Below, in pieces: positions 1 to 64,000 of a DNA stretch of 64,000 nucleotides. Position numbers and translations under genes: made by a program. This stretch comes from a virus. Taxonomy: Duplodnaviria > Caudoviricetes. The notes below the pieces were generated by a model, which did not search any database, was not told the origin of the DNA, and saw only the letters and a program-made list of their open reading frames with translations. Positions within the stretch are counted from its first letter, which is position 1. Every line of letters begins with the position of its first letter. The stretch lies in the IMG/VR virus record IMGVR_UViG_3300035208_003581, positions 59,128 through 123,127 of that record. One strand, 5' to 3'.

Positions 1-1
1 T

Positions 2-3000
2 AATTCTTTTGTTACTGGACTTGATAATGTGGGGAGTACAGGTTTAATAGATTTTTGGTACCCACTTGGATTTAGGAAACCATCAGCAACTGATCTATCT
101 ACAAATTTATTTAATTTCAATTCAAATACATCCACACCTAAATATGGTCGTATTGGTACTGTATTTGGAATTACTGAAATAGCATATTCTGATAAGGATA
201 CTGCAAATAAGGGTGCATTATATCTTGCTCCATGTAGATTTATACATGACAGTGAAAACCTTCAAACTACAGGTGTGGTTGCAGGTGATATTTTATTTAT
301 TTTAGATACAAATACTTTTCATGTTATTGAATCTGTACTAGGGAGTGTTTTACAGTTTGCAGATGGGTCTTTTACATTAACTGGTGATGTAAATGCATCT
401 ATTTTAAAATTAATACCTCAATCATTACTATCTATATCTGGACCAGATACTGAATTAGGTAAAGAACAAACATTTATATTTTATGACCCAAATAGTCCTG
501 TTGAAACTAACCCTGATTATTACAGATCTAATCTTAGTGAGTTAGATCAATATAGATTACGACCATTATTTCCAAATAGATCAAATATACGTATTGATGC
601 TATTTTTAAGACTACTCTTGAGAATATGAATGAAGATTGGGATTTTCAATTAGTACTTTATCCCGATGATGGTACTGGTAATCCTGACATAACAAAACCT
701 ATATTTGATAGACAAGTTATAATTGACACATCTTTACCAATAAGTGAGCAAGCACTTATTGTTGATTATATACAAGGTGAAATAAGGTTAAGTGTCCCCT
801 CAGTTGCTGGGGGGATGCTTAACCCTAATTCAGTTTCAGGACCATTAAAATTATGGGCGGCATTTGCCGTTATTAGCAATGGTATTGTAAATAGTGTAAG
901 TAAACTTCAAAGTTTACCACAAGTAACATCTGGTGATGGGCGTACTAATGTAGAATCGTATATTAAATATGATTCAGATAAACAATTATGGTCTATACTT
1001 TCTGGTAAAGGTTATCAGAGTACAGTTCCAAGTGAGAAACCAAAACATGGATTTGGTATCACAGAATTCAGCTCAGATGAAGCAATTCCAGCATTTTATT
1101 TTGATGAAATTACAGAGTCTTGGAAAGTTGTATCACATGGTTCTGATACTGTTGATGTTGGTGCGGTTAATTTAGAATCAGCTGTTAAAGATGTAAATAA
1201 TGGTAAAATTGGATTTTCATTTGTGGATGGTGAATCTGGTCTTCAATATAATAAAGATGAATTAAGATTATCTTCAAATATTACTCGTATAACTGGTTCT
1301 CAAAAAAAAGGTTCTGTATCAAACCAACAAAAGAATCATAATGGTATATTTTCAAATAACTCAAATATATCTACAGATGGATCTGCACGTAAATATTCAA
1401 AAATTATAATTTCAGAAGAATATAATTATACATATACATTATCAGCATCAAACCATGTATTGGATTTAACGATTGGTATTGATGAGGATATTAATTTAGA
1501 TCTAGCTGGGTCTTATATTCCTGTAACTGGTGTTACATTAGGATATTTTGTATCTACGATACCACATGGATTTAAACCAGGCGATATGGTAGAGTTTGAT
1601 AGTGCTATTATAGGATTAATGATCAATGCATTTTTTAGTTTCTACATTACAAATGGTTCTATTATTTCTGATACTCAATTTAAACTTTCAGATACCTATG
1701 CAGATGCAATAGCTGGTACATCACATAATTTTTCAAATGTCGTTTCTAGTGTAAACATATTTAAAGCAGTTAAAAATTCATATGCTGGTAAATATGTTGC
1801 TGTAAAAGGCACTTCTAGTTCAATGTTTTCAAAAATAATTTCTAACACACATAATTCTTTATATACTGAAGATGCTTGGACAAATTCAGAGGGAAATGGA
1901 ACTATAGGACCTGGTATTGCTAATATTTATAATTGGTATTATGGTGTTAATAGAGAACAGTTAACATTATCTCAGTATATAGGTACTTCTACAGCTCCTT
2001 TTAATGGTGGTTTTTTTGATGGGGATAATATATGGCTATTCCCATATATTATGAATGGGGTAGATAATTTAACATTATTGAAAATAAATCAAATTTCTAA
2101 AAAAATAGATAGTTTTCCTTTACCTGTAGATATATATACATTTTCATCATGTGATACATGTGTATTTGATGGTTTATTTATTTGGATATATTCAACTCCA
2201 TATTATTGTTATAAGTTTAATACAAAAACTTATGAGTATACAAGTTATACTACACCATATAATTCAACAGCATTTAGATCAATATTTGATGGGGAAAATA
2301 TTTGGTTGGATTGTGGATCTGATGGTATATATATTATAAATATACTAACAAATGAATATGAAAATATATCTATAGTTGGTGGTTATAATTATATTTTATT
2401 TGATGGTGAGAGTATATGGTTAATACCATATACTTCTGATAACTTCTGTAAAATTTCAAAATCAACACATTCAGTAGAATATATACCTAATCCAATTTCA
2501 GGATCATGGTTGTTTTCTAGTGCTGTGTTTGATGGGGAACATATTTGGTGTATCCCTGATCAATCAACTTATTTTTTGAAAATTGATGTATCAACAAATT
2601 TGATGAAGGAAATACCACATATTTACACTGGTACAAATTTTTTCAGAGATTCTGCTTTTGATGGAGAACATATTTGGTGTATTCCACATGACACAGATAC
2701 TTTAGTATGTATTGATATTTCTGACGAGCACTTTTATGATTTCCCAGGGTTTTCTGGTGAACAATACAAAAATATCCTATGTGTGGATGGGAATTTATAT
2801 GTATTTCCAAATGGTGATGGTACAAATCTAACAATTTTACATCCTTTAAATTTCCCTAAAAATATAATTAATTCTGAATCAATTACAACTAAAAAATTAC
2901 AAATATCAGGTACACATGAAATCGAAGAACTCAGTACATTATCTACTATTTCTCAGAAGACATGCTTTCATAGTTTTGGAGATATTGGTGTAACTGTATC

Positions 3001-4951
3001 TGATGGTTATTTTAGAGTATATGATATTAAAAATCCATCATCTTTAACACTTCTAGGTTCGTATAATGTAGGTAGTTATACTTATGTTGATGTGTACACT
3101 AATGGTAAATATGCTATAGTATTGAAAGATGATACAATAGAATTGTTAAATATGAGAGTTCATACAAATATTTATAATATGAGTACATATTATATTACTG
3201 GTGGTAGGGGTAAATTAGAGATTATTGATGGTGTTTTATTTGTATCCAGTACTACAGGTATTGTAATATTAAGTATAGAAAACACTGGTTGGTATGTTAT
3301 TAATACCATAATAGGTTCTGAAGTATATGATTTTAAAATAAAAAATGACTTGTTAGTAGCGTCTACTTGGACTTCTCCAAGGGGTATTCATATTTATAAT
3401 ATATCAGATGTATTTAATGTGTATTCTATATATACTCCATCTGATATTGGTTTATATTGTTATGGTTTAGATATTGTTGATAATTATGTATATCTAATTA
3501 TTTCAAATTCCATTAGAATTTATGATATTACAATTTTAACTTCACCTGTTCTTTTACAGACTTTATCTCTGAGCAGTTTAGGATGTAATTTTGGTTCATC
3601 AACAAAATTGTTTATTGAAGGTGATTATTTATATTTATACAATACACATATTTACATATTTAATATTTCAAATAGAGCATTTCCTGTATTAGAAACATTT
3701 TATGATATTTCAAGTACATTTTTATATAAAAATAATCAATATGTATATTCTATTTCTGGAGATAATATTTATACTTATAAAATAGATACCATGAAACTTG
3801 GTAATGCACATACATCTTCGTTATTATCTAAAAATATTTATACTTCTAGATTAGAAGTGTCAACTAATTTAGAAGCAAAATCTATAAACGTTTCAGATGG
3901 TATTGTAAGTAATGGACGTATTTCTGCTTGGGGAAATATACGTTCTAATGATTTAATATCAGATAAATACTCAAACCTCAGTATGCTTTCTGTGATGAAT
4001 TGGTCATCACTTAGTTTTACAGGATTTCCAACTAACCTAACTAGTATAGCATATGCAGATGATACTTCTACACGAGAAAATGGACCTATTTGTTTGGTAG
4101 TTGGCGGTGCAGATATTTGGGAATCTTTTGATGGTAACTACTTTTCTATTAATATAAATAAAACTTTGGATGATGTTACTCATAAAGTAGTATATGGTGA
4201 TGGTAAATATGTTATAACGGCCACTGATGGTGGTAATGATTTTCCTATTAGTGTTACAGACGATGGTGTTAATTTTACAGATTCATCTTCAATCTATAAT
4301 CAACAAGGCCTCGCACATAATGGTCTATCAGGAGTTAATTCAATTTGGGTTTTAGTATGTGCAACAGGTGTATTTTCTCAAAATGTTATCTATACCTCCC
4401 AAGATGCTACGAGTTGGACATCAAGATTGACTAGTGCTAGTATATCGTTTAATTCGGTTGCATTTGGGAAAAATAGTTCTTGGCAAGATCTTTGGGTAGC
4501 AGTAGGGTATGAAGAGATATGGTATTCATCCGATAGTATAACTTGGTATGCAGCATCTTCAGTACCTTCTAAACAGATATTATCTGTAGTATGGTCACAA
4601 GGTCGTTGGATTGCTGTATGCTCCAATAATACTATTCTCACATCTCCAGATGGGGATATATGGACAGCAATTGAAAATGTTTTTCCTTGGGCAAATTTTG
4701 ACTTAGGTGGTAGCGGTGATGATTTAATAGATATTAAAACAGATGGTAATAATACTTTTGTTATTGTTGGTAATAATGGGGTTATTGGAATATCCATATA
4801 TCAAAATATATGGAAAAGAGCAGATTGTGTATACCCTAACATAAGTACAGTTCCAAATATTGTTGCATTAGATTATGATCCTAATAGACGAACATTCATT
4901 GCTGTTACTGATAGTGGTTTTTTAGTAAAGAATTTATGTTCTTATATATAA
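2..4951 (+). CDS. Large tail fibre/appendage-like protein with several beta-propeller modules (probably 5'-partial)
   Basis: Frame is open from base 2. The N-terminal ~400 aa is paralogous to the next ORF. It is followed by seven FDG(E/D)xIW-type repeats, LVIVD-like repeats (YDIKNPSSLTLLGSY, LDIVDNYVYL) and C-terminal Asp-box-like SxDGxxW repeats. Confidence 0.65.
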   Translation, partial: NSFVTGLDNVGSTGLIDFWYPLGFRKPSATDLSTNLFNFNSNTSTPKYGRIGTVFGITEIAYSDKDTANKGALYLAPCRFIHDSENLQTTGVVAGDILFILDTNTFHVIESVLGSVLQFADGSFTLTGDVNASILKLIPQSLLSISGPDTELGKEQTFIFYDPNSPVETNPDYYRSNLSELDQYRLRPLFPNRSNIRIDAIFKTTLENMNEDWDFQLVLYPDDGTGNPDITKPIFDRQVIIDTSLPISEQALIVDYIQGEIRLSVPSVAGGMLNPNSVSGPLKLWAAFAVISNGIVNSVSKLQSLPQVTSGDGRTNVESYIKYDSDKQLWSILSGKGYQSTVPSEKPKHGFGITEFSSDEAIPAFYFDEITESWKVVSHGSDTVDVGAVNLESAVKDVNNGKIGFSFVDGESGLQYNKDELRLSSNITRITGSQKKGSVSNQQKNHNGIFSNNSNISTDGSARKYSKIIISEEYNYTYTLSASNHVLDLTIGIDEDINLDLAGSYIPVTGVTLGYFVSTIPHGFKPGDMVEFDSAIIGLMINAFFSFYITNGSIISDTQFKLSDTYADAIAGTSHNFSNVVSSVNIFKAVKNSYAGKYVAVKGTSSSMFSKIISNTHNSLYTEDAWTNSEGNGTIGPGIANIYNWYYGVNREQLTLSQYIGTSTAPFNGGFFDGDNIWLFPYIMNGVDNLTLLKINQISKKIDSFPLPVDIYTFSSCDTCVFDGLFIWIYSTPYYCYKFNTKTYEYTSYTTPYNSTAFRSIFDGENIWLDCGSDGIYIINILTNEYENISIVGGYNYILFDGESIWLIPYTSDNFCKISKSTHSVEYIPNPISGSWLFSSAVFDGEHIWCIPDQSTYFLKIDVSTNLMKEIPHIYTGTNFFRDSAFDGEHIWCIPHDTDTLVCIDISDEHFYDFPGFSGEQYKNILCVDGNLYVFPNGDGTNLTILHPLNFPKNIINSESITTKKLQISGTHEIEELSTLSTISQKTCFHSFGDIGVTVSDGYFRVYDIKNPSSLTLLGSYNVGSYTYVDVYTNGKYAIVLKDDTIELLNMRVHTNIYNMSTYYITGGRGKLEIIDGVLFVSSTTGIVILSIENTGWYVINTIIGSEVYDFKIKNDLLVASTWTSPRGIHIYNISDVFNVYSIYTPSDIGLYCYGLDIVDNYVYLIISNSIRIYDITILTSPVLLQTLSLSSLGCNFGSSTKLFIEGDYLYLYNTHIYIFNISNRAFPVLETFYDISSTFLYKNNQYVYSISGDNIYTYKIDTMKLGNAHTSSLLSKNIYTSRLEVSTNLEAKSINVSDGIVSNGRISAWGNIRSNDLISDKYSNLSMLSVMNWSSLSFTGFPTNLTSIAYADDTSTRENGPICLVVGGADIWESFDGNYFSININKTLDDVTHKVVYGDGKYVITATDGGNDFPISVTDDGVNFTDSSSIYNQQGLAHNGLSGVNSIWVLVCATGVFSQNVIYTSQDATSWTSRLTSASISFNSVAFGKNSSWQDLWVAVGYEEIWYSSDSITWYAASSVPSKQILSVVWSQGRWIAVCSNNTILTSPDGDIWTAIENVFPWANFDLGGSGDDLIDIKTDGNNTFVIVGNNGVIGISIYQNIWKRADCVYPNISTVPNIVALDYDPNRRTFIAVTDSGFLVKNLCSYI

Positions 4952-4965
4952 GATAGGGTTTCATC

Positions 4966-7071
4966 ATGACATATTTTGAAGAACTTATATTGAAAAGTGT
5001 GAAGCAATTAAATGGTAAATTACACACTTCTTCAATAGGGATTAATAAGGAATTATTAGATATACCTCAAAGTTCTGTTGCTCCATTTGATAGAGATATA
5101 AATAATGGCGTGGTAGACTTACCAATCTATCACGGATTCCGACACCCATCAGCTTCTAAAGCTGATGCAAATTTGTTTACATGTGCAAAAATAAAAAATC
5201 AAGTTGGAGATTCATATCGTGGCAGGATTGGTACGTATTATGGAATCACCGAAAAATCATACAGTGATTATATGTCTACTGCTGCAGTACAAGGTGATCT
5301 TATCACACTTACTCATAGCTCATTTGATTTTGAATCAGATGGTGTTGAACCAGGGGATATGCTCCTTACATGCAGTTTGAATGCTGATGTTGGTAATGCT
5401 GGTATCCGTAAAATTTCAACTGTATCTGGTTCTAGTTTAACCATACCAGGAGCGAATAGTTTTGGTAATACAGGGAATATAAACTCTATTATTTTAAAAC
5501 TTGAACCTGTGCAATTATTCACAGTCCCTAGTTCAGGTGTACCTGGTAAAGAACAAGTATTTCTAACAGTTGACCCTGTGTATCTTGATGAAAGTTGGAA
5601 CACATTTGTTCCAGATTTATATTCTGAGTTACAGAGTGATTACAAAACTATTAATCAATATCGTATTTATCCCCTTTTACCTGCACATAAAAATAAACGT
5701 GCTGATGGTGTATTTTATCGAGTTTCAGATAAGACTTCATCTGCTAATTTAGATGCAAATGAATGGGGTTATGGGATGGTACTCTATCCTGCATTGTCAG
5801 ATGGTAGTGGTCCTGACCTAACTAATCCTATCATACCTAGTAGTAATGTACTTGATGATTCCAAGCTATTAAGTGAGCAAGATATAATTGTAGATTACAG
5901 AAATGGTGTAGTTACATTAACTGTTTCTCCACAACCTGGTAGTCAATTAAATCCAAATAGTTATGAAGGGCCAATTTTCAAATTATGGGCAGTATATGCT
6001 GCATATACTTTAGATACATATCTTGGATTAGATAAACAAAATGCTGTATCAAATATGTTATTTGATTTCCCTTCAAATGGTGATGTAGATAATGATAATC
6101 CTGCATATATCCAATACAATACAAATTCTGGTTTGTGGCGTTTACATTCTGGTCGTGGGGTTAATGCTAATTCAGAATTTCATGGTATTGAGGTGGGATA
6201 TGAGTCTTTTAGTTCAGAAGTAGTACCTTCTATTATATGGGATATTACAAATTCACAATGGTCAATGTATTCTCAATACGGTGATTTAGCAGATAGTTAC
6301 CCAGTACATTTAGTATCTGGTTATTCAGGTATAAATGATGCTGGTGTTGGGGTTAATATTTCCAGTGTTGAATACGAATTTAAATATAATTCTACTAGAG
6401 GTGGTTGGTATTTAACTGGTACAGGTATGCAGATAGAGCAAGATTTAGGCACTATTTCTGTTGATAGTTTAGTTCGATTTAAACACGACTCAATTTCACA
6501 TGGTTGTTCTGGTGTACTGCCTGTGAATATTGGAGGTGATATTTTATTCTTAGATTCAACAGGTGGTTTAAAGATACGTGGGTTAGATGAAAGTACTGAT
6601 GGTGTTACTATAGAAGGTTATACAGGAGATTCAGATACAGTTAATTCTGCAGAATCTCATTCTGCTGTCTCAATTAATAGTTTTAAAATAGTTTCAAATA
6701 ATGGTAGTGATTTTTCTGATACTGAAAATATTTTCAGTATAAAAAATAATAACTCTAATAAATTTATTCTTAAAGGGAATGGTGATTGTTTAGTTACAGG
6801 TTCTTTTGATAATTATGATAATGAAAGTGATGCATTAGCATGTCAAGATATGGCCTATGTACTCAGTGGTAAATATAATCAAGTCATACAATATAATCGT
6901 GATAATTTAGAAAAAATAGGTGTTATGTCAAATGGTTATATTCATGTTAATAATTTAATAGGTTTGATGTTAGGAGCTATTGGAGAATCATATAAAATAA
7001 TTGATGTTCTTTGTGGTAAATTAGGATTGAATTATGCTGAAATTCGTACTATAGTCCGTGATGTTAAATAA
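4966..7071 (+). CDS. Virion fibre/appendage protein, paralog of the upstream ORF, possible C-terminal intramolecular chaperone
   Basis: Shares GFRxPSA...NLF, GRIGTxxGITE, PxxGKEQ, LYP..G.GxPDxT.PI and VDYxxG...LWAxxA motifs with ORF 2..4951. The C-terminal helical segment resembles tail-fibre chaperone tails. Confidence 0.55.
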   Translation: MTYFEELILKSVKQLNGKLHTSSIGINKELLDIPQSSVAPFDRDINNGVVDLPIYHGFRHPSASKADANLFTCAKIKNQVGDSYRGRIGTYYGITEKSYSDYMSTAAVQGDLITLTHSSFDFESDGVEPGDMLLTCSLNADVGNAGIRKISTVSGSSLTIPGANSFGNTGNINSIILKLEPVQLFTVPSSGVPGKEQVFLTVDPVYLDESWNTFVPDLYSELQSDYKTINQYRIYPLLPAHKNKRADGVFYRVSDKTSSANLDANEWGYGMVLYPALSDGSGPDLTNPIIPSSNVLDDSKLLSEQDIIVDYRNGVVTLTVSPQPGSQLNPNSYEGPIFKLWAVYAAYTLDTYLGLDKQNAVSNMLFDFPSNGDVDNDNPAYIQYNTNSGLWRLHSGRGVNANSEFHGIEVGYESFSSEVVPSIIWDITNSQWSMYSQYGDLADSYPVHLVSGYSGINDAGVGVNISSVEYEFKYNSTRGGWYLTGTGMQIEQDLGTISVDSLVRFKHDSISHGCSGVLPVNIGGDILFLDSTGGLKIRGLDESTDGVTIEGYTGDSDTVNSAESHSAVSINSFKIVSNNGSDFSDTENIFSIKNNNSNKFILKGNGDCLVTGSFDNYDNESDALACQDMAYVLSGKYNQVIQYNRDNLEKIGVMSNGYIHVNNLIGLMLGAIGESYKIIDVLCGKLGLNYAEIRTIVRDVK

Positions 7072-7091
7072 CCAAAGGATAGTAATAGACT

Positions 7092-7334
7092 ATGGATCAT
7101 ACTACATATATTAATAGTACTCTAAAATTAAATTCTCCACCAGACCATTTTTCTGAAATAGAAAAAGAAATGTTTACACAATTAAAAGAAATACGTAAAA
7201 ATTATGAAATAACACAAAATCAAATAGTTGACTTAAAAAATAATCTGTTAATACTCGAAGGTGAAATGAATATCTGCATTAAATGTTTAATAAAATATAA
7301 GAGTAATACAGAAACTACAAGTGAGGTTGAATAA
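7092..7334 (+). CDS. Small coiled-coil protein, possible fibre assembly chaperone
   Basis: Heptad-rich 80 aa directly after the fibre-like gene. Confidence 0.35.
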   Translation: MDHTTYINSTLKLNSPPDHFSEIEKEMFTQLKEIRKNYEITQNQIVDLKNNLLILEGEMNICIKCLIKYKSNTETTSEVE

Positions 7335-8002
7335 TGCGATTTGTAGTAGATCGATTTACAAATAGAGTAAAAGGTAGCTTTCCAAGTGTTGATTTTCCAA
7401 TAAATGGTAATTTCATTATAAAGATACCATCTGCAGTATCAGTATCCGTAAATTCAGACACTGATTTGGATGCTTTATTAGTTAAAAAGGCAGAAGGTAT
7501 TTTAGCATTTTACCCTAATTTTTCAAATATAATTATGGAAGATTTTTTGAATGCTTCAAATGTAGAGGTTCCTGTTTCCCCAGATCCTACTATTTTATGT
7601 GCTGCAATACCATCTACATCAGATTTGGTATCTAATCCTTTTTGTACATATCTTCTTCCAAATGATGGGGTGAATAATGGTGTATTGACATCTAGTACAT
7701 ATACATTAGCATCTCTTCCATCAACTACGGATGTGATTGTTATTTGGGAAGTATTTCAGCTTTCGTTTTCTGAAACAGTAGATGGTATATCTCAAATGTA
7801 TTATTCAGAGATAGATTCTGATTCAATTACATGTGAAATTTCATTTGATAATGGTGCAAATTGGGAACAGGTTTTTGATACAACTTTTACTACTTTAAAT
7901 GGTTTGTATACTGGTCAAAGTGTGAAGATTAGATTTATAAATAATCTTAGTTACAGTGACCAAAAAGTGTGGTTAGGTGGATATTCAATTTTACATACCT
8001 AA
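7334..8002 (+). CDS. Putative virion structural protein
   Basis: Beta-rich, SFDNGANW motif, translationally coupled within the structural cluster. Confidence 0.45.
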   Translation: MRFVVDRFTNRVKGSFPSVDFPINGNFIIKIPSAVSVSVNSDTDLDALLVKKAEGILAFYPNFSNIIMEDFLNASNVEVPVSPDPTILCAAIPSTSDLVSNPFCTYLLPNDGVNNGVLTSSTYTLASLPSTTDVIVIWEVFQLSFSETVDGISQMYYSEIDSDSITCEISFDNGANWEQVFDTTFTTLNGLYTGQSVKIRFINNLSYSDQKVWLGGYSILHT

Positions 8003-8014
8003 GAGGATATAAAA

Positions 8015-11000
8015 ATGTCTGATAATTTTGGTAATGGTGTGAGCCGTACTTTAAATAGTAAAGATCATCAATTTTCAAATGTGGTATGGCAAAAAGGTAA
8101 ACCACCTCTTGACAGTGAATTTAGTCTTATCACTCAAATGATTCAGGAGATTCAGCATAAATTTTCTGAAGCTCATTATCCAAGTGGTTGGATGGGTGAC
8201 CCTTTAATGTGTATAGAAGATTATGTGACAAATAAGTCTTGGTCTAACTATTTTAAGTTTGGTTATCAATACAGTGGTGAAAAACGTGGTTTTCCAATTG
8301 CAACAGTAAATGGTTGGGTAATTCCTGTTACTGCTACTCGTGTAGGTAATCCTCCCACTGCTCCAAATGATACAGAATATTCAAATCGTGTTGAACTAGA
8401 TCCACCTCCATCATCAGCAGGTGATAATAGAATTGATTTTGTATTTTTAGAAGTGTGGAAAGCTCAGTTATCACCTGGTGGTACTATTTCAAAACCTACT
8501 GCAAGTAGTATATATAACTTTGGTAATATAGAATTTGGTGGTACTAATTTATCTGATGATATAAAAGACCCAGCAATAGGATTTGAGACATCAGAACGTG
8601 TTCAAATTCAATACTGTATTCGTGTAGTGTCTGGTATTTCACTCACCAATGTGAATAATGGATTTGATCCTTCAACAGTCTTTGCTCGTGGTACAGCATC
8701 CAGTAATACAACTTTTACATACACAAATATGTATTCCGAACTTGGAGATGCTGGTTTATGGCGTGCTGGTGATGGAGATTATGCTAATTCTCTTGGTGCC
8801 GTTGATGGGTATTCTTATGCGATACCAATTTGTTCTGTATTTCGTAGAAATAGTGTTGGTTATAACCCTACATCGAATCAAAATGGTGGTGTAAATAGGA
8901 ATAACTTAGCTCAAACTCGTGATGATGCTACAGAGTTTGTTAATATTCCTACATTATTAAATGAATTATCTTTAAATGCAACTACTCTCACACTTTCTAA
9001 TATTACCAGTACAGGTATACCAACTTATTCAAATTATATTAGAATTGATGATGAAATAATGACTTATTCTGGTGTGCAGGGTAACAATCTTATAAATTTA
9101 ATACGAGAGAGTGATCCACCTCTTTCTGTATCTACTTATGGATCAAAATCTCAAACACATAGTGCTGGTACTCAAATTAATTTATTACCTATACGTCCAG
9201 ATGGTTTATTTTCTGATGAAATAACTCGTGACGATATTTTGGATATGCGCCATATTGTTTCTCTTGGTAACATTGATTATCATTCATTATTAATCAGTAA
9301 TTTAACTAATTTACTGCATGGAGAATTGAAAACTACCTGGAAACGTAGTGGGGCTGCTGGTATTCGTGGAGTAAAATTGCTCTATGTTGATCAAATAACA
9401 AGTGTATCACCAGCAATTGGTGTTACCCAATTGGATGCACCTGATAATCATCGTATATTATTTTCTGATGCTGCTATACTTCAACCTGGTAATTTATGTA
9501 TTATGTTTCCTCCATCGTCAGTAGGGGATGAATATTCGTCTCGTTCTACATTTGATTTAAATCCATCAACATGTTTTGCTACATTACATGCAACAAGTGG
9601 TGGTAGTGTTTGGTCTGGGGGCACAGGTGATGATTCTTTACGTATTCCAATCTCACCATTTAAAACTGGTTTTTTGACAGGTCATTCTGATTCTGTTCGT
9701 TTTGTGTTACCTACAGAGGTATCTGATTCAGTTGTAATTTATGTAGATGGTGATACTACAAAGTATACTGCTGATGGAGGGTATTTTACGGTAACAGGTA
9801 GTGTAAACGGTGCTTCTACTGATCCATCTGATGATTTAATCATTACATTGGATCATTCAACATTTCCAAATGTTTCTTCAAATATTTATATTTTCTTTGC
9901 ATTACAATATTCACCTGGGCGTGGTTTAAGTCGTAAACCAGATGATGTTTATAACATTAGGTTTACATCTACACCAAGTGATACATTAGCAAGATATCAT
10001 GATACACTTCATATTGAACCTATACATTTATGGGGTAAAGTTAATCCAAATGGATATCGTGGTGAATCTGTAAAAAATAGTGAGGCATATATTGATTTAG
10101 GATCAAAAACACTAGTAGTGTGCCCTTATCGTAAATTAACATTACCTAGAATAAAAATTAAAAATGGTGCTGCATTAAATGGTGGTTTAGGCCTTATGCC
10201 TATTGGATCTGCACCTAAAGATGTAATTGATCCACTTGGTCTTTTTGAAAATCATAGTCAAGATGATTTATATGTGGAAATTCAAAAAGAATGGTTAAGT
10301 ATGCCTACATTAGGTGATGTATACACTCCAATTGTTCATACAACTGATGGATCAAATTTTTCTCAAGGTATTAATTTCTTTTTAAAACATACTATTGGTT
10401 TACATGCTGATTTAGGTAATTATGAAAAAAACTATGTGAATACTTCTTTAGCGACTTCACAACAATTTTTTACAACAGTTACTGATGTTGGTGTTCCTGC
10501 TGCGTATAACAGATCTGTTGTAATTACAGGTGATTCTAGGGTAGCTTCTGGAATTCGTTTATATAACTCAAATGGTCGTCAAGGATTAGAATTACCACCA
10601 TTTTATGGTGTATCTCGTTTATGGGCTGTATATGAAGCCAGTGATTTCATAGATAATCATGGGAGTTTTAATTCGTCTGATCGTACTGAAATAACAGGTA
10701 ATGCTATTAACTTATTACGTCCAGATTTTGATGGTCCAACATTATTCATTATAGAAGATGATGATGGTGATGCTACATTTGTTTTAAATGCAGAAGCTAT
10801 TGACCTGAATCGTCTAAGTTCACCTCCATCAGATTTTCTTAGTGGTGAATATGTGGTTGAAGCTTCTGTATTTGGTTTTGATCGTGGGTTTTTAAGTGAT
10901 AATGCACGTATTGTACTATCGAGAGTACGAGATGAAGGTGTTGCAGCAGGAGATGATATTGATGCTCCTCAATTTATAGTTCCAGCACCACTTGCATCAA

Positions 11001-12046
11001 ATACTTATGTGTCAGTTGAATATGCACGTACACCATACCAGGGGGATGTTGGTGGGACACAAGAAGGTACTTTGGATGTGTCTTATAAATCTGGTTCATT
11101 AACAAGTCAGGAAATACGAGATTTAATAGATAATCCATTAGATTATGATAATTTAGATTTAGCATATCAAAAATCTTTTGAAGTTTTAGCTTCAACAAAT
11201 TTTATCACTTCTAATGGTAGTGGGTCACTTTCATTTCCAATATCTTTTTTCGATGGTCAAATAAAGGTAGGTTCAGAAGATACTGCCTATTGGCCACCTA
11301 TCAATGGAAGTGTTGATAATCCAGTTGTACATGCTTCTGTAATGGACTCTAATAATTATGATTTAATGAAACCCTCAGAAAGTAATGTGATATCTAATTT
11401 GCCTTTAGGTTCATTTTTCAGAGAGAAAGACTTTAACGGTCAGCTCATTGAATCCTCACATGGGAAGGTTAATTTAGCTATTCTAAATAATTATTTTAAT
11501 TCTCATAAATTATTTATGGAATTACCAAGGTCTTCTGAGTATTTACATTCATCTCAGAATATATTTGGTAAAGAATATACATCATTAAATGGTGCGGGTT
11601 CATGGATTACATTAGTGGATGGCGTGACAGATAATTTGTTAGATACGTCTGGATTTAGAACATCACATGGTGGATCTGCATATATATCAAGTAGACCAAT
11701 TCCAGGAGGTCCAATAGATAGTTATCTTGGTACATTTACATTTGATAGCGACTTCACATCTTCATTTGTTGTTGGTAAAGCATTATTAGTACGTAATAAT
11801 AAAGAAGTATATGCAAATGAAACTTCGTCTGGGGACGAGTTACAGCTTGTTATTATCACACAAGCATACAAACCAGTTGGGTTATCTGGGACTTCTGGGG
11901 AGATATCTATAGCTATATCACCTACAGGTACAGGTGAAGGATATTCAGCAGCAGATAGATTTAAACTCTCAGGTAACCCATTGATTAAGAATCATTCAAG
12001 GTATCAACCAGATACAAGTACTATCACATTAGCAAAGAGGATTTAG
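8015..12046 (+). CDS. Large virion structural protein (baseplate/tail associated)
   Basis: 1343 aa, G/S/T-rich. N-terminal VVWQKGKPPLDSE and DFVFLEVW motifs of the kind seen in large-phage tail/baseplate proteins. Confidence 0.55.
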   Translation: MSDNFGNGVSRTLNSKDHQFSNVVWQKGKPPLDSEFSLITQMIQEIQHKFSEAHYPSGWMGDPLMCIEDYVTNKSWSNYFKFGYQYSGEKRGFPIATVNGWVIPVTATRVGNPPTAPNDTEYSNRVELDPPPSSAGDNRIDFVFLEVWKAQLSPGGTISKPTASSIYNFGNIEFGGTNLSDDIKDPAIGFETSERVQIQYCIRVVSGISLTNVNNGFDPSTVFARGTASSNTTFTYTNMYSELGDAGLWRAGDGDYANSLGAVDGYSYAIPICSVFRRNSVGYNPTSNQNGGVNRNNLAQTRDDATEFVNIPTLLNELSLNATTLTLSNITSTGIPTYSNYIRIDDEIMTYSGVQGNNLINLIRESDPPLSVSTYGSKSQTHSAGTQINLLPIRPDGLFSDEITRDDILDMRHIVSLGNIDYHSLLISNLTNLLHGELKTTWKRSGAAGIRGVKLLYVDQITSVSPAIGVTQLDAPDNHRILFSDAAILQPGNLCIMFPPSSVGDEYSSRSTFDLNPSTCFATLHATSGGSVWSGGTGDDSLRIPISPFKTGFLTGHSDSVRFVLPTEVSDSVVIYVDGDTTKYTADGGYFTVTGSVNGASTDPSDDLIITLDHSTFPNVSSNIYIFFALQYSPGRGLSRKPDDVYNIRFTSTPSDTLARYHDTLHIEPIHLWGKVNPNGYRGESVKNSEAYIDLGSKTLVVCPYRKLTLPRIKIKNGAALNGGLGLMPIGSAPKDVIDPLGLFENHSQDDLYVEIQKEWLSMPTLGDVYTPIVHTTDGSNFSQGINFFLKHTIGLHADLGNYEKNYVNTSLATSQQFFTTVTDVGVPAAYNRSVVITGDSRVASGIRLYNSNGRQGLELPPFYGVSRLWAVYEASDFIDNHGSFNSSDRTEITGNAINLLRPDFDGPTLFIIEDDDGDATFVLNAEAIDLNRLSSPPSDFLSGEYVVEASVFGFDRGFLSDNARIVLSRVRDEGVAAGDDIDAPQFIVPAPLASNTYVSVEYARTPYQGDVGGTQEGTLDVSYKSGSLTSQEIRDLIDNPLDYDNLDLAYQKSFEVLASTNFITSNGSGSLSFPISFFDGQIKVGSEDTAYWPPINGSVDNPVVHASVMDSNNYDLMKPSESNVISNLPLGSFFREKDFNGQLIESSHGKVNLAILNNYFNSHKLFMELPRSSEYLHSSQNIFGKEYTSLNGAGSWITLVDGVTDNLLDTSGFRTSHGGSAYISSRPIPGGPIDSYLGTFTFDSDFTSSFVVGKALLVRNNKEVYANETSSGDELQLVIITQAYKPVGLSGTSGEISIAISPTGTGEGYSAADRFKLSGNPLIKNHSRYQPDTSTITLAKRI

Positions 12047-12257
12047 TCATGGGACAACGTATAATCAGTAAGAAAGATGTTACATCTGATACTCGTAAAT
12101 GGGGGTTAGATGTGGAGATTACACGTATCAAAGAGAAACTTCAAGATCCTGAGTTTAATACACCAGAAAAATCTCAGCAATTAAAGGATAAACTTAATTC
12201 TTTAATTGCTGAAAAAAGAACATTAAAATAATATATTCAAATACTATAGGATTAAAA

Positions 12258-12680
12258 ATGTTGTGGTTATCAAATGTTTGGTCAAAGTTTAAAACTATAA
12301 TTATAGCTTTTGTTGCTGGTATGTTTGCAGTAATTGTTTATATTATTGTAAATAAAACACAAAAAAGTTCTCATCCTGTAAATGATATACCAGATGATCG
12401 TGTAGATGAAAATGGTAAACCTATCCCTATTGGTACTCCTGATGAAGTTGGATATACACAATGGGAAGTACGAGAATTTTCTCCAGGTGTTCTTCAAGGT
12501 AACTCATCTACGTTAATTGTCACAAATGAAGCTGGTAAAAAAGAAAAAGTAGTTCTTCCAACAGGTATTAAAGCTAAAGATGTGTCACATGTGATACAGG
12601 TTAAACCAGATGTATATGCTATCTCTGTTCGTGATGGTTCTAAAGTAGATGCTACATCATTACTAAATGCTTTAAAATAA
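12258..12680 (+). CDS. Membrane-anchored protein (possible lysis accessory)
   Basis: Single N-terminal TM helix; sits at the end of the structural module. Confidence 0.3.
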   Translation: MLWLSNVWSKFKTIIIAFVAGMFAVIVYIIVNKTQKSSHPVNDIPDDRVDENGKPIPIGTPDEVGYTQWEVREFSPGVLQGNSSTLIVTNEAGKKEKVVLPTGIKAKDVSHVIQVKPDVYAISVRDGSKVDATSLLNALK

Positions 12681-12695
12681 TTTGGAGAATGACAT

Positions 12696-13250
12696 ATGTT
12701 TTCTTTATTTCTACTTTTAGTATCAGTGTATCCACAAGCAGATCATTGTATTTCTGATGAATTATTTGATAGTGTAACTGAGACTATAGGTAATTATGCT
12801 TGTCTTCAAAAGAATAAACCAAATATACATTTGGATAATTACAATATTATTTTAGATGAAAATGGACATATATTTAGTGGGCCGGATGCTCAAACAGATA
12901 TTAGTGGTTCTATTTCATGGTGTTCATTTTCCGTTGATTTTAGAGTAAAACAAAAGTTAGTTTTACATAAAAAAAAACCCAGTACTTTAGGATTCAGATT
13001 AAAATTTAAAGCTTATCTTTATGGTAAATTTATTTATATATTAACACCTAAAGAAATGATAGATGCTGGTATAGGTATAGATTTTTTCTATATATGGAAG
13101 TTTAACGTTCAGTTTATTTTGGGGTTTATGTCTTTAGGATTTGGGGTTGGATTTGATATAACCCAAAATTTTGGTGCTGTTATAGGCATAGTAAACCCTT
13201 ATTGGAAATTTGAATTATCTCCTATACTTGGTTTTTACTTCACATTTTAA
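12696..13250 (+). CDS. Secreted/outer-membrane beta-strand protein
   Basis: Signal peptide; alternating amphipathic C-terminal strands ending in aromatic ...LGFYFTF. Confidence 0.4.
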   Translation: MFSLFLLLVSVYPQADHCISDELFDSVTETIGNYACLQKNKPNIHLDNYNIILDENGHIFSGPDAQTDISGSISWCSFSVDFRVKQKLVLHKKKPSTLGFRLKFKAYLYGKFIYILTPKEMIDAGIGIDFFYIWKFNVQFILGFMSLGFGVGFDITQNFGAVIGIVNPYWKFELSPILGFYFTF

Positions 13251-13308
13251 ATTTTTACTGTCTTTTTGTAGTATACCATGTTTCATTTTGTACTATTGGA
13301 GATGTATC

Positions 13309-14901
13309 GTGCCTTTAGCTATACCTGCTGTATATGAGAATTTGAAAAAAGTAAGAGTTTCTAAAACTGTGAGTCTTAAACCAAGTCAAGGTGTTCGAGA
13401 TACTATCATTGCTGAAAATGGAGATAAGATTCAATTTAAACTAAGAAATTATCAAAGCATTGGTGTATATCATCTTCTTACAATGAAGAGATTTCTATTA
13501 GGTGACGATACGGGGTTAGGTAAAACCATTCAAGTGCTTTCAACATTTTCATATTTATATGACCGTAATCCTAATTATAAATGCATTATTATCGCTCCTA
13601 AAAGTGCTTTAGTTCAATGGCAAAATGAAATGGAAAGGTTTTTATGTGACCTTCGTGGGATTCATGTAAAAGGTACATTAAAAGAACGTATACAATTATA
13701 TTCTGACTTTTTCTCTTCTAAAAATAAAGATAAATGTTCTTTAATTCTTAATTATCATACTTTAACAAGAGATTGGGATGAAATTAAAGAATGCATAGAT
13801 GCAAACAAACCTTTAGATATTTTAACGGTATTTGATGAAGCTGTAGCCTTTAAAAATCCTAAGACTAAAACACATGAAATATGTTCAGAACTAAGTGTTA
13901 TTTCAGACAGAGTTTACGGTCTTACTGCAACTGTTCTTAAAAATAATTTAATGGAAGGATTTGGAGTATTTAAAATAATAGTCCCTGGTATTTGGAAAAA
14001 TAAAACTAGGTTCATGAACGATTTTTGTATTACTCGCATGCAGAAGGTGACAAATAAAACTGGTCGTAAAATACAAATACCTATTGTGATTGGTTATCAG
14101 AATTTAAATAAATTCAGGAATGATATAGATCCTTATTTTTTAGGGCGTGCTAAAAATGAAGTTTCTGATGAGCTTCCTAAAATTATTACCAGAGAAATAA
14201 ATCTTGATCTCACACCAGAACAAGAGAAAAAATATGCTGAATCACTCGAAGGTTTCTTAATATTATCTGATGAAGTAAAGGAAACTACTAAACTTACTCA
14301 ATTGATTTATTGTCAACAAATTGTTGATAGTCTTTATTTATTAGGTATAGAAGCTAAATCAAATAAAGAAGAAGAGTTATTTCGTCTTTTAGAGGAAGAA
14401 TTAAGTAATGAAAAAGTAATTATTTATTCAAATTATCGTAAAATGGTAGATAGATTAGAGACATTATTTATTGAAAAGAAAATTAAATGTACTCGTATTA
14501 CAGGTGTTGAAAAAGATAATGAAAGAGAAGATAACAAAAGAGCATTTCAAGATCCTAATAGTGGTATAGATATCATTATGATCACGAATGCGGGTAGTGC
14601 TGCAATTAATTTACAAGCAGCATCTACACTTATATTTTTTGATTCTCCATGGTCATATGGTGATTATAAGCAATTATTAGGTCGTATGGTACGTATAGGT
14701 TCTAAACATTCAACAGTATTGGTACTTCATTTTGTAGTAACTAATACTATAGATAAATATGTATTAAAAACATTACAGAAAAAAAAGGGTATAATAGATC
14801 CATTAATAAGTGGTGACAGTGATGCATTAGATTTTGATTCAACTTCAGATATAGATGAGATTTTTAATCTTTTGAAAAAAGATGCTGAGAGGATTAAATG
14901 A
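13309..14901 (+). CDS. SNF2/SF2 family helicase
   Basis: LGDDTGLGKT (I), FDEA (II), GLTAT (III), QLLGRMVRIG (VI). Likely GTG start at 13309 after GGAGA. Confidence 0.92.
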   Translation: MPLAIPAVYENLKKVRVSKTVSLKPSQGVRDTIIAENGDKIQFKLRNYQSIGVYHLLTMKRFLLGDDTGLGKTIQVLSTFSYLYDRNPNYKCIIIAPKSALVQWQNEMERFLCDLRGIHVKGTLKERIQLYSDFFSSKNKDKCSLILNYHTLTRDWDEIKECIDANKPLDILTVFDEAVAFKNPKTKTHEICSELSVISDRVYGLTATVLKNNLMEGFGVFKIIVPGIWKNKTRFMNDFCITRMQKVTNKTGRKIQIPIVIGYQNLNKFRNDIDPYFLGRAKNEVSDELPKIITREINLDLTPEQEKKYAESLEGFLILSDEVKETTKLTQLIYCQQIVDSLYLLGIEAKSNKEEELFRLLEEELSNEKVIIYSNYRKMVDRLETLFIEKKIKCTRITGVEKDNEREDNKRAFQDPNSGIDIIMITNAGSAAINLQAASTLIFFDSPWSYGDYKQLLGRMVRIGSKHSTVLVLHFVVTNTIDKYVLKTLQKKKGIIDPLISGDSDALDFDSTSDIDEIFNLLKKDAERIK

Positions 14902-15659
14902 GTGTATATGCAGACCCAAATTGTACATTATGTTATGGATCTGGATCAATACGTCATATCAGTGAGCAGCATGATTTGTATGGTGAAAATTATGAATATT
15001 TTACTAAATGTACATGCGTTCAAAAACTCGAAATAAAAGCAAAATTAGAAAAAACATATCCTGATTTTTTATTTATTGGAAATTCAGATATGATCACTAC
15101 AATTCTCACAGAAAAATCAGATACTAATATGCTTCTTTATGGTGATTTTAGACAGATACTTATACATATACGTTATTATCTTATCCAACAATATCTTAAA
15201 AATTCTAACTATTTTTGCATGGTTAAGACAGATAAAGAGCTTTTGGAAATGTGGTTTCATAAAAAAGATGATATATCATATTTCACAGACTTACTTAAAA
15301 CACCAGATTTAATAGTTGTATTAGCAGATCATGTTTCATATAAAATGAAGCATTTATCAGGTGTATTATGTGAAGTTTTACAATCACGTAATAGATTTGG
15401 AAAAGGTAAATTACCTATTTGGTTTTATGCAGGTGAGTTTGATCCTATTACACGTAGTAATCAATATCTTTATACAGATGCTAAAATTTTAAATATATTG
15501 AAAACATATGATCAATTTTATATTGAACCAGTTGAGAATATGGTGGTAAGACATGTAGACCATTCTGAATCTTCATCTCTTATGGAAACTGTATCAACAA
15601 CAGTTCCATCTGAAACTAGTTCACAATTTGCTGCAGCTAAATCAATTTTTGATGCTTAA
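14898..15659 (+). CDS. DnaC-like helicase loader, degenerate ATPase
   Basis: N-terminal CxxC-GSG...CxC zinc motif, remnant AAA fold lacking GKT, immediately upstream of DnaB. Confidence 0.5.
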   Translation: MSVYADPNCTLCYGSGSIRHISEQHDLYGENYEYFTKCTCVQKLEIKAKLEKTYPDFLFIGNSDMITTILTEKSDTNMLLYGDFRQILIHIRYYLIQQYLKNSNYFCMVKTDKELLEMWFHKKDDISYFTDLLKTPDLIVVLADHVSYKMKHLSGVLCEVLQSRNRFGKGKLPIWFYAGEFDPITRSNQYLYTDAKILNILKTYDQFYIEPVENMVVRHVDHSESSSLMETVSTTVPSETSSQFAAAKSIFDA

Positions 15660-15674
15660 TTAAGGTATGTATAT

Positions 15675-17153
15675 ATGAAACGCATTTTACGGTCTCTTAT
15701 TGATGTATCGGATGATCGTGGATTTCCAACAATTTCAAACGATGATTTGAAAAGTAATTTCATTAAAGTTAGGGATATAAAACTTGAAATGAAATTATCT
15801 GAAGATCATGATATATTTGAATTTATAAGGTCATATTTTCATTCATTTAGAGAGTGCCCAAGTATACTTACTATTTATGATAAATATAATGATGGAGAAC
15901 ACCAAAGTTTAATTGATCGACTTGATGAAATTAAAGATACTCGTCCCTATATAAAATCTAATTTTGAAAATCTTATAATTCACCATATTGAAGAACAGCA
16001 TGAAGATAAATGTAAAGATGTTTTAAGCACTGCTATTGAAATTTTAAATAGTGGTGTAACAATTAATATCAGTAAAAGAAAACAAGAGCATAAAAAAGGT
16101 TATCGAGATGCCCTTAAATATATTGTAAAAGAATCCGATGAATTACTTTCAACAGATTTAAAGAATACAAAATTAAAAGGTAATGTTCGTGATAATATTG
16201 ATATGATTCAAAATGTGTATTTTGAAACAAAAAATGATCCATCAAAAAAAATAGGTAGATTTTGTGGGTTATCTAACATTGATATGAATAATAAAGGTAT
16301 TAAAAAAGGTGAACTATGGATACATGCTGCCTATACTGGTGAAATGAAAACTACATTTGCTGTAAATTGGGCATATAATAATTGTACTCGGTATGGTTGG
16401 AATTCATACTATTTATCATTAGAGATGCCATATGAACAGTTAAATGCTATGATATGGTGTTTACATTCAGCAAATAATAAATTTATATCACAGGGATATA
16501 AACCTGTTGATTATAGAAAATATCGCGATGGTAATTTAACCAATGAAGAAGAGGATTATTTCTTTAATGTGGTATGTCGTGATTTTTCAGAGTGTGACTA
16601 TTATGGTAATATTTTTGTTGAACGTACTGTTGAAGATTTAACTATACCTGAGATAAAATCATTAGCAGAAATGTATCACCAAGATAACCCTATTGATTTG
16701 ATGTTTATAGACCATGGTGGTTTAGTGCCTCCTACAATACATACTTCTGATTTTAGTTTAGCTCAAAATTCTGTTATTCGAGATGCAAAAAAACTTGCTT
16801 TAAATTTTGATAATGGTCAAGGAATACCATTAGTACTTTTATTTCAAATTAATCGACAAGGTAAAGCAGAGGCTGATAAAAAAGATGGTCATTATCGTAT
16901 GCGTGATTTATCATATGCTAATGAAGCAGAAAAAAGTGCTGATGTAATTACATATACTTATTTAGATGATGAGCTAAGGAAAGATTCTAAAGTTAAATTT
17001 GGTAATTTGAAAAATAGAGATAACCCATTATTTGATCAATTCCAAGCTGAAGTTATATTTTCATGTCGTCGAATTTATAATCTTGAGTTAGGTACAATAT
17101 CGGATACGCAAGTAACCGAGCAAACAAGTGATATACTTAAATTTTTAGGGTGA
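15675..17153 (+). CDS. DnaB-like replicative helicase
   Basis: GELWIHAAYTGEMKT, YLSLEM, MFIDH, FQINR, EKSAD and LKNR motifs. Confidence 0.88.
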   Translation: MKRILRSLIDVSDDRGFPTISNDDLKSNFIKVRDIKLEMKLSEDHDIFEFIRSYFHSFRECPSILTIYDKYNDGEHQSLIDRLDEIKDTRPYIKSNFENLIIHHIEEQHEDKCKDVLSTAIEILNSGVTINISKRKQEHKKGYRDALKYIVKESDELLSTDLKNTKLKGNVRDNIDMIQNVYFETKNDPSKKIGRFCGLSNIDMNNKGIKKGELWIHAAYTGEMKTTFAVNWAYNNCTRYGWNSYYLSLEMPYEQLNAMIWCLHSANNKFISQGYKPVDYRKYRDGNLTNEEEDYFFNVVCRDFSECDYYGNIFVERTVEDLTIPEIKSLAEMYHQDNPIDLMFIDHGGLVPPTIHTSDFSLAQNSVIRDAKKLALNFDNGQGIPLVLLFQINRQGKAEADKKDGHYRMRDLSYANEAEKSADVITYTYLDDELRKDSKVKFGNLKNRDNPLFDQFQAEVIFSCRRIYNLELGTISDTQVTEQTSDILKFLG

Positions 17154-17160
17154 TATCATA

Positions 17161-17733
17161 ATGGCAAATCCTTGGGTTGAGTACATAAAATCTAATGTAT
17201 CTATGAAAGATGTACTTAGGTTTTATAATGTTGGAATGAATCAACCATCTGCAGATATCACTCAATTTGCATGCCCTCTTCATGGTGATTCACAAGATGG
17301 CACACCTTCAGCTCGTTTATATGAGACAGATACAGCTTATTGTTGGGGATGTGATAAATATTACGATACTATTTCTTTTGTACAGACATACGAAGGTAAA
17401 AATTTCCATGACACATTAAGGTTCATAGAAAGAACATTTAAGTTAACTCCATTCCAAATTAAAAATGAAAAAGAAAAAAAAGAGAAGTTTATAGTTAATC
17501 TTGAAAAAGAAGTAAAAATTGATCCTCAATCACATTTAAGTTCACTGGAGAAAATTTTAGTAAGGAATAAAAAATATTGTACTTTTGAAGAATATGTAAA
17601 ATTTTGTTATGCTTTGGATGTTCTTAATCAAATGTATAGTAAGAAATTAAAAGTTGATGATGAGATCATACTTATGTCTAGAAAATTAAAAGAAAAAATA
17701 CTTTTAAGAGTACATGATGACTCAAACTATTAA
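17161..17733 (+). CDS. CHC2 zinc-finger (DnaG ZBD-like) protein
   Basis: CPLH...TPS...YCWGC...DTISFV; no TOPRIM domain in 190 aa. Confidence 0.8.
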   Translation: MANPWVEYIKSNVSMKDVLRFYNVGMNQPSADITQFACPLHGDSQDGTPSARLYETDTAYCWGCDKYYDTISFVQTYEGKNFHDTLRFIERTFKLTPFQIKNEKEKKEKFIVNLEKEVKIDPQSHLSSLEKILVRNKKYCTFEEYVKFCYALDVLNQMYSKKLKVDDEIILMSRKLKEKILLRVHDDSNY

Positions 17734-18145
17734 GATAGTAGGTGCTCCTCTGTTTGAGGTGTATTTTAACCCTATTTTTTCTAAAAATGGTGTATGGCAA
17801 GAAAAATATAGAGTATTACAAGATCATTATAAATCTAAATATATAATATCTTTATTCTCATATTCTACAAAAGAGCATTATGAAGATGCTATTTATGGAT
17901 ATGTTTTACCTTTTATGAAAGATCTTACATTAAATCCAGAAACATGTTTATTAAAAATAGGTGGTAAATCCGTTGAATGTTGTGAGAGAAATTTTTGTAC
18001 TATGTATAATAGTAAATGCTCTTTGCAATTAGGGATGAGCTTATGTTTCGAATTGTGTGCTGCAGAGTCAATCATCGATGTACTTATCCGTGACATAATT
18101 CGTGGATGGTCAGAGAATAAATATTGGGTAGTTATTAGGGAGTAA
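17714..18145 (+). CDS. Hypothetical Cys-cluster protein
   Basis: ORF coupled between the primase ZBD and polymerase genes; Cys-rich C-terminal half. Confidence 0.5.
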   Translation: MMTQTIKIVGAPLFEVYFNPIFSKNGVWQEKYRVLQDHYKSKYIISLFSYSTKEHYEDAIYGYVLPFMKDLTLNPETCLLKIGGKSVECCERNFCTMYNSKCSLQLGMSLCFELCAAESIIDVLIRDIIRGWSENKYWVVIRE

Positions 18146-18147
18146 AA

Positions 18148-20670
18148 ATGGCTTCAAAAAAAGATATTAATATTCAAGATATGGTATTTGATTTAGGAGG
18201 AGTTGATGTTTCAATTCCATCTTGGATTAAAAACAAAAATTTTAGATGTGCAAAAACTATTGAAGAGGTAAGAGAATACATTGATAAAGCTATTTCAAAT
18301 GGTATTGCAAGCTTAGATACTGAAACTGAAGGGTTAGATACACGTGTCTATTTGAATGAAGAAACAAATAAATATGAAACTGTACATAAAATCGTAGGAT
18401 TTTGTGTTTCAGCTGATATAGATTCAGGTATGTATATACCAATACGCCATAAACGTGGTATAGAACACAATTTAGATATAGACTTGGTTGAAAAGGAAAT
18501 TACTAGATTAGGTGAAAATACATTACTTGTATTTCATAATTCAAAATTTGATTTGGAAATGTTAGAATTTATGGGGAATCCATTATCAATTCTTAAACAC
18601 ACTCAATTTGAGGATACTCAAATTGCTTTATTTATTCGTGATCCTAATGACAAACGTACAGGTTTGAAAATTGCTTCACAAACCCATCTCGGTGTCACTC
18701 AGATTGAACTTGAAGAATTATTCCCAAAAAGTACTACAAATTTAGATTTTTCAGAACTATCTCCTACTGATAATGGAGTAGCTGAGTATGGTTGTTCGGA
18801 TGCATGTTGCACATTGATGTTATGGGAACAAATAAAGTGGGTAGCTGAAAAATATAAAGTATCATATACATTAGAAAAAGCATTGATTGGTCCTTTACGT
18901 CGCATGGAACGTAACAGAGTGTTAATTGATGTTGATTTAATTAAGCAATTAAAAATTGGTGCTGAAGAACGTAGAGAAGAGATTGTGAGACTCTTCTTAG
19001 AAGCTCAGAAACCTTACTGTAATGAAAATGAAACTTTTGAGATATCTTCACCTCAACAAATATCTACATTGCTGTACGAACGAATTGGGATACCTACAGA
19101 GGATATTTTAGAGAAAGGTGAAACTGACCATTTATCTACGAGTAAGAATGCTGTAGATCTTTTGAAAGAAAAGTTTGAAGATCGATATCCAATTTTAGAT
19201 TATATTATTGAATATCGTATGCTTCATAATGTAATTACAAAATTCCATATTCCTATGATTGAGAATGTTGATAGTAATAATGAAGGTAGGTTACAATTTA
19301 ATGCTTTAGTGGCAGATACTGCTCGATTATCATCTTCAAAAGGTAAAGACGGTCATGGATTTTTAGGTATTAATTCCCATGCTATTCCAAGACCTAAAGA
19401 TAATACAAAACCTGAATTTTCAAGATTGATACGTAAGGCTATCAAAGCTCGTCCTGGTTTTGTAATAGCAAAAATAGATTTCAGTGGTGAGGAATTAAGA
19501 ATTGCAACTAATCTTAGTAAAGAACCTAAATGGATTAAAGAATTCAATGAAGGTTCTGGTGATCTTCATACACTCATGTCTATAAATATATTCGGTAATA
19601 TTGATGGTAATAATAGAAGTTATGCAAAGAATGTAAATTTTGCATTGTTGTATGGTGGTGGGCCAGGTGCAGTAAAACGTAATACAAAATTACCTATGAT
19701 CACATGTAAGGATATCGTTAAAAAATATTTTGAAAAAGTACCAATATTGAAGAAATGGATTGATACTCAAAAGAAATTTGCTAAGGCAAATAAAATAGTT
19801 TATTCCGCAATGGGTAGACCGTTTCCATTACCTCAAATGGAATCTGGAGATCCTTCTATAATTGCTTTTGGTGAACGTAAAGCTATAAATTCCCCAATTC
19901 AAGGTACTGGTGCTGATATCATTAAAACATCAATTGTTCGGGTTGATAAGCTATTCCGTGATAAAAATTGGTGGCCGGAACAAGCTCGATTACTTATGAA
20001 TGTTCATGATGAGTTAGTTATAGAATTGAAAAAAGAAATTTTAGAAGAAGCTCTTCCTCTCATTTGTGATGAAATGACACTATTTGGTCGTCAAATGAAA
20101 TGGGAAGTCCCATTAGAAGTTGAACCATTGATAGGTGAATCTTGGTTTGTGAAAAATGATTGGAATAAAATGAAATTAGGTGAAGAAGAAATACCTGATT
20201 TTCTTAAAGGATTTATCACAGTAGATCGTAAATTGAGTGGTGTAGCACGTATCCCAGAGATAAAATTAGAACCACAGGTAAAAAAACAAACCGTGCTTGA
20301 ATCATCACATCTTATATCTAATACTACTATTGATGATAGTGAACCTTTAAATACAGATAGTAAAGATAATAAAGAACCACAACATATTAAACCTCAAATG
20401 AATGAAAGACAAAACTCTATGGTTAATGTAAATCAATTATTTGATATACCAGAAGTATATAAATTTGATTTGACTAGTCCACTAAATACAAGAACGTATA
20501 ATACATTAAAAAACATATGCACATGGGCTTCAACTCCTACTCTTGTACCAGCTTCTACAATTCTTGTTATAAAGAATATGGCAGATGGTAAAGAAATTAT
20601 CGGAGAAAATTTAAATATTCGTGTAGACTTATTAAAGTTTATTGTTTTAGCAGAAACATTTAATTTATAG
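18148..20670 (+). CDS. polA: Family A DNA polymerase with 3'-5' exonuclease
   Basis: Exo I LDTET, Exo II HNSKFD, Exo III YGCSD; motif A DFSGEELR, motif B RSYAKNVNFALLYG, NSPIQGTGAD, motif C VHDEL. Confidence 0.95.
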   Translation: MASKKDINIQDMVFDLGGVDVSIPSWIKNKNFRCAKTIEEVREYIDKAISNGIASLDTETEGLDTRVYLNEETNKYETVHKIVGFCVSADIDSGMYIPIRHKRGIEHNLDIDLVEKEITRLGENTLLVFHNSKFDLEMLEFMGNPLSILKHTQFEDTQIALFIRDPNDKRTGLKIASQTHLGVTQIELEELFPKSTTNLDFSELSPTDNGVAEYGCSDACCTLMLWEQIKWVAEKYKVSYTLEKALIGPLRRMERNRVLIDVDLIKQLKIGAEERREEIVRLFLEAQKPYCNENETFEISSPQQISTLLYERIGIPTEDILEKGETDHLSTSKNAVDLLKEKFEDRYPILDYIIEYRMLHNVITKFHIPMIENVDSNNEGRLQFNALVADTARLSSSKGKDGHGFLGINSHAIPRPKDNTKPEFSRLIRKAIKARPGFVIAKIDFSGEELRIATNLSKEPKWIKEFNEGSGDLHTLMSINIFGNIDGNNRSYAKNVNFALLYGGGPGAVKRNTKLPMITCKDIVKKYFEKVPILKKWIDTQKKFAKANKIVYSAMGRPFPLPQMESGDPSIIAFGERKAINSPIQGTGADIIKTSIVRVDKLFRDKNWWPEQARLLMNVHDELVIELKKEILEEALPLICDEMTLFGRQMKWEVPLEVEPLIGESWFVKNDWNKMKLGEEEIPDFLKGFITVDRKLSGVARIPEIKLEPQVKKQTVLESSHLISNTTIDDSEPLNTDSKDNKEPQHIKPQMNERQNSMVNVNQLFDIPEVYKFDLTSPLNTRTYNTLKNICTWASTPTLVPASTILVIKNMADGKEIIGENLNIRVDLLKFIVLAETFNL

Positions 20671-20678
20671 GAAGTAGT

Positions 20679-21089
20679 ATGCATCGTTTAAAAGAAAGAG
20701 TAGAACAATTGGAAAGTATCCTTGTTGGGGTTGTGAAAGAAAATGATAATCCTCTGTTATCAAACAGATTAGATACTGCTATATCTTTTGTTAAAGATAC
20801 TTCTATGGAAGTGGCAAAGATAGAAAAATTGTTAGAAAATCTTTTAAATGAACTTGGATATAAAAATATATTATCAAGTTCTAAAATAAATGAAATAAAG
20901 TTAAGTTCTGATTTACAAACTGAATTGAGTTTTAATAAATCAAAATTAGCAGATTTAATTCGTAGAGAAAATGAAATAAGTATGCATCAAATGCCACTAG
21001 AATTAAAAGAAGGTATTAAAAAATCAAAAAAAGATTTAGTTGATAAAATTAATAGTTTGGAATTACAATTAAAAATGGTGAAGGAATGA
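20679..21089 (+). CDS. Hypothetical coiled-coil protein
   Basis: ORF with RBS and heptad pattern. Confidence 0.5.
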   Translation: MHRLKERVEQLESILVGVVKENDNPLLSNRLDTAISFVKDTSMEVAKIEKLLENLLNELGYKNILSSSKINEIKLSSDLQTELSFNKSKLADLIRRENEISMHQMPLELKEGIKKSKKDLVDKINSLELQLKMVKE

Positions 21090-21292
21090 AAAATACAATC
21101 ATAACTGCGGTATGTAGTGTTGGAGATCAATTTCCACCACAACATGCATTACAAGGTATCGTTCCAGACCCATCAAAAGAATTTAAAGCATATGAACTTT
21201 ATGAACGGTGGAAGAGACTTTGCTATAAAACAAAGATGGGTATTGGGTGTGAGAAGTGTCAGTTTTTTAAAGTTATTTGGAAATAAATAATT

Positions 21293-21877
21293 ATGATACA
21301 AGATTATATGAGTGTTTGTAATAATTTTGAAATATCAAATGAGCAATTCGAAAAAATTTGGTGTGTGCGTTGTAAAAATACAGAATGTCAGCGTTCTTTT
21401 TCACAATCAGCATGGCTAAAGAGAGTATCTACTCAAGTAGATACTATGTTAATAAATCCTACTATTGTTGATAAAAATGACCCTCAATATGAAGGAATAC
21501 GTAAACAACATTTTGATTGTTTAAATCCACAAAAAGATGGCCCAACAACCACATATTCAATTGCAGATATACGAGAACCAACTAATTTTATTCTAAGTAC
21601 GAGTGACAGTAAAGAAGAATCAAAAAATGTTGAAACAACAAAACATTCACGAAATATTATTATTGAAAATGTTGATGTTGTAGTATCTGGAGATACTATA
21701 TTAGAGAATGTAGATGCAAAATCATTCAATAAGAATTTGAATGAGATATTAAATGAACCAGATACTGTGAGTTTTAATAAGGTTGATGATACTATGAAGA
21801 GTGTACGTACTGAAAGTAAATTTGAAAAGACTATTTTTATAAAACCAGGTGATACTGTAACTATGAGTGGGAAGTAA
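21293..21877 (+). CDS. Hypothetical protein with N-terminal Cys cluster
   Basis: [13 protein letters not shown] motif; low-complexity middle. Confidence 0.5.
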
Positions 21878-21879
21878 TT

Positions 21880-22080
21880 ATGCCAACATACGAATACAAA
21901 TGTTTAAAATGTGGTGAAATTTTAGAAATTGAACAAAGTATAAAAGATGATAAATTCAGTACTCATAAAGAATGTGGTTCAGAATGTGATGGAGAAGTCA
22001 CTAAATTGATTTCAGGAACATCATTTCAACTAAAGGGAACTGGATGGTATGCTACTGATTATGGTTCTCATTCATTGTAA
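21880..22080 (+). CDS. FmdB-family zinc ribbon protein
   Basis: [12 protein letters not shown]...[11 protein letters not shown] signature. Confidence 0.9.
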
Positions 22081-22141
22081 TCCTTTGAAAATACTGCCGC
22101 AAAGGCAGCTTAGAGATATATATGACGAGGTATTTATGGAG

Positions 22142-22309
22142 GGATAGTAACAGATAGTGTGTTGATAACCTATTAATACTTTCTATTAATAGGAGGTGAG
22201 AAGATGTTATAAATGGAGCGAGAAACATATTATGTTTCTCATTGGGAGATACACCCTATGTTAGAAATAACATAGCTAATGTTAATATTTATTAACAGAA
22301 ATGTATCGG
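22142..22309 (+). mobile_element. Non-autonomous IS607-like mini-element with omegaRNA-like 3' part
   Basis: GG at both ends. The first 54 bp are identical to 24163-24216. The 3' ~95 nt are homologous, with compensatory changes, to 61815-61905 and end in GTATCGG. Confidence 0.7.
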
Positions 22310-22317
22310 AGAATACA

Positions 22318-22488
22318 ATGATGAAAAAAACAGGCGATGCTAAACCAGCTAAAATAATAGATACAAATAAAAAAATAGATTTTTGGAATATGAGTGAGCA
22401 AGAACAGAAAAATCTAGCAAATACAATGGGAATGTCTCTTGAAGAATTAAAATTATGGCTTCAGACTAAACCAATTCTAGAACAATAA
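22318..22488 (+). CDS. Small hypothetical protein
   Basis: MMKKTGDAKP... Removing the mini-element restores a GGAGGG RBS before this ATG. Confidence 0.5.
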   Translation: MMKKTGDAKPAKIIDTNKKIDFWNMSEQEQKNLANTMGMSLEELKLWLQTKPILEQ

Positions 22489-22557
22489 TTTACAATATAT
22501 TAAACTGCCTATTCGGCAGTGAATTTATACCGATCTTTAAATATAAGGATTATTGAA

Positions 22558-22935
22558 ATGAGTAAGAAAATATTATTAGATTTTGATGGAGTATGCAATA
22601 CATATAATGGTGAGTATAATCAAAATGTTTTACCACCTATACGTAATGGTCTTGAAGATTTCCTTAAATCTTTAAAAGAATTAGGATATACTATTATAAT
22701 CTTTACTGCTCGTAAGCCTATAAAAAAGATTGTAGAGTGGTTTATAAATTATGGTTTAGGAGATTATATATATGATGTGACAAATATAAAAGAACCAGCT
22801 CAATTATATTTAGATGATAGTGGTATTACATTTAAGGGTGATTTTAATGAATCCTTGAAAACAATTAAGGAATTTAAAACGTATTGGAAAACTTCTTCAA
22901 AATTGAGGTTTATAGCAAGAAAGATTATAATATGA
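22558..22935 (+). CDS. HAD-superfamily hydrolase
   Basis: LLDFDGV, FTAR, K..A.LYLDD motifs. Confidence 0.8.
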   Translation: MSKKILLDFDGVCNTYNGEYNQNVLPPIRNGLEDFLKSLKELGYTIIIFTARKPIKKIVEWFINYGLGDYIYDVTNIKEPAQLYLDDSGITFKGDFNESLKTIKEFKTYWKTSSKLRFIARKIII

Positions 22936-23366
22936 AGGTGAATAAAGTAAAAAAAATTTGGAATCCTAAATTTAAGTCTATAGTTGATTTTTTGAATACC
23001 TATGTTGAACCAGATTCATTGATTTCTATTACTAACATTAAAGAAAAAGATAATTATGTACATGAACTTTTGAAGAATGATTATATGTTGGCATATTTGA
23101 AAAATCATATTTGGTTTTTTTACACTTTTGATATTATAACAACACATATAATCGAAAGAGCATCTGAAGAAAATATTGAAATTTATCTTGAATCTATTGG
23201 TAAATCTTGGTCTTTTGCATATAAATATATTACAAAAGAACGCTTACTGAATTTATTGTGTACGTATAATGTAACTGATTTAATGATTTCTGATATGTAT
23301 TTATATATAAATACTACTATAAATATTGATATTAAACCATCAATTTTAATGAATAATTTCAATTAG
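22932..23366 (+). CDS. Hypothetical protein
   Basis: ORF track; start uncertain. Confidence 0.45.
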   Translation: MKVNKVKKIWNPKFKSIVDFLNTYVEPDSLISITNIKEKDNYVHELLKNDYMLAYLKNHIWFFYTFDIITTHIIERASEENIEIYLESIGKSWSFAYKYITKERLLNLLCTYNVTDLMISDMYLYINTTINIDIKPSILMNNFN

Positions 23367-23368
23367 AA

Positions 23369-23959
23369 TTATTCATCCCAATTCATAGAGCTTTGTATTT
23401 TATAATCAAATGGATTTGCTCTATTGCCTATTGTAGTTGTTAAATAAGCTATTATTTTTAATGGGTTTTCTGATATCTCATTTTCAAAATCTTCTAATGT
23501 ATATTGTGATGGATAATCATGTTGTTTTTTTAGTTGTACTAAAATATCTTCTATATTTAATTCTATTTTTGTTTTAGACTTACCAACAGTTACAGAAGTA
23601 GATATTGAATTAAGAGTATCTTCTATAACATTTCTACCATCTATAGAAGCAATCCCATCTTCGTGTTCATAAAATATACCATTTCTATAGAAGTCATCTA
23701 CTTCACCTATTAGGTGGTCCATTAAATCCTTTGTATTTATTGTTATTGAAAAGCTTTTATCAGCTTGTACATTTTTAATTGTGCTTCTTATAGTGTCATC
23801 TTTATTTGATATATACCCAGATAAAAGGGAATAAATTTCTGTTTCAAGTGCATGAGGGTCTATTTGAAGAGTGTCAGCTAAAGCATGAATGTCCTCATCT
23901 TTAGGATTTGGATGTGTTATGAAGTAACGTTTTATTTGATCTTGTACTGATTCACTCAT
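23369..23959 (-). CDS. Hypothetical protein with N-terminal homeodomain-like helical module
   Basis: Likely start MSESVQ after an AAGGA RBS; FITHPNPKDEDIHALADTLQI pattern. Confidence 0.5.
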   Translation of the reverse strand: MSESVQDQIKRYFITHPNPKDEDIHALADTLQIDPHALETEIYSLLSGYISNKDDTIRSTIKNVQADKSFSITINTKDLMDHLIGEVDDFYRNGIFYEHEDGIASIDGRNVIEDTLNSISTSVTVGKSKTKIELNIEDILVQLKKQHDYPSQYTLEDFENEISENPLKIIAYLTTTIGNRANPFDYKIQSSMNWDE

Positions 23960-24075
23960 TTTAATTTCCTTTATAATTATCATTGTTATTGTCATAATGT
24001 TTATATTTATAAAAAAAATATTTAGAATTTGAAATTTTTTCTGTATACTCAAATGAAACAAAGAGGAGTTATATA

Positions 24076-24168
24076 ATGTTTCCATCAAATAATCTTTTAA
24101 AAGAATACATTGAATCATTAGAAAATATCTCTATTTATGGACACAGAGTTCAAATTATTAGAGGATAG
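24076..24168 (+). pseudogene. 5' fragment of a gene interrupted by a mini-element left end
   Basis: GAGGAG RBS plus MFPSNNLLKEYIESLENISIYGHRVQIIR, stopped by TAG inside the 54-bp repeat. Confidence 0.5.
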
Positions 24169-24216
24169 TAACAGATAGTGTGTTGATAACCTATTAATAC
24201 TTTCTATTAATAGGAG
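24163..24216 (+). repeat. 54-bp exact direct repeat of 22142-22195
   Basis: GGATAGTAACAGATAGTGTGTTGATAACCTATTAATACTTTCTATTAATAGGAG at both sites. Confidence 0.95.
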
Positions 24217-24286
24217 TTCGGATAGGTTACCATAATTATTAACAACTATGGTTAATTTCTACTAATAATTAACAATAAGGTAAGTT

Positions 24287-24865
24287 ATGACGAAATACGT
24301 AAACACAAGAACTGCTTGTAAAAATTTAAATGTACATCCTAATACTCTACGAAATTGGGATCGGGACGGCAAGGTAAGAACGATGCGTACGCCCGGCGGG
24401 CGTCGGCTTTATGATTTATCATCCTTATCCCAATCTAATCGTAGTAAAATTATATACGCAAGAGTTTCTTCAAAAGGACAGAGCAATGATCTTGACTCAC
24501 AAATACAGTATCTTAGAACAAGATATCCAAACCATGAGCTTATCCAAGATATCGGATCTGGTCTCAACTTCAAACGCAAAGGGCTTACAGCCCTTCTGGA
24601 ACGATTGCTGTCTGGAGATGTCGAAGAGGTTGTTATTGCACACCGCGACCGGCTCTGCCGGTTCGGATTTGAATTATTCCTTACCATTGCAGAGAAATTT
24701 AATACCAAAATCGTGGTTCTCGACGATGCACAGCAGTCACCACACGACGAACTCGTCGCCGATTTGCTCTCAATTGTCCACGTTTTCTCCTGTAGGCTTT
24801 ACGGACTCAGAAAATATTCTAAGAAAATCAAAGAAGATAAGGATTTATCCGAACAAAAACAGTAA
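24287..24865 (+). CDS. tnpA: IS607 transposase (MerR-like HTH + serine recombinase)
   Basis: VHPNTLRNWD...RTPGGRRLY, YARVSS, DIGSGLNFKRKGL, HRDRLCRFGFE. Confidence 0.96.
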   Translation: MTKYVNTRTACKNLNVHPNTLRNWDRDGKVRTMRTPGGRRLYDLSSLSQSNRSKIIYARVSSKGQSNDLDSQIQYLRTRYPNHELIQDIGSGLNFKRKGLTALLERLLSGDVEEVVIAHRDRLCRFGFELFLTIAEKFNTKIVVLDDAQQSPHDELVADLLSIVHVFSCRLYGLRKYSKKIKEDKDLSEQKQ

Positions 24866-25916
24866 AGAATTATTTAATAAATACCTGGGGTTATCTCGTT
24901 ATTGGTATAATAAAGGTGTAGAGTATTTGAAAATTCCAAACACTAAGGCGTATATGCCTGAAGTAAGAAAGATTCAATATAATCAACAACATGAGCCGTG
25001 GGCTCTTGATTGCCCTCAGCGAATTAGAGAACATGCTTTGTCATTAGCGTGTCAAGCAGTTAAGAATGCTAAAAAGAAATTTGCAATAACTAAATCATTT
25101 CAGATGGTTAGCTTTAAAAAGAAAAAAGATGTCCGTCAATCCTTTGGATTTGACCGTCAAAGTTTAGGAGGCGACTATGTATTCAAGCAGCTGAAATATA
25201 AAGTTAATTTTTATTCTACTGAGAAATTTGATTCTGAATTAGAAGGAACAAGAATAATTAGAGAAAACCACAGGTGGTTTTTAATAGTTCCAGCTACAAC
25301 ACTTATAAAAATTCCCGATAACCAAAGGAATAATATAGTTGCTTTAGATCCTGGAATCAAAACTTTTGTTACTTTTTATTCTGAATTTAATCATGGTAAG
25401 ATTGGGAGTGCTGATTTTAATAGAATATTTAGACTTTGCTTGTGTTTGGATAAATTAATTTCTAAAATATCCAAAGCAAAGTGTAAAGCTAAGCGCCGCA
25501 TGCGGCGGGCCGCTTCAAGATTACGTTGGAAGATTAAAGACTTAATTAATGAATTACACCACCAAACAGCTAACTTTTTAGTTAAAAATTTTAATGTAAT
25601 TCTTCTTCCAACATTTGAAACGCAGCAGATGTCTTCAAAATTAAATAGTAAATCAGCAAGGAACATGTTAAGTTTTGCACATTTCAGGTTTAAACAATTT
25701 TTAAAGTTTAAAGCGAAAGAATATAACTGTAAAGTACTTGATGTATGCGAAGCTTATACTTCCAAGACGTGTTCTTACTGCGGTGAAATGCAGGAAATTG
25801 GAAGTAAATCTATTTTAAAATGCACTAATTGTGGTGTAAAAGTAGATCGAGATTTAAACGGCGCTCGTAATATTTATTTACGAGCCTTGGCGGTTACGCC
25901 CTTTGGGCTCAATTAA
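24534..25916 (+). CDS. tnpB: IS607 TnpB RNA-guided nuclease with rearranged RuvC
   Basis: ALDPG (RuvC-I), LLPTF at the usual RuvC-II Glu position, CEAYTSKTCSYCG zinc finger, DRDLNGARNI. The start is uncertain and overlaps tnpA. Confidence 0.92.
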   Translation: MSLSKISDLVSTSNAKGLQPFWNDCCLEMSKRLLLHTATGSAGSDLNYSLPLQRNLIPKSWFSTMHSSHHTTNSSPICSQLSTFSPVGFTDSENILRKSKKIRIYPNKNSKELFNKYLGLSRYWYNKGVEYLKIPNTKAYMPEVRKIQYNQQHEPWALDCPQRIREHALSLACQAVKNAKKKFAITKSFQMVSFKKKKDVRQSFGFDRQSLGGDYVFKQLKYKVNFYSTEKFDSELEGTRIIRENHRWFLIVPATTLIKIPDNQRNNIVALDPGIKTFVTFYSEFNHGKIGSADFNRIFRLCLCLDKLISKISKAKCKAKRRMRRAASRLRWKIKDLINELHHQTANFLVKNFNVILLPTFETQQMSSKLNSKSARNMLSFAHFRFKQFLKFKAKEYNCKVLDVCEAYTSKTCSYCGEMQEIGSKSILKCTNCGVKVDRDLNGARNIYLRALAVTPFGLN

Positions 25917-25960
25917 GAGTTCAATGCATTTGTTAACAATTGTTAGCAGAAAAGTAGCAG

Positions 25961-26623
25961 ATTTCTGATATTTGTGTATCAGATGACATTTCTCGTTTAC
26001 TTCCATCTGAAATGATGAAGTTGGTGAATCCGAAATTAAAACTTTTATTCTATAAAGATTTTTATGAAAAATCTTTATTATCATATGAACTGAAAGGTAT
26101 GGAAAAAGAGGGTAAAGGTCCAATAATTATTGCTGTTGATAACTCTGGTTCCATGTCAGGGAATAGAGAAATATGGTCTAAGGCTATTGCACTTACTCTT
26201 CTTGACATTGCTATTAAACAAAAACGTAACTTTGTTCTATACCATTTTAATACTCGTGTGACTTTTACATATGAAAAAATAAAAAATGACTCTGTAGATA
26301 TTGAAAATTTATTTTCAGCTATGGAACACTTTTCAAGTGGTGGAACTTCATTTAAACAAGTTCTTGATTCTGCTTTAAATAAAATGGAACAGGATGAATT
26401 TAAAAAAGCAGATGTTATTTTAATCACAGATGGTGAAGCAGATGATCATGATGCAAAGATGTATAAAGAAAAAGCACATAGGTTAAAAACTACAACATAC
26501 GGTATTGTAATTGGTAATAAAGATTCTGCACGTCAATGTGTTGAGAAATTCTGTGATTCCACATATACATTAAACGATCTAACTCAAGATTCAACTATTA
26601 CTTCAAATATATTTTCTATTTAA
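25961..26623 (+). pseudogene. ViaA-like VWA-domain protein, 5'-truncated by IS607
   Basis: Frame open from the IS junction: ISDICVSDDISRLLPSE...GPIIIAVDNSGSM...GGTSF...ILITDG (MIDAS motifs). The N-terminal part is absent. Confidence 0.8.
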
Positions 26624-26685
26624 TTGACAATCATTTTATGTTCTGTTATAAAAAATTGATAGTTTAATAATTACTATAGGAGATT

Positions 26686-26940
26686 ATGATGGATTTATTA
26701 AAGATTACTTCTGTAACTCAATATGACCAGAAAACAGAAGAAAATTTAAAACTTGCTGTTGATATGTCCGATATTGCTCGTATTGAGCCATGCCATATTG
26801 ATGACGAGCATGATGGTAGTGCTATATACCTGAAAAGTGTAGAGAAATCTGAATCTATTCAAAATAAAGTCCCTATTTTGGTTTTAGAACATTACGATGA
26901 CCTAATTAAAGAAATGTCAGACCATCAATATTTTCTTTAA
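26686..26940 (+). CDS. Hypothetical protein
   Basis: AGGAGA RBS, TTGACA upstream. Confidence 0.55.
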   Translation: MMDLLKITSVTQYDQKTEENLKLAVDMSDIARIEPCHIDDEHDGSAIYLKSVEKSESIQNKVPILVLEHYDDLIKEMSDHQYFL

Positions 26941-26997
26941 AATTACCTAACATACTTGTATATTAAGATGTAACAGATAACTTCATAGGAGAAAGTT

Positions 26998-28920
26998 ATG
27001 AAATCGTCTTTTTATGCAGTATTGATTGCTATCAGTCTAATCGGTTGTGGTCAAAATGTAGTGACCTCTGAACCAAATACAGAGTCATGTACTATCCAAG
27101 GTACAGTTATGATATGCCCAGATGGGACATCTTATGACATGGCTCAAACAAATCCAGTTTGTACGATCAAGCATATTAGCACACAAGTAGCTATTGTGTG
27201 TGACGATGGTACAAGAATAAATGTATATGACGGTGCTGATGGTCAAGACGGTTCATCATGTACAGTATTGGATAATCTAAACGGTACTTATACAGCATCA
27301 TGTACCGATGGTACTTCAATTACTTTTGAAGATGGTCAAAAAGGTGATGATGGTAATTCATGTTCGGTATATTCTACTCCTGCTGATAATACAATGACCA
27401 TTACTTGTACTGATGGTACTGCTATTACCTTTTATAATGGTAAAGATGGTCAGGATGGTGTTGATGGTCAGGATGGTCAGGATGGTCAGGATGGTCAGGA
27501 TGGTGTTTCTTGTACAATTAATAATAACTTTGATGGTACACATACCATGGCATGTACTAATGGCACTTCTATTTTGTTACATGATGGTGCTGATGGTCAG
27601 GATGGTTCTGATGGTCAGGACGGTGATTCTTGTACTGTTCATGATAATTTGAATGATACGTATACGATTTCATGTACTGATGGTACATCAGTCACTTTTA
27701 GTAATGGAGCCGATGGAACCAATGGTACGAATGGTACTAATGGGACAGATGGTGTAGACGGAACAAATGGTACAAATGGTACAAATGGTACATCTTGTAC
27801 AGTTCACGATAATTTAAATGATACCTACACAATTTCTTGTACTGATGGTACGAGTGTGACAGTACATGATGGTGAAGATGGTGTTAATGGAACTAATGGA
27901 ACAAACGGTACTAATGGGACAAACGGTACTAATGGAACTGATGGAACCAATGGGACTGACGGGACAGATGGTTATACTTCATTAATCCGCACTGATTCAA
28001 CCACAGACTGTTATTATGGTGGTGATTTAGTTCTATTCGGTATTGATACAGACCGTGATGGGTATTTAGATGATGATGAAGTTCAAGATTCATATTTGAA
28101 TTGTTTCACAGATGGTAGTCAGTATAAGGTATATTATGGTAATTTTACAGTATATGATTATTTAGACCTTATGTATATACGTGAGTATAATCGTATCGAA
28201 GGCACATTGACTATAACTAATACTGCAATTACAGTTATTGAACTACCTAAATTAGAGTATGTAAATGCAATTGCAATTTCAGGTAATTCAGTACTAACAA
28301 CAATAAATTTCCCAGTATTAAAGCAAATAGGTGATATTGGTATCACAGGTATGGGTAGTATTGGTATTTTAAGTATTGATTTAAATCAAAATTTAACCAG
28401 TGTCCATTTTGATGCCTTAGAAGTTCTTGTTGGTTTTACAAGCAGAAGTGCTTGTAGTCATACTGAAGCAAAAACACAGATACTTATTCAAAGAAATTTC
28501 CGTCTTGAAGAGATAGATACATTTCATAATGTTCAGCTTGGAAATATAAAAATTTGTATGAATGATAACCTTCAGGTAATAAATGGCTTTGAGAATGTTG
28601 GAGCTAGTATGGATATTAATGGTTCCGTATATGATTATCGTTTTTACTTAGATAATAATCCTGTACTAGTTGATTTAATAACTTCATTTACAGATAAAGA
28701 ATTAGAAACATTGGAGCTACTACGTAATGTATCATTAAGTTTTGAATCTGCTTCATTAGTTGGTGAAGCTCACTTAGTGTCTTCTAAACTGAATGTTTGG
28801 AATGATTCTCCAGTATTAGCATATTCACGTTGTGATGCTTGCACCATAACACGGTCAGTAGACATTGTAAGTGCTTTCCAATCTCCTAGCGTAGCATCTT
28901 GTGATCAAGATTGTCCATAA
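26998..28920 (+). CDS. Lipoprotein with interrupted collagen-like repeats and C-terminal L-domain-like solenoid
   Basis: Lipobox LIGC; (GQD)n and (GTN)n runs alternating with SCTV..N...YTISCTDGT modules; DTDRDGYLDDDEV motif; LRR-like C-terminus. Confidence 0.75.
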   Translation: MKSSFYAVLIAISLIGCGQNVVTSEPNTESCTIQGTVMICPDGTSYDMAQTNPVCTIKHISTQVAIVCDDGTRINVYDGADGQDGSSCTVLDNLNGTYTASCTDGTSITFEDGQKGDDGNSCSVYSTPADNTMTITCTDGTAITFYNGKDGQDGVDGQDGQDGQDGQDGVSCTINNNFDGTHTMACTNGTSILLHDGADGQDGSDGQDGDSCTVHDNLNDTYTISCTDGTSVTFSNGADGTNGTNGTNGTDGVDGTNGTNGTNGTSCTVHDNLNDTYTISCTDGTSVTVHDGEDGVNGTNGTNGTNGTNGTNGTDGTNGTDGTDGYTSLIRTDSTTDCYYGGDLVLFGIDTDRDGYLDDDEVQDSYLNCFTDGSQYKVYYGNFTVYDYLDLMYIREYNRIEGTLTITNTAITVIELPKLEYVNAIAISGNSVLTTINFPVLKQIGDIGITGMGSIGILSIDLNQNLTSVHFDALEVLVGFTSRSACSHTEAKTQILIQRNFRLEEIDTFHNVQLGNIKICMNDNLQVINGFENVGASMDINGSVYDYRFYLDNNPVLVDLITSFTDKELETLELLRNVSLSFESASLVGEAHLVSSKLNVWNDSPVLAYSRCDACTITRSVDIVSAFQSPSVASCDQDCP

Positions 28921-28943
28921 TATAAATCAAGTATAGAGGTGGT

Positions 28944-29492
28944 ATGATGAAAATTGAAAATTTACAACCTGGCATGTTTGTAGCAATAGGTTCTAAATTG
29001 GATATGTCTCAAGACACAGTATCAAAAGCATTAATACTCTGTGTTGGTAAAGAATTAAAACAGACTAAAGAAGATGTAATTCTTATTGAAAATCCAAGGT
29101 CTGTTATTGTGCTACTATCACCATATGGTGAAGAATTTCCAGAAGTTATTAGAGATATTCTTAATATGGATGTATATGATGCTATTATTTCATTACGATC
29201 AAGTTCACGTCTAATAGCACGTACATATTTAGCAAATCAAATACCTATGTCTTGGCCAAATTGGATTATTGAAAAACAAAAAATTCTACCTGAAATTGAT
29301 TTAAACAGTTCTAAGAATGAATTAAAACGCCGAGTGAGTGAAGAAATCCCTCACCTATTAAATGAACTTGATAAGATAGGTATACAAGCATCATCTTCAA
29401 GTACAACTCCACCAGGGTCAATTACACTGCAATTATGTGATATTAAAAAGTGGATTGGTATAACAAAAAAATTAATGCATCGATATAATTAG
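28944..29492 (+). CDS. Hypothetical protein
   Basis: GAGGT RBS, 182 aa. Confidence 0.55.
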   Translation: MMKIENLQPGMFVAIGSKLDMSQDTVSKALILCVGKELKQTKEDVILIENPRSVIVLLSPYGEEFPEVIRDILNMDVYDAIISLRSSSRLIARTYLANQIPMSWPNWIIEKQKILPEIDLNSSKNELKRRVSEEIPHLLNELDKIGIQASSSSTTPPGSITLQLCDIKKWIGITKKLMHRYN

Positions 29493-29920
29493 TCTTCATT
29501 TTCTGGTATTGGTGGGACTTGTCGTGGTTCAGGATCTTCATCCTTCATAGGTAAATTGTCTATAATGGTTATTTTCTTTGTTGTTTCAGGGATATCTTTT
29601 TTAGACATTGCAGCACTTACAGTAGAAGATATTTTATCTGTAAGTGCTTGTGGGAGTGAAGCTTTTAATTTATCAGCACCATTATGAGCAAATTTTCCTA
29701 CATTATTAAACAAACCAAATGATGTTGCATTCCCAATAGTAAAATATGCCCAAATTTCAAATATGTTTATCAATGTACTTGCTTGTTCTTTTGCATTCAT
29801 TGCAGTTTTAACAATAATATCAAATGCATAATACGTGAGTGTAGTAGCAGCAATTTCAATAGCTACAGCAATAAGAAATTTACGAGTGAAGAAACTGAGG
29901 ATGAGAGATTTGCAATTCAT
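29489..29920 (-). CDS. Two-TM membrane protein (holin-like)
   Basis: TRKFLIAV followed by two hydrophobic segments and a charged tail. Confidence 0.4.
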   Translation of the reverse strand: MNCKSLILSFFTRKFLIAVAIEIAATTLTYYAFDIIVKTAMNAKEQASTLINIFEIWAYFTIGNATSFGLFNNVGKFAHNGADKLKASLPQALTDKISSTVSAAMSKKDIPETTKKITIIDNLPMKDEDPEPRQVPPIPENED

Positions 29921-30649
29921 GTCGAACTCCTTTGAAATAATGTTCTAAATATATTGTAAAAATAATATATTATTGTATAGTGTTGTTGAACCTTAATTTG
30001 AAAGGACTTGAATATGACTACTAAAATCAAAGTTAACAAATCTATGATGAAAAAATCCATTACAAAAATTTCTCTTGGAAATGTATGCCGATATACAGAA
30101 TCAGTTTTAAAACAAGAATTGGATACATTATGTATTGCAGGTAATGGGTTTAACCATATCATTCCAAAGAAAGAATTAAGTTCTGGAGATGCCTGTTTAT
30201 TATCGGCAGTATTGCAGGGTAATCATGAGATAATAAAAGTGATAACACTTTTTAAACAGATGGAAAATCATTTGTTTGTTTGGATTGAGACTTATTTTAA
30301 AACTGATCAAATTGGACAAATAAAAATTGCAGTATCTTCTTTACCAGAATTGAAGTATCAATTGAAAAGTTCAATTGATACTTTACGTAAAAAAAATATC
30401 TGTTTAAAATAATTTTTCTAAAATGGATATGGATCATGACTAGTCAAAAAAAGTGATGAAAGAGTAAAGGAACTTCTCACAGAAAATTGTGAGTTAAAAG
30501 TTCAAATAATGGAATTAAATAAAAAGATAAGAGAACTTGAATGTAAAGTTCAAACTATGAAGAACTTTGCAATGTCAATACTTGATCAATAAACAGTTTG
30601 TATACTCATTATATGTTAGTGTCTTTAACATTTAAGAGGGAGATGAAAA

Positions 30650-30823
30650 ATGGGACAGTATCGTTATTTGAAATGTATAAGTGCTAGTATTTCTGATAGT
30701 GAGAAATTTGAAACTTATCTTGATGAGGCTATGCATGCATTGAATAGTGCATGGAATTTTTCTAATGATAAATTACTACAAGATGATAATAAAGAATTTA
30801 GAAAAGCTTATGAAGCTCTTTAA
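30650..30823 (+). CDS. Small hypothetical protein (not in ORF track)
   Basis: GGGAGA RBS; MGQYRYLKCISAS...KAYEAL, 57 aa. Confidence 0.45.
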   Translation: MGQYRYLKCISASISDSEKFETYLDEAMHALNSAWNFSNDKLLQDDNKEFRKAYEAL

Positions 30824-31322
30824 AATGTGTATAAAATACACAACATATCTGCTAGATAATATCTATAGTCTATTTATATTTACCCTATCATAGATTTCTT
30901 TAATTCACATATGGGTGAAAGATGCACAAGTATAGAGTTACTTTTGGGTCTGTTGATTTAAATACTGGTGACGAGTGGAGAGAATCAAAAATAATGTCAG
31001 GTGAAGATGATCAAGAGATTGGTCGCAGGGTGTTTAAATATAACCCTAAAATTCAATGGTTATCTATAGAGTTAGTTGATTCCGAAATCAACTAAAAAAT
31101 CAACTTCTGGCTCAGAATATACAGCAGGATCATTTTTTATTTCTTCAAATAAAAAATGATCTTCAATTTGAATAGTCTCTTGAATAGTCTCTTGAATAGC
31201 TTCCTGTTTTAGAGTATCAATAATCCAAGCTTGCATGACAGCTCCTTTTTTTGGTTCTCTCTTATATATAAATATTAATTCTAAAATTAAAATTTTTTTG
31301 TATTATATTTTGGAGGTGATCT

Positions 31323-31769
31323 ATGAATTTTTATGATGATGATGAAATTTTTAATGTTGATAAAGATTCCCTTATTAAAAATTCTAATTTTTCTGAATCT
31401 ATCCAAAATTTGAAGTGGATTGAAAAAGATTTTGAGATAACTGTAGGGGAGAAAGAAATCATACAAAAAATAAAAGTGAAAGGTTTTGTTTGGGGAGTAT
31501 GGGGGATACAACACATTAAAGATGAGGGTGGAGAACCTTTTTATCGTATCACATATATACCAAATGGTTATGCAGTATCAAATACTCGTATATATGATTT
31601 ACATGATGCAAAAATGATAGCTGAGGAACTTCAAAAATATTTAAATAAAGATAATTCACTTCCTAAAAAAATAAATAAGATGAGAGAGAAGTATATTTCC
31701 TTAAAAGAAATTATTCTAAGTAGGACGGATTCATTGATTGGAGTTGAAGAGCAATGCGTGGTAAAGTAA
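31323..31769 (+). CDS. Hypothetical protein, paralogous domain to 36237..36764
   Basis: GGAGGT RBS; GVWGIQH...ITYIP...LHDAKMIA vs GIWGIVH...LIHIA...LNDVKNLA. Confidence 0.55.
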   Translation: MNFYDDDEIFNVDKDSLIKNSNFSESIQNLKWIEKDFEITVGEKEIIQKIKVKGFVWGVWGIQHIKDEGGEPFYRITYIPNGYAVSNTRIYDLHDAKMIAEELQKYLNKDNSLPKKINKMREKYISLKEIILSRTDSLIGVEEQCVVK

Positions 31770-31956
31770 TGATACTTCCACATTCCTGACATTTTACAGT
31801 TATTTGACATAGGATAGAGTCTTTGAAATCGACAGGTAACCAATCAATTTTTTCACAATTAGGACATTCCAAATTAAATATTTTTTTTACTTCTTGTTGT
31901 TGTTGTTGGATAGTTGGTAGGATTTCTTTACTGATACGGAGGTCAGACATTAACAT
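31711..31956 (-). CDS. Small zinc-ribbon protein
   Basis: CPNC...CQEC pairs. Confidence 0.45.
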   Translation of the reverse strand: MLMSDLRISKEILPTIQQQQQEVKKIFNLECPNCEKIDWLPVDFKDSILCQITVKCQECGSIITLPRIALQLQSMNPSYLE

Positions 31957-32023
31957 GGGTAGTCCTTTCGGTTATATTTTATCCATAGTACAAAATAAAC
32001 AAAAAAGATAAAGTGGAAAATGA

Positions 32024-32050
32024 AGGGTTATTTTACAATAACCTTTTTTT
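32024..32050 (+). terminator. Probable intrinsic terminator
   Basis: AGGGTTATT-TTAC-AATAACCTT hairpin followed by a T-run. Confidence 0.55.
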
Positions 32051-32105
32051 AAGAGTAATTAACGTGTTATCACGTATAGTTGTAAACTAAAAAAAGGAGT
32101 TTATT

Positions 32106-32402
32106 ATGTCTGGACCTAAAACTGATACATATGATTTAAATGATGAAGTAGATAATGTCTTATTTGATTCATATGACGAAGATTACGAAGATGATGACGA
32201 AGATTACGAAGATGATGACTTTGATCCTAACAATATCATTCTTTTAGATGATGACGAAGATGAAGATGACGAAGACGAAGATGAAGACGAAGGTCTTGAT
32301 GACCTTGATGACTTTGAAGATCTTGATGAAGATTTAGATCCTGATAATACTGTATATAATGTCTTTGATGACGATAATGATGATGATGATAACTACTACT
32401 AA
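32106..32402 (+). CDS. Extremely acidic small protein
   Basis: More than half Asp/Glu, one Lys, AAGGAG RBS. Confidence 0.65.
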   Translation: MSGPKTDTYDLNDEVDNVLFDSYDEDYEDDDEDYEDDDFDPNNIILLDDDEDEDDEDEDEDEGLDDLDDFEDLDEDLDPDNTVYNVFDDDNDDDDNYY

Positions 32403-32475
32403 TCTATATCATTTTTAAATTAATAAATATTTTTGTATTATGATTGAATCACATCTTATAAGGAAAGGTGTCATA

Positions 32476-34389
32476 ATGAATTTTTATGCAATAGAATCAG
32501 ATAATGTTCCGTTTAGAGTACGAGAATTAGAAAATTTAATTCGTAAGCACAAACAACTCTATTACCTTGGTAATACTGAAATATCAGATGAAGCATATGA
32601 TTTATTAGAGCAAGAGTTAAGGAAATTATGTCCAGATTCATATGCTCTAAATATTGTAGGACATGAAAATTTATCAGATAGTAAAATACAACATGAACCA
32701 CCAATGTTGTCTCTTGATAAGATAAGAGATCCACAGATATTACATACTTGGATAGAAAATAATGAATGTATCATGTCATATAAAATAGATGGTTCATCAG
32801 CATCGTTACGATATGAGAATGGTATGTTTGTTAGTGCAAGTACCAGAGGTAATGGTGAATTTGGTGAGAATATTACAGAACATTTTCTTTATATAGATTT
32901 CCCTCGTAAAATACAAAAGTCAAAAAAAGATCATATAGAAATCCGTGGAGAAGTTTGTATCAGTAAAAATGATTTTGAAAATTTATCTAATGAAATGGTA
33001 AAGAGAGGTTTAGAGAAACCTAAATCTATAAGAAATATAGTAGCTGGGTTATTACATAAGAAAAGTAACTTGGATTTATGTAAGTATTTAACATTTCTCG
33101 CATATAAAATAGAAAATACAGATATTGATACTTATAGAAATGAGCTTAAAATACTTGAACATTTTAAATTCACAATCCCAAAATATAGTATCATTCAAAA
33201 AGATTTAGAGGCATATCACATTCAAACTATTATTGATAAGTACGCTTCAGATACAGAATATTCATATTTAACTGATGGATTAGTATTTTCTTTTGATAGT
33301 ATTGCTTTACAAAAATCAAAAGGGTTTACCAGTCATCATCCACGAGGTAAAATAGCCTTTAAACTTCAATCAGAAGTGAAACAAACAAAGTTATTAGGTA
33401 TAGATATTGATGTTGGCAGGACAGGTCAATTGTCTTTTACTGGTATAGTAGAACCTGTTGAATTGTCAGGGGCTATGGTTGAAAGAGTTACCCTACATAA
33501 TAAACGTTATATTGAAGAACATCAGATAAACATAGGATGTACTATTGAAATAACTAGATCTGGTGAGGTAATTCCAAAACATATGTCTACAGTGACTCCT
33601 AATGGTGAGTATGTATTTCCATCAAATTGCCCCATATGTGGTTCTATTTTATCTGAAACAGATACACAGGTAACTCTTATATGTAAATCCCTTGGATGTC
33701 CAGCAAGAGGGAAAGCAGCAATAAATCATTGGATTAAGACATTGAAAATTGATACTCTTGGAGAATCCACCATAGATAAATTATGGGATGCTGGTCTTTT
33801 ATTGAATATAAAAGATATTTACTCTCTCACTGAAGAAAAACTTTGTATCATTGAAAAAATGGGTGATAAGTTAGCTTCAAAAATAGTATCAAATATTAAA
33901 AGTAGAAGAGAAGTGAAATTCCCGCATCTATTAGATGCACTTGGTATTGATGGGTTGGGTACTGGTATATCCAAAGTAGTAGTGAGAAAGTTCACTACAT
34001 TTGAAGCATTATTAAATGCATCAGTGATTGATCTCACTACTATTGAAGGTATTGGTGATATTATAGCAAATAATATTTATTCTGGTTTACATCGATTTGG
34101 GTTTGAATTGTTAAAGTCATTAGTTGAAAATAAGCATATTGAGATTATATATGATACTCAATTAAGTACAAAGTATAATGGGTTGATTTTTGTCATTACG
34201 GGTGATTTATCTAAACCAAGGGATGAAGTCAAATTGTTTATTGAAACAAATGGTGGGAAAGTTACAGGTAGTGTATCAAAGAAAACTAATTATTTAGTAT
34301 GTAATGATCCTTCGAATTCATCAAAGTATAAAAAGGCACAAGAACTGAACATTCCAATTATTACAGAAACAATATTATATAATATGTAG
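32476..34389 (+). CDS. ligA: NAD+-dependent DNA ligase
   Basis: MLSLDK, KIDG, TRGNG.FGENIT, EIRGE, TDGLV, GRTG, C4 zinc finger, HhH repeats, BRCT. Confidence 0.97.
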   Translation: MNFYAIESDNVPFRVRELENLIRKHKQLYYLGNTEISDEAYDLLEQELRKLCPDSYALNIVGHENLSDSKIQHEPPMLSLDKIRDPQILHTWIENNECIMSYKIDGSSASLRYENGMFVSASTRGNGEFGENITEHFLYIDFPRKIQKSKKDHIEIRGEVCISKNDFENLSNEMVKRGLEKPKSIRNIVAGLLHKKSNLDLCKYLTFLAYKIENTDIDTYRNELKILEHFKFTIPKYSIIQKDLEAYHIQTIIDKYASDTEYSYLTDGLVFSFDSIALQKSKGFTSHHPRGKIAFKLQSEVKQTKLLGIDIDVGRTGQLSFTGIVEPVELSGAMVERVTLHNKRYIEEHQINIGCTIEITRSGEVIPKHMSTVTPNGEYVFPSNCPICGSILSETDTQVTLICKSLGCPARGKAAINHWIKTLKIDTLGESTIDKLWDAGLLLNIKDIYSLTEEKLCIIEKMGDKLASKIVSNIKSRREVKFPHLLDALGIDGLGTGISKVVVRKFTTFEALLNASVIDLTTIEGIGDIIANNIYSGLHRFGFELLKSLVENKHIEIIYDTQLSTKYNGLIFVITGDLSKPRDEVKLFIETNGGKVTGSVSKKTNYLVCNDPSNSSKYKKAQELNIPIITETILYNM

Positions 34390-34397
34390 GTAATGTT

Positions 34398-35198
34398 ATG
34401 TCAAAAAACCTTTTACCTGGTTCTTCATTTAAGTTAATGGATAGAAACAATATAGAATATTCTGCTATTGTTGTATGTCCTAATGCTCAAATAGAATTTG
34501 GATATTTTCCTAAATACACTTCAGATAATTATCATATTGTAAATGGTAATTGTTATAAAAGTTACAGAGTATCTTATAATCCAGATACTCTTATTGTATA
34601 TATTTATAACAATATTTATGATGTTAGAAATGTTCAAAAAAAAGTGATACAATATTATTATAAACAGTATGTAAAAAATATGACTGTATATGATGGTAAA
34701 TCAATTATACAGTACTCTAATTTTTTAGAAATATATCTAGAACAATTAGCTACACATATACATGATTTACCAGGTAATTTATCTGATGAATATTCTTATG
34801 TATTCAGTAATCCAAGTCTTTCAATGCCCTTCATATCTGTTAAAAAAAATAAATTAGATAATAAAATTTTAGAATCTAAATTTATAGATGAAATTTTAGT
34901 AAAATATTCATTATTTAAGAAAATTTATAATAATATTTTTGAAATTTCTGATGTATTACCATATCATAGAGAATTAACGTGGTTATCAAAACGTGTTTGT
35001 ATTAACACTGATTTATTATATAAGTGGGTTAAAAACGCACATATATCTAGTAAAATATATGGTAATGATACATATATTGATTTGTGTGGTTTATCATGTT
35101 TTATAGATAATTCAAAACCATCATTAAAGTATATCCCATATTATATAGTAGTAGATATACTTGATTCTATCATATATCAGATACAATTTAGTTCATAA
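34398..35198 (+). CDS. Hypothetical protein with degenerate C-terminal HTH
   Basis: Similar layout to the next ORF (LYKWVKN.HI). Confidence 0.45.
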   Translation: MSKNLLPGSSFKLMDRNNIEYSAIVVCPNAQIEFGYFPKYTSDNYHIVNGNCYKSYRVSYNPDTLIVYIYNNIYDVRNVQKKVIQYYYKQYVKNMTVYDGKSIIQYSNFLEIYLEQLATHIHDLPGNLSDEYSYVFSNPSLSMPFISVKKNKLDNKILESKFIDEILVKYSLFKKIYNNIFEISDVLPYHRELTWLSKRVCINTDLLYKWVKNAHISSKIYGNDTYIDLCGLSCFIDNSKPSLKYIPYYIVVDILDSIIYQIQFSS

Positions 35199-35210
35199 TA
35201 GGAGCTTACT

Positions 35211-36128
35211 ATGAGTGATTTTTATCCAGGTCAGATTATTAAAGTAGTAATATCTAATAATCCTAAAGAAATACGAGATGGTATTGTTGTATTTGTTGGA
35301 GCACGTTGTGCTATGTTACCTGGAAATAGAGAGAGATATTCTGCATCATATGATGATGAGTATACAATTGTATCTATTTATAATAATACATCACAGATAG
35401 ATTGGTGTTCTCAAAAAATAAGAGGGAGTGATGCTATAAAATATTTTTTTAGAAAACATTTTGTAAATTTGAAATTCCCTCAACAGAATGACATGTTTAG
35501 TACTATAAACTTAGAAAGATATTTATATGATCTCAGATATACAAAACCTATTTTAAAAGATAAAGGTTGTTTATATCGTAAAGTTTTTTTACCACATGTG
35601 TCTGTAAAAACATGTCATTTGATACCTCAAGAAAATATAATTAATCATGGTGTTAGAGAAGAACAAATACATGCAGCATTAGAGTATACTATTAATAAAA
35701 ATATATCTGTAGTACCAATCAATAGTAATGATTATATGATGATTGAAAAAAATTCACTCATGGATATAATAGATATTATACGTGAGAAAAAAGAACCAAT
35801 AGTTTTTGAATCAGAATCAAGTGTACTAGACTCTAAACTTATAATCCATGAACCTGTTAATATCCCAGTGTTGTTAAATGTGGAGCCTGGTTATCATAGT
35901 ATTTCAGAGGTAGCATCAAAGTTAGGTATTGGTAAATCTACATTACGACATTGGGTTAAAATTGGTGGTGTTAATGAACCTATTAGAGTTAAAAATTCAA
36001 TTTACGTGAAATATTCGTCTGTTGAAAAGTATATTAAAGATTATGGATATTCTTCTAAATTTGAATATCCACGATACATATATATATTGGAAATATGTAA
36101 TAAGTATAAAGATATTGAAAATCCTTAA
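35211..36128 (+). CDS. Protein with C-terminal MerR/excisionase-like HTH
   Basis: SISEVASKLGIGKSTLRHWVKIG. Confidence 0.65.
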   Translation: MSDFYPGQIIKVVISNNPKEIRDGIVVFVGARCAMLPGNRERYSASYDDEYTIVSIYNNTSQIDWCSQKIRGSDAIKYFFRKHFVNLKFPQQNDMFSTINLERYLYDLRYTKPILKDKGCLYRKVFLPHVSVKTCHLIPQENIINHGVREEQIHAALEYTINKNISVVPINSNDYMMIEKNSLMDIIDIIREKKEPIVFESESSVLDSKLIIHEPVNIPVLLNVEPGYHSISEVASKLGIGKSTLRHWVKIGGVNEPIRVKNSIYVKYSSVEKYIKDYGYSSKFEYPRYIYILEICNKYKDIENP

Positions 36129-36236
36129 AATACATTTTATTTTTAATAATTATCATAATATATTGACTCATAAATTGTAATATGTTATTACTTTGTAAGT
36201 AAGTACTGTAAACTTATTATTATTTTGAGGTGATAT

Positions 36237-36764
36237 ATGTTGAGTATTAAGGAATTAATGAAGAAAACAGGACTATCTGAGTCAACAATAAAAAGACGAC
36301 GTGCAAAAGGTTGGGATGAAGCTAAAATAATAGCTGTACCAGCTCAATCTACTAATCAGTATACTAAGAAAAAAGTATCAAAAGTATCAAAAGTATCAAA
36401 ATCATTAGATGATACATTTGAAATTTCTGCATTTGATATGTTAAAGAAAAATAAAAAAGATATTTGGATTGAAACAGAAATTAAAATTCTATATAAAGCA
36501 GATGCCTTAGCTTCTAAAGTAATTAGTGTCCCTGGTTTGAAAAATGGTATATGGGGTATTGTACATAATGAAGCGAAAGAGCCAGTATTAATACATATAG
36601 CTTCTATGCGACGTGTGACAAAACCCAATTCAAAATTATCTTTAAATGATGTGAAGAACCTTGCTCTTTCCTTAACTAAATTTTTTAAAGAAGATGGTTC
36701 TGTACCTTATGGAACAAAAAGATCTGAAGTTATAAAAATAATAAAAGAAGCTTATGTTCAGTAA
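36237..36764 (+). CDS. N-terminal HTH DNA-binding protein
   Basis: SIKELMKKTGLSESTIKRRRAKGW. Confidence 0.6.
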   Translation: MLSIKELMKKTGLSESTIKRRRAKGWDEAKIIAVPAQSTNQYTKKKVSKVSKVSKSLDDTFEISAFDMLKKNKKDIWIETEIKILYKADALASKVISVPGLKNGIWGIVHNEAKEPVLIHIASMRRVTKPNSKLSLNDVKNLALSLTKFFKEDGSVPYGTKRSEVIKIIKEAYVQ

Positions 36765-37120
36765 TTATGTATATTACTGAGATTTATAAAATAATACCTC
36801 TCAAGCTTACTAATGATGTAATGGTAGCTACATATGAAATTACTATACCATTTACACCATATATTGGATTAGAGATTGTTAATAATACATTTGTGTCTGA
36901 TACAATAGATTATGTTCAATTCAATATAAATCTAGGGAAATTTTTAGCTCGTACAAAAACTTCTCAGTTACAAGAATTTCCTACAGTTGAATTGTTTTTA
37001 AATTACTTGATTCAACATAGATGGTGTTTTAAACCGTATAATCCAATTTATATCTGTGATTGAATATACTTTTTATATATTTATATATTGAAATATTTTT
37101 TCACCTTTATGGAGTGTATT

Positions 37121-37354
37121 ATGGAACCTAGAAAATTAATTCGTGAAGCAATGAAAACAGAGAAAACTGCAGTTTCATGGTCAAAAGGACATTTTGATGC
37201 TGTAGCAGAAATTATTAAAGGTATCAAAAATAAAGATATCCAACTAGAAGTTGCTAATAAATTTGCTGAACAATTTATAGAAGCTAATAAGAATTTTGAT
37301 AAAGAACGTTTTCTTAAAGCTTGTGGTTTATCAGCTTCTCAAATAAAAGAGTAG
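37121..37354 (+). CDS. Small hypothetical phage protein
   Basis: HFDAVAEII...NKNFDKERFLKACG; GGAG RBS. Confidence 0.6.
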   Translation: MEPRKLIREAMKTEKTAVSWSKGHFDAVAEIIKGIKNKDIQLEVANKFAEQFIEANKNFDKERFLKACGLSASQIKE

Positions 37355-37403
37355 TTAAAAAGTTTTATTTTTTGTATACTTTCATAATTAAAGGAGAGTA
37401 TAC

Positions 37404-38213
37404 ATGTCTTCTACTATTCTTTTTAGAAATTCATATGAAACAGAAGATGAATTTTTAGCTCTAAAAAATTCACAATTTGTTTATAGAGAATTTAGGTCTT
37501 TTCTTCCAAAGAATACATCTGTAATAGGTAGATATTCGGTACTTCCATTTTATTCTGAACTTTATCATGAATTATTATTAAATAGTAGTGAATTAATTAA
37601 TAATTATTTACAGCATTTATACGTAGCCGATATAAATAATTGGTATCATGATTTAAAAGATTTCACTCCGAAAACTTATTTTGATGAATTTCATCTTATC
37701 CCTAAAGGTCCAAGTTATGTAGTAAAAGGACATACGAATAGTCGTAAATTTCAATGGGATAAACAAATGTTTGCTGAATCAAGTGGTGATGTTACAAGGG
37801 TAGTATCTTCATTGCTTGATGATACTTTCATTCGAGACCAGGGTATATGTGTAAGAGAATATATTCCTTTAGTTACTTATGATATAGGGTTAAATAATTT
37901 ACCCATTACTAATGAGTGGAGATTTTTCTGTTTTAAAAATAAGGGAATGATCGGTGGATATTATTGGTCAAATTATAGTGAACACCAACCTTATCCTGTA
38001 AGTGGGCTTCCAAAAAAAGCTTTTAATTTATTATCTTCTGTTATTGAAATAGTTTCAAAAAGTATAAATTTCTTTGTTATAGATATTGCAGAGACTCAAG
38101 ATAATGAATGGATTGTGATTGAATTAAATGATGGTCAAATGAGTGGTTTATCATGTATTGATCCTAATGAATTTTACGCATGGCTATACCATGTAGACTG
38201 TATAGGTGCGTAA
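37404..38213 (+). CDS. ATP-grasp domain protein (R2K-like)
   Basis: VREYIPL, EWRFF, FFVIDIA, WIVIELNDGQMSG. Confidence 0.75.
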   Translation: MSSTILFRNSYETEDEFLALKNSQFVYREFRSFLPKNTSVIGRYSVLPFYSELYHELLLNSSELINNYLQHLYVADINNWYHDLKDFTPKTYFDEFHLIPKGPSYVVKGHTNSRKFQWDKQMFAESSGDVTRVVSSLLDDTFIRDQGICVREYIPLVTYDIGLNNLPITNEWRFFCFKNKGMIGGYYWSNYSEHQPYPVSGLPKKAFNLLSSVIEIVSKSINFFVIDIAETQDNEWIVIELNDGQMSGLSCIDPNEFYAWLYHVDCIGA

Positions 38214-38890
38214 TGGGATCAAGAGAAGATGCCTTTAAAGCATATTTAAAGCATAAAAATGGTGAATCATCTATTATTGATATTATTTCTGATTTTATCC
38301 CTTCATTGAAATCTTATGGTGATGATTTAGTAAAACAATGTTGTGATTTAGTAGATAAAGAGATAGAGCATCATGGGTATGAACTCATAGATGGGTTATT
38401 ATATTTAGAAATTTCAAAATTTGATTTGAAAAAAATATGTATATTTAATTCCGGCATACTCACTGATTCAAATAAAAAGAAATTAATGGAATGGGTACAT
38501 TTAAACCATTTCAGAATAGATGATTATGTGAAGAGTTTTGGATATTCTGATTTTTATACTGTACTTGAATCAGCACGTACTGAAACCATACGTGAGTTGA
38601 TTTTAAGAATAATAGATTTATTACCTATTGTAGAATAAACATGGATTACACACTTTTAAAAAGTAAAGAATTAGATATTCTCCATCGTAAGATAAATATA
38701 TTTGTATCTGATATTTATGCTACTATTGAATGGGTATCAGATCAACATGCAGTTATTACATTTGAGAGTACAGATACTCTTAATTTATTTATAGATTTTA
38801 TAGAGAACTATATCCATTCAAATATTGAATCTTTTTCAATAAAGAATACTTCTGTTGATTTTTATCTCTTACCAGAATCTAGGTGATTTA

Positions 38891-39463
38891 ATGGCAAAAT
38901 TATTTTTCTTTTACGGGGCCATGGATGCCTCTAAGACTGCAGCAGCATTAATGGTAGCTCATAATTATAAAGAAAGAGGTCAAAAGGCTCTATTAATGAA
39001 GCCTTTTATAGATTCTCGTAATGGTACTCTTATAAAATCTAGAATTGGATTAGAGATGGAAAGTGACCTTCTCATAGAATTAGATACGGATATTTTTAAA
39101 TTTGTTAAAGATTCTAAAAAAGAAGATTCTCGAATAAATTGTATAATAGTGGATGAGGTGCAGTTTTTAAAAAGACAGCATATAGTTCATTTATGTAGAG
39201 TAGTTGAGAAATTAGGTATCCCAGTATTATGTTATGGGTTACGAACAGATTTTACAGGTAATTTATTTGAAGGTTCTCAATGGTTACTAGCATGGGCCGA
39301 TGACATTAAGGAAATAAAAACTATGTGCCGTAGGTGTGACCGTAAAGCTACTATGAATATTCGTATAGATAGTAATGGTGAGCGTATATATGAAGGTAAT
39401 CAAATAAAAGTTGGGGATAATAGTTCATATATATCAGTATGTAGAAAACATTTTTTCTCATAA
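38891..39463 (+). CDS. tdk: Thymidine kinase
   Basis: YGAMDASKT, IKSRIG, VDEVQF, YGLRTDF...LFEGS, zinc-binding Cys, CRKH. Confidence 0.95.
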   Translation: MAKLFFFYGAMDASKTAAALMVAHNYKERGQKALLMKPFIDSRNGTLIKSRIGLEMESDLLIELDTDIFKFVKDSKKEDSRINCIIVDEVQFLKRQHIVHLCRVVEKLGIPVLCYGLRTDFTGNLFEGSQWLLAWADDIKEIKTMCRRCDRKATMNIRIDSNGERIYEGNQIKVGDNSSYISVCRKHFFS

Positions 39464-39696
39464 GGAGTTTTTCATATGGCTGGTTGTTTTGAATGTATTA
39501 TGGCACACCCTACTTTTAAAGATTACCCAAACACACATTATATGGCTATTTATTGTTCTGAGAAAAAAGTTCTTGTACCAGAAAAATATGAATGTGAAAA
39601 TTGTAAAAAAATTTTTAAAAAAACACAACAAGTTTTGTATGCTGAGAATATAGAACCTTTATTTGATGATTTAGATTAACATAAAAGAGTTAAATT

Positions 39697-40290
39697 ATGA
39701 AACCAAAAGAGTATGTTAAAAATTTTGATATGCAATCTGGTAAATTTGACAGTAATGGATTCATAAGAGAATTTACTGTTGATTTTATAAGTTCTGTAGA
39801 ATTTCATAAATTATGTGGTGTATGGAATTATACAAAATTTCAAAATTGTGTATCTGAAATACGTCAAAAATGGGATGGTATTTCAAATAAAATTTCTGGT
39901 GGTTTACCAGAGAAATTATGGAAATATTTTTATGCTCGTGAAGTGGTACCATTACGGGATCAAGAGTTTGGTGATTATCTGAAAAATAAAAAGAAAGAAT
40001 ATGAAGATAAGAAAGCATTTCATGATTACGTAAAATATGGTGCTTTTAAAGATTTTTTTGGTGATGCTTTCTTTTCAATGATGACTTCAATGTTTGCTGT
40101 ACAAATACCACATGATTCGTTTACACTTTTACAATTAAAATCTGATGCATCTATAGATGATGTTAAAGAAAGTTTTAAAGTTCTGGCATTTCAACATCAT
40201 CCTGATAAGGGTGGTGATGCAAATGAGTTTCGTAGTATAGTTGAAGCAAAAAATAGATGTTTATCATATATTGCAGAAATTACTACTTGA
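39697..40290 (+). CDS. Protein with C-terminal J-domain
   Basis: LAFQHHPDKGG (HPD motif). Confidence 0.8.
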   Translation: MKPKEYVKNFDMQSGKFDSNGFIREFTVDFISSVEFHKLCGVWNYTKFQNCVSEIRQKWDGISNKISGGLPEKLWKYFYAREVVPLRDQEFGDYLKNKKKEYEDKKAFHDYVKYGAFKDFFGDAFFSMMTSMFAVQIPHDSFTLLQLKSDASIDDVKESFKVLAFQHHPDKGGDANEFRSIVEAKNRCLSYIAEITT

Positions 40291-40315
40291 CATAGTATTA
40301 TTACAATATTATGTT
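40287..40315 (+). promoter_or_regulatory. Sigma70-like promoter for the 251-aa gene/ncRNA unit
   Basis: TTGACA-N17-TATGTT. Confidence 0.5.
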
Positions 40316-40350
40316 ATCCACATTAAAACGTAACTAAAGGAGTTGCTACA

Positions 40351-41106
40351 ATGGGTAAATTACATGAATTGTTAGCTGTGGAAACAGATCGTGAAAAAGT
40401 TTTTAAGAATATGGTGAATGAAGGTATTAATACTTTCAAAAAGAAAGCTGATATCTTTTTAGGTCATCATAAGCGTTTGGAAATGCGTGATGATGAACGT
40501 AAATTTGAAGAGGATGCTAGTGAAGATCATAAAGCACTAGTATCTACTGTAGATGAGAAATTAAATTTTGTAGCAAAAAGTGCTATTACATATTTTGATT
40601 CTCTCTATCAAAAAGAAAAAGCAAACCAAACAGCACTTGCAGATTTAGTTATGCCTGATGGTACTGTTCTTGAGAAGAGCATGCCTGCTACGGCTTTATT
40701 AGGTCTTGAGAATCGTCTTAAATTTCTACGTTCTCTTTATGAATCAGTACCCACACTATCCCCTGGTATCGAGTGGGAAAAAGATGAGATGGATCGTAAA
40801 GGTGTTTGGAAAACTAAACACCCAGAAACATCTGCTAAGATTGAGAAAATTGTACAACATAAAATTGTAGCAGAAGCGACAAAAGAGCACCCTGCACAAG
40901 TAACTGAATGGTCAGATAATGTGGTTGTAGGTAAATTTATCACTAATCGTACAAGTGGTATGCTTACACCATTACAAAAATCTGAGTATCTTGAGAAAAT
41001 TGATATGCTGATTCAATCAGCAAAAAAAGCTCGTCAACGTGCTAATAATGTAGAAGTAAGCAAGGATCAAATTGGTCGTAAGATTTTTGATTTTATTAAT
41101 AGTTAA
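40351..41106 (+). CDS. Conserved-looking helical protein of unknown function, upstream of the structured RNA
   Basis: MGKLHELLAVE...PATALLGLE...HPAQV...KKARQRAN; AAGGAG RBS. Confidence 0.75.
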   Translation: MGKLHELLAVETDREKVFKNMVNEGINTFKKKADIFLGHHKRLEMRDDERKFEEDASEDHKALVSTVDEKLNFVAKSAITYFDSLYQKEKANQTALADLVMPDGTVLEKSMPATALLGLENRLKFLRSLYESVPTLSPGIEWEKDEMDRKGVWKTKHPETSAKIEKIVQHKIVAEATKEHPAQVTEWSDNVVVGKFITNRTSGMLTPLQKSEYLEKIDMLIQSAKKARQRANNVEVSKDQIGRKIFDFINS

Positions 41107-41114
41107 TTTTGAAA

Positions 41115-41468
41115 GTGGATTTAGTGTATGGTGTTAGTGTTATCACATAGAGATTTTTATTCTGACAACTCTATGGAATTATGTTGTATGGCTACTGTTA
41201 TTGAATCCACAGTTTTATTTACAACGTCCAAGAAAAAGGTACCATGTTGAATGCAACCTTATGTTGAAGATATAGGTTCGAGTCCTATCCCCGCCTCCAT
41301 TTATGGTGGGGTAGTGCAATGGTCAGCACATCAATGTCTTATTGTTATGCATCAATATTGAGTATTTAATAGGATCGAGTAAAAATATTATTAATCATCT
41401 GTAAGATGATACTAAAATGGGAGTTATGGCCGATGACGGATACGATTCGGTTTCATAACTCCCTTTTT
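41115..41468 (+). ncRNA. Structured ncRNA containing a circularly permuted tRNA-like domain
   Basis: Hairpin 41115-41210; T-arm 41272-88; acceptor 3' strand + TCCA 41289-99; acceptor 5' strand 41305-11; D-arm 41314-29; anticodon-stem strands 41263-67/41331-35; terminal hairpin 41419-63 + T5. Confidence 0.8.
41419..41468 (+). terminator. Long-stem intrinsic terminator closing the ncRNA
   Basis: GGGAGTTATG...CATAACTCCC followed by TTTTT. Confidence 0.7.
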
Positions 41469-41506
41469 ACTTAAAAATCTATGGAAATTTTTGTATAAAG
41501 TGAGTT

Positions 41507-42280
41507 ATGAACTGGAAAAAACATGTACATTTATTAGAAGATTTTAACCATATGCTTTCTGTATTGAGAGATCATGGTTATCTCTTTGAAACTACAATAC
41601 GTAATACAAAATGTAATAGTAAGAATACATATTACAAAGAAGCATACTCAAAAAAGAATTCTGTGTTACGAATCATGTCAATGACTCCAACTCCTGAGAG
41701 TCATTATTCTGGGTATATCCTTGCAGATAATGCGCTATGCTTTAATAAATGGTCACAAGCACCAGTAGTACTGCCTATTCCATCTAATGATGATGATATG
41801 GGGTACTTAATTGAATGTTTGGAGTGGTTAAAAACAGAGGAAGGATATAACGTTTCAAATAGTTTTGATTTTGATCAATGGAAAACATATTATCCTGGAA
41901 AAGAATTTCATGAATTTGAGTATAATGGATTAAATGTTAAGATAACATTTGATAAGGTTTGTTTTTGTAATAATGTGGGTAATGTTAATTTTTCATTAAA
42001 TAAATATGGTGCCGTGTATTTTAACGGTAGTGACCAATTTATCCTTGATTATTATATATCTTCAAAATTATTTCGTATTTTTTGTGACTCTTTAAACTAC
42101 AAATCAAAGATCATTCTTAATTTAAGTCAATATGTGATATGTCTGAATGGTGGGATTTCATTTTTTAATGATAATACCCTATATTTTTCAATTGACTCTT
42201 TAGGTGATATATCTTATGTTACATCTATGAAAAGAGATGAACATCTATATGATTCTGTGTCTAAATATTTTAATTTGTGA
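41507..42280 (+). CDS. Hypothetical protein
   Basis: 257-aa ORF with its own promoter motif at 41471-99. Confidence 0.55.
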   Translation: MNWKKHVHLLEDFNHMLSVLRDHGYLFETTIRNTKCNSKNTYYKEAYSKKNSVLRIMSMTPTPESHYSGYILADNALCFNKWSQAPVVLPIPSNDDDMGYLIECLEWLKTEEGYNVSNSFDFDQWKTYYPGKEFHEFEYNGLNVKITFDKVCFCNNVGNVNFSLNKYGAVYFNGSDQFILDYYISSKLFRIFCDSLNYKSKIILNLSQYVICLNGGISFFNDNTLYFSIDSLGDISYVTSMKRDEHLYDSVSKYFNL

Positions 42281-42915
42281 AAGGGAAATTCTAAATGTAC
42301 GTGAAGAGTGTGCGGAAGATGGTATTAGCAGAGTCTCAAAAATTAAATATCAAAGTTCCAAAAAGCGATATTGATAAAATAGCAGATGCTATTTTATCAA
42401 AAACACCTTTAGAAAATAAAGAGTATGCTTTTATTTCTAAGAGTATTTCCATACAATTAAAATCATTTAAAACTAAAAAACACATTGATATAGAAGAGAA
42501 TTTAATCACGGAGGTGTAACATGTTCGGTTGGTTCAAAAGAAATCGCATTGATAAACCTAAATTCAATATCAAACTTCTGAAAATGAAACCAGTAGATAA
42601 ACAAAAACATATATATAGTACTGGTAAATTATTTCCAAAATCTGAAGATAGTGGTTTTGAAACATTTTCACAACAAGAGTTAGATGATTTTGACGAACTT
42701 TTAAAACCATATTTCAGCAATAATTTAGATACAGATACAGATACAGATACAGAAAACACTGTGACTGATAAATTAGAAAAAACTACAGTTGATGATTGCA
42801 TTTACACATTATGTAGTTTACGTGAAAAAGAATTGAAAGAAGTTCTCTCTTATTTTAAATAATCAATAAAATTTTTATCATATCATATTAAAGAACATCT
42901 CTCATGAGGTGTGTT

Positions 42916-43020
42916 ATGGGTGGTTAATCGGAAAGTCAAGCCTGTGGAGATGGTGTGAAACCACTGTCAATGAAGCAGGAATTTCAGGATGAGCACTTGT
43001 GTTCACCAGGAAAGTAGCAG
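42916..43020 (+). mobile_element. Orphan TnpB omegaRNA/IS607 right-end-like cassette
   Basis: GTCAAGCCTGTGGAG...TCAATGAAGCAGGAA motif. The last 10 nt (AAAGTAGCAG) are identical to the IS607 end at 25951-60. Confidence 0.6.
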
Positions 43021-43236
43021 ATGTGGGTTTGTGGGATTTGTGGTAAGAACTTTTTATTAGAATCTGTATGTCCTAGCTGTAAAACGGATTATATAGAAGC
43101 TTTATCATCTGATATGCTGGATAATCGCATAGACTTATATGAAAAAAAATTAGGTATTGATCGTAATGAAATAAAAGAAAAATGTGGTCAATATGGTATA
43201 AAAATGGTAATGGAAATAGAGAAGAGATTAAAATAA
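43021..43236 (+). CDS. Small zinc-ribbon protein
   Basis: MWVCGICG...CPSC. Confidence 0.55.
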   Translation: MWVCGICGKNFLLESVCPSCKTDYIEALSSDMLDNRIDLYEKKLGIDRNEIKEKCGQYGIKMVMEIEKRLK

Positions 43237-43303
43237 AATAAAATAAATATTTGTTTTATATTCTATCATTGGTAGGGTAATTATATAATCATAGGAGAAA
43301 ATT

Positions 43304-44011
43304 ATGTCAGAATTTAATCAGAAAAAAGCCGATGATGATGAAGTAACCATTGAGTCTATAAAAGAAGAATATGGTCTTGATGATAAGCAAGCAGATATTG
43401 TTGAAGATCTCTGTAAAGAAACACAGAATTCATTAGATGATATCTCCAATATTAGTGATGATTGGCCAATGACAGTTGAATTTGGTAGAGAAGAGTATCA
43501 AATATTTGAAGATACTGATTCTGCAAAAGAAGCTGCAAAAGAATCAATTGAAAGTCTCATTGATGATGTAGGTATTACTGGAATCAATGGTTGGGAAAAT
43601 TATTTAGATGAATCCAAATTAGAGGACTATTTCAGGGAAATATATACTGAAATGGATGAGTCTTATGTCAGTGACATGAGAGATAGTGAAAAATTTGAAA
43701 TATTACAAGAATATGGGTTTATTGATAGTGATGTTGATTACAGTGACTATGAAGATGATCTTGATCAATATGATGATGACCTTGTTGAATCAATGGTAGA
43801 TTCAAAAATTGATGAAGGTGAAGGCGGTCTATCTTATTATAAGAGTAATTTTGGTGATGAAGAGGCTGCTAATATAGCTAAAGATTATGTTGATATGGAA
43901 GCTATTGTTGAATATGTCATTGATACTGATGGTTTAGGAAATACATTAAGCCCATATGATGGTAATGAATATGACCTTGTACATGATGCAATGGCTTTCA
44001 GACAGAACTAG
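43304..44011 (+). CDS. Highly acidic hypothetical protein
   Basis: Asp/Glu-rich; DG.G..L..YDG.E C-terminal motif. Confidence 0.6.
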   Translation: MSEFNQKKADDDEVTIESIKEEYGLDDKQADIVEDLCKETQNSLDDISNISDDWPMTVEFGREEYQIFEDTDSAKEAAKESIESLIDDVGITGINGWENYLDESKLEDYFREIYTEMDESYVSDMRDSEKFEILQEYGFIDSDVDYSDYEDDLDQYDDDLVESMVDSKIDEGEGGLSYYKSNFGDEEAANIAKDYVDMEAIVEYVIDTDGLGNTLSPYDGNEYDLVHDAMAFRQN

Positions 44012-44510
44012 ATAGTTGATGTTCTAATTCCATTAATACATTACATGTTTCTTCTGTTACCCAAAATGCTCCATCAATCCAATTTCCACGTTCATCTTTT
44101 ACAGTAGTATTGTGATCATATTCTAAGAGATATGCATTTTGATCTCCTACAATAGATCGTAATCTTTTTGTGATACCACTTTGAATGCCAGATAATTTTC
44201 TAGGATTGTCCATTTTTAATCGTTTGCAGATATCTTCAACATACACCATCCCTATTCGAGTATTATTTCTCAATGGTTTGTTAATATCTTCTTTAGTAGA
44301 ATAACTACCAAACATTAACAGGAATTTTCGTGACTTTTCAGATAAAGAAGAGTATAATCTTTTTGCTTGTTCAATATTAATTGAACAGTGTTTTATAGGC
44401 TTATGATGGAGTACCATAGCAGGTGATTCTCCATAAAGGAGAGTGATAAGTTCTTTTTGAGCATCTTGACTGAGAGATTTGAACTCTTTCTCGGTGATTT
44501 TAATTTCCAT
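43998..44510 (-). CDS. Putative winged-helix DNA-binding protein
   Basis: VEDICKRLKMDNPRKLSGIQSGITKRLR; GGAG RBS; own promoter and palindrome upstream. Confidence 0.5.
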   Translation of the reverse strand: MEIKITEKEFKSLSQDAQKELITLLYGESPAMVLHHKPIKHCSINIEQAKRLYSSLSEKSRKFLLMFGSYSTKEDINKPLRNNTRIGMVYVEDICKRLKMDNPRKLSGIQSGITKRLRSIVGDQNAYLLEYDHNTTVKDERGNWIDGAFWVTEETCNVLMELEHQLSSSV

Positions 44511-44523
44511 TATAGACTCCTAT

Positions 44524-44583
44524 GATGTCGTATGACATCGTTCGTTATGGTACGAGAATATATGGTTGTAGTAATATTGTCAA
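44524..44583 (-). promoter_or_regulatory. Sigma70 promoter with downstream operator-like palindrome
   Basis: On the minus strand TTGACA-N17-TATTCT (44583-44555); GATGTC-GTAT-GACATC at 44524-39. Confidence 0.6.
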
Positions 44584-44599
44584 GTTTTTGGAGTAAAAA

Positions 44600-45493
44600 A
44601 TGTTTTGGGTAAATACGGAAGCAATAAAGTCAAATAGTATAGATACTTTGAAAATATCTATATTTCATGATGAGAAAAAAATAGGTGAGTATAAACGTAA
44701 TTATTGTGAATTATATAAAACTTTTCACCCATTTAAACAGAAAGATAAAAATGGCATATGGAGAGATTATGCTCTGTTTTCGAGTCATTATTCTAAAACT
44801 TCTGTAATGAGACTCCCATCATGTAAGGTCATTGCAGTTGAGAAGGAAAAAATATTTTGTCCTGTAGAATATTATGTGCCTTATACATTTGAAGATGAGA
44901 GTGATGGGTTAGAAGGTAAATTTGGTTTTGTGGCAGGGTGTATATGGGGTGATGATTCCAGTTATAAATTACAATATTTAGACTTATCACAAATTGAAGA
45001 AGGTATCATTACACGAGATGATCATTTTGGGTACTTTGTGCTTCCAAATGCTTCATTGAAAGATATTATAGATACATCCCCATATTTTGTATCAGGTGAA
45101 TTTAATGACCCTTATATCTCAATATCAGCACCTATATCTTATGATATGTCTACAAATAAAATTAATAATCTATGGAATATTCGAGAAGTGTTATCTCGTG
45201 ATGGATATTCAATTATTAAAAAAATACCACGATGTGACGAAAATATATGGTTATCAAAATTAGAAAAATATGTGCTCAATCCTAGTGATATGTTGTTTTC
45301 TTACGTGAAGAATAAAATACCAATTAAATATCATAAAAAAATCGAGAAAACATATTCAAGTGAACCACCTAAGAAATATCTAATTGGTAATTTTGATGAG
45401 ATAGGTGTTTTTGTCATTCTATATGATACAACTCAAAACCCACCTCAATCTACAATTAAATTTATGTCAGATGCTATATTTATAGATCAATAA
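44600..45493 (+). CDS. Hypothetical protein
   Basis: 297 aa; FCPVEYYVP and GFVAGCIWGDD motifs. Confidence 0.55.
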   Translation: MFWVNTEAIKSNSIDTLKISIFHDEKKIGEYKRNYCELYKTFHPFKQKDKNGIWRDYALFSSHYSKTSVMRLPSCKVIAVEKEKIFCPVEYYVPYTFEDESDGLEGKFGFVAGCIWGDDSSYKLQYLDLSQIEEGIITRDDHFGYFVLPNASLKDIIDTSPYFVSGEFNDPYISISAPISYDMSTNKINNLWNIREVLSRDGYSIIKKIPRCDENIWLSKLEKYVLNPSDMLFSYVKNKIPIKYHKKIEKTYSSEPPKKYLIGNFDEIGVFVILYDTTQNPPQSTIKFMSDAIFIDQ

Positions 45494-45539
45494 CTATTTT
45501 ATATTTAATTCTTTATGTAATTTATTATAGGAGACTGAT

Positions 45540-45854
45540 ATGGCAGAATTTTTAGATCCTTTTAAAATTAAAGAATTAGGTCGTAAATTAACTGATCGAG
45601 AGTTATCACGAGCATTACGTATGGCCCAATCAGCAGAATTGGAAGCTACCCATTTCTATGAAGCTTTAGCTGATGCTTGTGATAACAAAGATATCACAAA
45701 GATTCTTCAAGATGTAGCAAATGAAGAAAAAGTGCACACTGGAGAGTTTGAAAAAGCTCTTCGTATGATTGATAAAGAAGAAGAGAAATATTTCAATGAT
45801 GGTATGGAAGAATCCAACAAAATAGTCTCACGAATACTCTCCCGTTTAAAATAA
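45540..45854 (+). CDS. Ferritin-like/rubrerythrin-like protein
   Basis: RALRMAQSAELEATHFYE...DVANEEKVHTGEF di-iron ExxH motifs. Confidence 0.85.
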   Translation: MAEFLDPFKIKELGRKLTDRELSRALRMAQSAELEATHFYEALADACDNKDITKILQDVANEEKVHTGEFEKALRMIDKEEEKYFNDGMEESNKIVSRILSRLK

Positions 45855-45938
45855 TTTTTCATTTTTTGTAATATACTCTGAAATATAAAATATGGGTGAT
45901 CCATACCATATACTTGTGACTCTCAAATATTTAGAAAG

Positions 45939-47102
45939 GTGAATACTATGTTTCTTAATAAACTAAAATCTGATTTAATGACACGTACCAACCAAAAATT
46001 AATTAATTCATTTTTTAAAATGATAAAACATTCTTCATTTGTAAAAGTAAAATTAAATAAATCTCAGACTCAATTAATATACGATATTGTAAAAAAAAGT
46101 AAAATGTCATTTATTATAAATGACGAGTTAGTGTTTGGAAAAGGAATAACATTTTTTGAAGCATTTTCAAATTTATCTAATATCCCATTCTATGTTAATG
46201 TTCAAGATAAAATGCTATCAGGATGGGGAAATTCATCTGATTATCAATCATATATTTATATACCAAGATTATTCAAATCTAGTTTTTTGGAAGACATATC
46301 GCATAGATTAGTAATAACACCAGATCAAACAATACCAATTTATCTGATGTGTCCTTGGGATAGTAATCATATAGGATCAATTGATGTTGATAATGAAGAT
46401 ACTTATTTATGTGATGATAAATATGATAGTATTGAAATTGATGTGAGAAGAGTAATTAATGGTGATAAAGAAAAATTTGGTATTATCTTATATGGACCAC
46501 CAGGTAATGGTAAAAGCCATTATGTACGATATTTAGCAAAGAAATATAGATTACCAATATATATATTTCTTTTGAAAAAAGACTCTACTAATATAGATAT
46601 TATTGGTATGTTTGGTCGAGTTAAAGGTCCGTGTATAATTCTTATGGAAGATTTTGATTCGTATTTTAATAAACGTGAACCTGTGATGGAAGACTGTGAT
46701 TTTTCATTTGATGGAATTTTGAATGTACTAGATGGGTCTTATGCTTCACCTAAAAAAGCTATTTATATCCTCACTGCAAATAATATTGATCTTGTTGATG
46801 GAGCATTAAAAGATAGACCTTCAAGATTTAAACATATTGTATGTGTTGATTATCCAAATTTAGAAATTCGTACTAAAATATTCTCTTCTTCACATCTTAG
46901 TAAAACTATGATAAAGAAACTAGTGAAAGACACTGAAGGGAGAAGTTTAGACCAAGTGTTACATGTTGCAGATGCAGCCAAAAAAGGTGATACTATAACT
47001 ATTCCTGATGCACCTTTAGAATATAGAGGTTTATTTGTTCAAAAAGAGAAAAAGAAAAATGAAAATGAAAATGAATTAATTAAAGATGCAATTAGCTCTT
47101 GA
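45939..47102 (+). CDS. AAA+ ATPase (BCS1-like)
   Basis: LYGPPGNGKS, LMEDFD, LNVLDG, TAN...DGALKDRPSRF. Confidence 0.85.
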   Translation: MNTMFLNKLKSDLMTRTNQKLINSFFKMIKHSSFVKVKLNKSQTQLIYDIVKKSKMSFIINDELVFGKGITFFEAFSNLSNIPFYVNVQDKMLSGWGNSSDYQSYIYIPRLFKSSFLEDISHRLVITPDQTIPIYLMCPWDSNHIGSIDVDNEDTYLCDDKYDSIEIDVRRVINGDKEKFGIILYGPPGNGKSHYVRYLAKKYRLPIYIFLLKKDSTNIDIIGMFGRVKGPCIILMEDFDSYFNKREPVMEDCDFSFDGILNVLDGSYASPKKAIYILTANNIDLVDGALKDRPSRFKHIVCVDYPNLEIRTKIFSSSHLSKTMIKKLVKDTEGRSLDQVLHVADAAKKGDTITIPDAPLEYRGLFVQKEKKKNENENELIKDAISS

Positions 47103-47172
47103 ACAAGAGTTACATCACTAACAGAAACAAAAGATTAATTTACAGTTATTTCTAGCTATGTAGTAGAGGTGT

Positions 47173-47998
47173 ATGATGGGATGTTGGAATGAAACATGTA
47201 TGTTTTCAAATCTTCCTATAACAAATGGAGATGACATTGTTTTATTTATAGTTGCAGATGTGCATCATTTTTTTGATTTACCAAATGAAGAGCATGTGAT
47301 TACAGAAAAATCCATGCCTATATCATTACCTATTAAAGGCAAATATAATGATTATGGTGGTATAGTTATTGACACTAATAATGGGAACCTTTTACAAACA
47401 CAATTGGTTGCATTAGAATCTATAACTGATTTATTAGGTTTGCCTCTATTAGATGCACTTAAAAGTATACATAGAGGTGGTTTAACATATACAAAGGGAG
47501 AATTTAAATTAACTAATGTAAATTATGTTATGATACACGATAATATATATAATGCCATTATTAAAGAATATATAAACAACCCATCACATACTATTACTAA
47601 AGAATCATTTGAAGATTATTTCAAATCTACACAAATACTTTTAAAAGATATCCCAGAAAATTCATTGATGAGAAAGCATATGTTGATGTATCTTCCCCAT
47701 ATTGATGAGAAAGCATATGTTGATGTATCTTCCCCATATGGAATTGACACATTCAAAATTTTTTGTTACATTATTAGAAAAATTCATGGATAATCCAGAT
47801 GGTATTATTGAACCTTTATATGAATTTACTATATTGAATTATCAAATGCACCGTTTACGAAAATCATGGCATGTACCATACATATCAGGTACCCAAGAAA
47901 CTGCATATGAATTACATAAAGTATTATGGGGTTCTATAGGTAATAAGTTAGAAGATTTGATAGAAAAATACAAATCACAATTTGGAGAAGATGAGTAA
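47173..47998 (+). pseudogene. Gene split by a 37-bp tandem duplication
   Basis: MMGCWNETC... The duplication at 47664-47737 shifts the frame into ORF 47702..47998. Confidence 0.75.
47664..47737 (+). repeat. Perfect 37-bp tandem duplication
   Basis: ATTGATGAGAAAGCATATGTTGATGTATCTTCCCCAT x2. Confidence 0.95.
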
Positions 47999-48392
47999 AT
48001 ATCATCACGTAAAAGGTGAGGACATGTTTGTGCAGGAAATTCAAGAATATAATTCTGAAGAAGCCCAAAAACTACCTATGTTAGATTGGAATGAATTTGT
48101 TGAAGGTGGCTATTTATTAGAAATAAATAGGAGAGTTCTACACCCAGTAGGATTGTCTATGGTAGTTATATTTGATAATAATAATCCTATTGGGGTTAGT
48201 ATCACCGATCAAAGAAAAGATAACGAAGGTATTCTTTTAAAGTTGACTGAAGAGAATATTTCAAGTATATGTGAGAAGCATAAACGGTATACAGATGAAC
48301 TCTTAGCTAAAGAGTTGGACCGTTTAAATAATGTATCAGTAACTTATGAAGAGTATGTTCAATATGTTCAAGCGTTGTATGTGGACCGGTAG
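47991..48392 (+). CDS. Hypothetical protein
   Basis: EFVEGGYLLEINRRVLHPVGL motif; stop codon lies inside the tRNA. Confidence 0.55.
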   Translation: MSKYHHVKGEDMFVQEIQEYNSEEAQKLPMLDWNEFVEGGYLLEINRRVLHPVGLSMVVIFDNNNPIGVSITDQRKDNEGILLKLTEENISSICEKHKRYTDELLAKELDRLNNVSVTYEEYVQYVQALYVDR

Positions 48393-48458
48393 CGCAATGG
48401 TTAGAGCAACTGACTCATAATCAGTGGGTTGTGGGTTCAAATCCCTCCTGGTCCACCA
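48383..48458 (+). tRNA. tRNA with CAT anticodon, most likely Ile2 (otherwise elongator Met)
   Basis: GGACCGG/CTGGTCC acceptor, ACTGA-CTCATAA-TCAGT anticodon arm, GGTTCAAATCC T-arm, encoded ACCA. C4-G69/C5-G68 are typical of Ile2. Confidence 0.92.
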
Positions 48459-48512
48459 TTGAATCTCAAGTGTGGTTGGCATCTTCCATATCAAGAAAAG
48501 TTTTTTTGTTCA

Positions 48513-48543
48513 TGCCCGTGCCGCCAACCCACGGGCACTTTTC
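48513..48543 (+). terminator. Intrinsic terminator after the tRNA
   Basis: TGCCCGTG/CACGGGCA stem followed by CTTTTC. Confidence 0.65.
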
Positions 48544-48713
48544 TCTTAGAATTATAAAAAAATAATGATTATATTTTAAGTATTTTAACATGTTAAAACC
48601 ATTATATATCTATACATTTATAAATATGTAATATTATGAACATTAATTTATGTTTGAATAATTTATAATTATTTGTATACTGTAGATGAATGAATATTTT
48701 TTAGGAGATTTTC

Positions 48714-49454
48714 ATGGGAAAAACATTACCAGAAATGTTGAACCAATCAAAAATAATTGATATTTATCAGATGACAAATCATTCTGCTTTAAAATTCCTC
48801 ATACAAAAAGGTACAAAATATTATGATTTTACATATGGTGTTTCAAAAATGGGGGATTGGATAGAACATTTCCATAGAACAAATGACAAATGTTGTCAAC
48901 ATATTGTAGTGGGTGAAGATAGATTACTGACAATTTTACGTGGTTCTGAAATTTTATCTATAGAAAATTCAAAATTTAATAATGAATCAATGTATGATTT
49001 TATTATAAAGAAGGGTTCACAAAAAATAAAATTTACCCTATCGGGTTCTAATCTTGGGGTTTATGTAACAAATTTACAAGAAGAAGTTAATGGTGAATTT
49101 CAATTTGTTGCAGCTCAAGATATGTTTGAATATTGGTTTGAACATAGTTTTATTCATGGTGAAAATTTTTACGGTATTAGACCATGTGATTCTGTTATTA
49201 ATCGAACTGTTGGATTTTCATGCGATGTCTGTGGTATGAAAACTGTAATATCTTTGTCTAAAATAAAACAAGACCCATATAATAAATTTTTTCAATCCGT
49301 TAATGATCGTAAAAAAATGTCTATGCTTTTAAATGATTCTTATATATTATCACCACATAATTTGGAATTGACTTTTAAAGATATAGAATTTATGAAGTCT
49401 CTTTCCTATTGTTTTGATTATTCACAGGAATTGTATGGAGATGTAAATGTTTAA
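48714..49454 (+). CDS. Hypothetical protein with C-terminal Cys domain
   Basis: C-terminal CD..INRTVGFSCDVCG is paralogous to the next ORF. Confidence 0.55.
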   Translation: MGKTLPEMLNQSKIIDIYQMTNHSALKFLIQKGTKYYDFTYGVSKMGDWIEHFHRTNDKCCQHIVVGEDRLLTILRGSEILSIENSKFNNESMYDFIIKKGSQKIKFTLSGSNLGVYVTNLQEEVNGEFQFVAAQDMFEYWFEHSFIHGENFYGIRPCDSVINRTVGFSCDVCGMKTVISLSKIKQDPYNKFFQSVNDRKKMSMLLNDSYILSPHNLELTFKDIEFMKSLSYCFDYSQELYGDVNV

Positions 49455-49743
49455 AAGTGTAAAAGAATTATTGGATATGTGTAAAATTCATTATCGTATC
49501 CATCGTGATCATCCAGATTATGAAAAATGTAGCATGTCATGTTGTGATGATGCTTTTAAACGTATTGTAGGGTTTAAATGCTCATTGTGTGGGGATACAT
49601 TTTCTATAGGTTTATCAGCATTAAAAGTAGACCCTGATTGTGATACTTTTCTTTCAATAGAAGATAGAAAGAAAATAGAATCACAATTGAATATTTTTAT
49701 TGCTGAGAGTATTAAAAGTGAGACATGTAATGACACTCAGTGA
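49447..49743 (+). CDS. Small Cys-domain protein, paralog of the upstream C-terminus
   Basis: CDDAFKRIVGFKCSLCG...KVDP. Confidence 0.55.
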   Translation: MFKSVKELLDMCKIHYRIHRDHPDYEKCSMSCCDDAFKRIVGFKCSLCGDTFSIGLSALKVDPDCDTFLSIEDRKKIESQLNIFIAESIKSETCNDTQ

Positions 49744-50503
49744 TAAAACTAACAGAGAAGTATTAGATTCTCTTCATCATATTAGGGGAGAATTTACTCT
49801 TACACACCGCATTGATTTAATTGAATCTTTATGCATGGCTCAAGTAGAATGCATAAATAGAAACATTTCTTTATTAGATGTACCTGAAATACTATTTAAG
49901 TATATGTATATTGAACATATTACAGATAATGCTCTTATATTATGGTATTCAAATTTATGTGATGTGAAAGAGAAAGATTTATGGTATTGCTATGCACCAT
50001 ATATAGCCCAAGCTAAAATATGTCTTTCTTCAGCATTTAAAGAAATATTAGCACGTAATCTAAAATTAGATAATCTTCGGTTACGATATATGCGACACGC
50101 AAAAGAACGGGCAAAAGAACGGTTGGGAGTGAAACTTACTTCAAAAACTCACGACTATATATGTAGACTTATAAAGAATAAAGAAAAGGAAGTGCATTTT
50201 CTATATTCTAAACCTGTGGTTGATGATGTGAATGTAGTAGATGTTTATTCAGTGTATGTCCCAGTATTCAAAATATCAATAGTAGTATATTATGATACTT
50301 ATTTAAATTGTATTAGGACTGTGTATTCTGATCGTCATGTACCTCTAAGATTTAGAGGTAAAGATAAATTTGAAAATAAAATAAAAAAAATAGATGGGAG
50401 ATTGAATAAGCAAAAAAGAAAACGTAAAATAAATAATGATAAAGTTTCAAGAAAGAAAGATAAAGAAGATATTAACAAATTGATCTATTATAAACAATCT
50501 TAA
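49730..50503 (+). CDS. Hypothetical protein with RelE-like C-terminal motif
   Basis: RHAKERAKER...IVVYYD...IRTVY pattern. Confidence 0.4.
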   Translation: MTLSDKTNREVLDSLHHIRGEFTLTHRIDLIESLCMAQVECINRNISLLDVPEILFKYMYIEHITDNALILWYSNLCDVKEKDLWYCYAPYIAQAKICLSSAFKEILARNLKLDNLRLRYMRHAKERAKERLGVKLTSKTHDYICRLIKNKEKEVHFLYSKPVVDDVNVVDVYSVYVPVFKISIVVYYDTYLNCIRTVYSDRHVPLRFRGKDKFENKIKKIDGRLNKQKRKRKINNDKVSRKKDKEDINKLIYYKQS

Positions 50504-50772
50504 AGAAAGGATATCCCTATGAACGATTTTGATTATGAAAAATTTACTCCAAATACTTTTTACACACGTGAAGTGATCTACTCTAATGTTGGTAAAAGAG
50601 AGACTAAAATAGATAAGTTTGGAACTCAATATTTTCCACCTTTAGTTTCTCATCAACACCGCAAAAAAGCATCACAACATTATAAGATACTGAAAAAATT
50701 AAGTAAATTAAGGAATCAAATGTAGGATCATTAAAATGGAAATACATGATGAGATTATATACTCACAGAATA

Positions 50773-52024
50773 GTCAATTACCACCGACCTCGTCGGTGGC
50801 TTGTAGCTAAATATCTGCTACTATAAGCGGATTGACAACCGCTCGTTCCTCATGAGTGTACCCACGAGGAATAGATCGAGAAGCTATATTGATAGCTCCA
50901 TTACGATCTGCGTGGTCTTGATGACCACAGTTTTTACAAATAAAATCAATACCTTTTCGATTACTTTTATGAACGTATCCACAAACTGAACATTCTTGAG
51001 AAGTAAACTTCGGATCTACATATTCAACGGAAATGCCTTTGGCCGCTGCTTTGTATTCTACGTAAAACTGGAGTTGAGCGAAGGGCCAACGAGAGATAGT
51101 TGCTCGATTTTCTTTAGACATTCGTTTAGCTTTCTTCTCGGATCCTTTCCTAATACCTCTCAAGTCCTCGAAAACGAGAGTTGAAACGTTCATCTGTTCA
51201 GCAAAGTCTACCAATCTCCTAGAGACAACGTGTAGGTGCTGTTGTGTTACGGATGACTCCTTCTGGCTTAACCTTTTAAGCAACTTCTTTGAAGAAGGAG
51301 TACCAACACTAGCGACTTTACTTCGAACCTGACGAATACGCTTTCGCTTCTCGTTCAACGAAGAACCTGAAACAAAAAGAGTTTTTTTTGGTGTCCAGAC
51401 AGTGCAAATATTTTTAATCCCACTGTCTATACCTGCGACCACACCCGAAGATTTAGGTTCTGGGATTTTTACTTTAACACAGAGGCAAATATACCAGGAT
51501 TTGCCAATCTTTTTTAGTTTAGAATCGCACCACTTACCTTCGGGGATGGACTTGGATTGATAAATAGATGGAACGTTAAATACTGTAAAACCTTTACGTT
51601 CCGTAATGTTAAAGTCTTTAGTCCAACACAGTGGAACGGATTGCTTCTTGTATACAATTAACTTGTGTTTCTTTTTCCTCGCAGCCTTGTAGGAACCAAC
51701 CACTGCTCGGAAGAGAGAACAGACAACTTGAGATGGAAGATCAAACATTCCTCGAATAGTAGAGTAAAACTCACCGTGGAGCTTCACAGGTGATTGGATT
51801 AACTGTCTTTGATAAATAATCTCAGATAACCAATTTGCAGCTTCTAAATAGTTGGAACAAATAGATTCCAACTTGGGATGAGAGGATGTAAGTTTTAACT
51901 TGACTGTTCGTATACTATTCATGTATATTATTTTAACAGTTAAAAAAGAGAATATCAACAACTATTTAACAAAAAGGACAGCATTTCCTCCACTAACTTC
52001 GTTGGTGGTTTCCAATGCTGAAAC
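50773..52024 (-). mobile_element. IS200/IS605-family TnpB-only (IS1341-like) element
   Basis: Left-end hairpin CCACCAACGAAGTTAGTGG after TTAT; right-end hairpin CCACCGACGAGGTCGGTGG followed by TTGAC; no target duplication. Confidence 0.88.
50807..51922 (-). CDS. tnpB: TnpB RNA-guided nuclease (canonical RuvC)
   Basis: GIDSG, VFEDL, TSQECSVCG...CKNCG, HADRNGAINI. Confidence 0.95.
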   Translation of the reverse strand: MNSIRTVKLKLTSSHPKLESICSNYLEAANWLSEIIYQRQLIQSPVKLHGEFYSTIRGMFDLPSQVVCSLFRAVVGSYKAARKKKHKLIVYKKQSVPLCWTKDFNITERKGFTVFNVPSIYQSKSIPEGKWCDSKLKKIGKSWYICLCVKVKIPEPKSSGVVAGIDSGIKNICTVWTPKKTLFVSGSSLNEKRKRIRQVRSKVASVGTPSSKKLLKRLSQKESSVTQQHLHVVSRRLVDFAEQMNVSTLVFEDLRGIRKGSEKKAKRMSKENRATISRWPFAQLQFYVEYKAAAKGISVEYVDPKFTSQECSVCGYVHKSNRKGIDFICKNCGHQDHADRNGAINIASRSIPRGYTHEERAVVNPLIVADI

Positions 52025-53700
52025 ATAATGAAAGTTTAAATGAAATTATAACTATTATAAAACAATATTTATCTGCATCAAATTATTTAATTGTTCCTGT
52101 CTGGTATGAGCTGTTAGAATCATTTTTAATGAGTATCTACAGTATGCAAGCTATGTCCATAATAGATAAGCGTATACTCAATATAAAAAATGACCTTAAT
52201 GATTATATACATCACACAGAGTATAATGCGACTTCTGTGATGGATAAAAATTTCCCTTGATCTTGGGGTAAAACTTTGTATATTGTGTGAGAATGTTTTT
52301 AATTGAATTGAGATATAACAGATAACACAGAAATATTAACCAAAAATAGGAGAATGACATGACATACAATTCTGTTAATGATCTTATAAAAGATATGGTA
52401 GAACATACCGATGAATCAAATATTAAGCTTAATGATGAATTAAAGGCTGAATATATTTCAATAAATCACTTGAAAAAAAGTATGCTCCAATATTTTGAAG
52501 ATACCATAGTAAATGCTATTGGTGAAGTAGATATTAATACGATAGTTGGTAATATGTTAGAAAAATTCAGTGAATATCTAGTTATACCATCTGAAAATAC
52601 ATCTGAAAATATACCACCAAATAAAACGTATATGTCAGAAATCATAAATTTGAATAAAGACATATTTTTTAAAATCATTAAATTTCCTTATGTAGATTAT
52701 GATTCTGCAATGGATGATGCTGTTAGACTTACTAAGAAAATTGTGTCTTCTTGGGAGAAATAGTATGCATTCATCTCATCCATTATATATCTTTGTTGGC
52801 TGTGAGAATTGTAGATACACACGTATTTCTAAAAGTAACAGTCAAAAAGTAGAATGTGTGAAACATGCCAGGAAAGATTTTTTTCGATTTGATACTTCTT
52901 ATTGTTGCGAAGAATGGCATCCTTGTAAGTCTTTTATGATAAATAAAATTAAAAAAGAAAATGAGTTTTTTAAAATAGAAAATGAGTTTTTTAAATAGTT
53001 TTAAATCAAGTATTGTATCTACATGAGTGGTTTTAATTGTGTGAGAATAACTATAATAAATGAAAGGTATGTGTCGTCATGTCTACAAAAATAAAAAATG
53101 AAATGATTGAATATTATAAATCTTTACTTGAGAATTGCCCAGAGAAAACAATCTTAGAAATGTTTGAGGAAACTCTTTACGTATTTGAAACTCATTTATC
53201 TGATAAAGAAATATTGACCATGATGGATACATCTACTAGATTAATGGCAGTTAAAATTAATAAAGAGATTTTAGAATTGTTAGCAAAAGAAAAAGGTCTC
53301 GGTTCTGTTACAAAAGAAGATGCATATAATTGCACATATGAACTTTTTGAAAAATGGGGGTTTATTATTTAGGATTGCAGTAACAACGCCCGCATAGAGG
53401 CTTAGTATCTGTGACGCGCCGAGCACAACTTATTTTTTATTTATAGTTTATATTCTCCCTTATATTTTGTATATCTATGAGTATATGTACCATACACGAT
53501 ATGAGGTCGATATGTCACATAAATTTACATTTAATGATGGATCAAGTACTGAAATAATAACGAGTTCTACCGAATATGCTATTACTATTGTATCTATATT
53601 TTTAAAAGAAACAAATTTAGTTATAAAAAATATAAGTATAACTAAATAGTTTTTAATATGTTTTTATATGTGGTATTAAATTAAAACAAGGAGTTAAAAA

Positions 53701-54324
53701 ATGTTAAGCAAAGAATTAAAAAAAATCAGTAGAAGTATTAAAGAATCATCTATGACTTCGTACAAATTTAAAATTTTTGGTGATGATTACGAATTTTCTG
53801 GAGATTTCTCGGAAGCGTCATCCACTATTTTATTCGACGGGGAACCCACATCGTATCAAGTAGCCGACTTCCGACATTGGCCAGAAGAGGCCGCTCGTGA
53901 ATATATCCGAGAATTAATTGTAGCGTCTGGTGATGATCCAGAGGATTATGAAGAAGATATAAATGAGGCCATTGAGAATATGACTGAAAAGAAAATTCTC
54001 ACACAAGACGACCCAACAGAATATACTGTTTCAGATGGTAATGCTACTGAAAAATATGATGACTGGGATGATACTGTAAGTGCAGTGGAGTCTTGGTATG
54101 ACTATATGGATGATGATGATCACTATAAATTTGAAGGTGGTAGACCACCTTTTAATCCAAGACGGTTAGAACCAGGGGATGTGGATAGTTTAAATGAGGC
54201 TATTCGTGAATGGGAAAATGAAATTGCTGAATCGTTGGATTATGAAAGTTTTCATGGCCATGGGAATTATAGTGTAAGCCCTGCAAGTGCAATGGGATTG
54301 AATCTTACCGTTGCTGTTGATTGA
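53701..54324 (+). CDS. Highly acidic hypothetical protein with basic N-terminal leader
   Basis: MLSKELKKISRSIKES followed by an Asp/Glu-rich body. Confidence 0.6.
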   Translation: MLSKELKKISRSIKESSMTSYKFKIFGDDYEFSGDFSEASSTILFDGEPTSYQVADFRHWPEEAAREYIRELIVASGDDPEDYEEDINEAIENMTEKKILTQDDPTEYTVSDGNATEKYDDWDDTVSAVESWYDYMDDDDHYKFEGGRPPFNPRRLEPGDVDSLNEAIREWENEIAESLDYESFHGHGNYSVSPASAMGLNLTVAVD

Positions 54325-55629
54325 CATTTCTTTAGATATAAGCTAAAAATTTTAATCTTGTCAAAAAATAATACTTTTATACCTCTATTGTACTGTGGAG
54401 GTAACTATGATCACATTTACATATCCTAAAGGAAATCTAATAAATAACTATACAGATGAAGATTTAAGTTCACTACTCATGTCTATTTGGAATGCAGTTG
54501 AAGATAATCGTGATTTGAGTATTGCAATGTCAAATGGAGATATTCAATATTTATATGAACAAAAAGTAATAGATGAGCATGCTTTGAAATTCGTTCAAAA
54601 TTATTATATTCTCTATGGTATATAATCTCTTTAAAACATTTTAAAATTTTTTGTATTCTATCATAGAAAGTGAGGTTTTTATGAGTGGTGGACATTTTGA
54701 TTACAAAAACCATTATATCTACGATATGATCGAACAAATTGAAACTGATATAAAATGTGATAATTCCCAATTGAGTGAATTAACCATAGAGTTCATGCAA
54801 AAAACTCTCTCTAAAATGAGAGAGTTATCTGAAATACTTTATGATTATGATTATATGATGAGTGGTGATTCTTCAGAAGACACTTTTAAGGAGAAGTATA
54901 GATTATGAGTGAATTGTTTATAGTAATTCTATGTCAAGTTTTTATAATCACAACCACTACATTAATCGGTATGGTATATGGTTATTACCAAGCAAAAAAA
55001 GAGTTCGATACTGTTCAATGCACGCATATTAAATTTCCTACAATAATAAAGGATTAAATTATGCTTTCAGATATTATTTTAGAAGAAATTGCCCGATGTA
55101 CCATAGATATGGTGATGATTCAGGATTTATTGTCTGTATTAAAATTTAAAGATTCAAAATCAAAATTTGAATCTTTAAATGAATATTATCACTATATAGA
55201 CAATTTCAGTGAATTAACCGATAGAGATCATATATTTGTTATATACAATGATGGTACTCAAATTAGATCTGAAAATTTTCATAACCCAATAGTGACTCAA
55301 ACTTTGGTTGATAAAATTGATGAGTTTAAGAAAAAAATAAAAGAATTGAATGTTATTTTAAATATTCTATCAGAAAATAAAGAATTGGAAGAAAATTACT
55401 ATTCTGTTAAAAATAAATGGCATGATTTTTTGGAGAAATCTATTATAAATCAATGTGCTTACTACCCTTTAAAATGTTATATTGAAAGATTATGTGCTTA
55501 TGATCGGGAAACAGAATAATATGAAGACAATCTTTCGTTAAGCAAGTAAATAGTATCGTTAACAGCTTCATTGAAGCAGGAACCAAGCACAGAATTTCAT
55601 AGTAGATTTTGGTAAATTAGGAGAATGCT

Positions 55630-56181
55630 ATGCAAATACGTAGATTAAAGTCATTACTTAACACTACACGTCCCACTCATCTTCATAATGGGAAGATATG
55701 TATAGGTTCATCATATATGTATGATTTGATTTCGGTAGATGTACGTACATTAGCTATGAGATATGCATTATCAAGTGATCCTCATAGTTCAAGAGATTCT
55801 GAGTTAATAGGTATTTGGGATAAATTAAAGGAATTAATTGATACTGGAATATTACAAGAGATAATTGACAATGATGACCCTATTGATGGCATGGTTCCTG
55901 TTTATTTTTACAATTTAGAAGGTGGTATTACAGAAAGTTATGCTGAACCGGATAGTAAATCAGATATAACCTATGATGGTATTGCTCTCAATAATTATAC
56001 GTTTTTTTATAATAAGAAAGATGCAGTGAAAGATGGTGTATCAGATTTAGAACGTGATATATCCATAATAAGTACTCAAATTTCTTCAATAGAATTTGAA
56101 CTAGATAAAAAGAAAAAGTTATTAGAAACTCATAAGAAATGGTTAGATAATCTCACCATGGAATTTTCAAAAATGATGTGA
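55630..56181 (+). CDS. Hypothetical protein with C-terminal coiled coil
   Basis: AGGAGA RBS, 183 aa. Confidence 0.55.
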   Translation: MQIRRLKSLLNTTRPTHLHNGKICIGSSYMYDLISVDVRTLAMRYALSSDPHSSRDSELIGIWDKLKELIDTGILQEIIDNDDPIDGMVPVYFYNLEGGITESYAEPDSKSDITYDGIALNNYTFFYNKKDAVKDGVSDLERDISIISTQISSIEFELDKKKKLLETHKKWLDNLTMEFSKMM

Positions 56182-56189
56182 GAGTGGTT

Positions 56190-56675
56190 ATGATAAAAAA
56201 TTTAGTACTTGATGTTGATGGGGTACTCACTGATGGACATTTTCATGTGTCTGATAATGGTGTGATCACTAAAACATTTAATTGTAGAGATTATGATGCA
56301 ATACATCGTCTTCAACATATTGGTATAACTGTTATTTTATTATCAAATGACTTTCATTGTTTACAATACTATGCTGATGCAGTAGGTTGTGAAGCTATTC
56401 ATGTAGATTTTAAATTGAAAAAAATTGATATGTTGAGTAACCGTCTATCAGAAGAATTGACTCAAACTTTGTATTGTGGTGATTCTCTTCACGATTTAGA
56501 TTGTTTGAGAACATGTGGTTATGCTTTTGTCCCTAGAAATGCAGAATATCCATTACGATTAGAATTCACAGTCCTTAAACGTAATGGTGGTGAAGGTATT
56601 GTTGAAGAACTTGAAGGTAATATTAAGAGTATCAATAATCCTAATATGTATCTAGTGAGTCTCGTTTTGAGTTAA
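56190..56675 (+). CDS. KdsC-like (YrbI family) HAD phosphatase
   Basis: VLDVDGVLTDG, KTFNCRD, YCGDSLHD, GGEG.VEE. Confidence 0.85.
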   Translation: MIKNLVLDVDGVLTDGHFHVSDNGVITKTFNCRDYDAIHRLQHIGITVILLSNDFHCLQYYADAVGCEAIHVDFKLKKIDMLSNRLSEELTQTLYCGDSLHDLDCLRTCGYAFVPRNAEYPLRLEFTVLKRNGGEGIVEELEGNIKSINNPNMYLVSLVLS

Positions 56676-57541
56676 GTAAGGCATTTGAGATGTTGGAGAG
56701 CAAAGAAATAAGAGAGGCGCTTGGTGAAAATAATCATTTATAATAACCAACAAAATAGGGATATAAAAATGGAAGGATTCTTGGGCGTAGAAGCTGTCAA
56801 TATTAATGGAACTGCATATGCTGATTATAAGCCGAAACATCTCGCAATCAAATTGATTGAAGATTATGGGAGCATTGATGGTTCCCATCATAAAGATTGG
56901 GTAATAGATCAGGTAGTGCGAATTTTAATGGGGACAAAAGTTTACTTTAGTATGGCGTCTTGGAGTAATGGGCATACAGAATTACGATGTAGTTTAGGTG
57001 CTCCGTCTAAAAAATACTTAAAATGGCGCAAAAATATGGGTGCTAATTATGATGAAGGAATCGCTCCTTAGTAAGAAAGTTCATTATGAAGAAACATATA
57101 TTAGTTATATATAACACGATTATATAATTTTGAGTACTGTAAAATCTATTGTATCCTACGTTTATAGGAGGTGTGTCGTGAATAAGAGAGATACGACAAA
57201 AGCACATTATAAGAATATTGAAATATTTGACGAGGAGTTAAGTTACCTTAGAGTAGCTACTATAAAAGAATCTATGTCTTCTTCTTTAAGAAAAGAGATA
57301 TCTAATTTAGAAGAACAACGCAAAAAATCTATTAATTATTTGATTAAATCAAACCCTAATTTCATTATCTTATTGAACTTATTAAGTCCTGTATGTATTA
57401 ATGTGTATGAGGATTGCACATGTGCTCGCTGTAAACTTGAAGCTATGATTGAAGAAAATAATTTCAGATACATTACTGATGTGATAGAGTAGGTAAAAAT
57501 GTTTAAGAAAAACAAGATAAACCAGTAAAAGGTTGTATGAA

Positions 57542-57988
57542 ATGATATGTGAGTTTCAAAATGAGTATAGATTCCTGTCTAACTTTTACCCGTTACAACA
57601 TCCTATTCAAGTTGAATCTATTCTATACTACACATCAGAAAATGCTTTTCAGGCAATGAAAACATTGGATAAAGAAGCTCGTATACAGATTTCAAAAGTT
57701 AACCCATACAAAGCTAAGAAACTTGGCCGTAAAGTAATATTACGTGAAGATTGGGAAGATATTAAATTAAATATAATGGAAATGGTTATTTATAAGAAAT
57801 TCAGATACACACCTTTAAAAGAACTTTTACTCAGCACTTATCCTAAAAAATTGATTGAAGGTAATGGTTGGAATGATACTTTTTGGGGAGTATCCAATGG
57901 AGTTGGATCAAATAATTTAGGAATTATACTTATGAAAGTACGAGATCATTTTATGATACATGATTATTTTCCTATATGTTCTCCATAA
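57542..57988 (+). CDS. NADAR (YbiA-like) protein
   Basis: FLSNFY, SENAFQAMK, AKKLGR...REDWE, EGNGWNDTFWGV, NNLGIILMKVR. Confidence 0.92.
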   Translation: MICEFQNEYRFLSNFYPLQHPIQVESILYYTSENAFQAMKTLDKEARIQISKVNPYKAKKLGRKVILREDWEDIKLNIMEMVIYKKFRYTPLKELLLSTYPKKLIEGNGWNDTFWGVSNGVGSNNLGIILMKVRDHFMIHDYFPICSP

Positions 57989-58387
57989 AGTTTCTCTACA
58001 ATGTCTAAATAATTTTCTCCAATACCACCTATATAACTATCAGATATGTATGAAAGATATTTATTCTCTACTATATATTTTAAAAAATTTCTTAGTGTAA
58101 TTTTTTCTTTCAGAGTATTTAAAATAAGTTTAAGTTCCTCATCAGATGTTTCAATACATTGGATAGACAATTTATCTCTACCCATGAATTGCACTACTAT
58201 AGCAATTGGTATATCTAAATTGTTGTTTTTGTATCTAACTATGAAATAACTGTATATATGCATAATTTTCATTACTTTCCTCCTAATAGGATAATACAAA
58301 TTTTATTTTGTAATTAACAATTAAATTTGTATTCTATTATAGAATCTTTAACGTAGACGATTAAATAAGAGAATTTTTGAGGGTAAA

Positions 58388-58879
58388 ATGAAAAAAGTAA
58401 CAAAAAAATTTATTTGGGGAGATGCACATTGGTGGGTGGATGAGAACAATAATACTTGGTCTGGTTGGGAATTTTCTAAGAAACAAGCTGAAAAACTATC
58501 CAAATCTCTTGTGAATTGTAAAAATTGTGAGAATTGTAAATTCTGCACAAATTGTACTAGGTGTATAAATTGTGTAGGATGTGAAGATTGTATGGGAACC
58601 TTTCACAGCAAAGAATGCAAATATTGCCAACACTGTGTGAATTGTACCCGATTAATTTTGTGTGTAAGCTGTGTTGAATGTGTGTATTGTGTTACATGCA
58701 AAAATTGTGAAAAGTGTGTAAATTGTACTAAATGTCTTTCTTGTATTAATTGTTTCAATTGTTTAGAAGCTGAAAAGTCAAATGATTGTGATAATTGTAT
58801 ATGTGTCTTTAATTGTAGTTCTTGTGCAGCACTTTCATATATGAAATATGAAAGTAAAATGAATAGTATAATAGATTAA
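58388..58879 (+). CDS. CxxC-repeat protein, paralog 1
   Basis: WVDENNNTW...SKSLVNC followed by ~25 Cys at 3-residue spacing. Confidence 0.7.
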   Translation: MKKVTKKFIWGDAHWWVDENNNTWSGWEFSKKQAEKLSKSLVNCKNCENCKFCTNCTRCINCVGCEDCMGTFHSKECKYCQHCVNCTRLILCVSCVECVYCVTCKNCEKCVNCTKCLSCINCFNCLEAEKSNDCDNCICVFNCSSCAALSYMKYESKMNSIID

Positions 58880-58891
58880 AGGAGATATACT

Positions 58892-59329
58892 ATGTTTGTA
58901 AATGCTCATTGGTCTGAAGAATATGATGAAAAAGTTATTTCAAAAAAGAAAATAATATCTTTAAAAAAAGAAAATGATTGTTGGGTAGATAAAAATAATA
59001 ATAAATGGAAATGTTATGTTTATTCTAAAAAAGAAGCTGAGAAACTATCACTTACATTAATTAATTGTAAGAATTGTCTTGATTGTTGTTTCTGTACAAA
59101 TTTAACAAATTGTAAAATATGTGACTTCTGTAAAGATTGTACAGATTGCGAGTACTGTGTTAATTGTGTAAAATGTGTTAATTGTTCAGCATGTTCTTTT
59201 TGCAGAACTTGTACTAATTGCAAAGATTGTTTACATTGTAGGAATTGTAAAGGCTGTGAGAACTGTAATTATTGTGAAGGTATTGAAGAAGACGTGGAAT
59301 ATCTATCAATTGAGTATGTACATCAATAA
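58892..59329 (+). CDS. CxxC-repeat protein, paralog 2
   Basis: WVDKNNNKW...SLTLINC plus (Cxx)n. Confidence 0.7.
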   Translation: MFVNAHWSEEYDEKVISKKKIISLKKENDCWVDKNNNKWKCYVYSKKEAEKLSLTLINCKNCLDCCFCTNLTNCKICDFCKDCTDCEYCVNCVKCVNCSACSFCRTCTNCKDCLHCRNCKGCENCNYCEGIEEDVEYLSIEYVHQ

Positions 59330-59406
59330 TCTTAAAAATAATCTTTAAAATCATTATTCAATTTTGTATACCTGTATGTGTATTAAATCATAATAGGAGG
59401 TATATC

Positions 59407-59829
59407 ATGCTTTTTGGAACACGAGTATTAGTGCAAAGAGGGTCAGATCACCATGCTAATAATCTAAGGGTAGTTCCTGGTAAGCTCATAGGAGCTTATA
59501 AAAACCAGTGTTTGGTTAAGTTAGATTATTTCGATGGTCCATGTGATAATCCTGATCAAACAAGTATGTGGTTTTCAAAAAGCCAGGTTACGAAATATAC
59601 TGAAGAAACGGATATTATTTATTTGATCTGTCTTAATGACCATGTTGAGTATTGGGTAACAAATGAGTGTTTAGCAGAAAATATAGTTGCTAAACTAAGG
59701 AAAATATGTTGGGATAATCCAAATAAATTTGGAGGTCTTAACTATCGAGTAGAATCTGTAAGACGTTTACCCAATCCATCTAATAATATTGGGTATCTTC
59801 GTAAAATATTCACAAATATCCGTTTTTAA
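59407..59829 (+). CDS. Hypothetical protein
   Basis: AGGAGG RBS; promoter motif at 59344-72. Confidence 0.55.
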   Translation: MLFGTRVLVQRGSDHHANNLRVVPGKLIGAYKNQCLVKLDYFDGPCDNPDQTSMWFSKSQVTKYTEETDIIYLICLNDHVEYWVTNECLAENIVAKLRKICWDNPNKFGGLNYRVESVRRLPNPSNNIGYLRKIFTNIRF

Positions 59830-60161
59830 TTTTTGTGTCCCATCTATGAGACATAAAATGGTTTGTGTCTCATATTTTTTGTTTTATGAGTCATAATTTT
59901 TTTTAAAAAATGAGGTTGCTCCAAAAGGTAGGAATTGACTGGATACTGCGTTGCTTATGAACTTTTTTTGTTGACGGAGCAACCTCATATAATATACTAC
60001 ACTGAATAATAAAAAATTTAAAGCACAGTGAAAATTTTTGTATACTAGATATAAGAGATAGGTCTTGGATATGTAACACATGAATAATGGTGTACACTTA
60101 TCTGTGGAGTTGATAGTATGAAAAAAGCATTTTTACTTAATTTAAGTACGAGAAAAAAAGT

Positions 60162-60893
60162 ATGAGAGTAAAAAATTTAGTGTTAGATGTAGATGGTGTC
60201 CTTACCAATGGGTTGTATCATCTCTCAATGAATGGTGAAGTAACGAAATCTTTTCATTGTCGTGATTATGATGCTATACATCGTCTACAGAAAAAAGGAG
60301 TAAATGTTCATTTACTCTCTTGTAGCAGTATATGTTTACAAGAATATGCAAATACTGTTGGGTGTTATTCCACATATGTTGATTATGATCAGACTAAATT
60401 AGAACAATTAAATTGTATCTTTTCAAAAGAAGAACTGCAACATACGTTGTATTGTGGTGATACCATCCAAGATTTAGAATGTTTACGAGCATGTGCTTAT
60501 CAATGTGTTCCGAAAGGATGTGAATTAGAATTACAAAAAAATATTTCTGATTTAACAGTAGAACATTTGAATACTAAGGGTGGTGAGGGTGTTGTGGAAG
60601 AAATTGAAGGTATTATCAATAATCTTAATGGTAATGATTCTTCTATAACTACAATGCCTGGAAGTGTAGATTTAGATGCTGTGGTACGAAAATTTTCCCA
60701 TCCTCTTATAATTCAGAGTTTATCAAAAAATGAAGGTGGTGGATTCCATATTTCAATACAAGATTCTCCTATAAATTCAGTTGGAGATACAGTTCTAGAA
60801 GCATTGAGAATTTTATCAGAAATATGTAATGAAGCTACTCTTTATTATCTTGAAAAAGGTATCTCTCCAGAAAATATCAAAATGAAATACTAA
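60162..60893 (+). CDS. Second KdsC-like HAD phosphatase with C-terminal HicB-like extension
   Basis: VLDVDGVLTNG (one Asp to Asn), YCGDTIQD, GGEGVVEE; tail GGFHISIQD...SVGDTVLEAL. Confidence 0.75.
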   Translation: MRVKNLVLDVDGVLTNGLYHLSMNGEVTKSFHCRDYDAIHRLQKKGVNVHLLSCSSICLQEYANTVGCYSTYVDYDQTKLEQLNCIFSKEELQHTLYCGDTIQDLECLRACAYQCVPKGCELELQKNISDLTVEHLNTKGGEGVVEEIEGIINNLNGNDSSITTMPGSVDLDAVVRKFSHPLIIQSLSKNEGGGFHISIQDSPINSVGDTVLEALRILSEICNEATLYYLEKGISPENIKMKY

Positions 60894-61160
60894 ATTTCTT
60901 TAAAATCTAAACTATATTTTGTATATAGTATTGAACATTAAAGGAGATGGTCATGTTTAGTTTTTGAAAATATTGATAGGAATGGTCCCATACCAGATGA
61001 AGCCTATGCTAGAATCAGTCTTACTCTGTTAGAAAATTTATTATCTGAAATAAAATCCCTACGTGATGAAGTTGATGACGAATAGTATCCTAATCCTAAT
61101 CCAAATTTCAAAAATCAATAATATATTTATTTTATATGATATTGTAAACTTCTACAGGAG

Positions 61161-61484
61161 ATGTCTATGAATATTCTACAAGAATTGGATAACGCTCGTA
61201 TTGATTTGACTACATTATCAATACGTGATAAATCAGATCGTATTTATAATGTAGCAAAAGATATTGAAAAAGCGATGCAACTTATCCAAGACGAAGAGAT
61301 GGAAAAAGCACATGATTTACTTGTTGATGCTATGCGTTTTACAAGTGCATATGCTCTTAAAAATGACAACAAGAGAATTAAATCTATCAGTGATCAATTA
61401 GATAGAGTTATTAAAGAAATGAAAAAACAAAATAATACAGTATCATCTTCATTGCGTACTCTTTCAAGAAAAATAGCAAAATAG
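61161..61484 (+). CDS. Helical hypothetical protein
   Basis: 107 aa ending SSLRTLSRKIAK. Confidence 0.55.
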   Translation: MSMNILQELDNARIDLTTLSIRDKSDRIYNVAKDIEKAMQLIQDEEMEKAHDLLVDAMRFTSAYALKNDNKRIKSISDQLDRVIKEMKKQNNTVSSSLRTLSRKIAK

Positions 61485-61560
61485 ATAGATGATACAGATA
61501 TTCTCTTTGCTGAGAAGGTTGGAAACTGCTTTTAGTTTTCTATATTTTTTCTTTCTTGTG

Positions 61561-61588
61561 TTGACATAAAGTTAAAATGTGACATAAT
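61561..61588 (+). promoter_or_regulatory. Sigma70-like promoter with extended -10
   Basis: TTGACA-N16-CATAAT, with TGn before the -10. Confidence 0.5.
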
Positions 61589-61615
61589 TGAGACATAAAG
61601 TGGAGAGAAAGATCA

Positions 61616-62222
61616 ATGAAGTATTTAACCTACATCAAGAAAAAGGAGGTGTGTTGTGCACGAACATTATTGGCCGTAGCTACGCTACGGAACCGTAAAT
61701 GCAACACCAAGCTAATCCCCACCCTAAGATGCTGCGTTAATGGTTTTGACAGAATTATAGACACAAAAAGTCCATTGATCCGAGAACCAAGGAGTGGACT
61801 ATACAAAATGTCTAGCGCAAAACATAAATGTTTTGCTTTGGGAGATACCCCCTGTGTTAGAAATAGCACAGCTAAAGTTAACTAATGTTAGCTGAAACGT
61901 ATCGGCTCATGTATCACTGGAAGATCAAGTTGATATGCTTGAATACCCTATTGATAATTTTGATTTGATTGACATTACTCCTTATAATGCCCAAGAAATA
62001 TTAGATGATTTAGAGAGATTCTACAGGCATCTTGATAAAGTCATAGATTACGATAAAGATGGTGATGTTATTGACGAATTTATAGGAATACAAAACAGTC
62101 TTAGTGATGCTTTATCAAAAGATAAAGATGCTATTTTAAAAGAAATCCTTTCTTTTAAAGAAAAATTTAATCTCAAGCAAATCAAAGAAGATATCAAAGA
62201 ATTGAAATCTATTCTCAAATAA
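61616..62222 (+). pseudogene. Gene interrupted by the 259-bp insert
   Basis: Reconstructed MKYLTYIKKKAHVSLEDQVDMLEYP...; GGAGA RBS before 61616. Confidence 0.6.
61647..61905 (+). mobile_element. Non-autonomous IS607-like structured insert
   Basis: GG at 61645-46 and 61904-05. The 3' ~90 nt are homologous to 22217-22309. Precise removal fuses 61616-61646 in frame with the ORF ending at 62222. Confidence 0.7.
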
Positions 62223-62228
62223 TGCATT

Positions 62229-62260
62229 TACCCATGTAAGGGGGCTTACATGGGTATTTA
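62229..62260. terminator. Strong hairpin, probable terminator
   Basis: TACCCATGTAAG-GGGG-CTTACATGGGTA, perfect 12-bp stem. Confidence 0.65.
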
Positions 62261-62355
62261 TCTCTTCAATTAACAAACATTTCAAAAATAAAATATATTT
62301 TTGTATACTCACTAGGATAATACTTTTGAAGAGTATATACATGGAGATTTTTATT

Positions 62356-62907
62356 ATGAGAATCCAAAATATCAATGGTGTTTGGGTTGATTCTAAAAAT
62401 AATAAATGGAATTTAAATTACTCAGAAGCATGTGCAGATGCTTATTCAAAATCATTGATAGATTGTTTTAATTGTACGGATTGTGTAGATTGTATAGCAT
62501 GCAAAGACTGTATAGATTGCACAGATTGTGTTCAATGCATAGCTTGTATAGATTGTGTAAGGTGTTCAGATTGTGAACTTTGTACAAAATGTATATCTTG
62601 TACAAGTTGTAATGTATGCATAGATTCAAAAATATTATCTGATGCATTTAATTATATAAATAACAAAAAAAATGACTCTGGTAATTTACTTAAAATAAAT
62701 AGTATAGAAAATAAATGTTTAGAAATAAATTTTACTGAAAATTCATATATATCTATAAATGAATCTATAAAATTCATTGTGAAAGGATTTGAGCATATAT
62801 GTTTAAATGCTGATGGTACGATTATTATTCGAGGTGAAAAAGTAGAAGAAAATAATCAAGAAATATATACACATTTAAAAGAATTTATTCTCAATAGTCT
62901 AAAATAA
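62356..62907 (+). CDS. CxxC-repeat protein, paralog 3 (repeat + domain X)
   Basis: WVDSKNNKW...SKSLIDC plus (Cxx)n, then EHICLNADG. Confidence 0.7.
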   Translation: MRIQNINGVWVDSKNNKWNLNYSEACADAYSKSLIDCFNCTDCVDCIACKDCIDCTDCVQCIACIDCVRCSDCELCTKCISCTSCNVCIDSKILSDAFNYINNKKNDSGNLLKINSIENKCLEINFTENSYISINESIKFIVKGFEHICLNADGTIIIRGEKVEENNQEIYTHLKEFILNSLK

Positions 62908-62918
62908 AGGAAAAACAT

Positions 62919-63560
62919 ATGTCAAATGAAAAGGCTATAACTATTGAAACTTTTAACTTAGAACCAGGGTGTATTTCATTATGTTGTGGGAATCATGAGC
63001 ATATACAATTGAATCAAGATGGTAAGGTATTGATTCATGGTAAAGAGGTTAAATGTTCTGAAGAATTTGTGCAGAAATTAAATATCTTCTTTCACAAAGT
63101 TTTACAGAAGCCATTACCAGAAACCACTCATAGTAAATCACCAAAATTGTCCATACATATTTATGATGATGATAAATGTATAGTACAAGAACATATGCCA
63201 AATAATGAACCAGATATTATTTGGGAACCATTAATGCTTGATATATCTTTGAGAAATAATGATCACGAATTTAAAACTTATCATATTGAAACTACAATGG
63301 TTGAGATTGATGATTATTGGGTAGATCAAAACGGAAATAAATGGAGTGTAGACATTTACTCTCGTGAAGATGCTATTAAATCATCAGATTCTTTATCATG
63401 TTGTACAGATTGTATAAATTGTAGACATTGTTCCTTTTGTACAGGATGTGAGAATTGTGTAAATTGTTTTCAATGTATTGATTGCAAAAAATGTGAATCC
63501 TGCACTCGTTGTGACTCTTGTTATAATTGTTTTAATGTAGATAATAATTCAAACCGTTAG
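62919..63560 (+). CDS. CxxC-repeat protein, paralog 4 (domain X + repeat)
   Basis: EHIQLNQDG near the N-terminus; WVDQNGNKW...SDSLSCC plus (Cxx)n at the C-terminus. Confidence 0.7.
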   Translation: MSNEKAITIETFNLEPGCISLCCGNHEHIQLNQDGKVLIHGKEVKCSEEFVQKLNIFFHKVLQKPLPETTHSKSPKLSIHIYDDDKCIVQEHMPNNEPDIIWEPLMLDISLRNNDHEFKTYHIETTMVEIDDYWVDQNGNKWSVDIYSREDAIKSSDSLSCCTDCINCRHCSFCTGCENCVNCFQCIDCKKCESCTRCDSCYNCFNVDNNSNR

Positions 63561-63581
63561 ATTTTGTGAGAGGTAGGAAAT

Positions 63582-63770
63582 ATGAAATATATACAAAATA
63601 TGTTACGTGTATCAGAGATATTTTTTACAGTGTTTTTAGTAAATAAACTAACTCATGCTGGTTCTATAGCAAATTGGAGTTGGTGGTGGGTATGTAGTCC
63701 TGTGATAATTGGAATTACTTTCAATGTAATTTATGAATTATTAATTAAATCAAAAAATAAACCAAAATGA
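63582..63770 (+). CDS. Small membrane protein
   Basis: KLT..GSIANWSWWWVCSP motif, common in phage small membrane proteins. Confidence 0.65.
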   Translation: MKYIQNMLRVSEIFFTVFLVNKLTHAGSIANWSWWWVCSPVIIGITFNVIYELLIKSKNKPK

Positions 63771-63820
63771 TTCACAATAGATTTAAATTATTATACCAGA
63801 CTAAATAAAAGTGAGGTTTC

Positions 63821-64000
63821 ATGAATGAGTTGGCACTTTTTGCCGGAGCTGGTGGAGGCCTTCTTGGAGGAATCCTCTGTGGATTCAGAACTGTGTGTGC
63901 AGTCGAAATCAATTCCTACTGTAGAGAAATCCTACTCCGAAGGCAAATGGATAATATCTTACATAAATTCCCTATCTGGGATGATGTCCGAACCTTTGAA
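63821..64000 (+). CDS. C5-cytosine DNA methyltransferase (3'-partial)
   Basis: MNELALFAGAGGGLLG...RTVCAVE...PIWDDVRTF (motif I FxGxG); GAGGT RBS. Confidence 0.9.
   Translation, partial: MNELALFAGAGGGLLGGILCGFRTVCAVEINSYCREILLRRQMDNILHKFPIWDDVRTFE

Follow-up and report, generated by a model that had tools for sequence, protein, structure and literature searches.

The segment at positions 22142-22309 of the window, by which we mean the whole 64,000-nt stretch of DNA that was analysed, is a non-autonomous element that an internal deletion has produced from an IS607-family transposon. Its identity as an IS607 mini-element (hereafter the mini) with an ωRNA, or reRNA, scaffold is close to certain. 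We further read it as a guide-only passenger of an IS607 TnpA/TnpB system, an explanation that we consider probable rather than secure. The window comprises bases 59128-123127 of a 123-kb IMG/VR virus record, and as CheckV estimates the completeness of this record at 27%, the virus is a huge phage. Near-identical DNA is found in two metagenome DNA runs, one from a landfill (2018) and one from groundwater (2022).

Anatomy of the mini-element

The junctions of the mini read GGAGG/GATAG on the left and GTATCGG/AGAAT on the right (the slash marks the junction), with GG on both sides. The left crossover core dinucleotide lies at 22142-22143 and the right one at 22308-22309, both on the + strand. 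In an alternative left register the GG is 22141-22142 and the left end begins at G22143; in other multi-copy members of the family, GG stands immediately 5' of the first conserved base. Counted by the GG cores, the mini measures 164-165 nt between both GG and 166-168 nt including them. Its right end finishes in GTATCGG, and a terminus of ATCGG or TTCGG is found in more than 30 family members. There is no target-site duplication beyond the GG core, and no terminal inverted repeats joining the two ends are present among the 25 longest pairs listed. In elements with a serine-recombinase tnpA and a tnpB, the left and right termini are homologous to those of the mini.

The left-end block (22144-22195, + strand) consists of 52 nt that are 100% identical to 24165-24216, beside a coding IS607 element in the same window. 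With the GG included the identity extends over 54 nt (22142-22195 against 24163-24216), and the inner 34-mer of the block has only 3 occurrences in the 123-kb record. The block contains a sigma70-like promoter, with TTGATA at 22162-22167, a spacer of 16-17 nt and TATTAAT at 22184-22190. The match is at consensus level, in AT-rich DNA where a generic sigma70 scan gives no more such sites than expected, so our call rests on conservation in relatives: TTGACA-17-TAnnAT is found at the matching position in the left ends of L008, L010, L011, L015, L089 and L096. This conservation suggests that the promoter may be active. The TTAAT/TTAAC repeats in the block are probable TnpA sites.

The block leads into the relic of a tnpA ribosome-binding site and start (22191-22209, + strand), with AGGAGG at 22191-22196 and ATG TTA at 22204-22209. 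The distance from the start of the left end to this ATG, about 60 nt, is the same as in L015, L008 and L089, and tnpA starts with ATGTT in L008, L011, L015 and L089; of the gene itself, ATG-TTA-stop is all that the mini keeps. There follow the ~29 terminal codons of tnpB as a dead relic (22209-22295, + strand; INGARNILCFSLGDTPYVRNNIANVNIY up to the stop codon), which begins just past the RuvC-III aspartate and lies behind an in-frame stop. Over 26 residues this relic is 88% identical to the C-terminus of the TnpB encoded at metagenome locus L015 (E 2.6e-8). Because the tnpA start relic, at its usual spacing, runs straight into the tnpB relic, one deletion has joined the promoter and leader of tnpA to the scaffold, with the loss of all that lay between codon 2 of tnpA and the ~29th-last codon of tnpB. 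The deletion junction, at which the left-end block is fused to the tnpB terminus and right end, lies within 22197-22211. The mini is without a functional tnpA and a functional tnpB. The identity of the left end, the dead frames and the homology of right end and scaffold together bear out the proposal that this is a protein-less IS607 derivative.

The guide-RNA scaffold

The 3' half of the mini had been proposed to be a TnpB ωRNA scaffold with a pseudoknot just before the guide, and our results support this proposal. We gathered tnpB relatives from IMG/VR, metagenomes and genomes, compared their 3' ends, and built a covariance model, R1, from three sequences: the mini, a second gene-less copy in the record (copy C) and L015. 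R1 scores 117.9 bits at the scaffold (22212-22307, + strand), whose helices are P1 (22220-22228/22232-22240), P2 (22244-22246/22254-22256), P3 (22256-22263/22268-22275) and P4 (22280-22286/22291-22297). The loop of the GGG/CCC hairpin P2, GATAC at 22248-22252, is complementary to GTATC at 22303-22307 near the right end, as had been noticed from the letters alone, and these two segments form the pseudoknot. The scaffold extends across the tnpB 3' end into the right end and terminates 2 nt short of the element boundary. Both the position and the structure by which an ωRNA is recognised are found here, namely the location at the tnpB 3' end and right end and a covarying pseudoknot.

The compensatory changes that the initial annotation described in three hairpins are present between the mini and copy C, which are 79% identical without gaps over 22232-22309 and 61828-61905 (BLAST E 4.8e-16 over element positions 76-168). 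With L015 added, RNAalifold gives 30 pairs, of which 6 have two-sided changes. The covarying pair GTTAC/GTAGC that had been pointed out in the coding IS607 falls at the same alignment columns. We tested the pseudoknot and P2 in a plain MAFFT alignment of 20 ends that was not fitted to the model. In this alignment 99% of cells are paired between the five loop bases and the pentamer that precedes the terminal GG, against 16-42% in controls with a slid pseudoknot. Two-sided changes occur in 4 of the 5 pairs, and none of 500 shuffles attains the observed values. Among the variants are GATTC/GAATC, GATCC/GGATC, GAACG/CGTTC, GATAA/TTATC, GATAG/CTATC and GTTAC/GTAAC. P2, the 3-bp hairpin that presents the pseudoknot loop, covaries too, and since the loop/tail pairing and the presenting hairpin both covary, the contact is a true H-type pseudoknot. 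P1, P3, P4 and the pseudoknot helix, which together make up the four helices in the stored model, also covary, with two-sided changes in 25 of 30 pairs when counted in an alignment fitted to the model. The initial annotation had made its case dependent on covariation that stays significant in a larger alignment, and with 20 ends it does.

A scan of the genome and its relatives with a covariance model had also been suggested. In the 123-kb record R1 finds four places only, which are the mini, copy C, a further copy D and the right end of the coding IS607. Its matches in other loci fall on the segment that spans the tnpB 3' end and the right end, in more than 20 independent IS607 elements, most of them with tnpA upstream. 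A weak match at L014:714-805 was considered as another mini and rejected, as it is the 3' end of another tnpB-like gene.

The 98-nt scaffold of the mini is 85% identical to that of L015, 78% to that of copy C and 62% to that of the resident coding IS607, and the TnpB proteins of L015 and of the resident are 39% identical. Judged by these identities, the scaffold half derives from an IS607 lineage other than the resident one, a point absent from the initial annotation. No cognate tnpB was found in the 123 kb, which CheckV estimates to be 27% of the genome. Given the low identities of both scaffold and nearest TnpB to those of the resident, loading by the resident TnpB is uncertain, and any use of TnpA and TnpB in trans would be more complicated than the initial annotation assumed.

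By analogy with ISXfa1, the predicted guide would be the ~16-17 nt of flanking DNA at 22310-22326 (+ strand; AGAATACAATGATGAAA), and it would span the downstream gene's start codon together with the spacer. When the guides of the four copies are compared with the record, no other site within 3 mismatches is found beside a plausible TAM.

Insertion site and target preference

The mini had been described as inserted in a ribosome-binding site, and the sequence confirms it. The flanks read TGGAGG/GATAG on the left and GTATCGG/AGAATACAATG on the right. Removal of the mini leaves GGAGG(G)-AGAATACA-ATG, and the occupied site, ATCGGAGAATACAATG, still contains GGAG, both as claimed; this GGAG stands upstream of the next gene because the right-end GG joins a flanking AG. 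The retained GGAG suggests that the insertion may be nearly neutral. The gene downstream is a 56-aa ORF (22318-22488, + strand), and its GGAGG ribosome-binding site is the insertion target. It belongs to no Pfam or PHROG family, and a search against 5.8 billion proteins returned a single match, a 55-aa entry with 100% identity that is most likely this phage's own gene.

GAGG stands at the left junction of the mini, copy C, L008, L015, L093, L103 and L104. Of 41 distinct insertion sites, 18 have the start of an ORF of at least 40 aa no more than 20 nt past the right end, mostly at 5-11 nt, against 19% in a random-position control (p about 3e-4). This frequency of right ends that precede a start codon makes landing in ribosome-binding sites a habit of the family and not a peculiarity of the mini. 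The GGAGG ribosome-binding motif is the preferred target of this IS607 clade and is probably also its TAM. The TAMs AGGAG and GAGGG, reported for other IS607 TnpBs, agree with such targeting (PMC11061315).

The initial annotation had proposed a search for an empty-site allele, and we found none in phage records, relatives of the flanking proteins, 5.8 billion proteins or the contigs of the two metagenome runs. A blastn search with window positions 21300-23400 against 50,697 phage records gave no match, and no IMG/VR relatives were found for the flanking 194-aa and 125-aa proteins. The Logan contigs from landfill and groundwater are identical over 18000-30000 and contain no joint skipping 22144-22309; contigs of this kind drop rare variants, so the absent joint says nothing about excision. 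Among the sequencing runs listed as containing this sequence, none is of RNA.

Related elements in the same record

The resident coding IS607 (24163-25960, + strand) was delimited by domain and covariance-model matches. It begins with the 54-nt block shared with the mini (24163-24216), followed by a second left-end-like module at 24220-24286, which starts with GGATAG as does the left end of L089. Two such modules therefore stand in tandem (24163-24286), with GGATAG at the start of each. The tnpA gene (24287-24865, + strand) encodes Resolvase and MerR HTH domains, and the tnpB frame (+ strand), open from 24411 and continuing to 25916, encodes OrfB_IS605 and Cas12f1-like TNB domains. The ωRNA scaffold lies at 25857-25958 (+ strand; R1 E 1e-6 and 2.8e-6). 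The right end reads GTAGCAG, with a CAG and not a CGG terminus, a feature shared with the closest relative, L089; the element has either an AG core dinucleotide or mismatched ends. At a distance of 28 nt beyond this right end (region 25955-25990) we observed the motif TGTATCAG, which resembles the right-end tail.

Which of the two modules is the resident's own left end is not discriminated by pairwise left-end alignments, all of which show 50-62% identity. As the second module follows at the usual distance from the resident tnpA, the shared 54-nt block may be a separate solo end and not the left end of the coding element. Such a solo end may belong to the mini's family, with the coding element having inserted into it or next to it. 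Read as a solo end, the block is uninformative on the compatibility of the mini with the resident TnpA. Logan contigs over window positions 24214-28024 are ~1.3-1.6x as deep as neighbouring contigs in both runs; the raised stretch reaches well past the IS607, and a second strain or a relative may share this segment.

The exact architecture of the mini has one copy only in the 123 kb. Its parts recur separately: the left end at 24163, and the right end in copy D (97% identity over 59 nt) and copy C (78%). Copy C is a more decayed gene-less element of 259 bp (61647-61905, + strand; R1 104.4 bits) with the flanks GGAGG/ and ATCGG/. It is inserted at AAGGAGG/ in an ORF starting at 61616, above which lies a strong sigma70-like promoter (61561-61588). 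Without copy C, this ORF continues in frame into 61906-62222. The left boundary and 5' part of copy C hold weak relics only. The residues SIDPRTKEW in its left part can be read as a TnpB RuvC-I relic, as this short stretch matches one tnpB position in several relatives, and there is a weak TnpA HTH relic (NPHPKMLR*W, E 0.16).

Copy D (G000:5170-5259) lies outside the window; it is the last 59 nt of the mini that it matches, and it is without P1 and half of P2. In the same region (G000:C1:4584-5259, or L003:884-1559) a left-end-like motif, identical to that of the mini at 28/34 positions, lies 33 nt before a gene for a 174-aa protein. The right end of copy D comes directly after this gene and 9 nt before the next one (DUF5659). 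Homologues of the 174-aa protein, at 36-58% identity, occur in other huge-phage and metagenome contigs, and in three IMG/VR loci (36-55% identity) no right-end relic was found beside them. The 18-mer TTAGCAGAAATGTATCAC at window positions 16662-16679 matches the right-end tail at 15/18 positions, which could be chance or a very short relic.

Gene-less minis in other genomes

Searches of IMG/VR with strict right-end patterns gave 0 matches, and a looser pattern anchored on the pseudoknot found minis. The record IMGVR_UViG_3300038679_000357, here G001, is a 255-kb phage or provirus that is 97% complete. It holds two minis of ~280-290 bp (L119:2576-2860 and L122:2773-3060, both on the - strand), which are 94% identical and flanked by GG...GG, one of them directly before a tRNA gene. 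We found no IS607 tnpA in G001 and no cognate tnpB, the nearest tnpB being only 23% identical. The P1 of both minis has changed into a non-coding hairpin capped by a UUCG loop.

Of 15 scaffold copies in the deltaproteobacterial MAG G006, 5 are without tnpB: L155 (G006:C40:~71100-71297), L143, L138, L145 and L148. Two copies of ~195 bp are flanked by GG...GG, and one of these minis lies between rpmJ (L36) and rpsM (S13), where the right-end GG rebuilds the rpsM ribosome-binding site. L114 is a further scaffold copy without tnpB. Gene-less IS607 minis recur as a class, which the initial annotation had not recognised. Mobility in the gene-less state is seen only for these analogous minis in G001 and G006.

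Comparison with known systems

PATE-like elements of the IS200/IS605 group are protein-less, keep their ends and the ωRNA scaffold, and are present in several copies alongside coding elements (Meers et al. 2023, PMC10055086). The mini resembles them in that it is protein-less with both ends and the guide scaffold kept, so that transposase and TnpB are needed in trans. PATEs, with hairpin ends and a TAM/TEM code, are moved as single-stranded DNA by a Y1 HUH transposase, whereas the mini is of the serine-recombinase IS607 type, with double-stranded DNA, a GG core and no hairpin ends. Unlike PATEs it also keeps the tnpA promoter directly before the scaffold. We rejected a classification as a PATE proper on account of the associated transposase, which has Resolvase and MerR HTH domains. 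The mini is an IS607 counterpart of the IS605 PATEs, to which it would be analogous in function, and not a new kind of system.

The reRNA of the IS607 element ISXfa1 has a right end with CGG, the TAM GGG and a 17-nt guide past the right end (Yoon et al. 2023, 10.1101/2023.08.09.552727), and its pseudoknot between a hairpin loop and the guide-adjacent segment is required for activity (10.1101/2023.08.09.552727). The mini is similar in the overlap of the scaffold with the tnpB 3' end and right end, in the CGG terminus, in its short pseudoknot beside the guide, and in its target or TAM of GGG or AGG. ISXfa1 is a coding element with a 144-nt scaffold and a pseudoknot loop ~130 nt from the guide, whereas the mini has ~96-110 nt of conserved scaffold with the loop ~58 nt from the guide, and the two cannot be aligned by Rfam models.

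With regard to the transposase, IS607 TnpA requires the GG core, and ends of ~60 bp suffice for excision (Zedaveinyte et al. 2023, 10.1101/2023.11.20.567912). In the engineered CboIStron mini-IS, the ends alone are excised and integrated by TnpA in trans (10.1101/2023.11.20.567912). That element was made in the laboratory and carries a group I intron in its left end, while the mini is natural, free of an intron and has a left end of 52 nt. We also rejected the possibility that the mini is an IStron, given its size of only 166 bp and the lack of an intron family in the Rfam searches; neither RAGATH-18 nor a group I intron was found at gathering threshold in the window or at E <= 5 in 21900-26200.

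RAGATH-18 IS607 reRNAs have the Shine-Dalgarno-like TAM AGGAG or GAGGG, and 36% of their copies do not adjoin tnpB (PMC11061315), which hints at orphan guides of the same kind. The RAGATH-18 reRNA differs in being 187 nt long, in lying wholly downstream of tnpB and in belonging to another RNA family. In the literature searched, we found no description of natural gene-less IS607 minis with a guide scaffold.

These comparisons reveal no new principle, and the mini is best seen as an extension of known TnpB biology. IS607, which uses double-stranded DNA and a serine recombinase, sheds its genes as IS200/IS605 does, and keeps precisely the promoter and the guide scaffold. This retention argues that the RNA, and not only the DNA ends, is selected in orphan copies. 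Across ~40 insertion sites the elements tend to enter GGAGG ribosome-binding sites, part of which is rebuilt by the right end, and as a result their guides cover gene starts. The combination of promoter, ~100-nt scaffold and guide is a compact natural cassette for testing the use of foreign guides by nucleases of the TnpB/Fanzor type. It also suits the question of guide-driven homing between co-infecting huge phages.

Proposed mechanism and alternative explanations

As a guide-only passenger, the mini might work as follows. The left-end promoter, which normally drives tnpA, would start a transcript ~10-25 nt before P1 that consists of scaffold, guide and downstream mRNA. A compatible serine TnpA could excise the mini and reinsert it at GG, and precise excision would leave the donor joint ...TATGGAGG-AGAATACAATG. 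A compatible TnpB with the mini RNA would cut the empty site, which reads GGAGG followed by AGAATACAATGATG..., and would spare the occupied site, in which the guide is preceded by ATCGG. The mini would then be restored or spread through recombination with an occupied phage genome. That the mini is currently active in trans in this way is conceivable, and we would put it at slightly below an even chance.

The most serious alternative, which we nevertheless consider unlikely, is an inert fossil: a full-length IS607 of the L015 type would have inserted and later have shrunk in place by one deletion, with the remnant neither mobilised nor serving as a guide RNA. The architecture is present in one copy, the empty site was not found, and the contig contains no cognate tnpB. 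The sister copies C and D are visibly decaying. Intact helices might reflect only the youth of the deletion, and the compensatory changes among the mini, copy C and L015 may predate the loss of a working tnpB. However, the deletion spared exactly the left end, the promoter and the whole scaffold, including ~50 nt beyond the right end of ~60 bp required by TnpA (10.1101/2023.11.20.567912). Although the reading frame is dead, the two GG cores, the helices and the 5-bp pseudoknot have survived, with one pair in P2 as an ambiguous exception. The left-end block is 100% identical to its second copy, which implies a recent event. Furthermore, scaffold-keeping minis have multiplied in G001 and G006, and in G001 the P1 segment is now a non-coding UUCG hairpin.

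We regard it as very improbable that the mini has been domesticated, either as a promoter or 5' leader that controls the 56-aa gene or as a fixed guide against competitor phages that lack the insertion. The promoter-like left end does read into the scaffold and the downstream gene, the guide covers the start of that gene, and homing between co-infecting phages has been discussed for OMEGA systems (PMC13565253). The element is also identical in the landfill (2018) and groundwater (2022) metagenomes, but both may be the source of this same assembly and so are not independent. Relatives by which conservation at the site could be gauged were not found in the phage-record, IMG/VR and protein searches. 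Finally, the idea that the region is not IS-derived at all but a structured phage RNA (a terminator, a riboswitch-like leader or an intron fragment) with a chance likeness to IS607 ends is hardly credible, for although the region is AT-rich and hairpin-rich and matches no Rfam family at threshold, the homology to tnpB 3' ends is highly significant for protein as well as for RNA, a coding IS607 stands beside an identical left-end block, and there is no group I intron or RAGATH-18 match.

A broader extension of the guide-only passenger reading, which we offer as speculation and think improbable, is that gene-less IS607 minis form a recurrent guide-only selfish class of huge phages and bacteria, which works with borrowed TnpA and TnpB and serves phages as a homing or exclusion cassette. 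If this were true, each guide-only mini would consist of a tnpA promoter joined to an ωRNA scaffold and would land in ribosome-binding sites, so that the guide always reads a gene start, and its TnpA and TnpB would come from unrelated IS607 copies or the host. Phages would thereby gain RNA-guided homing or exclusion against co-infecting genomes without the insertion.

Other features of the window

The window contains a second tnpB, of the IS605 type, at 50807-51961 (- strand). It encodes 383 aa with OrfB_IS605 and Cas12f1-like TNB domains and is about 25% identical to the IS607 tnpB. Two hairpins at 22093-22116 (+ strand) and 22497-22524 (- strand) resemble the type I-F CRISPR repeat of Rfam CRISPR-DR4, with E-values of 0.08 and 0.004 and scores short of the gathering score. 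The 123-kb record has no other CTGCC...GGCAG hairpins, and these two flank the mini and the 56-aa ORF in inverted orientation. These hairpins may be solitary repeat units or plain terminators.

What the first reader, a model, noticed from the sequence alone, without database searches (positions are those of the whole stretch)
40351..41468. Candidate new protein-RNA system: unknown 251-aa gene followed by a ~350-nt ncRNA carrying a circularly permuted tRNA mimic
Seen: one apparent transcription unit. A TTGACA promoter precedes the 251-aa gene, and 9 nt after its stop a non-coding structured region begins that ends in a terminator. Inside it the tRNA halves are in swapped order: GTTGA (anticodon-stem 3' strand), AGAT, ATAGG-TTCGAGT-CCTAT (T-arm), CCCCGCC-T-CCA, linker TTTAT, GGTGGGG, TA, GTGC-AATGGTCA-GCAC (D-arm), A, TCAAT. 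All four stems pair. The anticodon loop is replaced by a long interrupted stem (ATGTTGAATGCA/TGCATCAATAT). Known: this topology is that of bacterial/phage YrlA Y RNAs, which partner Ro60/Rsr. Seen: no TROVE/Ro gene in this window, and the neighbour is an unrelated helical protein. Inference: a Ro-independent RNP in which the protein binds the RNA and the tRNA-like head acts as a decoy, sensor or adaptor (e.g. for tRNases, RNase P, synthetases or T-box-like readers).
Basis: partly seen in the sequence, partly recalled or inferred. Interest (0 to 1): 0.92.

Follow-up and report, generated by a model that had tools for sequence, protein, structure and literature searches.

The report
Phage tRNA-mimic RNA beside DUF7873 gene
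A large phage carries a gene of unknown function (DUF7873) followed by a folded RNA of about 360 bases whose core is a tRNA with its halves in swapped order. The same gene-RNA pair recurs in many phages and bacteria, largely without the Ro60 protein that partners the only known RNAs of this shape, so it probably marks an undescribed RNA-protein system.

Summary
Window 41107-41468 is a structured RNA of about 360 nt, directly after a DUF7873 gene (40351-41106). Its core (41263-41335) is a circularly permuted tRNA. It has a T-arm, a 7-bp acceptor stem with an encoded U-CCA, a 5-nt linker and a D-arm. A long stalk replaces the anticodon loop.

- **Recurrence:** a covariance model built here finds this head after about 95% of 76 informative phage DUF7873 genes. 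All 21 pairs covary, and CCA is kept in 64 of 73.
- **Closest known:** YrlA Y RNAs (Rfam 27.7 bits, cut-off 69), especially the RNase P-cleaved M. smegmatis form.
- **Against ordinary YrlA:** the Ro60-binding motif is absent. No TROVE gene was found in the 123-kb record, in two complete phage genomes, or in a complete Bernardetia chromosome that holds protein and RNA unlinked.
- **Phyletic test:** in 121 Cytophagales genomes the head tracks DUF7873 (21/22 vs 20/99), also among TROVE-negative genomes (6/7 vs 12/83).
- **Link to Ro60:** DUF7873 nevertheless co-occurs with Ro60 (15/22 vs 16/99) and once overlaps a Ro60 gene.

The protein has no known fold and is modelled as a homodimer. Binding, processing and function are untested. 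This scan reported the same pair on other DNA before (at least 77 genomes). I found no paper on it.

The parts
40287..40315 (+). Promoter-like site (TTGACA, 17 nt, TATGTT) upstream of the gene
   Evidence: Consensus scan gives 10 of 12 matches. Such sites are not enriched over shuffles, so this is weak.
40351..41106 (+). 251-aa gene, Pfam DUF7873 (PF25283); AAAGGAG ribosome-binding site at 40336-40342
   Evidence: Pfam E 2e-65 over the full length. More than 1100 homologues. The AF2 model has pLDDT 86.7 and no fold relatives. The dimer model passes its controls.
41107..41217 (+). RNA domain I: long 5' hairpin starting right after the stop codon. The closing helix is 41115-41121 with 41204-41210. 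In relatives its strands carry 6-nt-period YRG repeats.
   Evidence: Folds. A three-sequence consensus keeps the closing helices with compensatory changes. The family-wide 6-nt periodicity has z 13.6, but is weak in this window alone.
41225..41262 (+). RNA domain II, 5' strand of the long interrupted stalk (includes 41244-41255)
   Evidence: Pairs with 41336-41377.
41263..41335 (+). Permuted tRNA-like head, in this order: anticodon-stem 3' strand, variable loop, T-arm, acceptor 3' strand, U73-CCA, 5-nt linker, acceptor 5' strand, D-arm, anticodon-stem 5' strand
   Evidence: Sequence. Rfam YrlA 27.7 bits. Model R1 59.2 bits. Covariation over 73 relatives: 93.5% of cells paired and 21/21 pairs with changes on both sides.
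41336..41377 (+). RNA domain II, 3' strand of the stalk (includes 41348-41358)
41394..41410 (+). Small hairpin in the slot where many relatives carry a second tRNA-like element
   Evidence: Fold. Relatives have a second permuted head or a normal-order tRNA-like element here.
41419..41468 (+). Terminal hairpin (41419-41463) with a GGAUA-type apical motif, then a run of five U: the likely terminator and 3' end of the RNA
   Evidence: Fold z -6.5. Similar purine-rich apical loops were seen by eye in relatives but not counted.

Best explanation
The locus is a two-part cassette: the DUF7873 gene and, directly behind it, a non-coding RNA of about 360 nt.

Shown:
- The RNA has a 5' hairpin, a long stalk and terminal hairpins.
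- The stalk is capped by a circularly permuted tRNA head with a D/T elbow and a 7-bp acceptor stem. The genome encodes U-CCA there, and a short U-ending linker before G1.
- The head is conserved with covariation.
- The cassette is conserved in phages.
- Protein and head co-occur in genomes even when unlinked and when Ro60 is absent.

Inferred:
- A DUF7873 homodimer binds this RNA, probably at the stalk or the repeat-bearing 5' hairpin. The result would be a ribonucleoprotein that does not need Ro60.
- The acceptor loop is opened by host RNase P at G1 and trimmed to CCA, as happens to Mycobacterium smegmatis YrlA. That would give a two-piece RNA held together by its stems.
- The exposed tRNA-like head lets the particle engage a host factor that recognises the tRNA elbow or acceptor end. 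It would act as an adaptor or a decoy during infection, in the same RNA quality-control or conflict setting as Ro60/Y RNA particles.
For: - **Head:** the sequence is. Rfam gives a full-length YrlA alignment.
- **Recurrence:** model R1 scores 49-86 bits on the + strand downstream of DUF7873 in 71 loci. L046 was added by eye.
- **Covariation:** 93.5% of cells are paired, against 39-49% for slid controls. All 21 pairs show compensatory changes.
- **Acceptor loop:** CCA is kept in 64/73 although the linker varies from 4 to 80 nt. Before position 1, U is at -3 in 60/73, A at -2 in 47/73 and U at -1 in 41/73.
- **Precedent:** RNase P cleavage and a CCA end in a 7-bp-acceptor YrlA (PMC4201824, read).
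- **No Ro60 in cis or in the genome:** none in the 123-kb record, in two complete phage genomes with terminal repeats, or in a complete Bernardetia chromosome. That chromosome has DUF7873 and, 135 kb away, three tandem copies of the whole RNA.
- **Ro60 motif absent:** it occurs in 2/71 stalks, with 1.1 expected by chance.
- **Two systems in one phage:** a phage with both has different stalks on its Ro60-linked and its DUF7873-linked RNAs.
- **Phyletic test:** the head occurs in 21/22 DUF7873-positive against 20/99 DUF7873-negative genomes (Fisher 3e-11). Among TROVE-negative genomes it is 6/7 against 12/83 (2e-4).
- **Neighbours:** no other protein family recurs beside DUF7873 in 56 bacterial loci.
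- **Homodimer model:** score 0.78, best of 3 controls 0.00. That mark was reached by 20 of 30 proteins solved as pairs of one chain and by 1 of 23 solved as single chains. The runs agree in at least 98% of contacts and the partner's pLDDT is at least 90. This supports pairing but does not show it.
Against: - There is no transcript, end-mapping, binding or processing datum for any member.
- About 25 Cytophagales DUF7873 genes are followed by plain terminators, with no T-loop within 700 nt. Adjacency is therefore not obligatory.
- R1 found a downstream head in only about 36 of 63 bacterial loci.
- The head is not specific to this system. R1 scores true Ro60-linked YrlA arrays equally well. It also scores an orphan module in a complete phage genome that has no TROVE gene, and that module is not next to DUF7873.
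- DUF7873 co-occurs with TROVE (15/22 vs 16/99) and once overlaps a Ro60-like gene. A Ro60-linked role is therefore not excluded.
- The phyletic counts are not corrected for shared ancestry.
- The window's record is only 27% complete.
- The 6-nt repeat track that suggests an oligomer-binding site is weak in this window.
Confidence: 0.45

Rival explanations
1. It is a divergent but ordinary Y RNA of the YrlA class that works with Ro60 supplied from elsewhere, either the unsequenced 73% of this phage or the host. DUF7873 would then be an accessory factor of the Ro60 pathway, not an alternative RNA-binding partner.
For: - Rfam's best hit is a full-length YrlA alignment.
- R1 cannot separate these heads from Ro60-linked YrlA heads.
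- A Ro60-like gene overlaps the DUF7873 start in one phage, with a 60.7-bit YrlA upstream.
- Another phage has both systems.
- DUF7873 and TROVE co-occur in Cytophagales genomes (15/22 vs 16/99, p 3e-6).
- The record is 27% complete.
- The window's stalk has GUUGAAUG, one base away from the Ro60 motif.
Against: - The Ro60-binding motif is at chance level in the family (2/71).
- The score is far below Rfam's cut-off (27.7 vs 69 bits).
- Only 1 of about 160 fetched loci has Ro60 nearby.
- Two complete phage genomes and a complete Bernardetia chromosome have the pair but no TROVE gene.
- The head follows DUF7873 within TROVE-negative genomes.
- In the phage with both systems, the Ro60-linked RNAs share a repeated stalk motif that the DUF7873-linked RNA lacks.
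Confidence: 0.2
2. The RNA acts by itself and the protein does not bind it. The RNA could be a free tRNA mimic that soaks up or misleads tRNA-binding host enzymes or tRNA-targeting defences. It could also be a stable 3' element whose RNase P site and tRNA fold process and protect the DUF7873 mRNA. The two would be kept together only by shared regulation or a shared pathway.
For: - The RNA starts within 10 nt of the stop codon, with no terminator between.
- tRNA-like heads occur without DUF7873 nearby, as an orphan module in a complete phage genome and as tandem arrays in Bernardetia.
- DUF7873 genes occur without an adjacent RNA.
- No RNA-binding fold is recognisable in the protein.
Against: - Genome-wide co-occurrence holds even when the two are unlinked. 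That argues for a joint function, not mere co-transcription.
- A simple mRNA 3' stabiliser would not need a conserved 5' repeat hairpin, a long stalk and a conserved apical motif.
- Nothing else is conserved beside the gene.
Confidence: 0.2
3. It is a permuted tRNA gene. The transcript would be cut in the stalk and its ends joined, for example by a phage RNA ligase, to create an anticodon loop and a working tRNA, as in the permuted tRNA genes of the red alga Cyanidioschyzon.
For: - The order of parts (3' half, CCA, spacer, 5' half) is that of permuted tRNA genes (own knowledge).
- CCA and a U before G1 are conserved.
- Phages of this kind carry ligases and many tRNAs (PMC7824862, read).
Against: - There is no conserved anticodon-loop sequence at the junction.
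- The stalk is long, conserved as a helix, and carries its own internal-loop motifs.
- The discriminator base and acceptor sequence vary freely, so no single tRNA identity is kept.
- No splicing-type motif was seen.
Confidence: 0.03
4. It is the junction of two adjacent decayed tRNA genes, or a two-piece tmRNA.
For: - R1 also scores junctions of tandem identical tRNA genes (arrays with 98-114-nt spacing).
- There are weak hits to permuted tmRNA models (18.2 and 11.9 bits).
Against: - The two acceptor strands are complementary in 99.4% of cells over 73 sequences, with compensatory changes at all 7 pairs.
- The missing halves are absent from the flanks.
- ARAGORN finds neither a tRNA nor a tmRNA here.
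- Pair 3-70 is U-G in the window and mostly G-C or C-G in the family, not the G-U of tmRNA.
- A full D-arm is present.
- The element sits at a fixed place after one gene family.
Confidence: 0.01

Closest known systems
YrlA Y RNAs with Ro60/Rsr (Rfam RF02553; Chen et al. 2014, PMC4201824; phage examples in PMC12135203)
   Same: Both have a tRNA-like head made of T-arm, acceptor-like stem and D-arm in that order, closed by a long stem in place of the anticodon loop. Both occur in bacteria and phages, sometimes in tandem. Rfam aligns the window over the whole model, and my model scores true Ro60-linked YrlA RNAs as well as these.
   Different: - The score is far below the family cut-off.
- There is no GNCGAAN0-1G Ro60-binding motif.
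- It is encoded after DUF7873, not beside Ro60.
- It is about three times longer, with an extra 5' repeat hairpin and 3' hairpins.
- It is present in genomes where no TROVE gene was found.
Mycobacterium smegmatis YrlA (two-piece form; PMC4201824)
   Same: [quoted passage not shown] In M. smegmatis the loop is cut by RNase P in vivo and the 5' piece ends in CCA. Here the genome itself encodes N-CCA and a U-ending leader before G1 in most members, which is what such processing would need.
   Different: In M. smegmatis part of the CCA is added after cleavage and the RNA is bound by Rsr. Here processing is only inferred and the partner differs.
Two-piece (circularly permuted) tmRNA
   Same: The gene order is permuted, with an acceptor 3' strand plus CCA upstream of the acceptor 5' strand. 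The Rfam hits are weak.
   Different: There is no G3-U70 pair, no tag reading frame or pseudoknots called (ARAGORN) and no SmpB-like partner. A full D-arm is present.
Permuted tRNA genes of Cyanidioschyzon merolae (own knowledge)
   Same: The 3' half with its acceptor end lies upstream of the 5' half in one transcript.
   Different: Those mature into ordinary tRNAs with anticodon loops. Here the anticodon loop is replaced by a conserved long stalk.
Ring or oligomer proteins that read spaced NAG triplets (TRAP, HutP; own knowledge)
   Same: The 5' hairpin of the family carries YRG triplets at a 6-nt period, as expected for a repeated protein-binding track.
   Different: There is no sequence or fold likeness of DUF7873 to these proteins. 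The track is weak in this window. The link is only an analogy.

Membership tests
YrlA (Rfam RF02553) | tRNA-like domain: T-arm, acceptor-like stem and D-arm in this 5'-to-3' order, closed by a stem | tested here: met
   Sequence; full-length alignment to the model; covariation in 73 relatives.
YrlA (Rfam RF02553) | Score at or above Rfam's gathering threshold (69 bits) | tested here: not met
   27.7 bits in the window and 33-37 bits in relatives next to DUF7873.
YrlA (Rfam RF02553) | Ro60-binding module with GNCGAAN0-1G on the 5' strand of the stem (PMC4201824) | tested here: not met
   The window has GUUGAAUG, a C-to-U change. The motif is found in 2 of 71 related stalks, with 1.1 expected by chance.
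YrlA (Rfam RF02553) | Encoded beside a Ro60/Rsr (TROVE) gene | tested here: not met
   No TROVE gene in the 123-kb record, which is 27% complete. Ro60 lies nearby in 1 of about 160 fetched loci. None was found in two complete phage genomes.
YrlA (Rfam RF02553) | Bound by Ro60 | not testable with these tools
   Needs immunoprecipitation or a gel shift.
DUF7873 (Pfam PF25283) | Full-length match above the Pfam cut-off | tested here: met
   221 bits against a cut-off of 27, residues 1-250.
DUF7873-linked tRNA-mimic RNA (this scan's own recurring class; not a published family) | Permuted tRNA head on the same strand within about 1 kb downstream of a DUF7873 gene, flanked by a 5' hairpin and terminal hairpin(s) | tested here: met
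   Window hit at 41259-41337, 153 nt after the stop. The same layout occurs in at least 72 of 76 informative phage loci.
tmRNA (two-piece) | G3-U70 alanine identity pair, tag reading frame, D-loop without stem | tested here: not met
   Pair 3-70 is U-G in the window, and G-U or U-G in only 2 of 73 relatives. ARAGORN calls no tmRNA. The models score 18.2 bits against 70 and 11.9 against 47.
Functional tRNA (permuted gene) | Seven-nucleotide anticodon loop recoverable at the junction | tested here: not met
   The junction is a long conserved stalk. No tRNA is called here.

The most novel reading that the evidence does not exclude
After RNase P cutting and trimming, the RNA would become a two-piece molecule. 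It would present a free, tRNA-like N-CCA acceptor end with no anticodon, held on a stalk by a DUF7873 dimer. That end would then be used chemically: charged with an amino acid, extended, or offered as a substrate or bait to enzymes that act on tRNA 3' ends. This would be a new kind of phage and bacterial particle that works through a tRNA acceptor arm, not through Ro60.
Probability: 0.12. Interest if true: 0.9.

Novelty: new variant of a known kind. Interest (0 to 1): 0.66.

Why it matters
Y RNAs that mimic tRNA are known only as partners of Ro60. Here the same kind of head is tied to a different, widespread protein of unknown fold. The pair occurs in cultured jumbo phages of Klebsiella, Ralstonia, Rhizobium, Vibrio and Gordonia and in several bacterial phyla.

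If the protein binds the RNA, this would be a second family of tRNA-mimic particles. It could be tested directly in lab-ready phage-host pairs. It could also show what the tRNA-like head of Y RNAs is for, which is still open. The genome-level association with Ro60 suggests both belong to one RNA-surveillance or conflict toolkit.

On the practical side, these heads are mis-annotated as odd tRNAs in public phage records, for example the 'tRNA-Sup-TTA' of phage FBKp24.

Tried and rejected
- **Single-protein search for related loci:** it found nothing in viral contigs. The profile search then found 203, so the blank was a limit of the method.
- **Protein family and fold searches:** PHROGs, NCBIfam, PADLOC, PDB by sequence profile, Foldseek on PDB and BFVD, VIA-align over 48,000 chains and the ESM Atlas gave no informative relative of DUF7873. 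The best VIA Z of 8.9 is a helical-bundle match within the noise range that tool states.
- **Neighbour clustering:** in 56 bacterial loci no recurrent partner gene appeared.
- **tmRNA, decayed tRNA pair and permuted working tRNA:** all rejected, as set out under the rival explanations.
- **Ro60 motif:** absent.
- **Promoter:** the consensus matches are no more frequent than in shuffles, so I do not claim a transcription unit.
- **Terminator scan:** it missed the terminal hairpin because of that tool's loop limit. The fold supports the hairpin.
- **Six-base repeat track:** strong across the family but weak in this window (2 pairs at distance 6 against 0.3 expected). I do not list it as a feature of this copy.
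- **Literature:** 'DUF7873' occurs in no paper of the library. Searches on YrlA, Ro60 and phage found only Ro60-linked cases.
- **Paper not read:** Burroughs and Aravind 2016 (NAR 44:8525) was named by an earlier check of this scan as the nearest idea in print. It is not held, so I could not verify what it says.
Full report
**What is there.** The window is the last 64 kb of a 123-kb IMG/VR virus record judged 27% complete, so it is a fragment of a very large phage. The ORF at 40351-41106 is a full-length member of Pfam DUF7873 (E 2e-65). It matches nothing in PHROGs, NCBIfam or PADLOC.

No ORF of 50 aa or more lies between its stop codon and 41507. It folds better than shuffled sequence (z -4.5). 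ARAGORN and Rfam at curated thresholds see nothing there. With relaxed thresholds the best Rfam match is a full-length alignment to YrlA at 41244-41361: 27.7 bits, E 6e-4, against a cut-off of 69.

**Is it more than chance?** DUF7873 has over 1100 homologues. The first contigs I fetched all showed a gene-free gap of 420-730 nt after the gene. Each gap held the same permuted module, and the acceptor stem differed in sequence but stayed complementary.

A profile search gave 80 phage loci. A simple parser found the module in 69-70 of 78 distinct loci. I aligned 41 of them, wrote the four-helix structure and built covariance model R1. R1 scores 49-86 bits on the + strand, 100-800 nt after the stop, in 71 loci. 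In the window it scores 59.2 bits at 41259-41337, the only strong hit in the 123-kb record.

Two loci are cut off at the contig end. L046 carries the module with an insert of about 160 nt in the linker. At least 72 of 76 informative loci are therefore positive.

On the 73-sequence model alignment:
- 93.5% of cells pair, against 39-49% when partners are slid.
- All 21 pairs show changes on both sides.
- T, acceptor and D stems are paired in 99.7%, 99.4% and 97.6% of cells.

That alignment is fitted to the model, so the counts lean towards the structure. The fixed position after one gene family cannot be explained that way.

**Anatomy of the window's RNA.**
- **Domain I (41107-41217)** is a long hairpin that begins a few bases after the stop codon.
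- **Domain II (about 41225-41377)** is a long interrupted stalk capped by the head (41263-41335).
- **A small hairpin (41394-41410)** follows.
- **The terminal hairpin (41419-41463)** is followed by five U.

A consensus fold with the two closest relatives keeps all of these, with compensatory changes in the closing helices.

The head has a canonical T-loop, a D-loop with the GG pair, a 7-bp acceptor stem, then U73-CCA, a 5-nt linker ending in UAU, then G1. Across 73 relatives CCA is kept in 64, although the linker varies from 4 to 80 nt. It is either A/U-rich and open, or a hairpin in which CCA pairs with UGG. Positions -3 to -1 are mostly U, A, U. The discriminator base and the acceptor sequence vary freely, and pair 3-70 is almost never G-U. 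No single tRNA identity, and no tmRNA-like alanine identity, is therefore preserved.

**Variation in the family.** Many relatives carry a second element between the stalk and the terminal hairpin. In some it is a second permuted head (Klebsiella phage FBKp24, Ralstonia phage RSL1, L058, L062, L068, L071). In others it is a normal-order tRNA-like element with a short acceptor stem (L057, L064, L074, Bernardetia). The window, L001 and L003 have only a plain hairpin there, so this copy is a single-headed form.

The 5' hairpin of the family carries YRG triplets at a 6-nt period. Pairs at distance 6 number 125 against 40 expected (z 13.6), and distance 12 gives z 6.6. In the window alone the signal is weak.

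**The protein.** AlphaFold2 gives a confident model (pLDDT 86.7) of long helices and long beta hairpins. Foldseek on PDB and BFVD, VIA-align over 48,000 chains, the ESM Atlas and a PDB profile search give no informative relative.

A two-copy model passes its controls: score 0.78, best of 3 controls 0.00. That mark was reached by 20 of 30 proteins solved as pairs of one chain and by 1 of 23 solved as single chains. The runs agree in at least 98% of contacts, and the partner's pLDDT is at least 90. This supports a symmetric homodimer but does not show one.

Invariant polar and basic residues are spread along the chain. That is compatible with RNA binding or catalysis but proves neither.

**Relation to Ro60.** Chen et al. 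2014 define YrlA by the tRNA-like domain plus a Ro60-binding stem with GNCGAAN0-1G, encoded near Ro60. They also show that the M. smegmatis form, which has a 7-bp acceptor stem, is cut by RNase P in vivo and ends in CCA (PMC4201824).

Tests made here:
1. **Motif.** It occurs in 2 of 71 stalks, with 1.1 expected by chance. The window has a one-base near miss.
2. **TROVE in phage records.** TROVE is absent from the 123-kb record, from two complete phage genomes with terminal repeats, and from two records over 90% complete.
3. **A phage with both systems.** A 358-kb phage has a true Ro60 gene followed by at least four tandem Y RNAs that share a repeated stalk motif. About 200 kb away it has DUF7873 with its own RNA, whose stalk is different.
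4. **An overlap.** In one phage (L025) the order is a 60.7-bit YrlA, a 194-aa ORF, a Ro60-like gene (vWA_Ro60 4e-23), then DUF7873. The DUF7873 start overlaps the Ro60 stop, and its RNA follows. This was the only such case among about 160 loci.
5. **The head is shared.** R1 scores Ro60-linked YrlA arrays in bacteria at 50-70 bits. The head is common to both systems, and the difference lies in the stalk and the extra domains.

**Bacteria.** DUF7873 occurs in Bacteroidota (Cytophagales, Saprospiraceae), Myxococcota, Burkholderiales and others. No other protein family recurs next to it in 56 loci. R1 finds a downstream head in about 36 of 63 loci.

About 25 Cytophagales genes are followed by ordinary terminators, with no T-loop within 700 nt. 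The complete Bernardetia sp. OM2101 chromosome has such a lone gene and no TROVE gene. About 135 kb away it has three tandem copies of the whole RNA: repeat track, permuted head, tRNA-like element and terminal hairpin. The two parts therefore stay together in a genome even when unlinked.

**A phyletic test set up here.** I searched 121 Cytophagales genomes for DUF7873, R1 (E up to 1e-8) and TROVE and cross-tabulated them.

| Comparison | With DUF7873 | Without DUF7873 | Fisher p |
|---|---|---|---|
| Head present, all genomes | 21/22 | 20/99 | 3e-11 |
| Head present, TROVE-negative genomes only | 6/7 | 12/83 | 2e-4 |
| TROVE present | 15/22 | 16/99 | 3e-6 |

Several of the 12 head-positive genomes that lack both proteins show hits spaced 98-114 nt apart. 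I read these as tandem identical tRNA genes.

These counts are not corrected for shared ancestry, so the p-values overstate independence. The direction is still clear. The head follows DUF7873 with or without Ro60, and DUF7873 tends to live in genomes that also have Ro60.

**Reading.** The RNA is real and belongs to a large class that Rfam does not hold. Its head is of the YrlA type. Its constant genomic companion is DUF7873, not Ro60. The most economical mechanism is a DUF7873-RNA particle whose head is opened at the acceptor loop by RNase P and presents a tRNA-like elbow and CCA end to some host factor. The protein-RNA contact, the processing and the target are all inferred.

The association with Ro60 keeps open a model in which DUF7873 is an accessory of the Ro60 pathway. 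A model in which the RNA acts alone is also open.

**Novelty and earlier notes.** This scan has reported the same gene-RNA pair on other DNA many times: 123 notes in at least 77 genomes. A later check there put the reading that the protein binds the RNA at 22 in 100. I treated those notes as leads and re-derived the core facts independently.

- the overlap with a Ro60-like gene in one phage
- the genome-level association with Ro60
- the unlinked protein and RNA in a complete genome where no TROVE gene was found
- the phyletic test within TROVE-negative genomes
- the CCA and leader statistics
- the dimer model
- the finding that this window holds a single-headed form

In the papers I could search, DUF7873 is never mentioned. 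Phage Y RNAs are described only beside Ro60. One possibly relevant paper could not be read.

Noticed in passing
L025:438-3943 (IMG/VR record of 145 kb): In this order: a 60.7-bit YrlA, a 194-aa ORF, a Ro60-like gene (vWA_Ro60 4e-23, weak TROVE match), then DUF7873 and its permuted-tRNA RNA. The end of the Ro60-like gene overlaps the start of DUF7873. This is the only Ro60-DUF7873 adjacency among about 160 loci.
   Followed up: partly
L178:801-883 (complete 209-kb phage genome with terminal repeats, no TROVE gene): An orphan YrlA-like permuted head (61 bits) behind a TTGACA-like site. It is not next to DUF7873 or Ro60. Its 5' stalk begins with the same GCAGCAGC-type motif as the Ro60-linked Y RNAs of another phage.
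   Followed up: partly
L086:2380-3279 (358-kb phage): A Ro60 gene is followed by at least four tandem Y RNAs, each starting with a repeated motif of about 25 nt (GCAGCAGCGUAG...). The motif recurs about seven times. Some heads keep N-CCA plus a short linker and some do not.
   Followed up: partly
L089:3518-3597 (Klebsiella phage vB_KpM_FBKp24, NC_061421): The annotated 'tRNA-Sup-TTA' covers the T-arm and ACCA of the second permuted head downstream of the DUF7873 gene. It is probably a miscall and not a suppressor tRNA.
   Followed up: partly
L168:1340-2650, minus strand (Bernardetia sp. OM2101 chromosome): Three tandem units of about 520 nt. Each has a six-base repeat track, a permuted head, a tRNA that Rfam scores at 52-65 bits, and a terminal hairpin. 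They lie 135 kb from the lone DUF7873 gene, in a genome where no TROVE gene was found.
   Followed up: partly
L046:3890-4100: The permuted head carries a structured insert of about 160 nt between CCA and G1. This shows that the linker tolerates large insertions.
   Followed up: no
window 41430-41445 and the terminal hairpins of relatives (e.g. L057, L039, L015, L046): The apical loops of the terminal hairpin share a purine-rich GGAUAG- or GGAAGG-like motif, so this hairpin may be more than a terminator. Seen by eye, not counted.
   Followed up: no
window 32440-40290 and 45939-48458: Context genes are typical of a large phage: NAD-dependent DNA ligase (32440-34389), an R2K ATP-grasp protein (37404-38213), thymidine kinase (38855-39463), a DnaJ-domain protein directly upstream (39697-40290), an AAA ATPase (45939-47102) and one tRNA-Met (48383-48458).
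   Followed up: no
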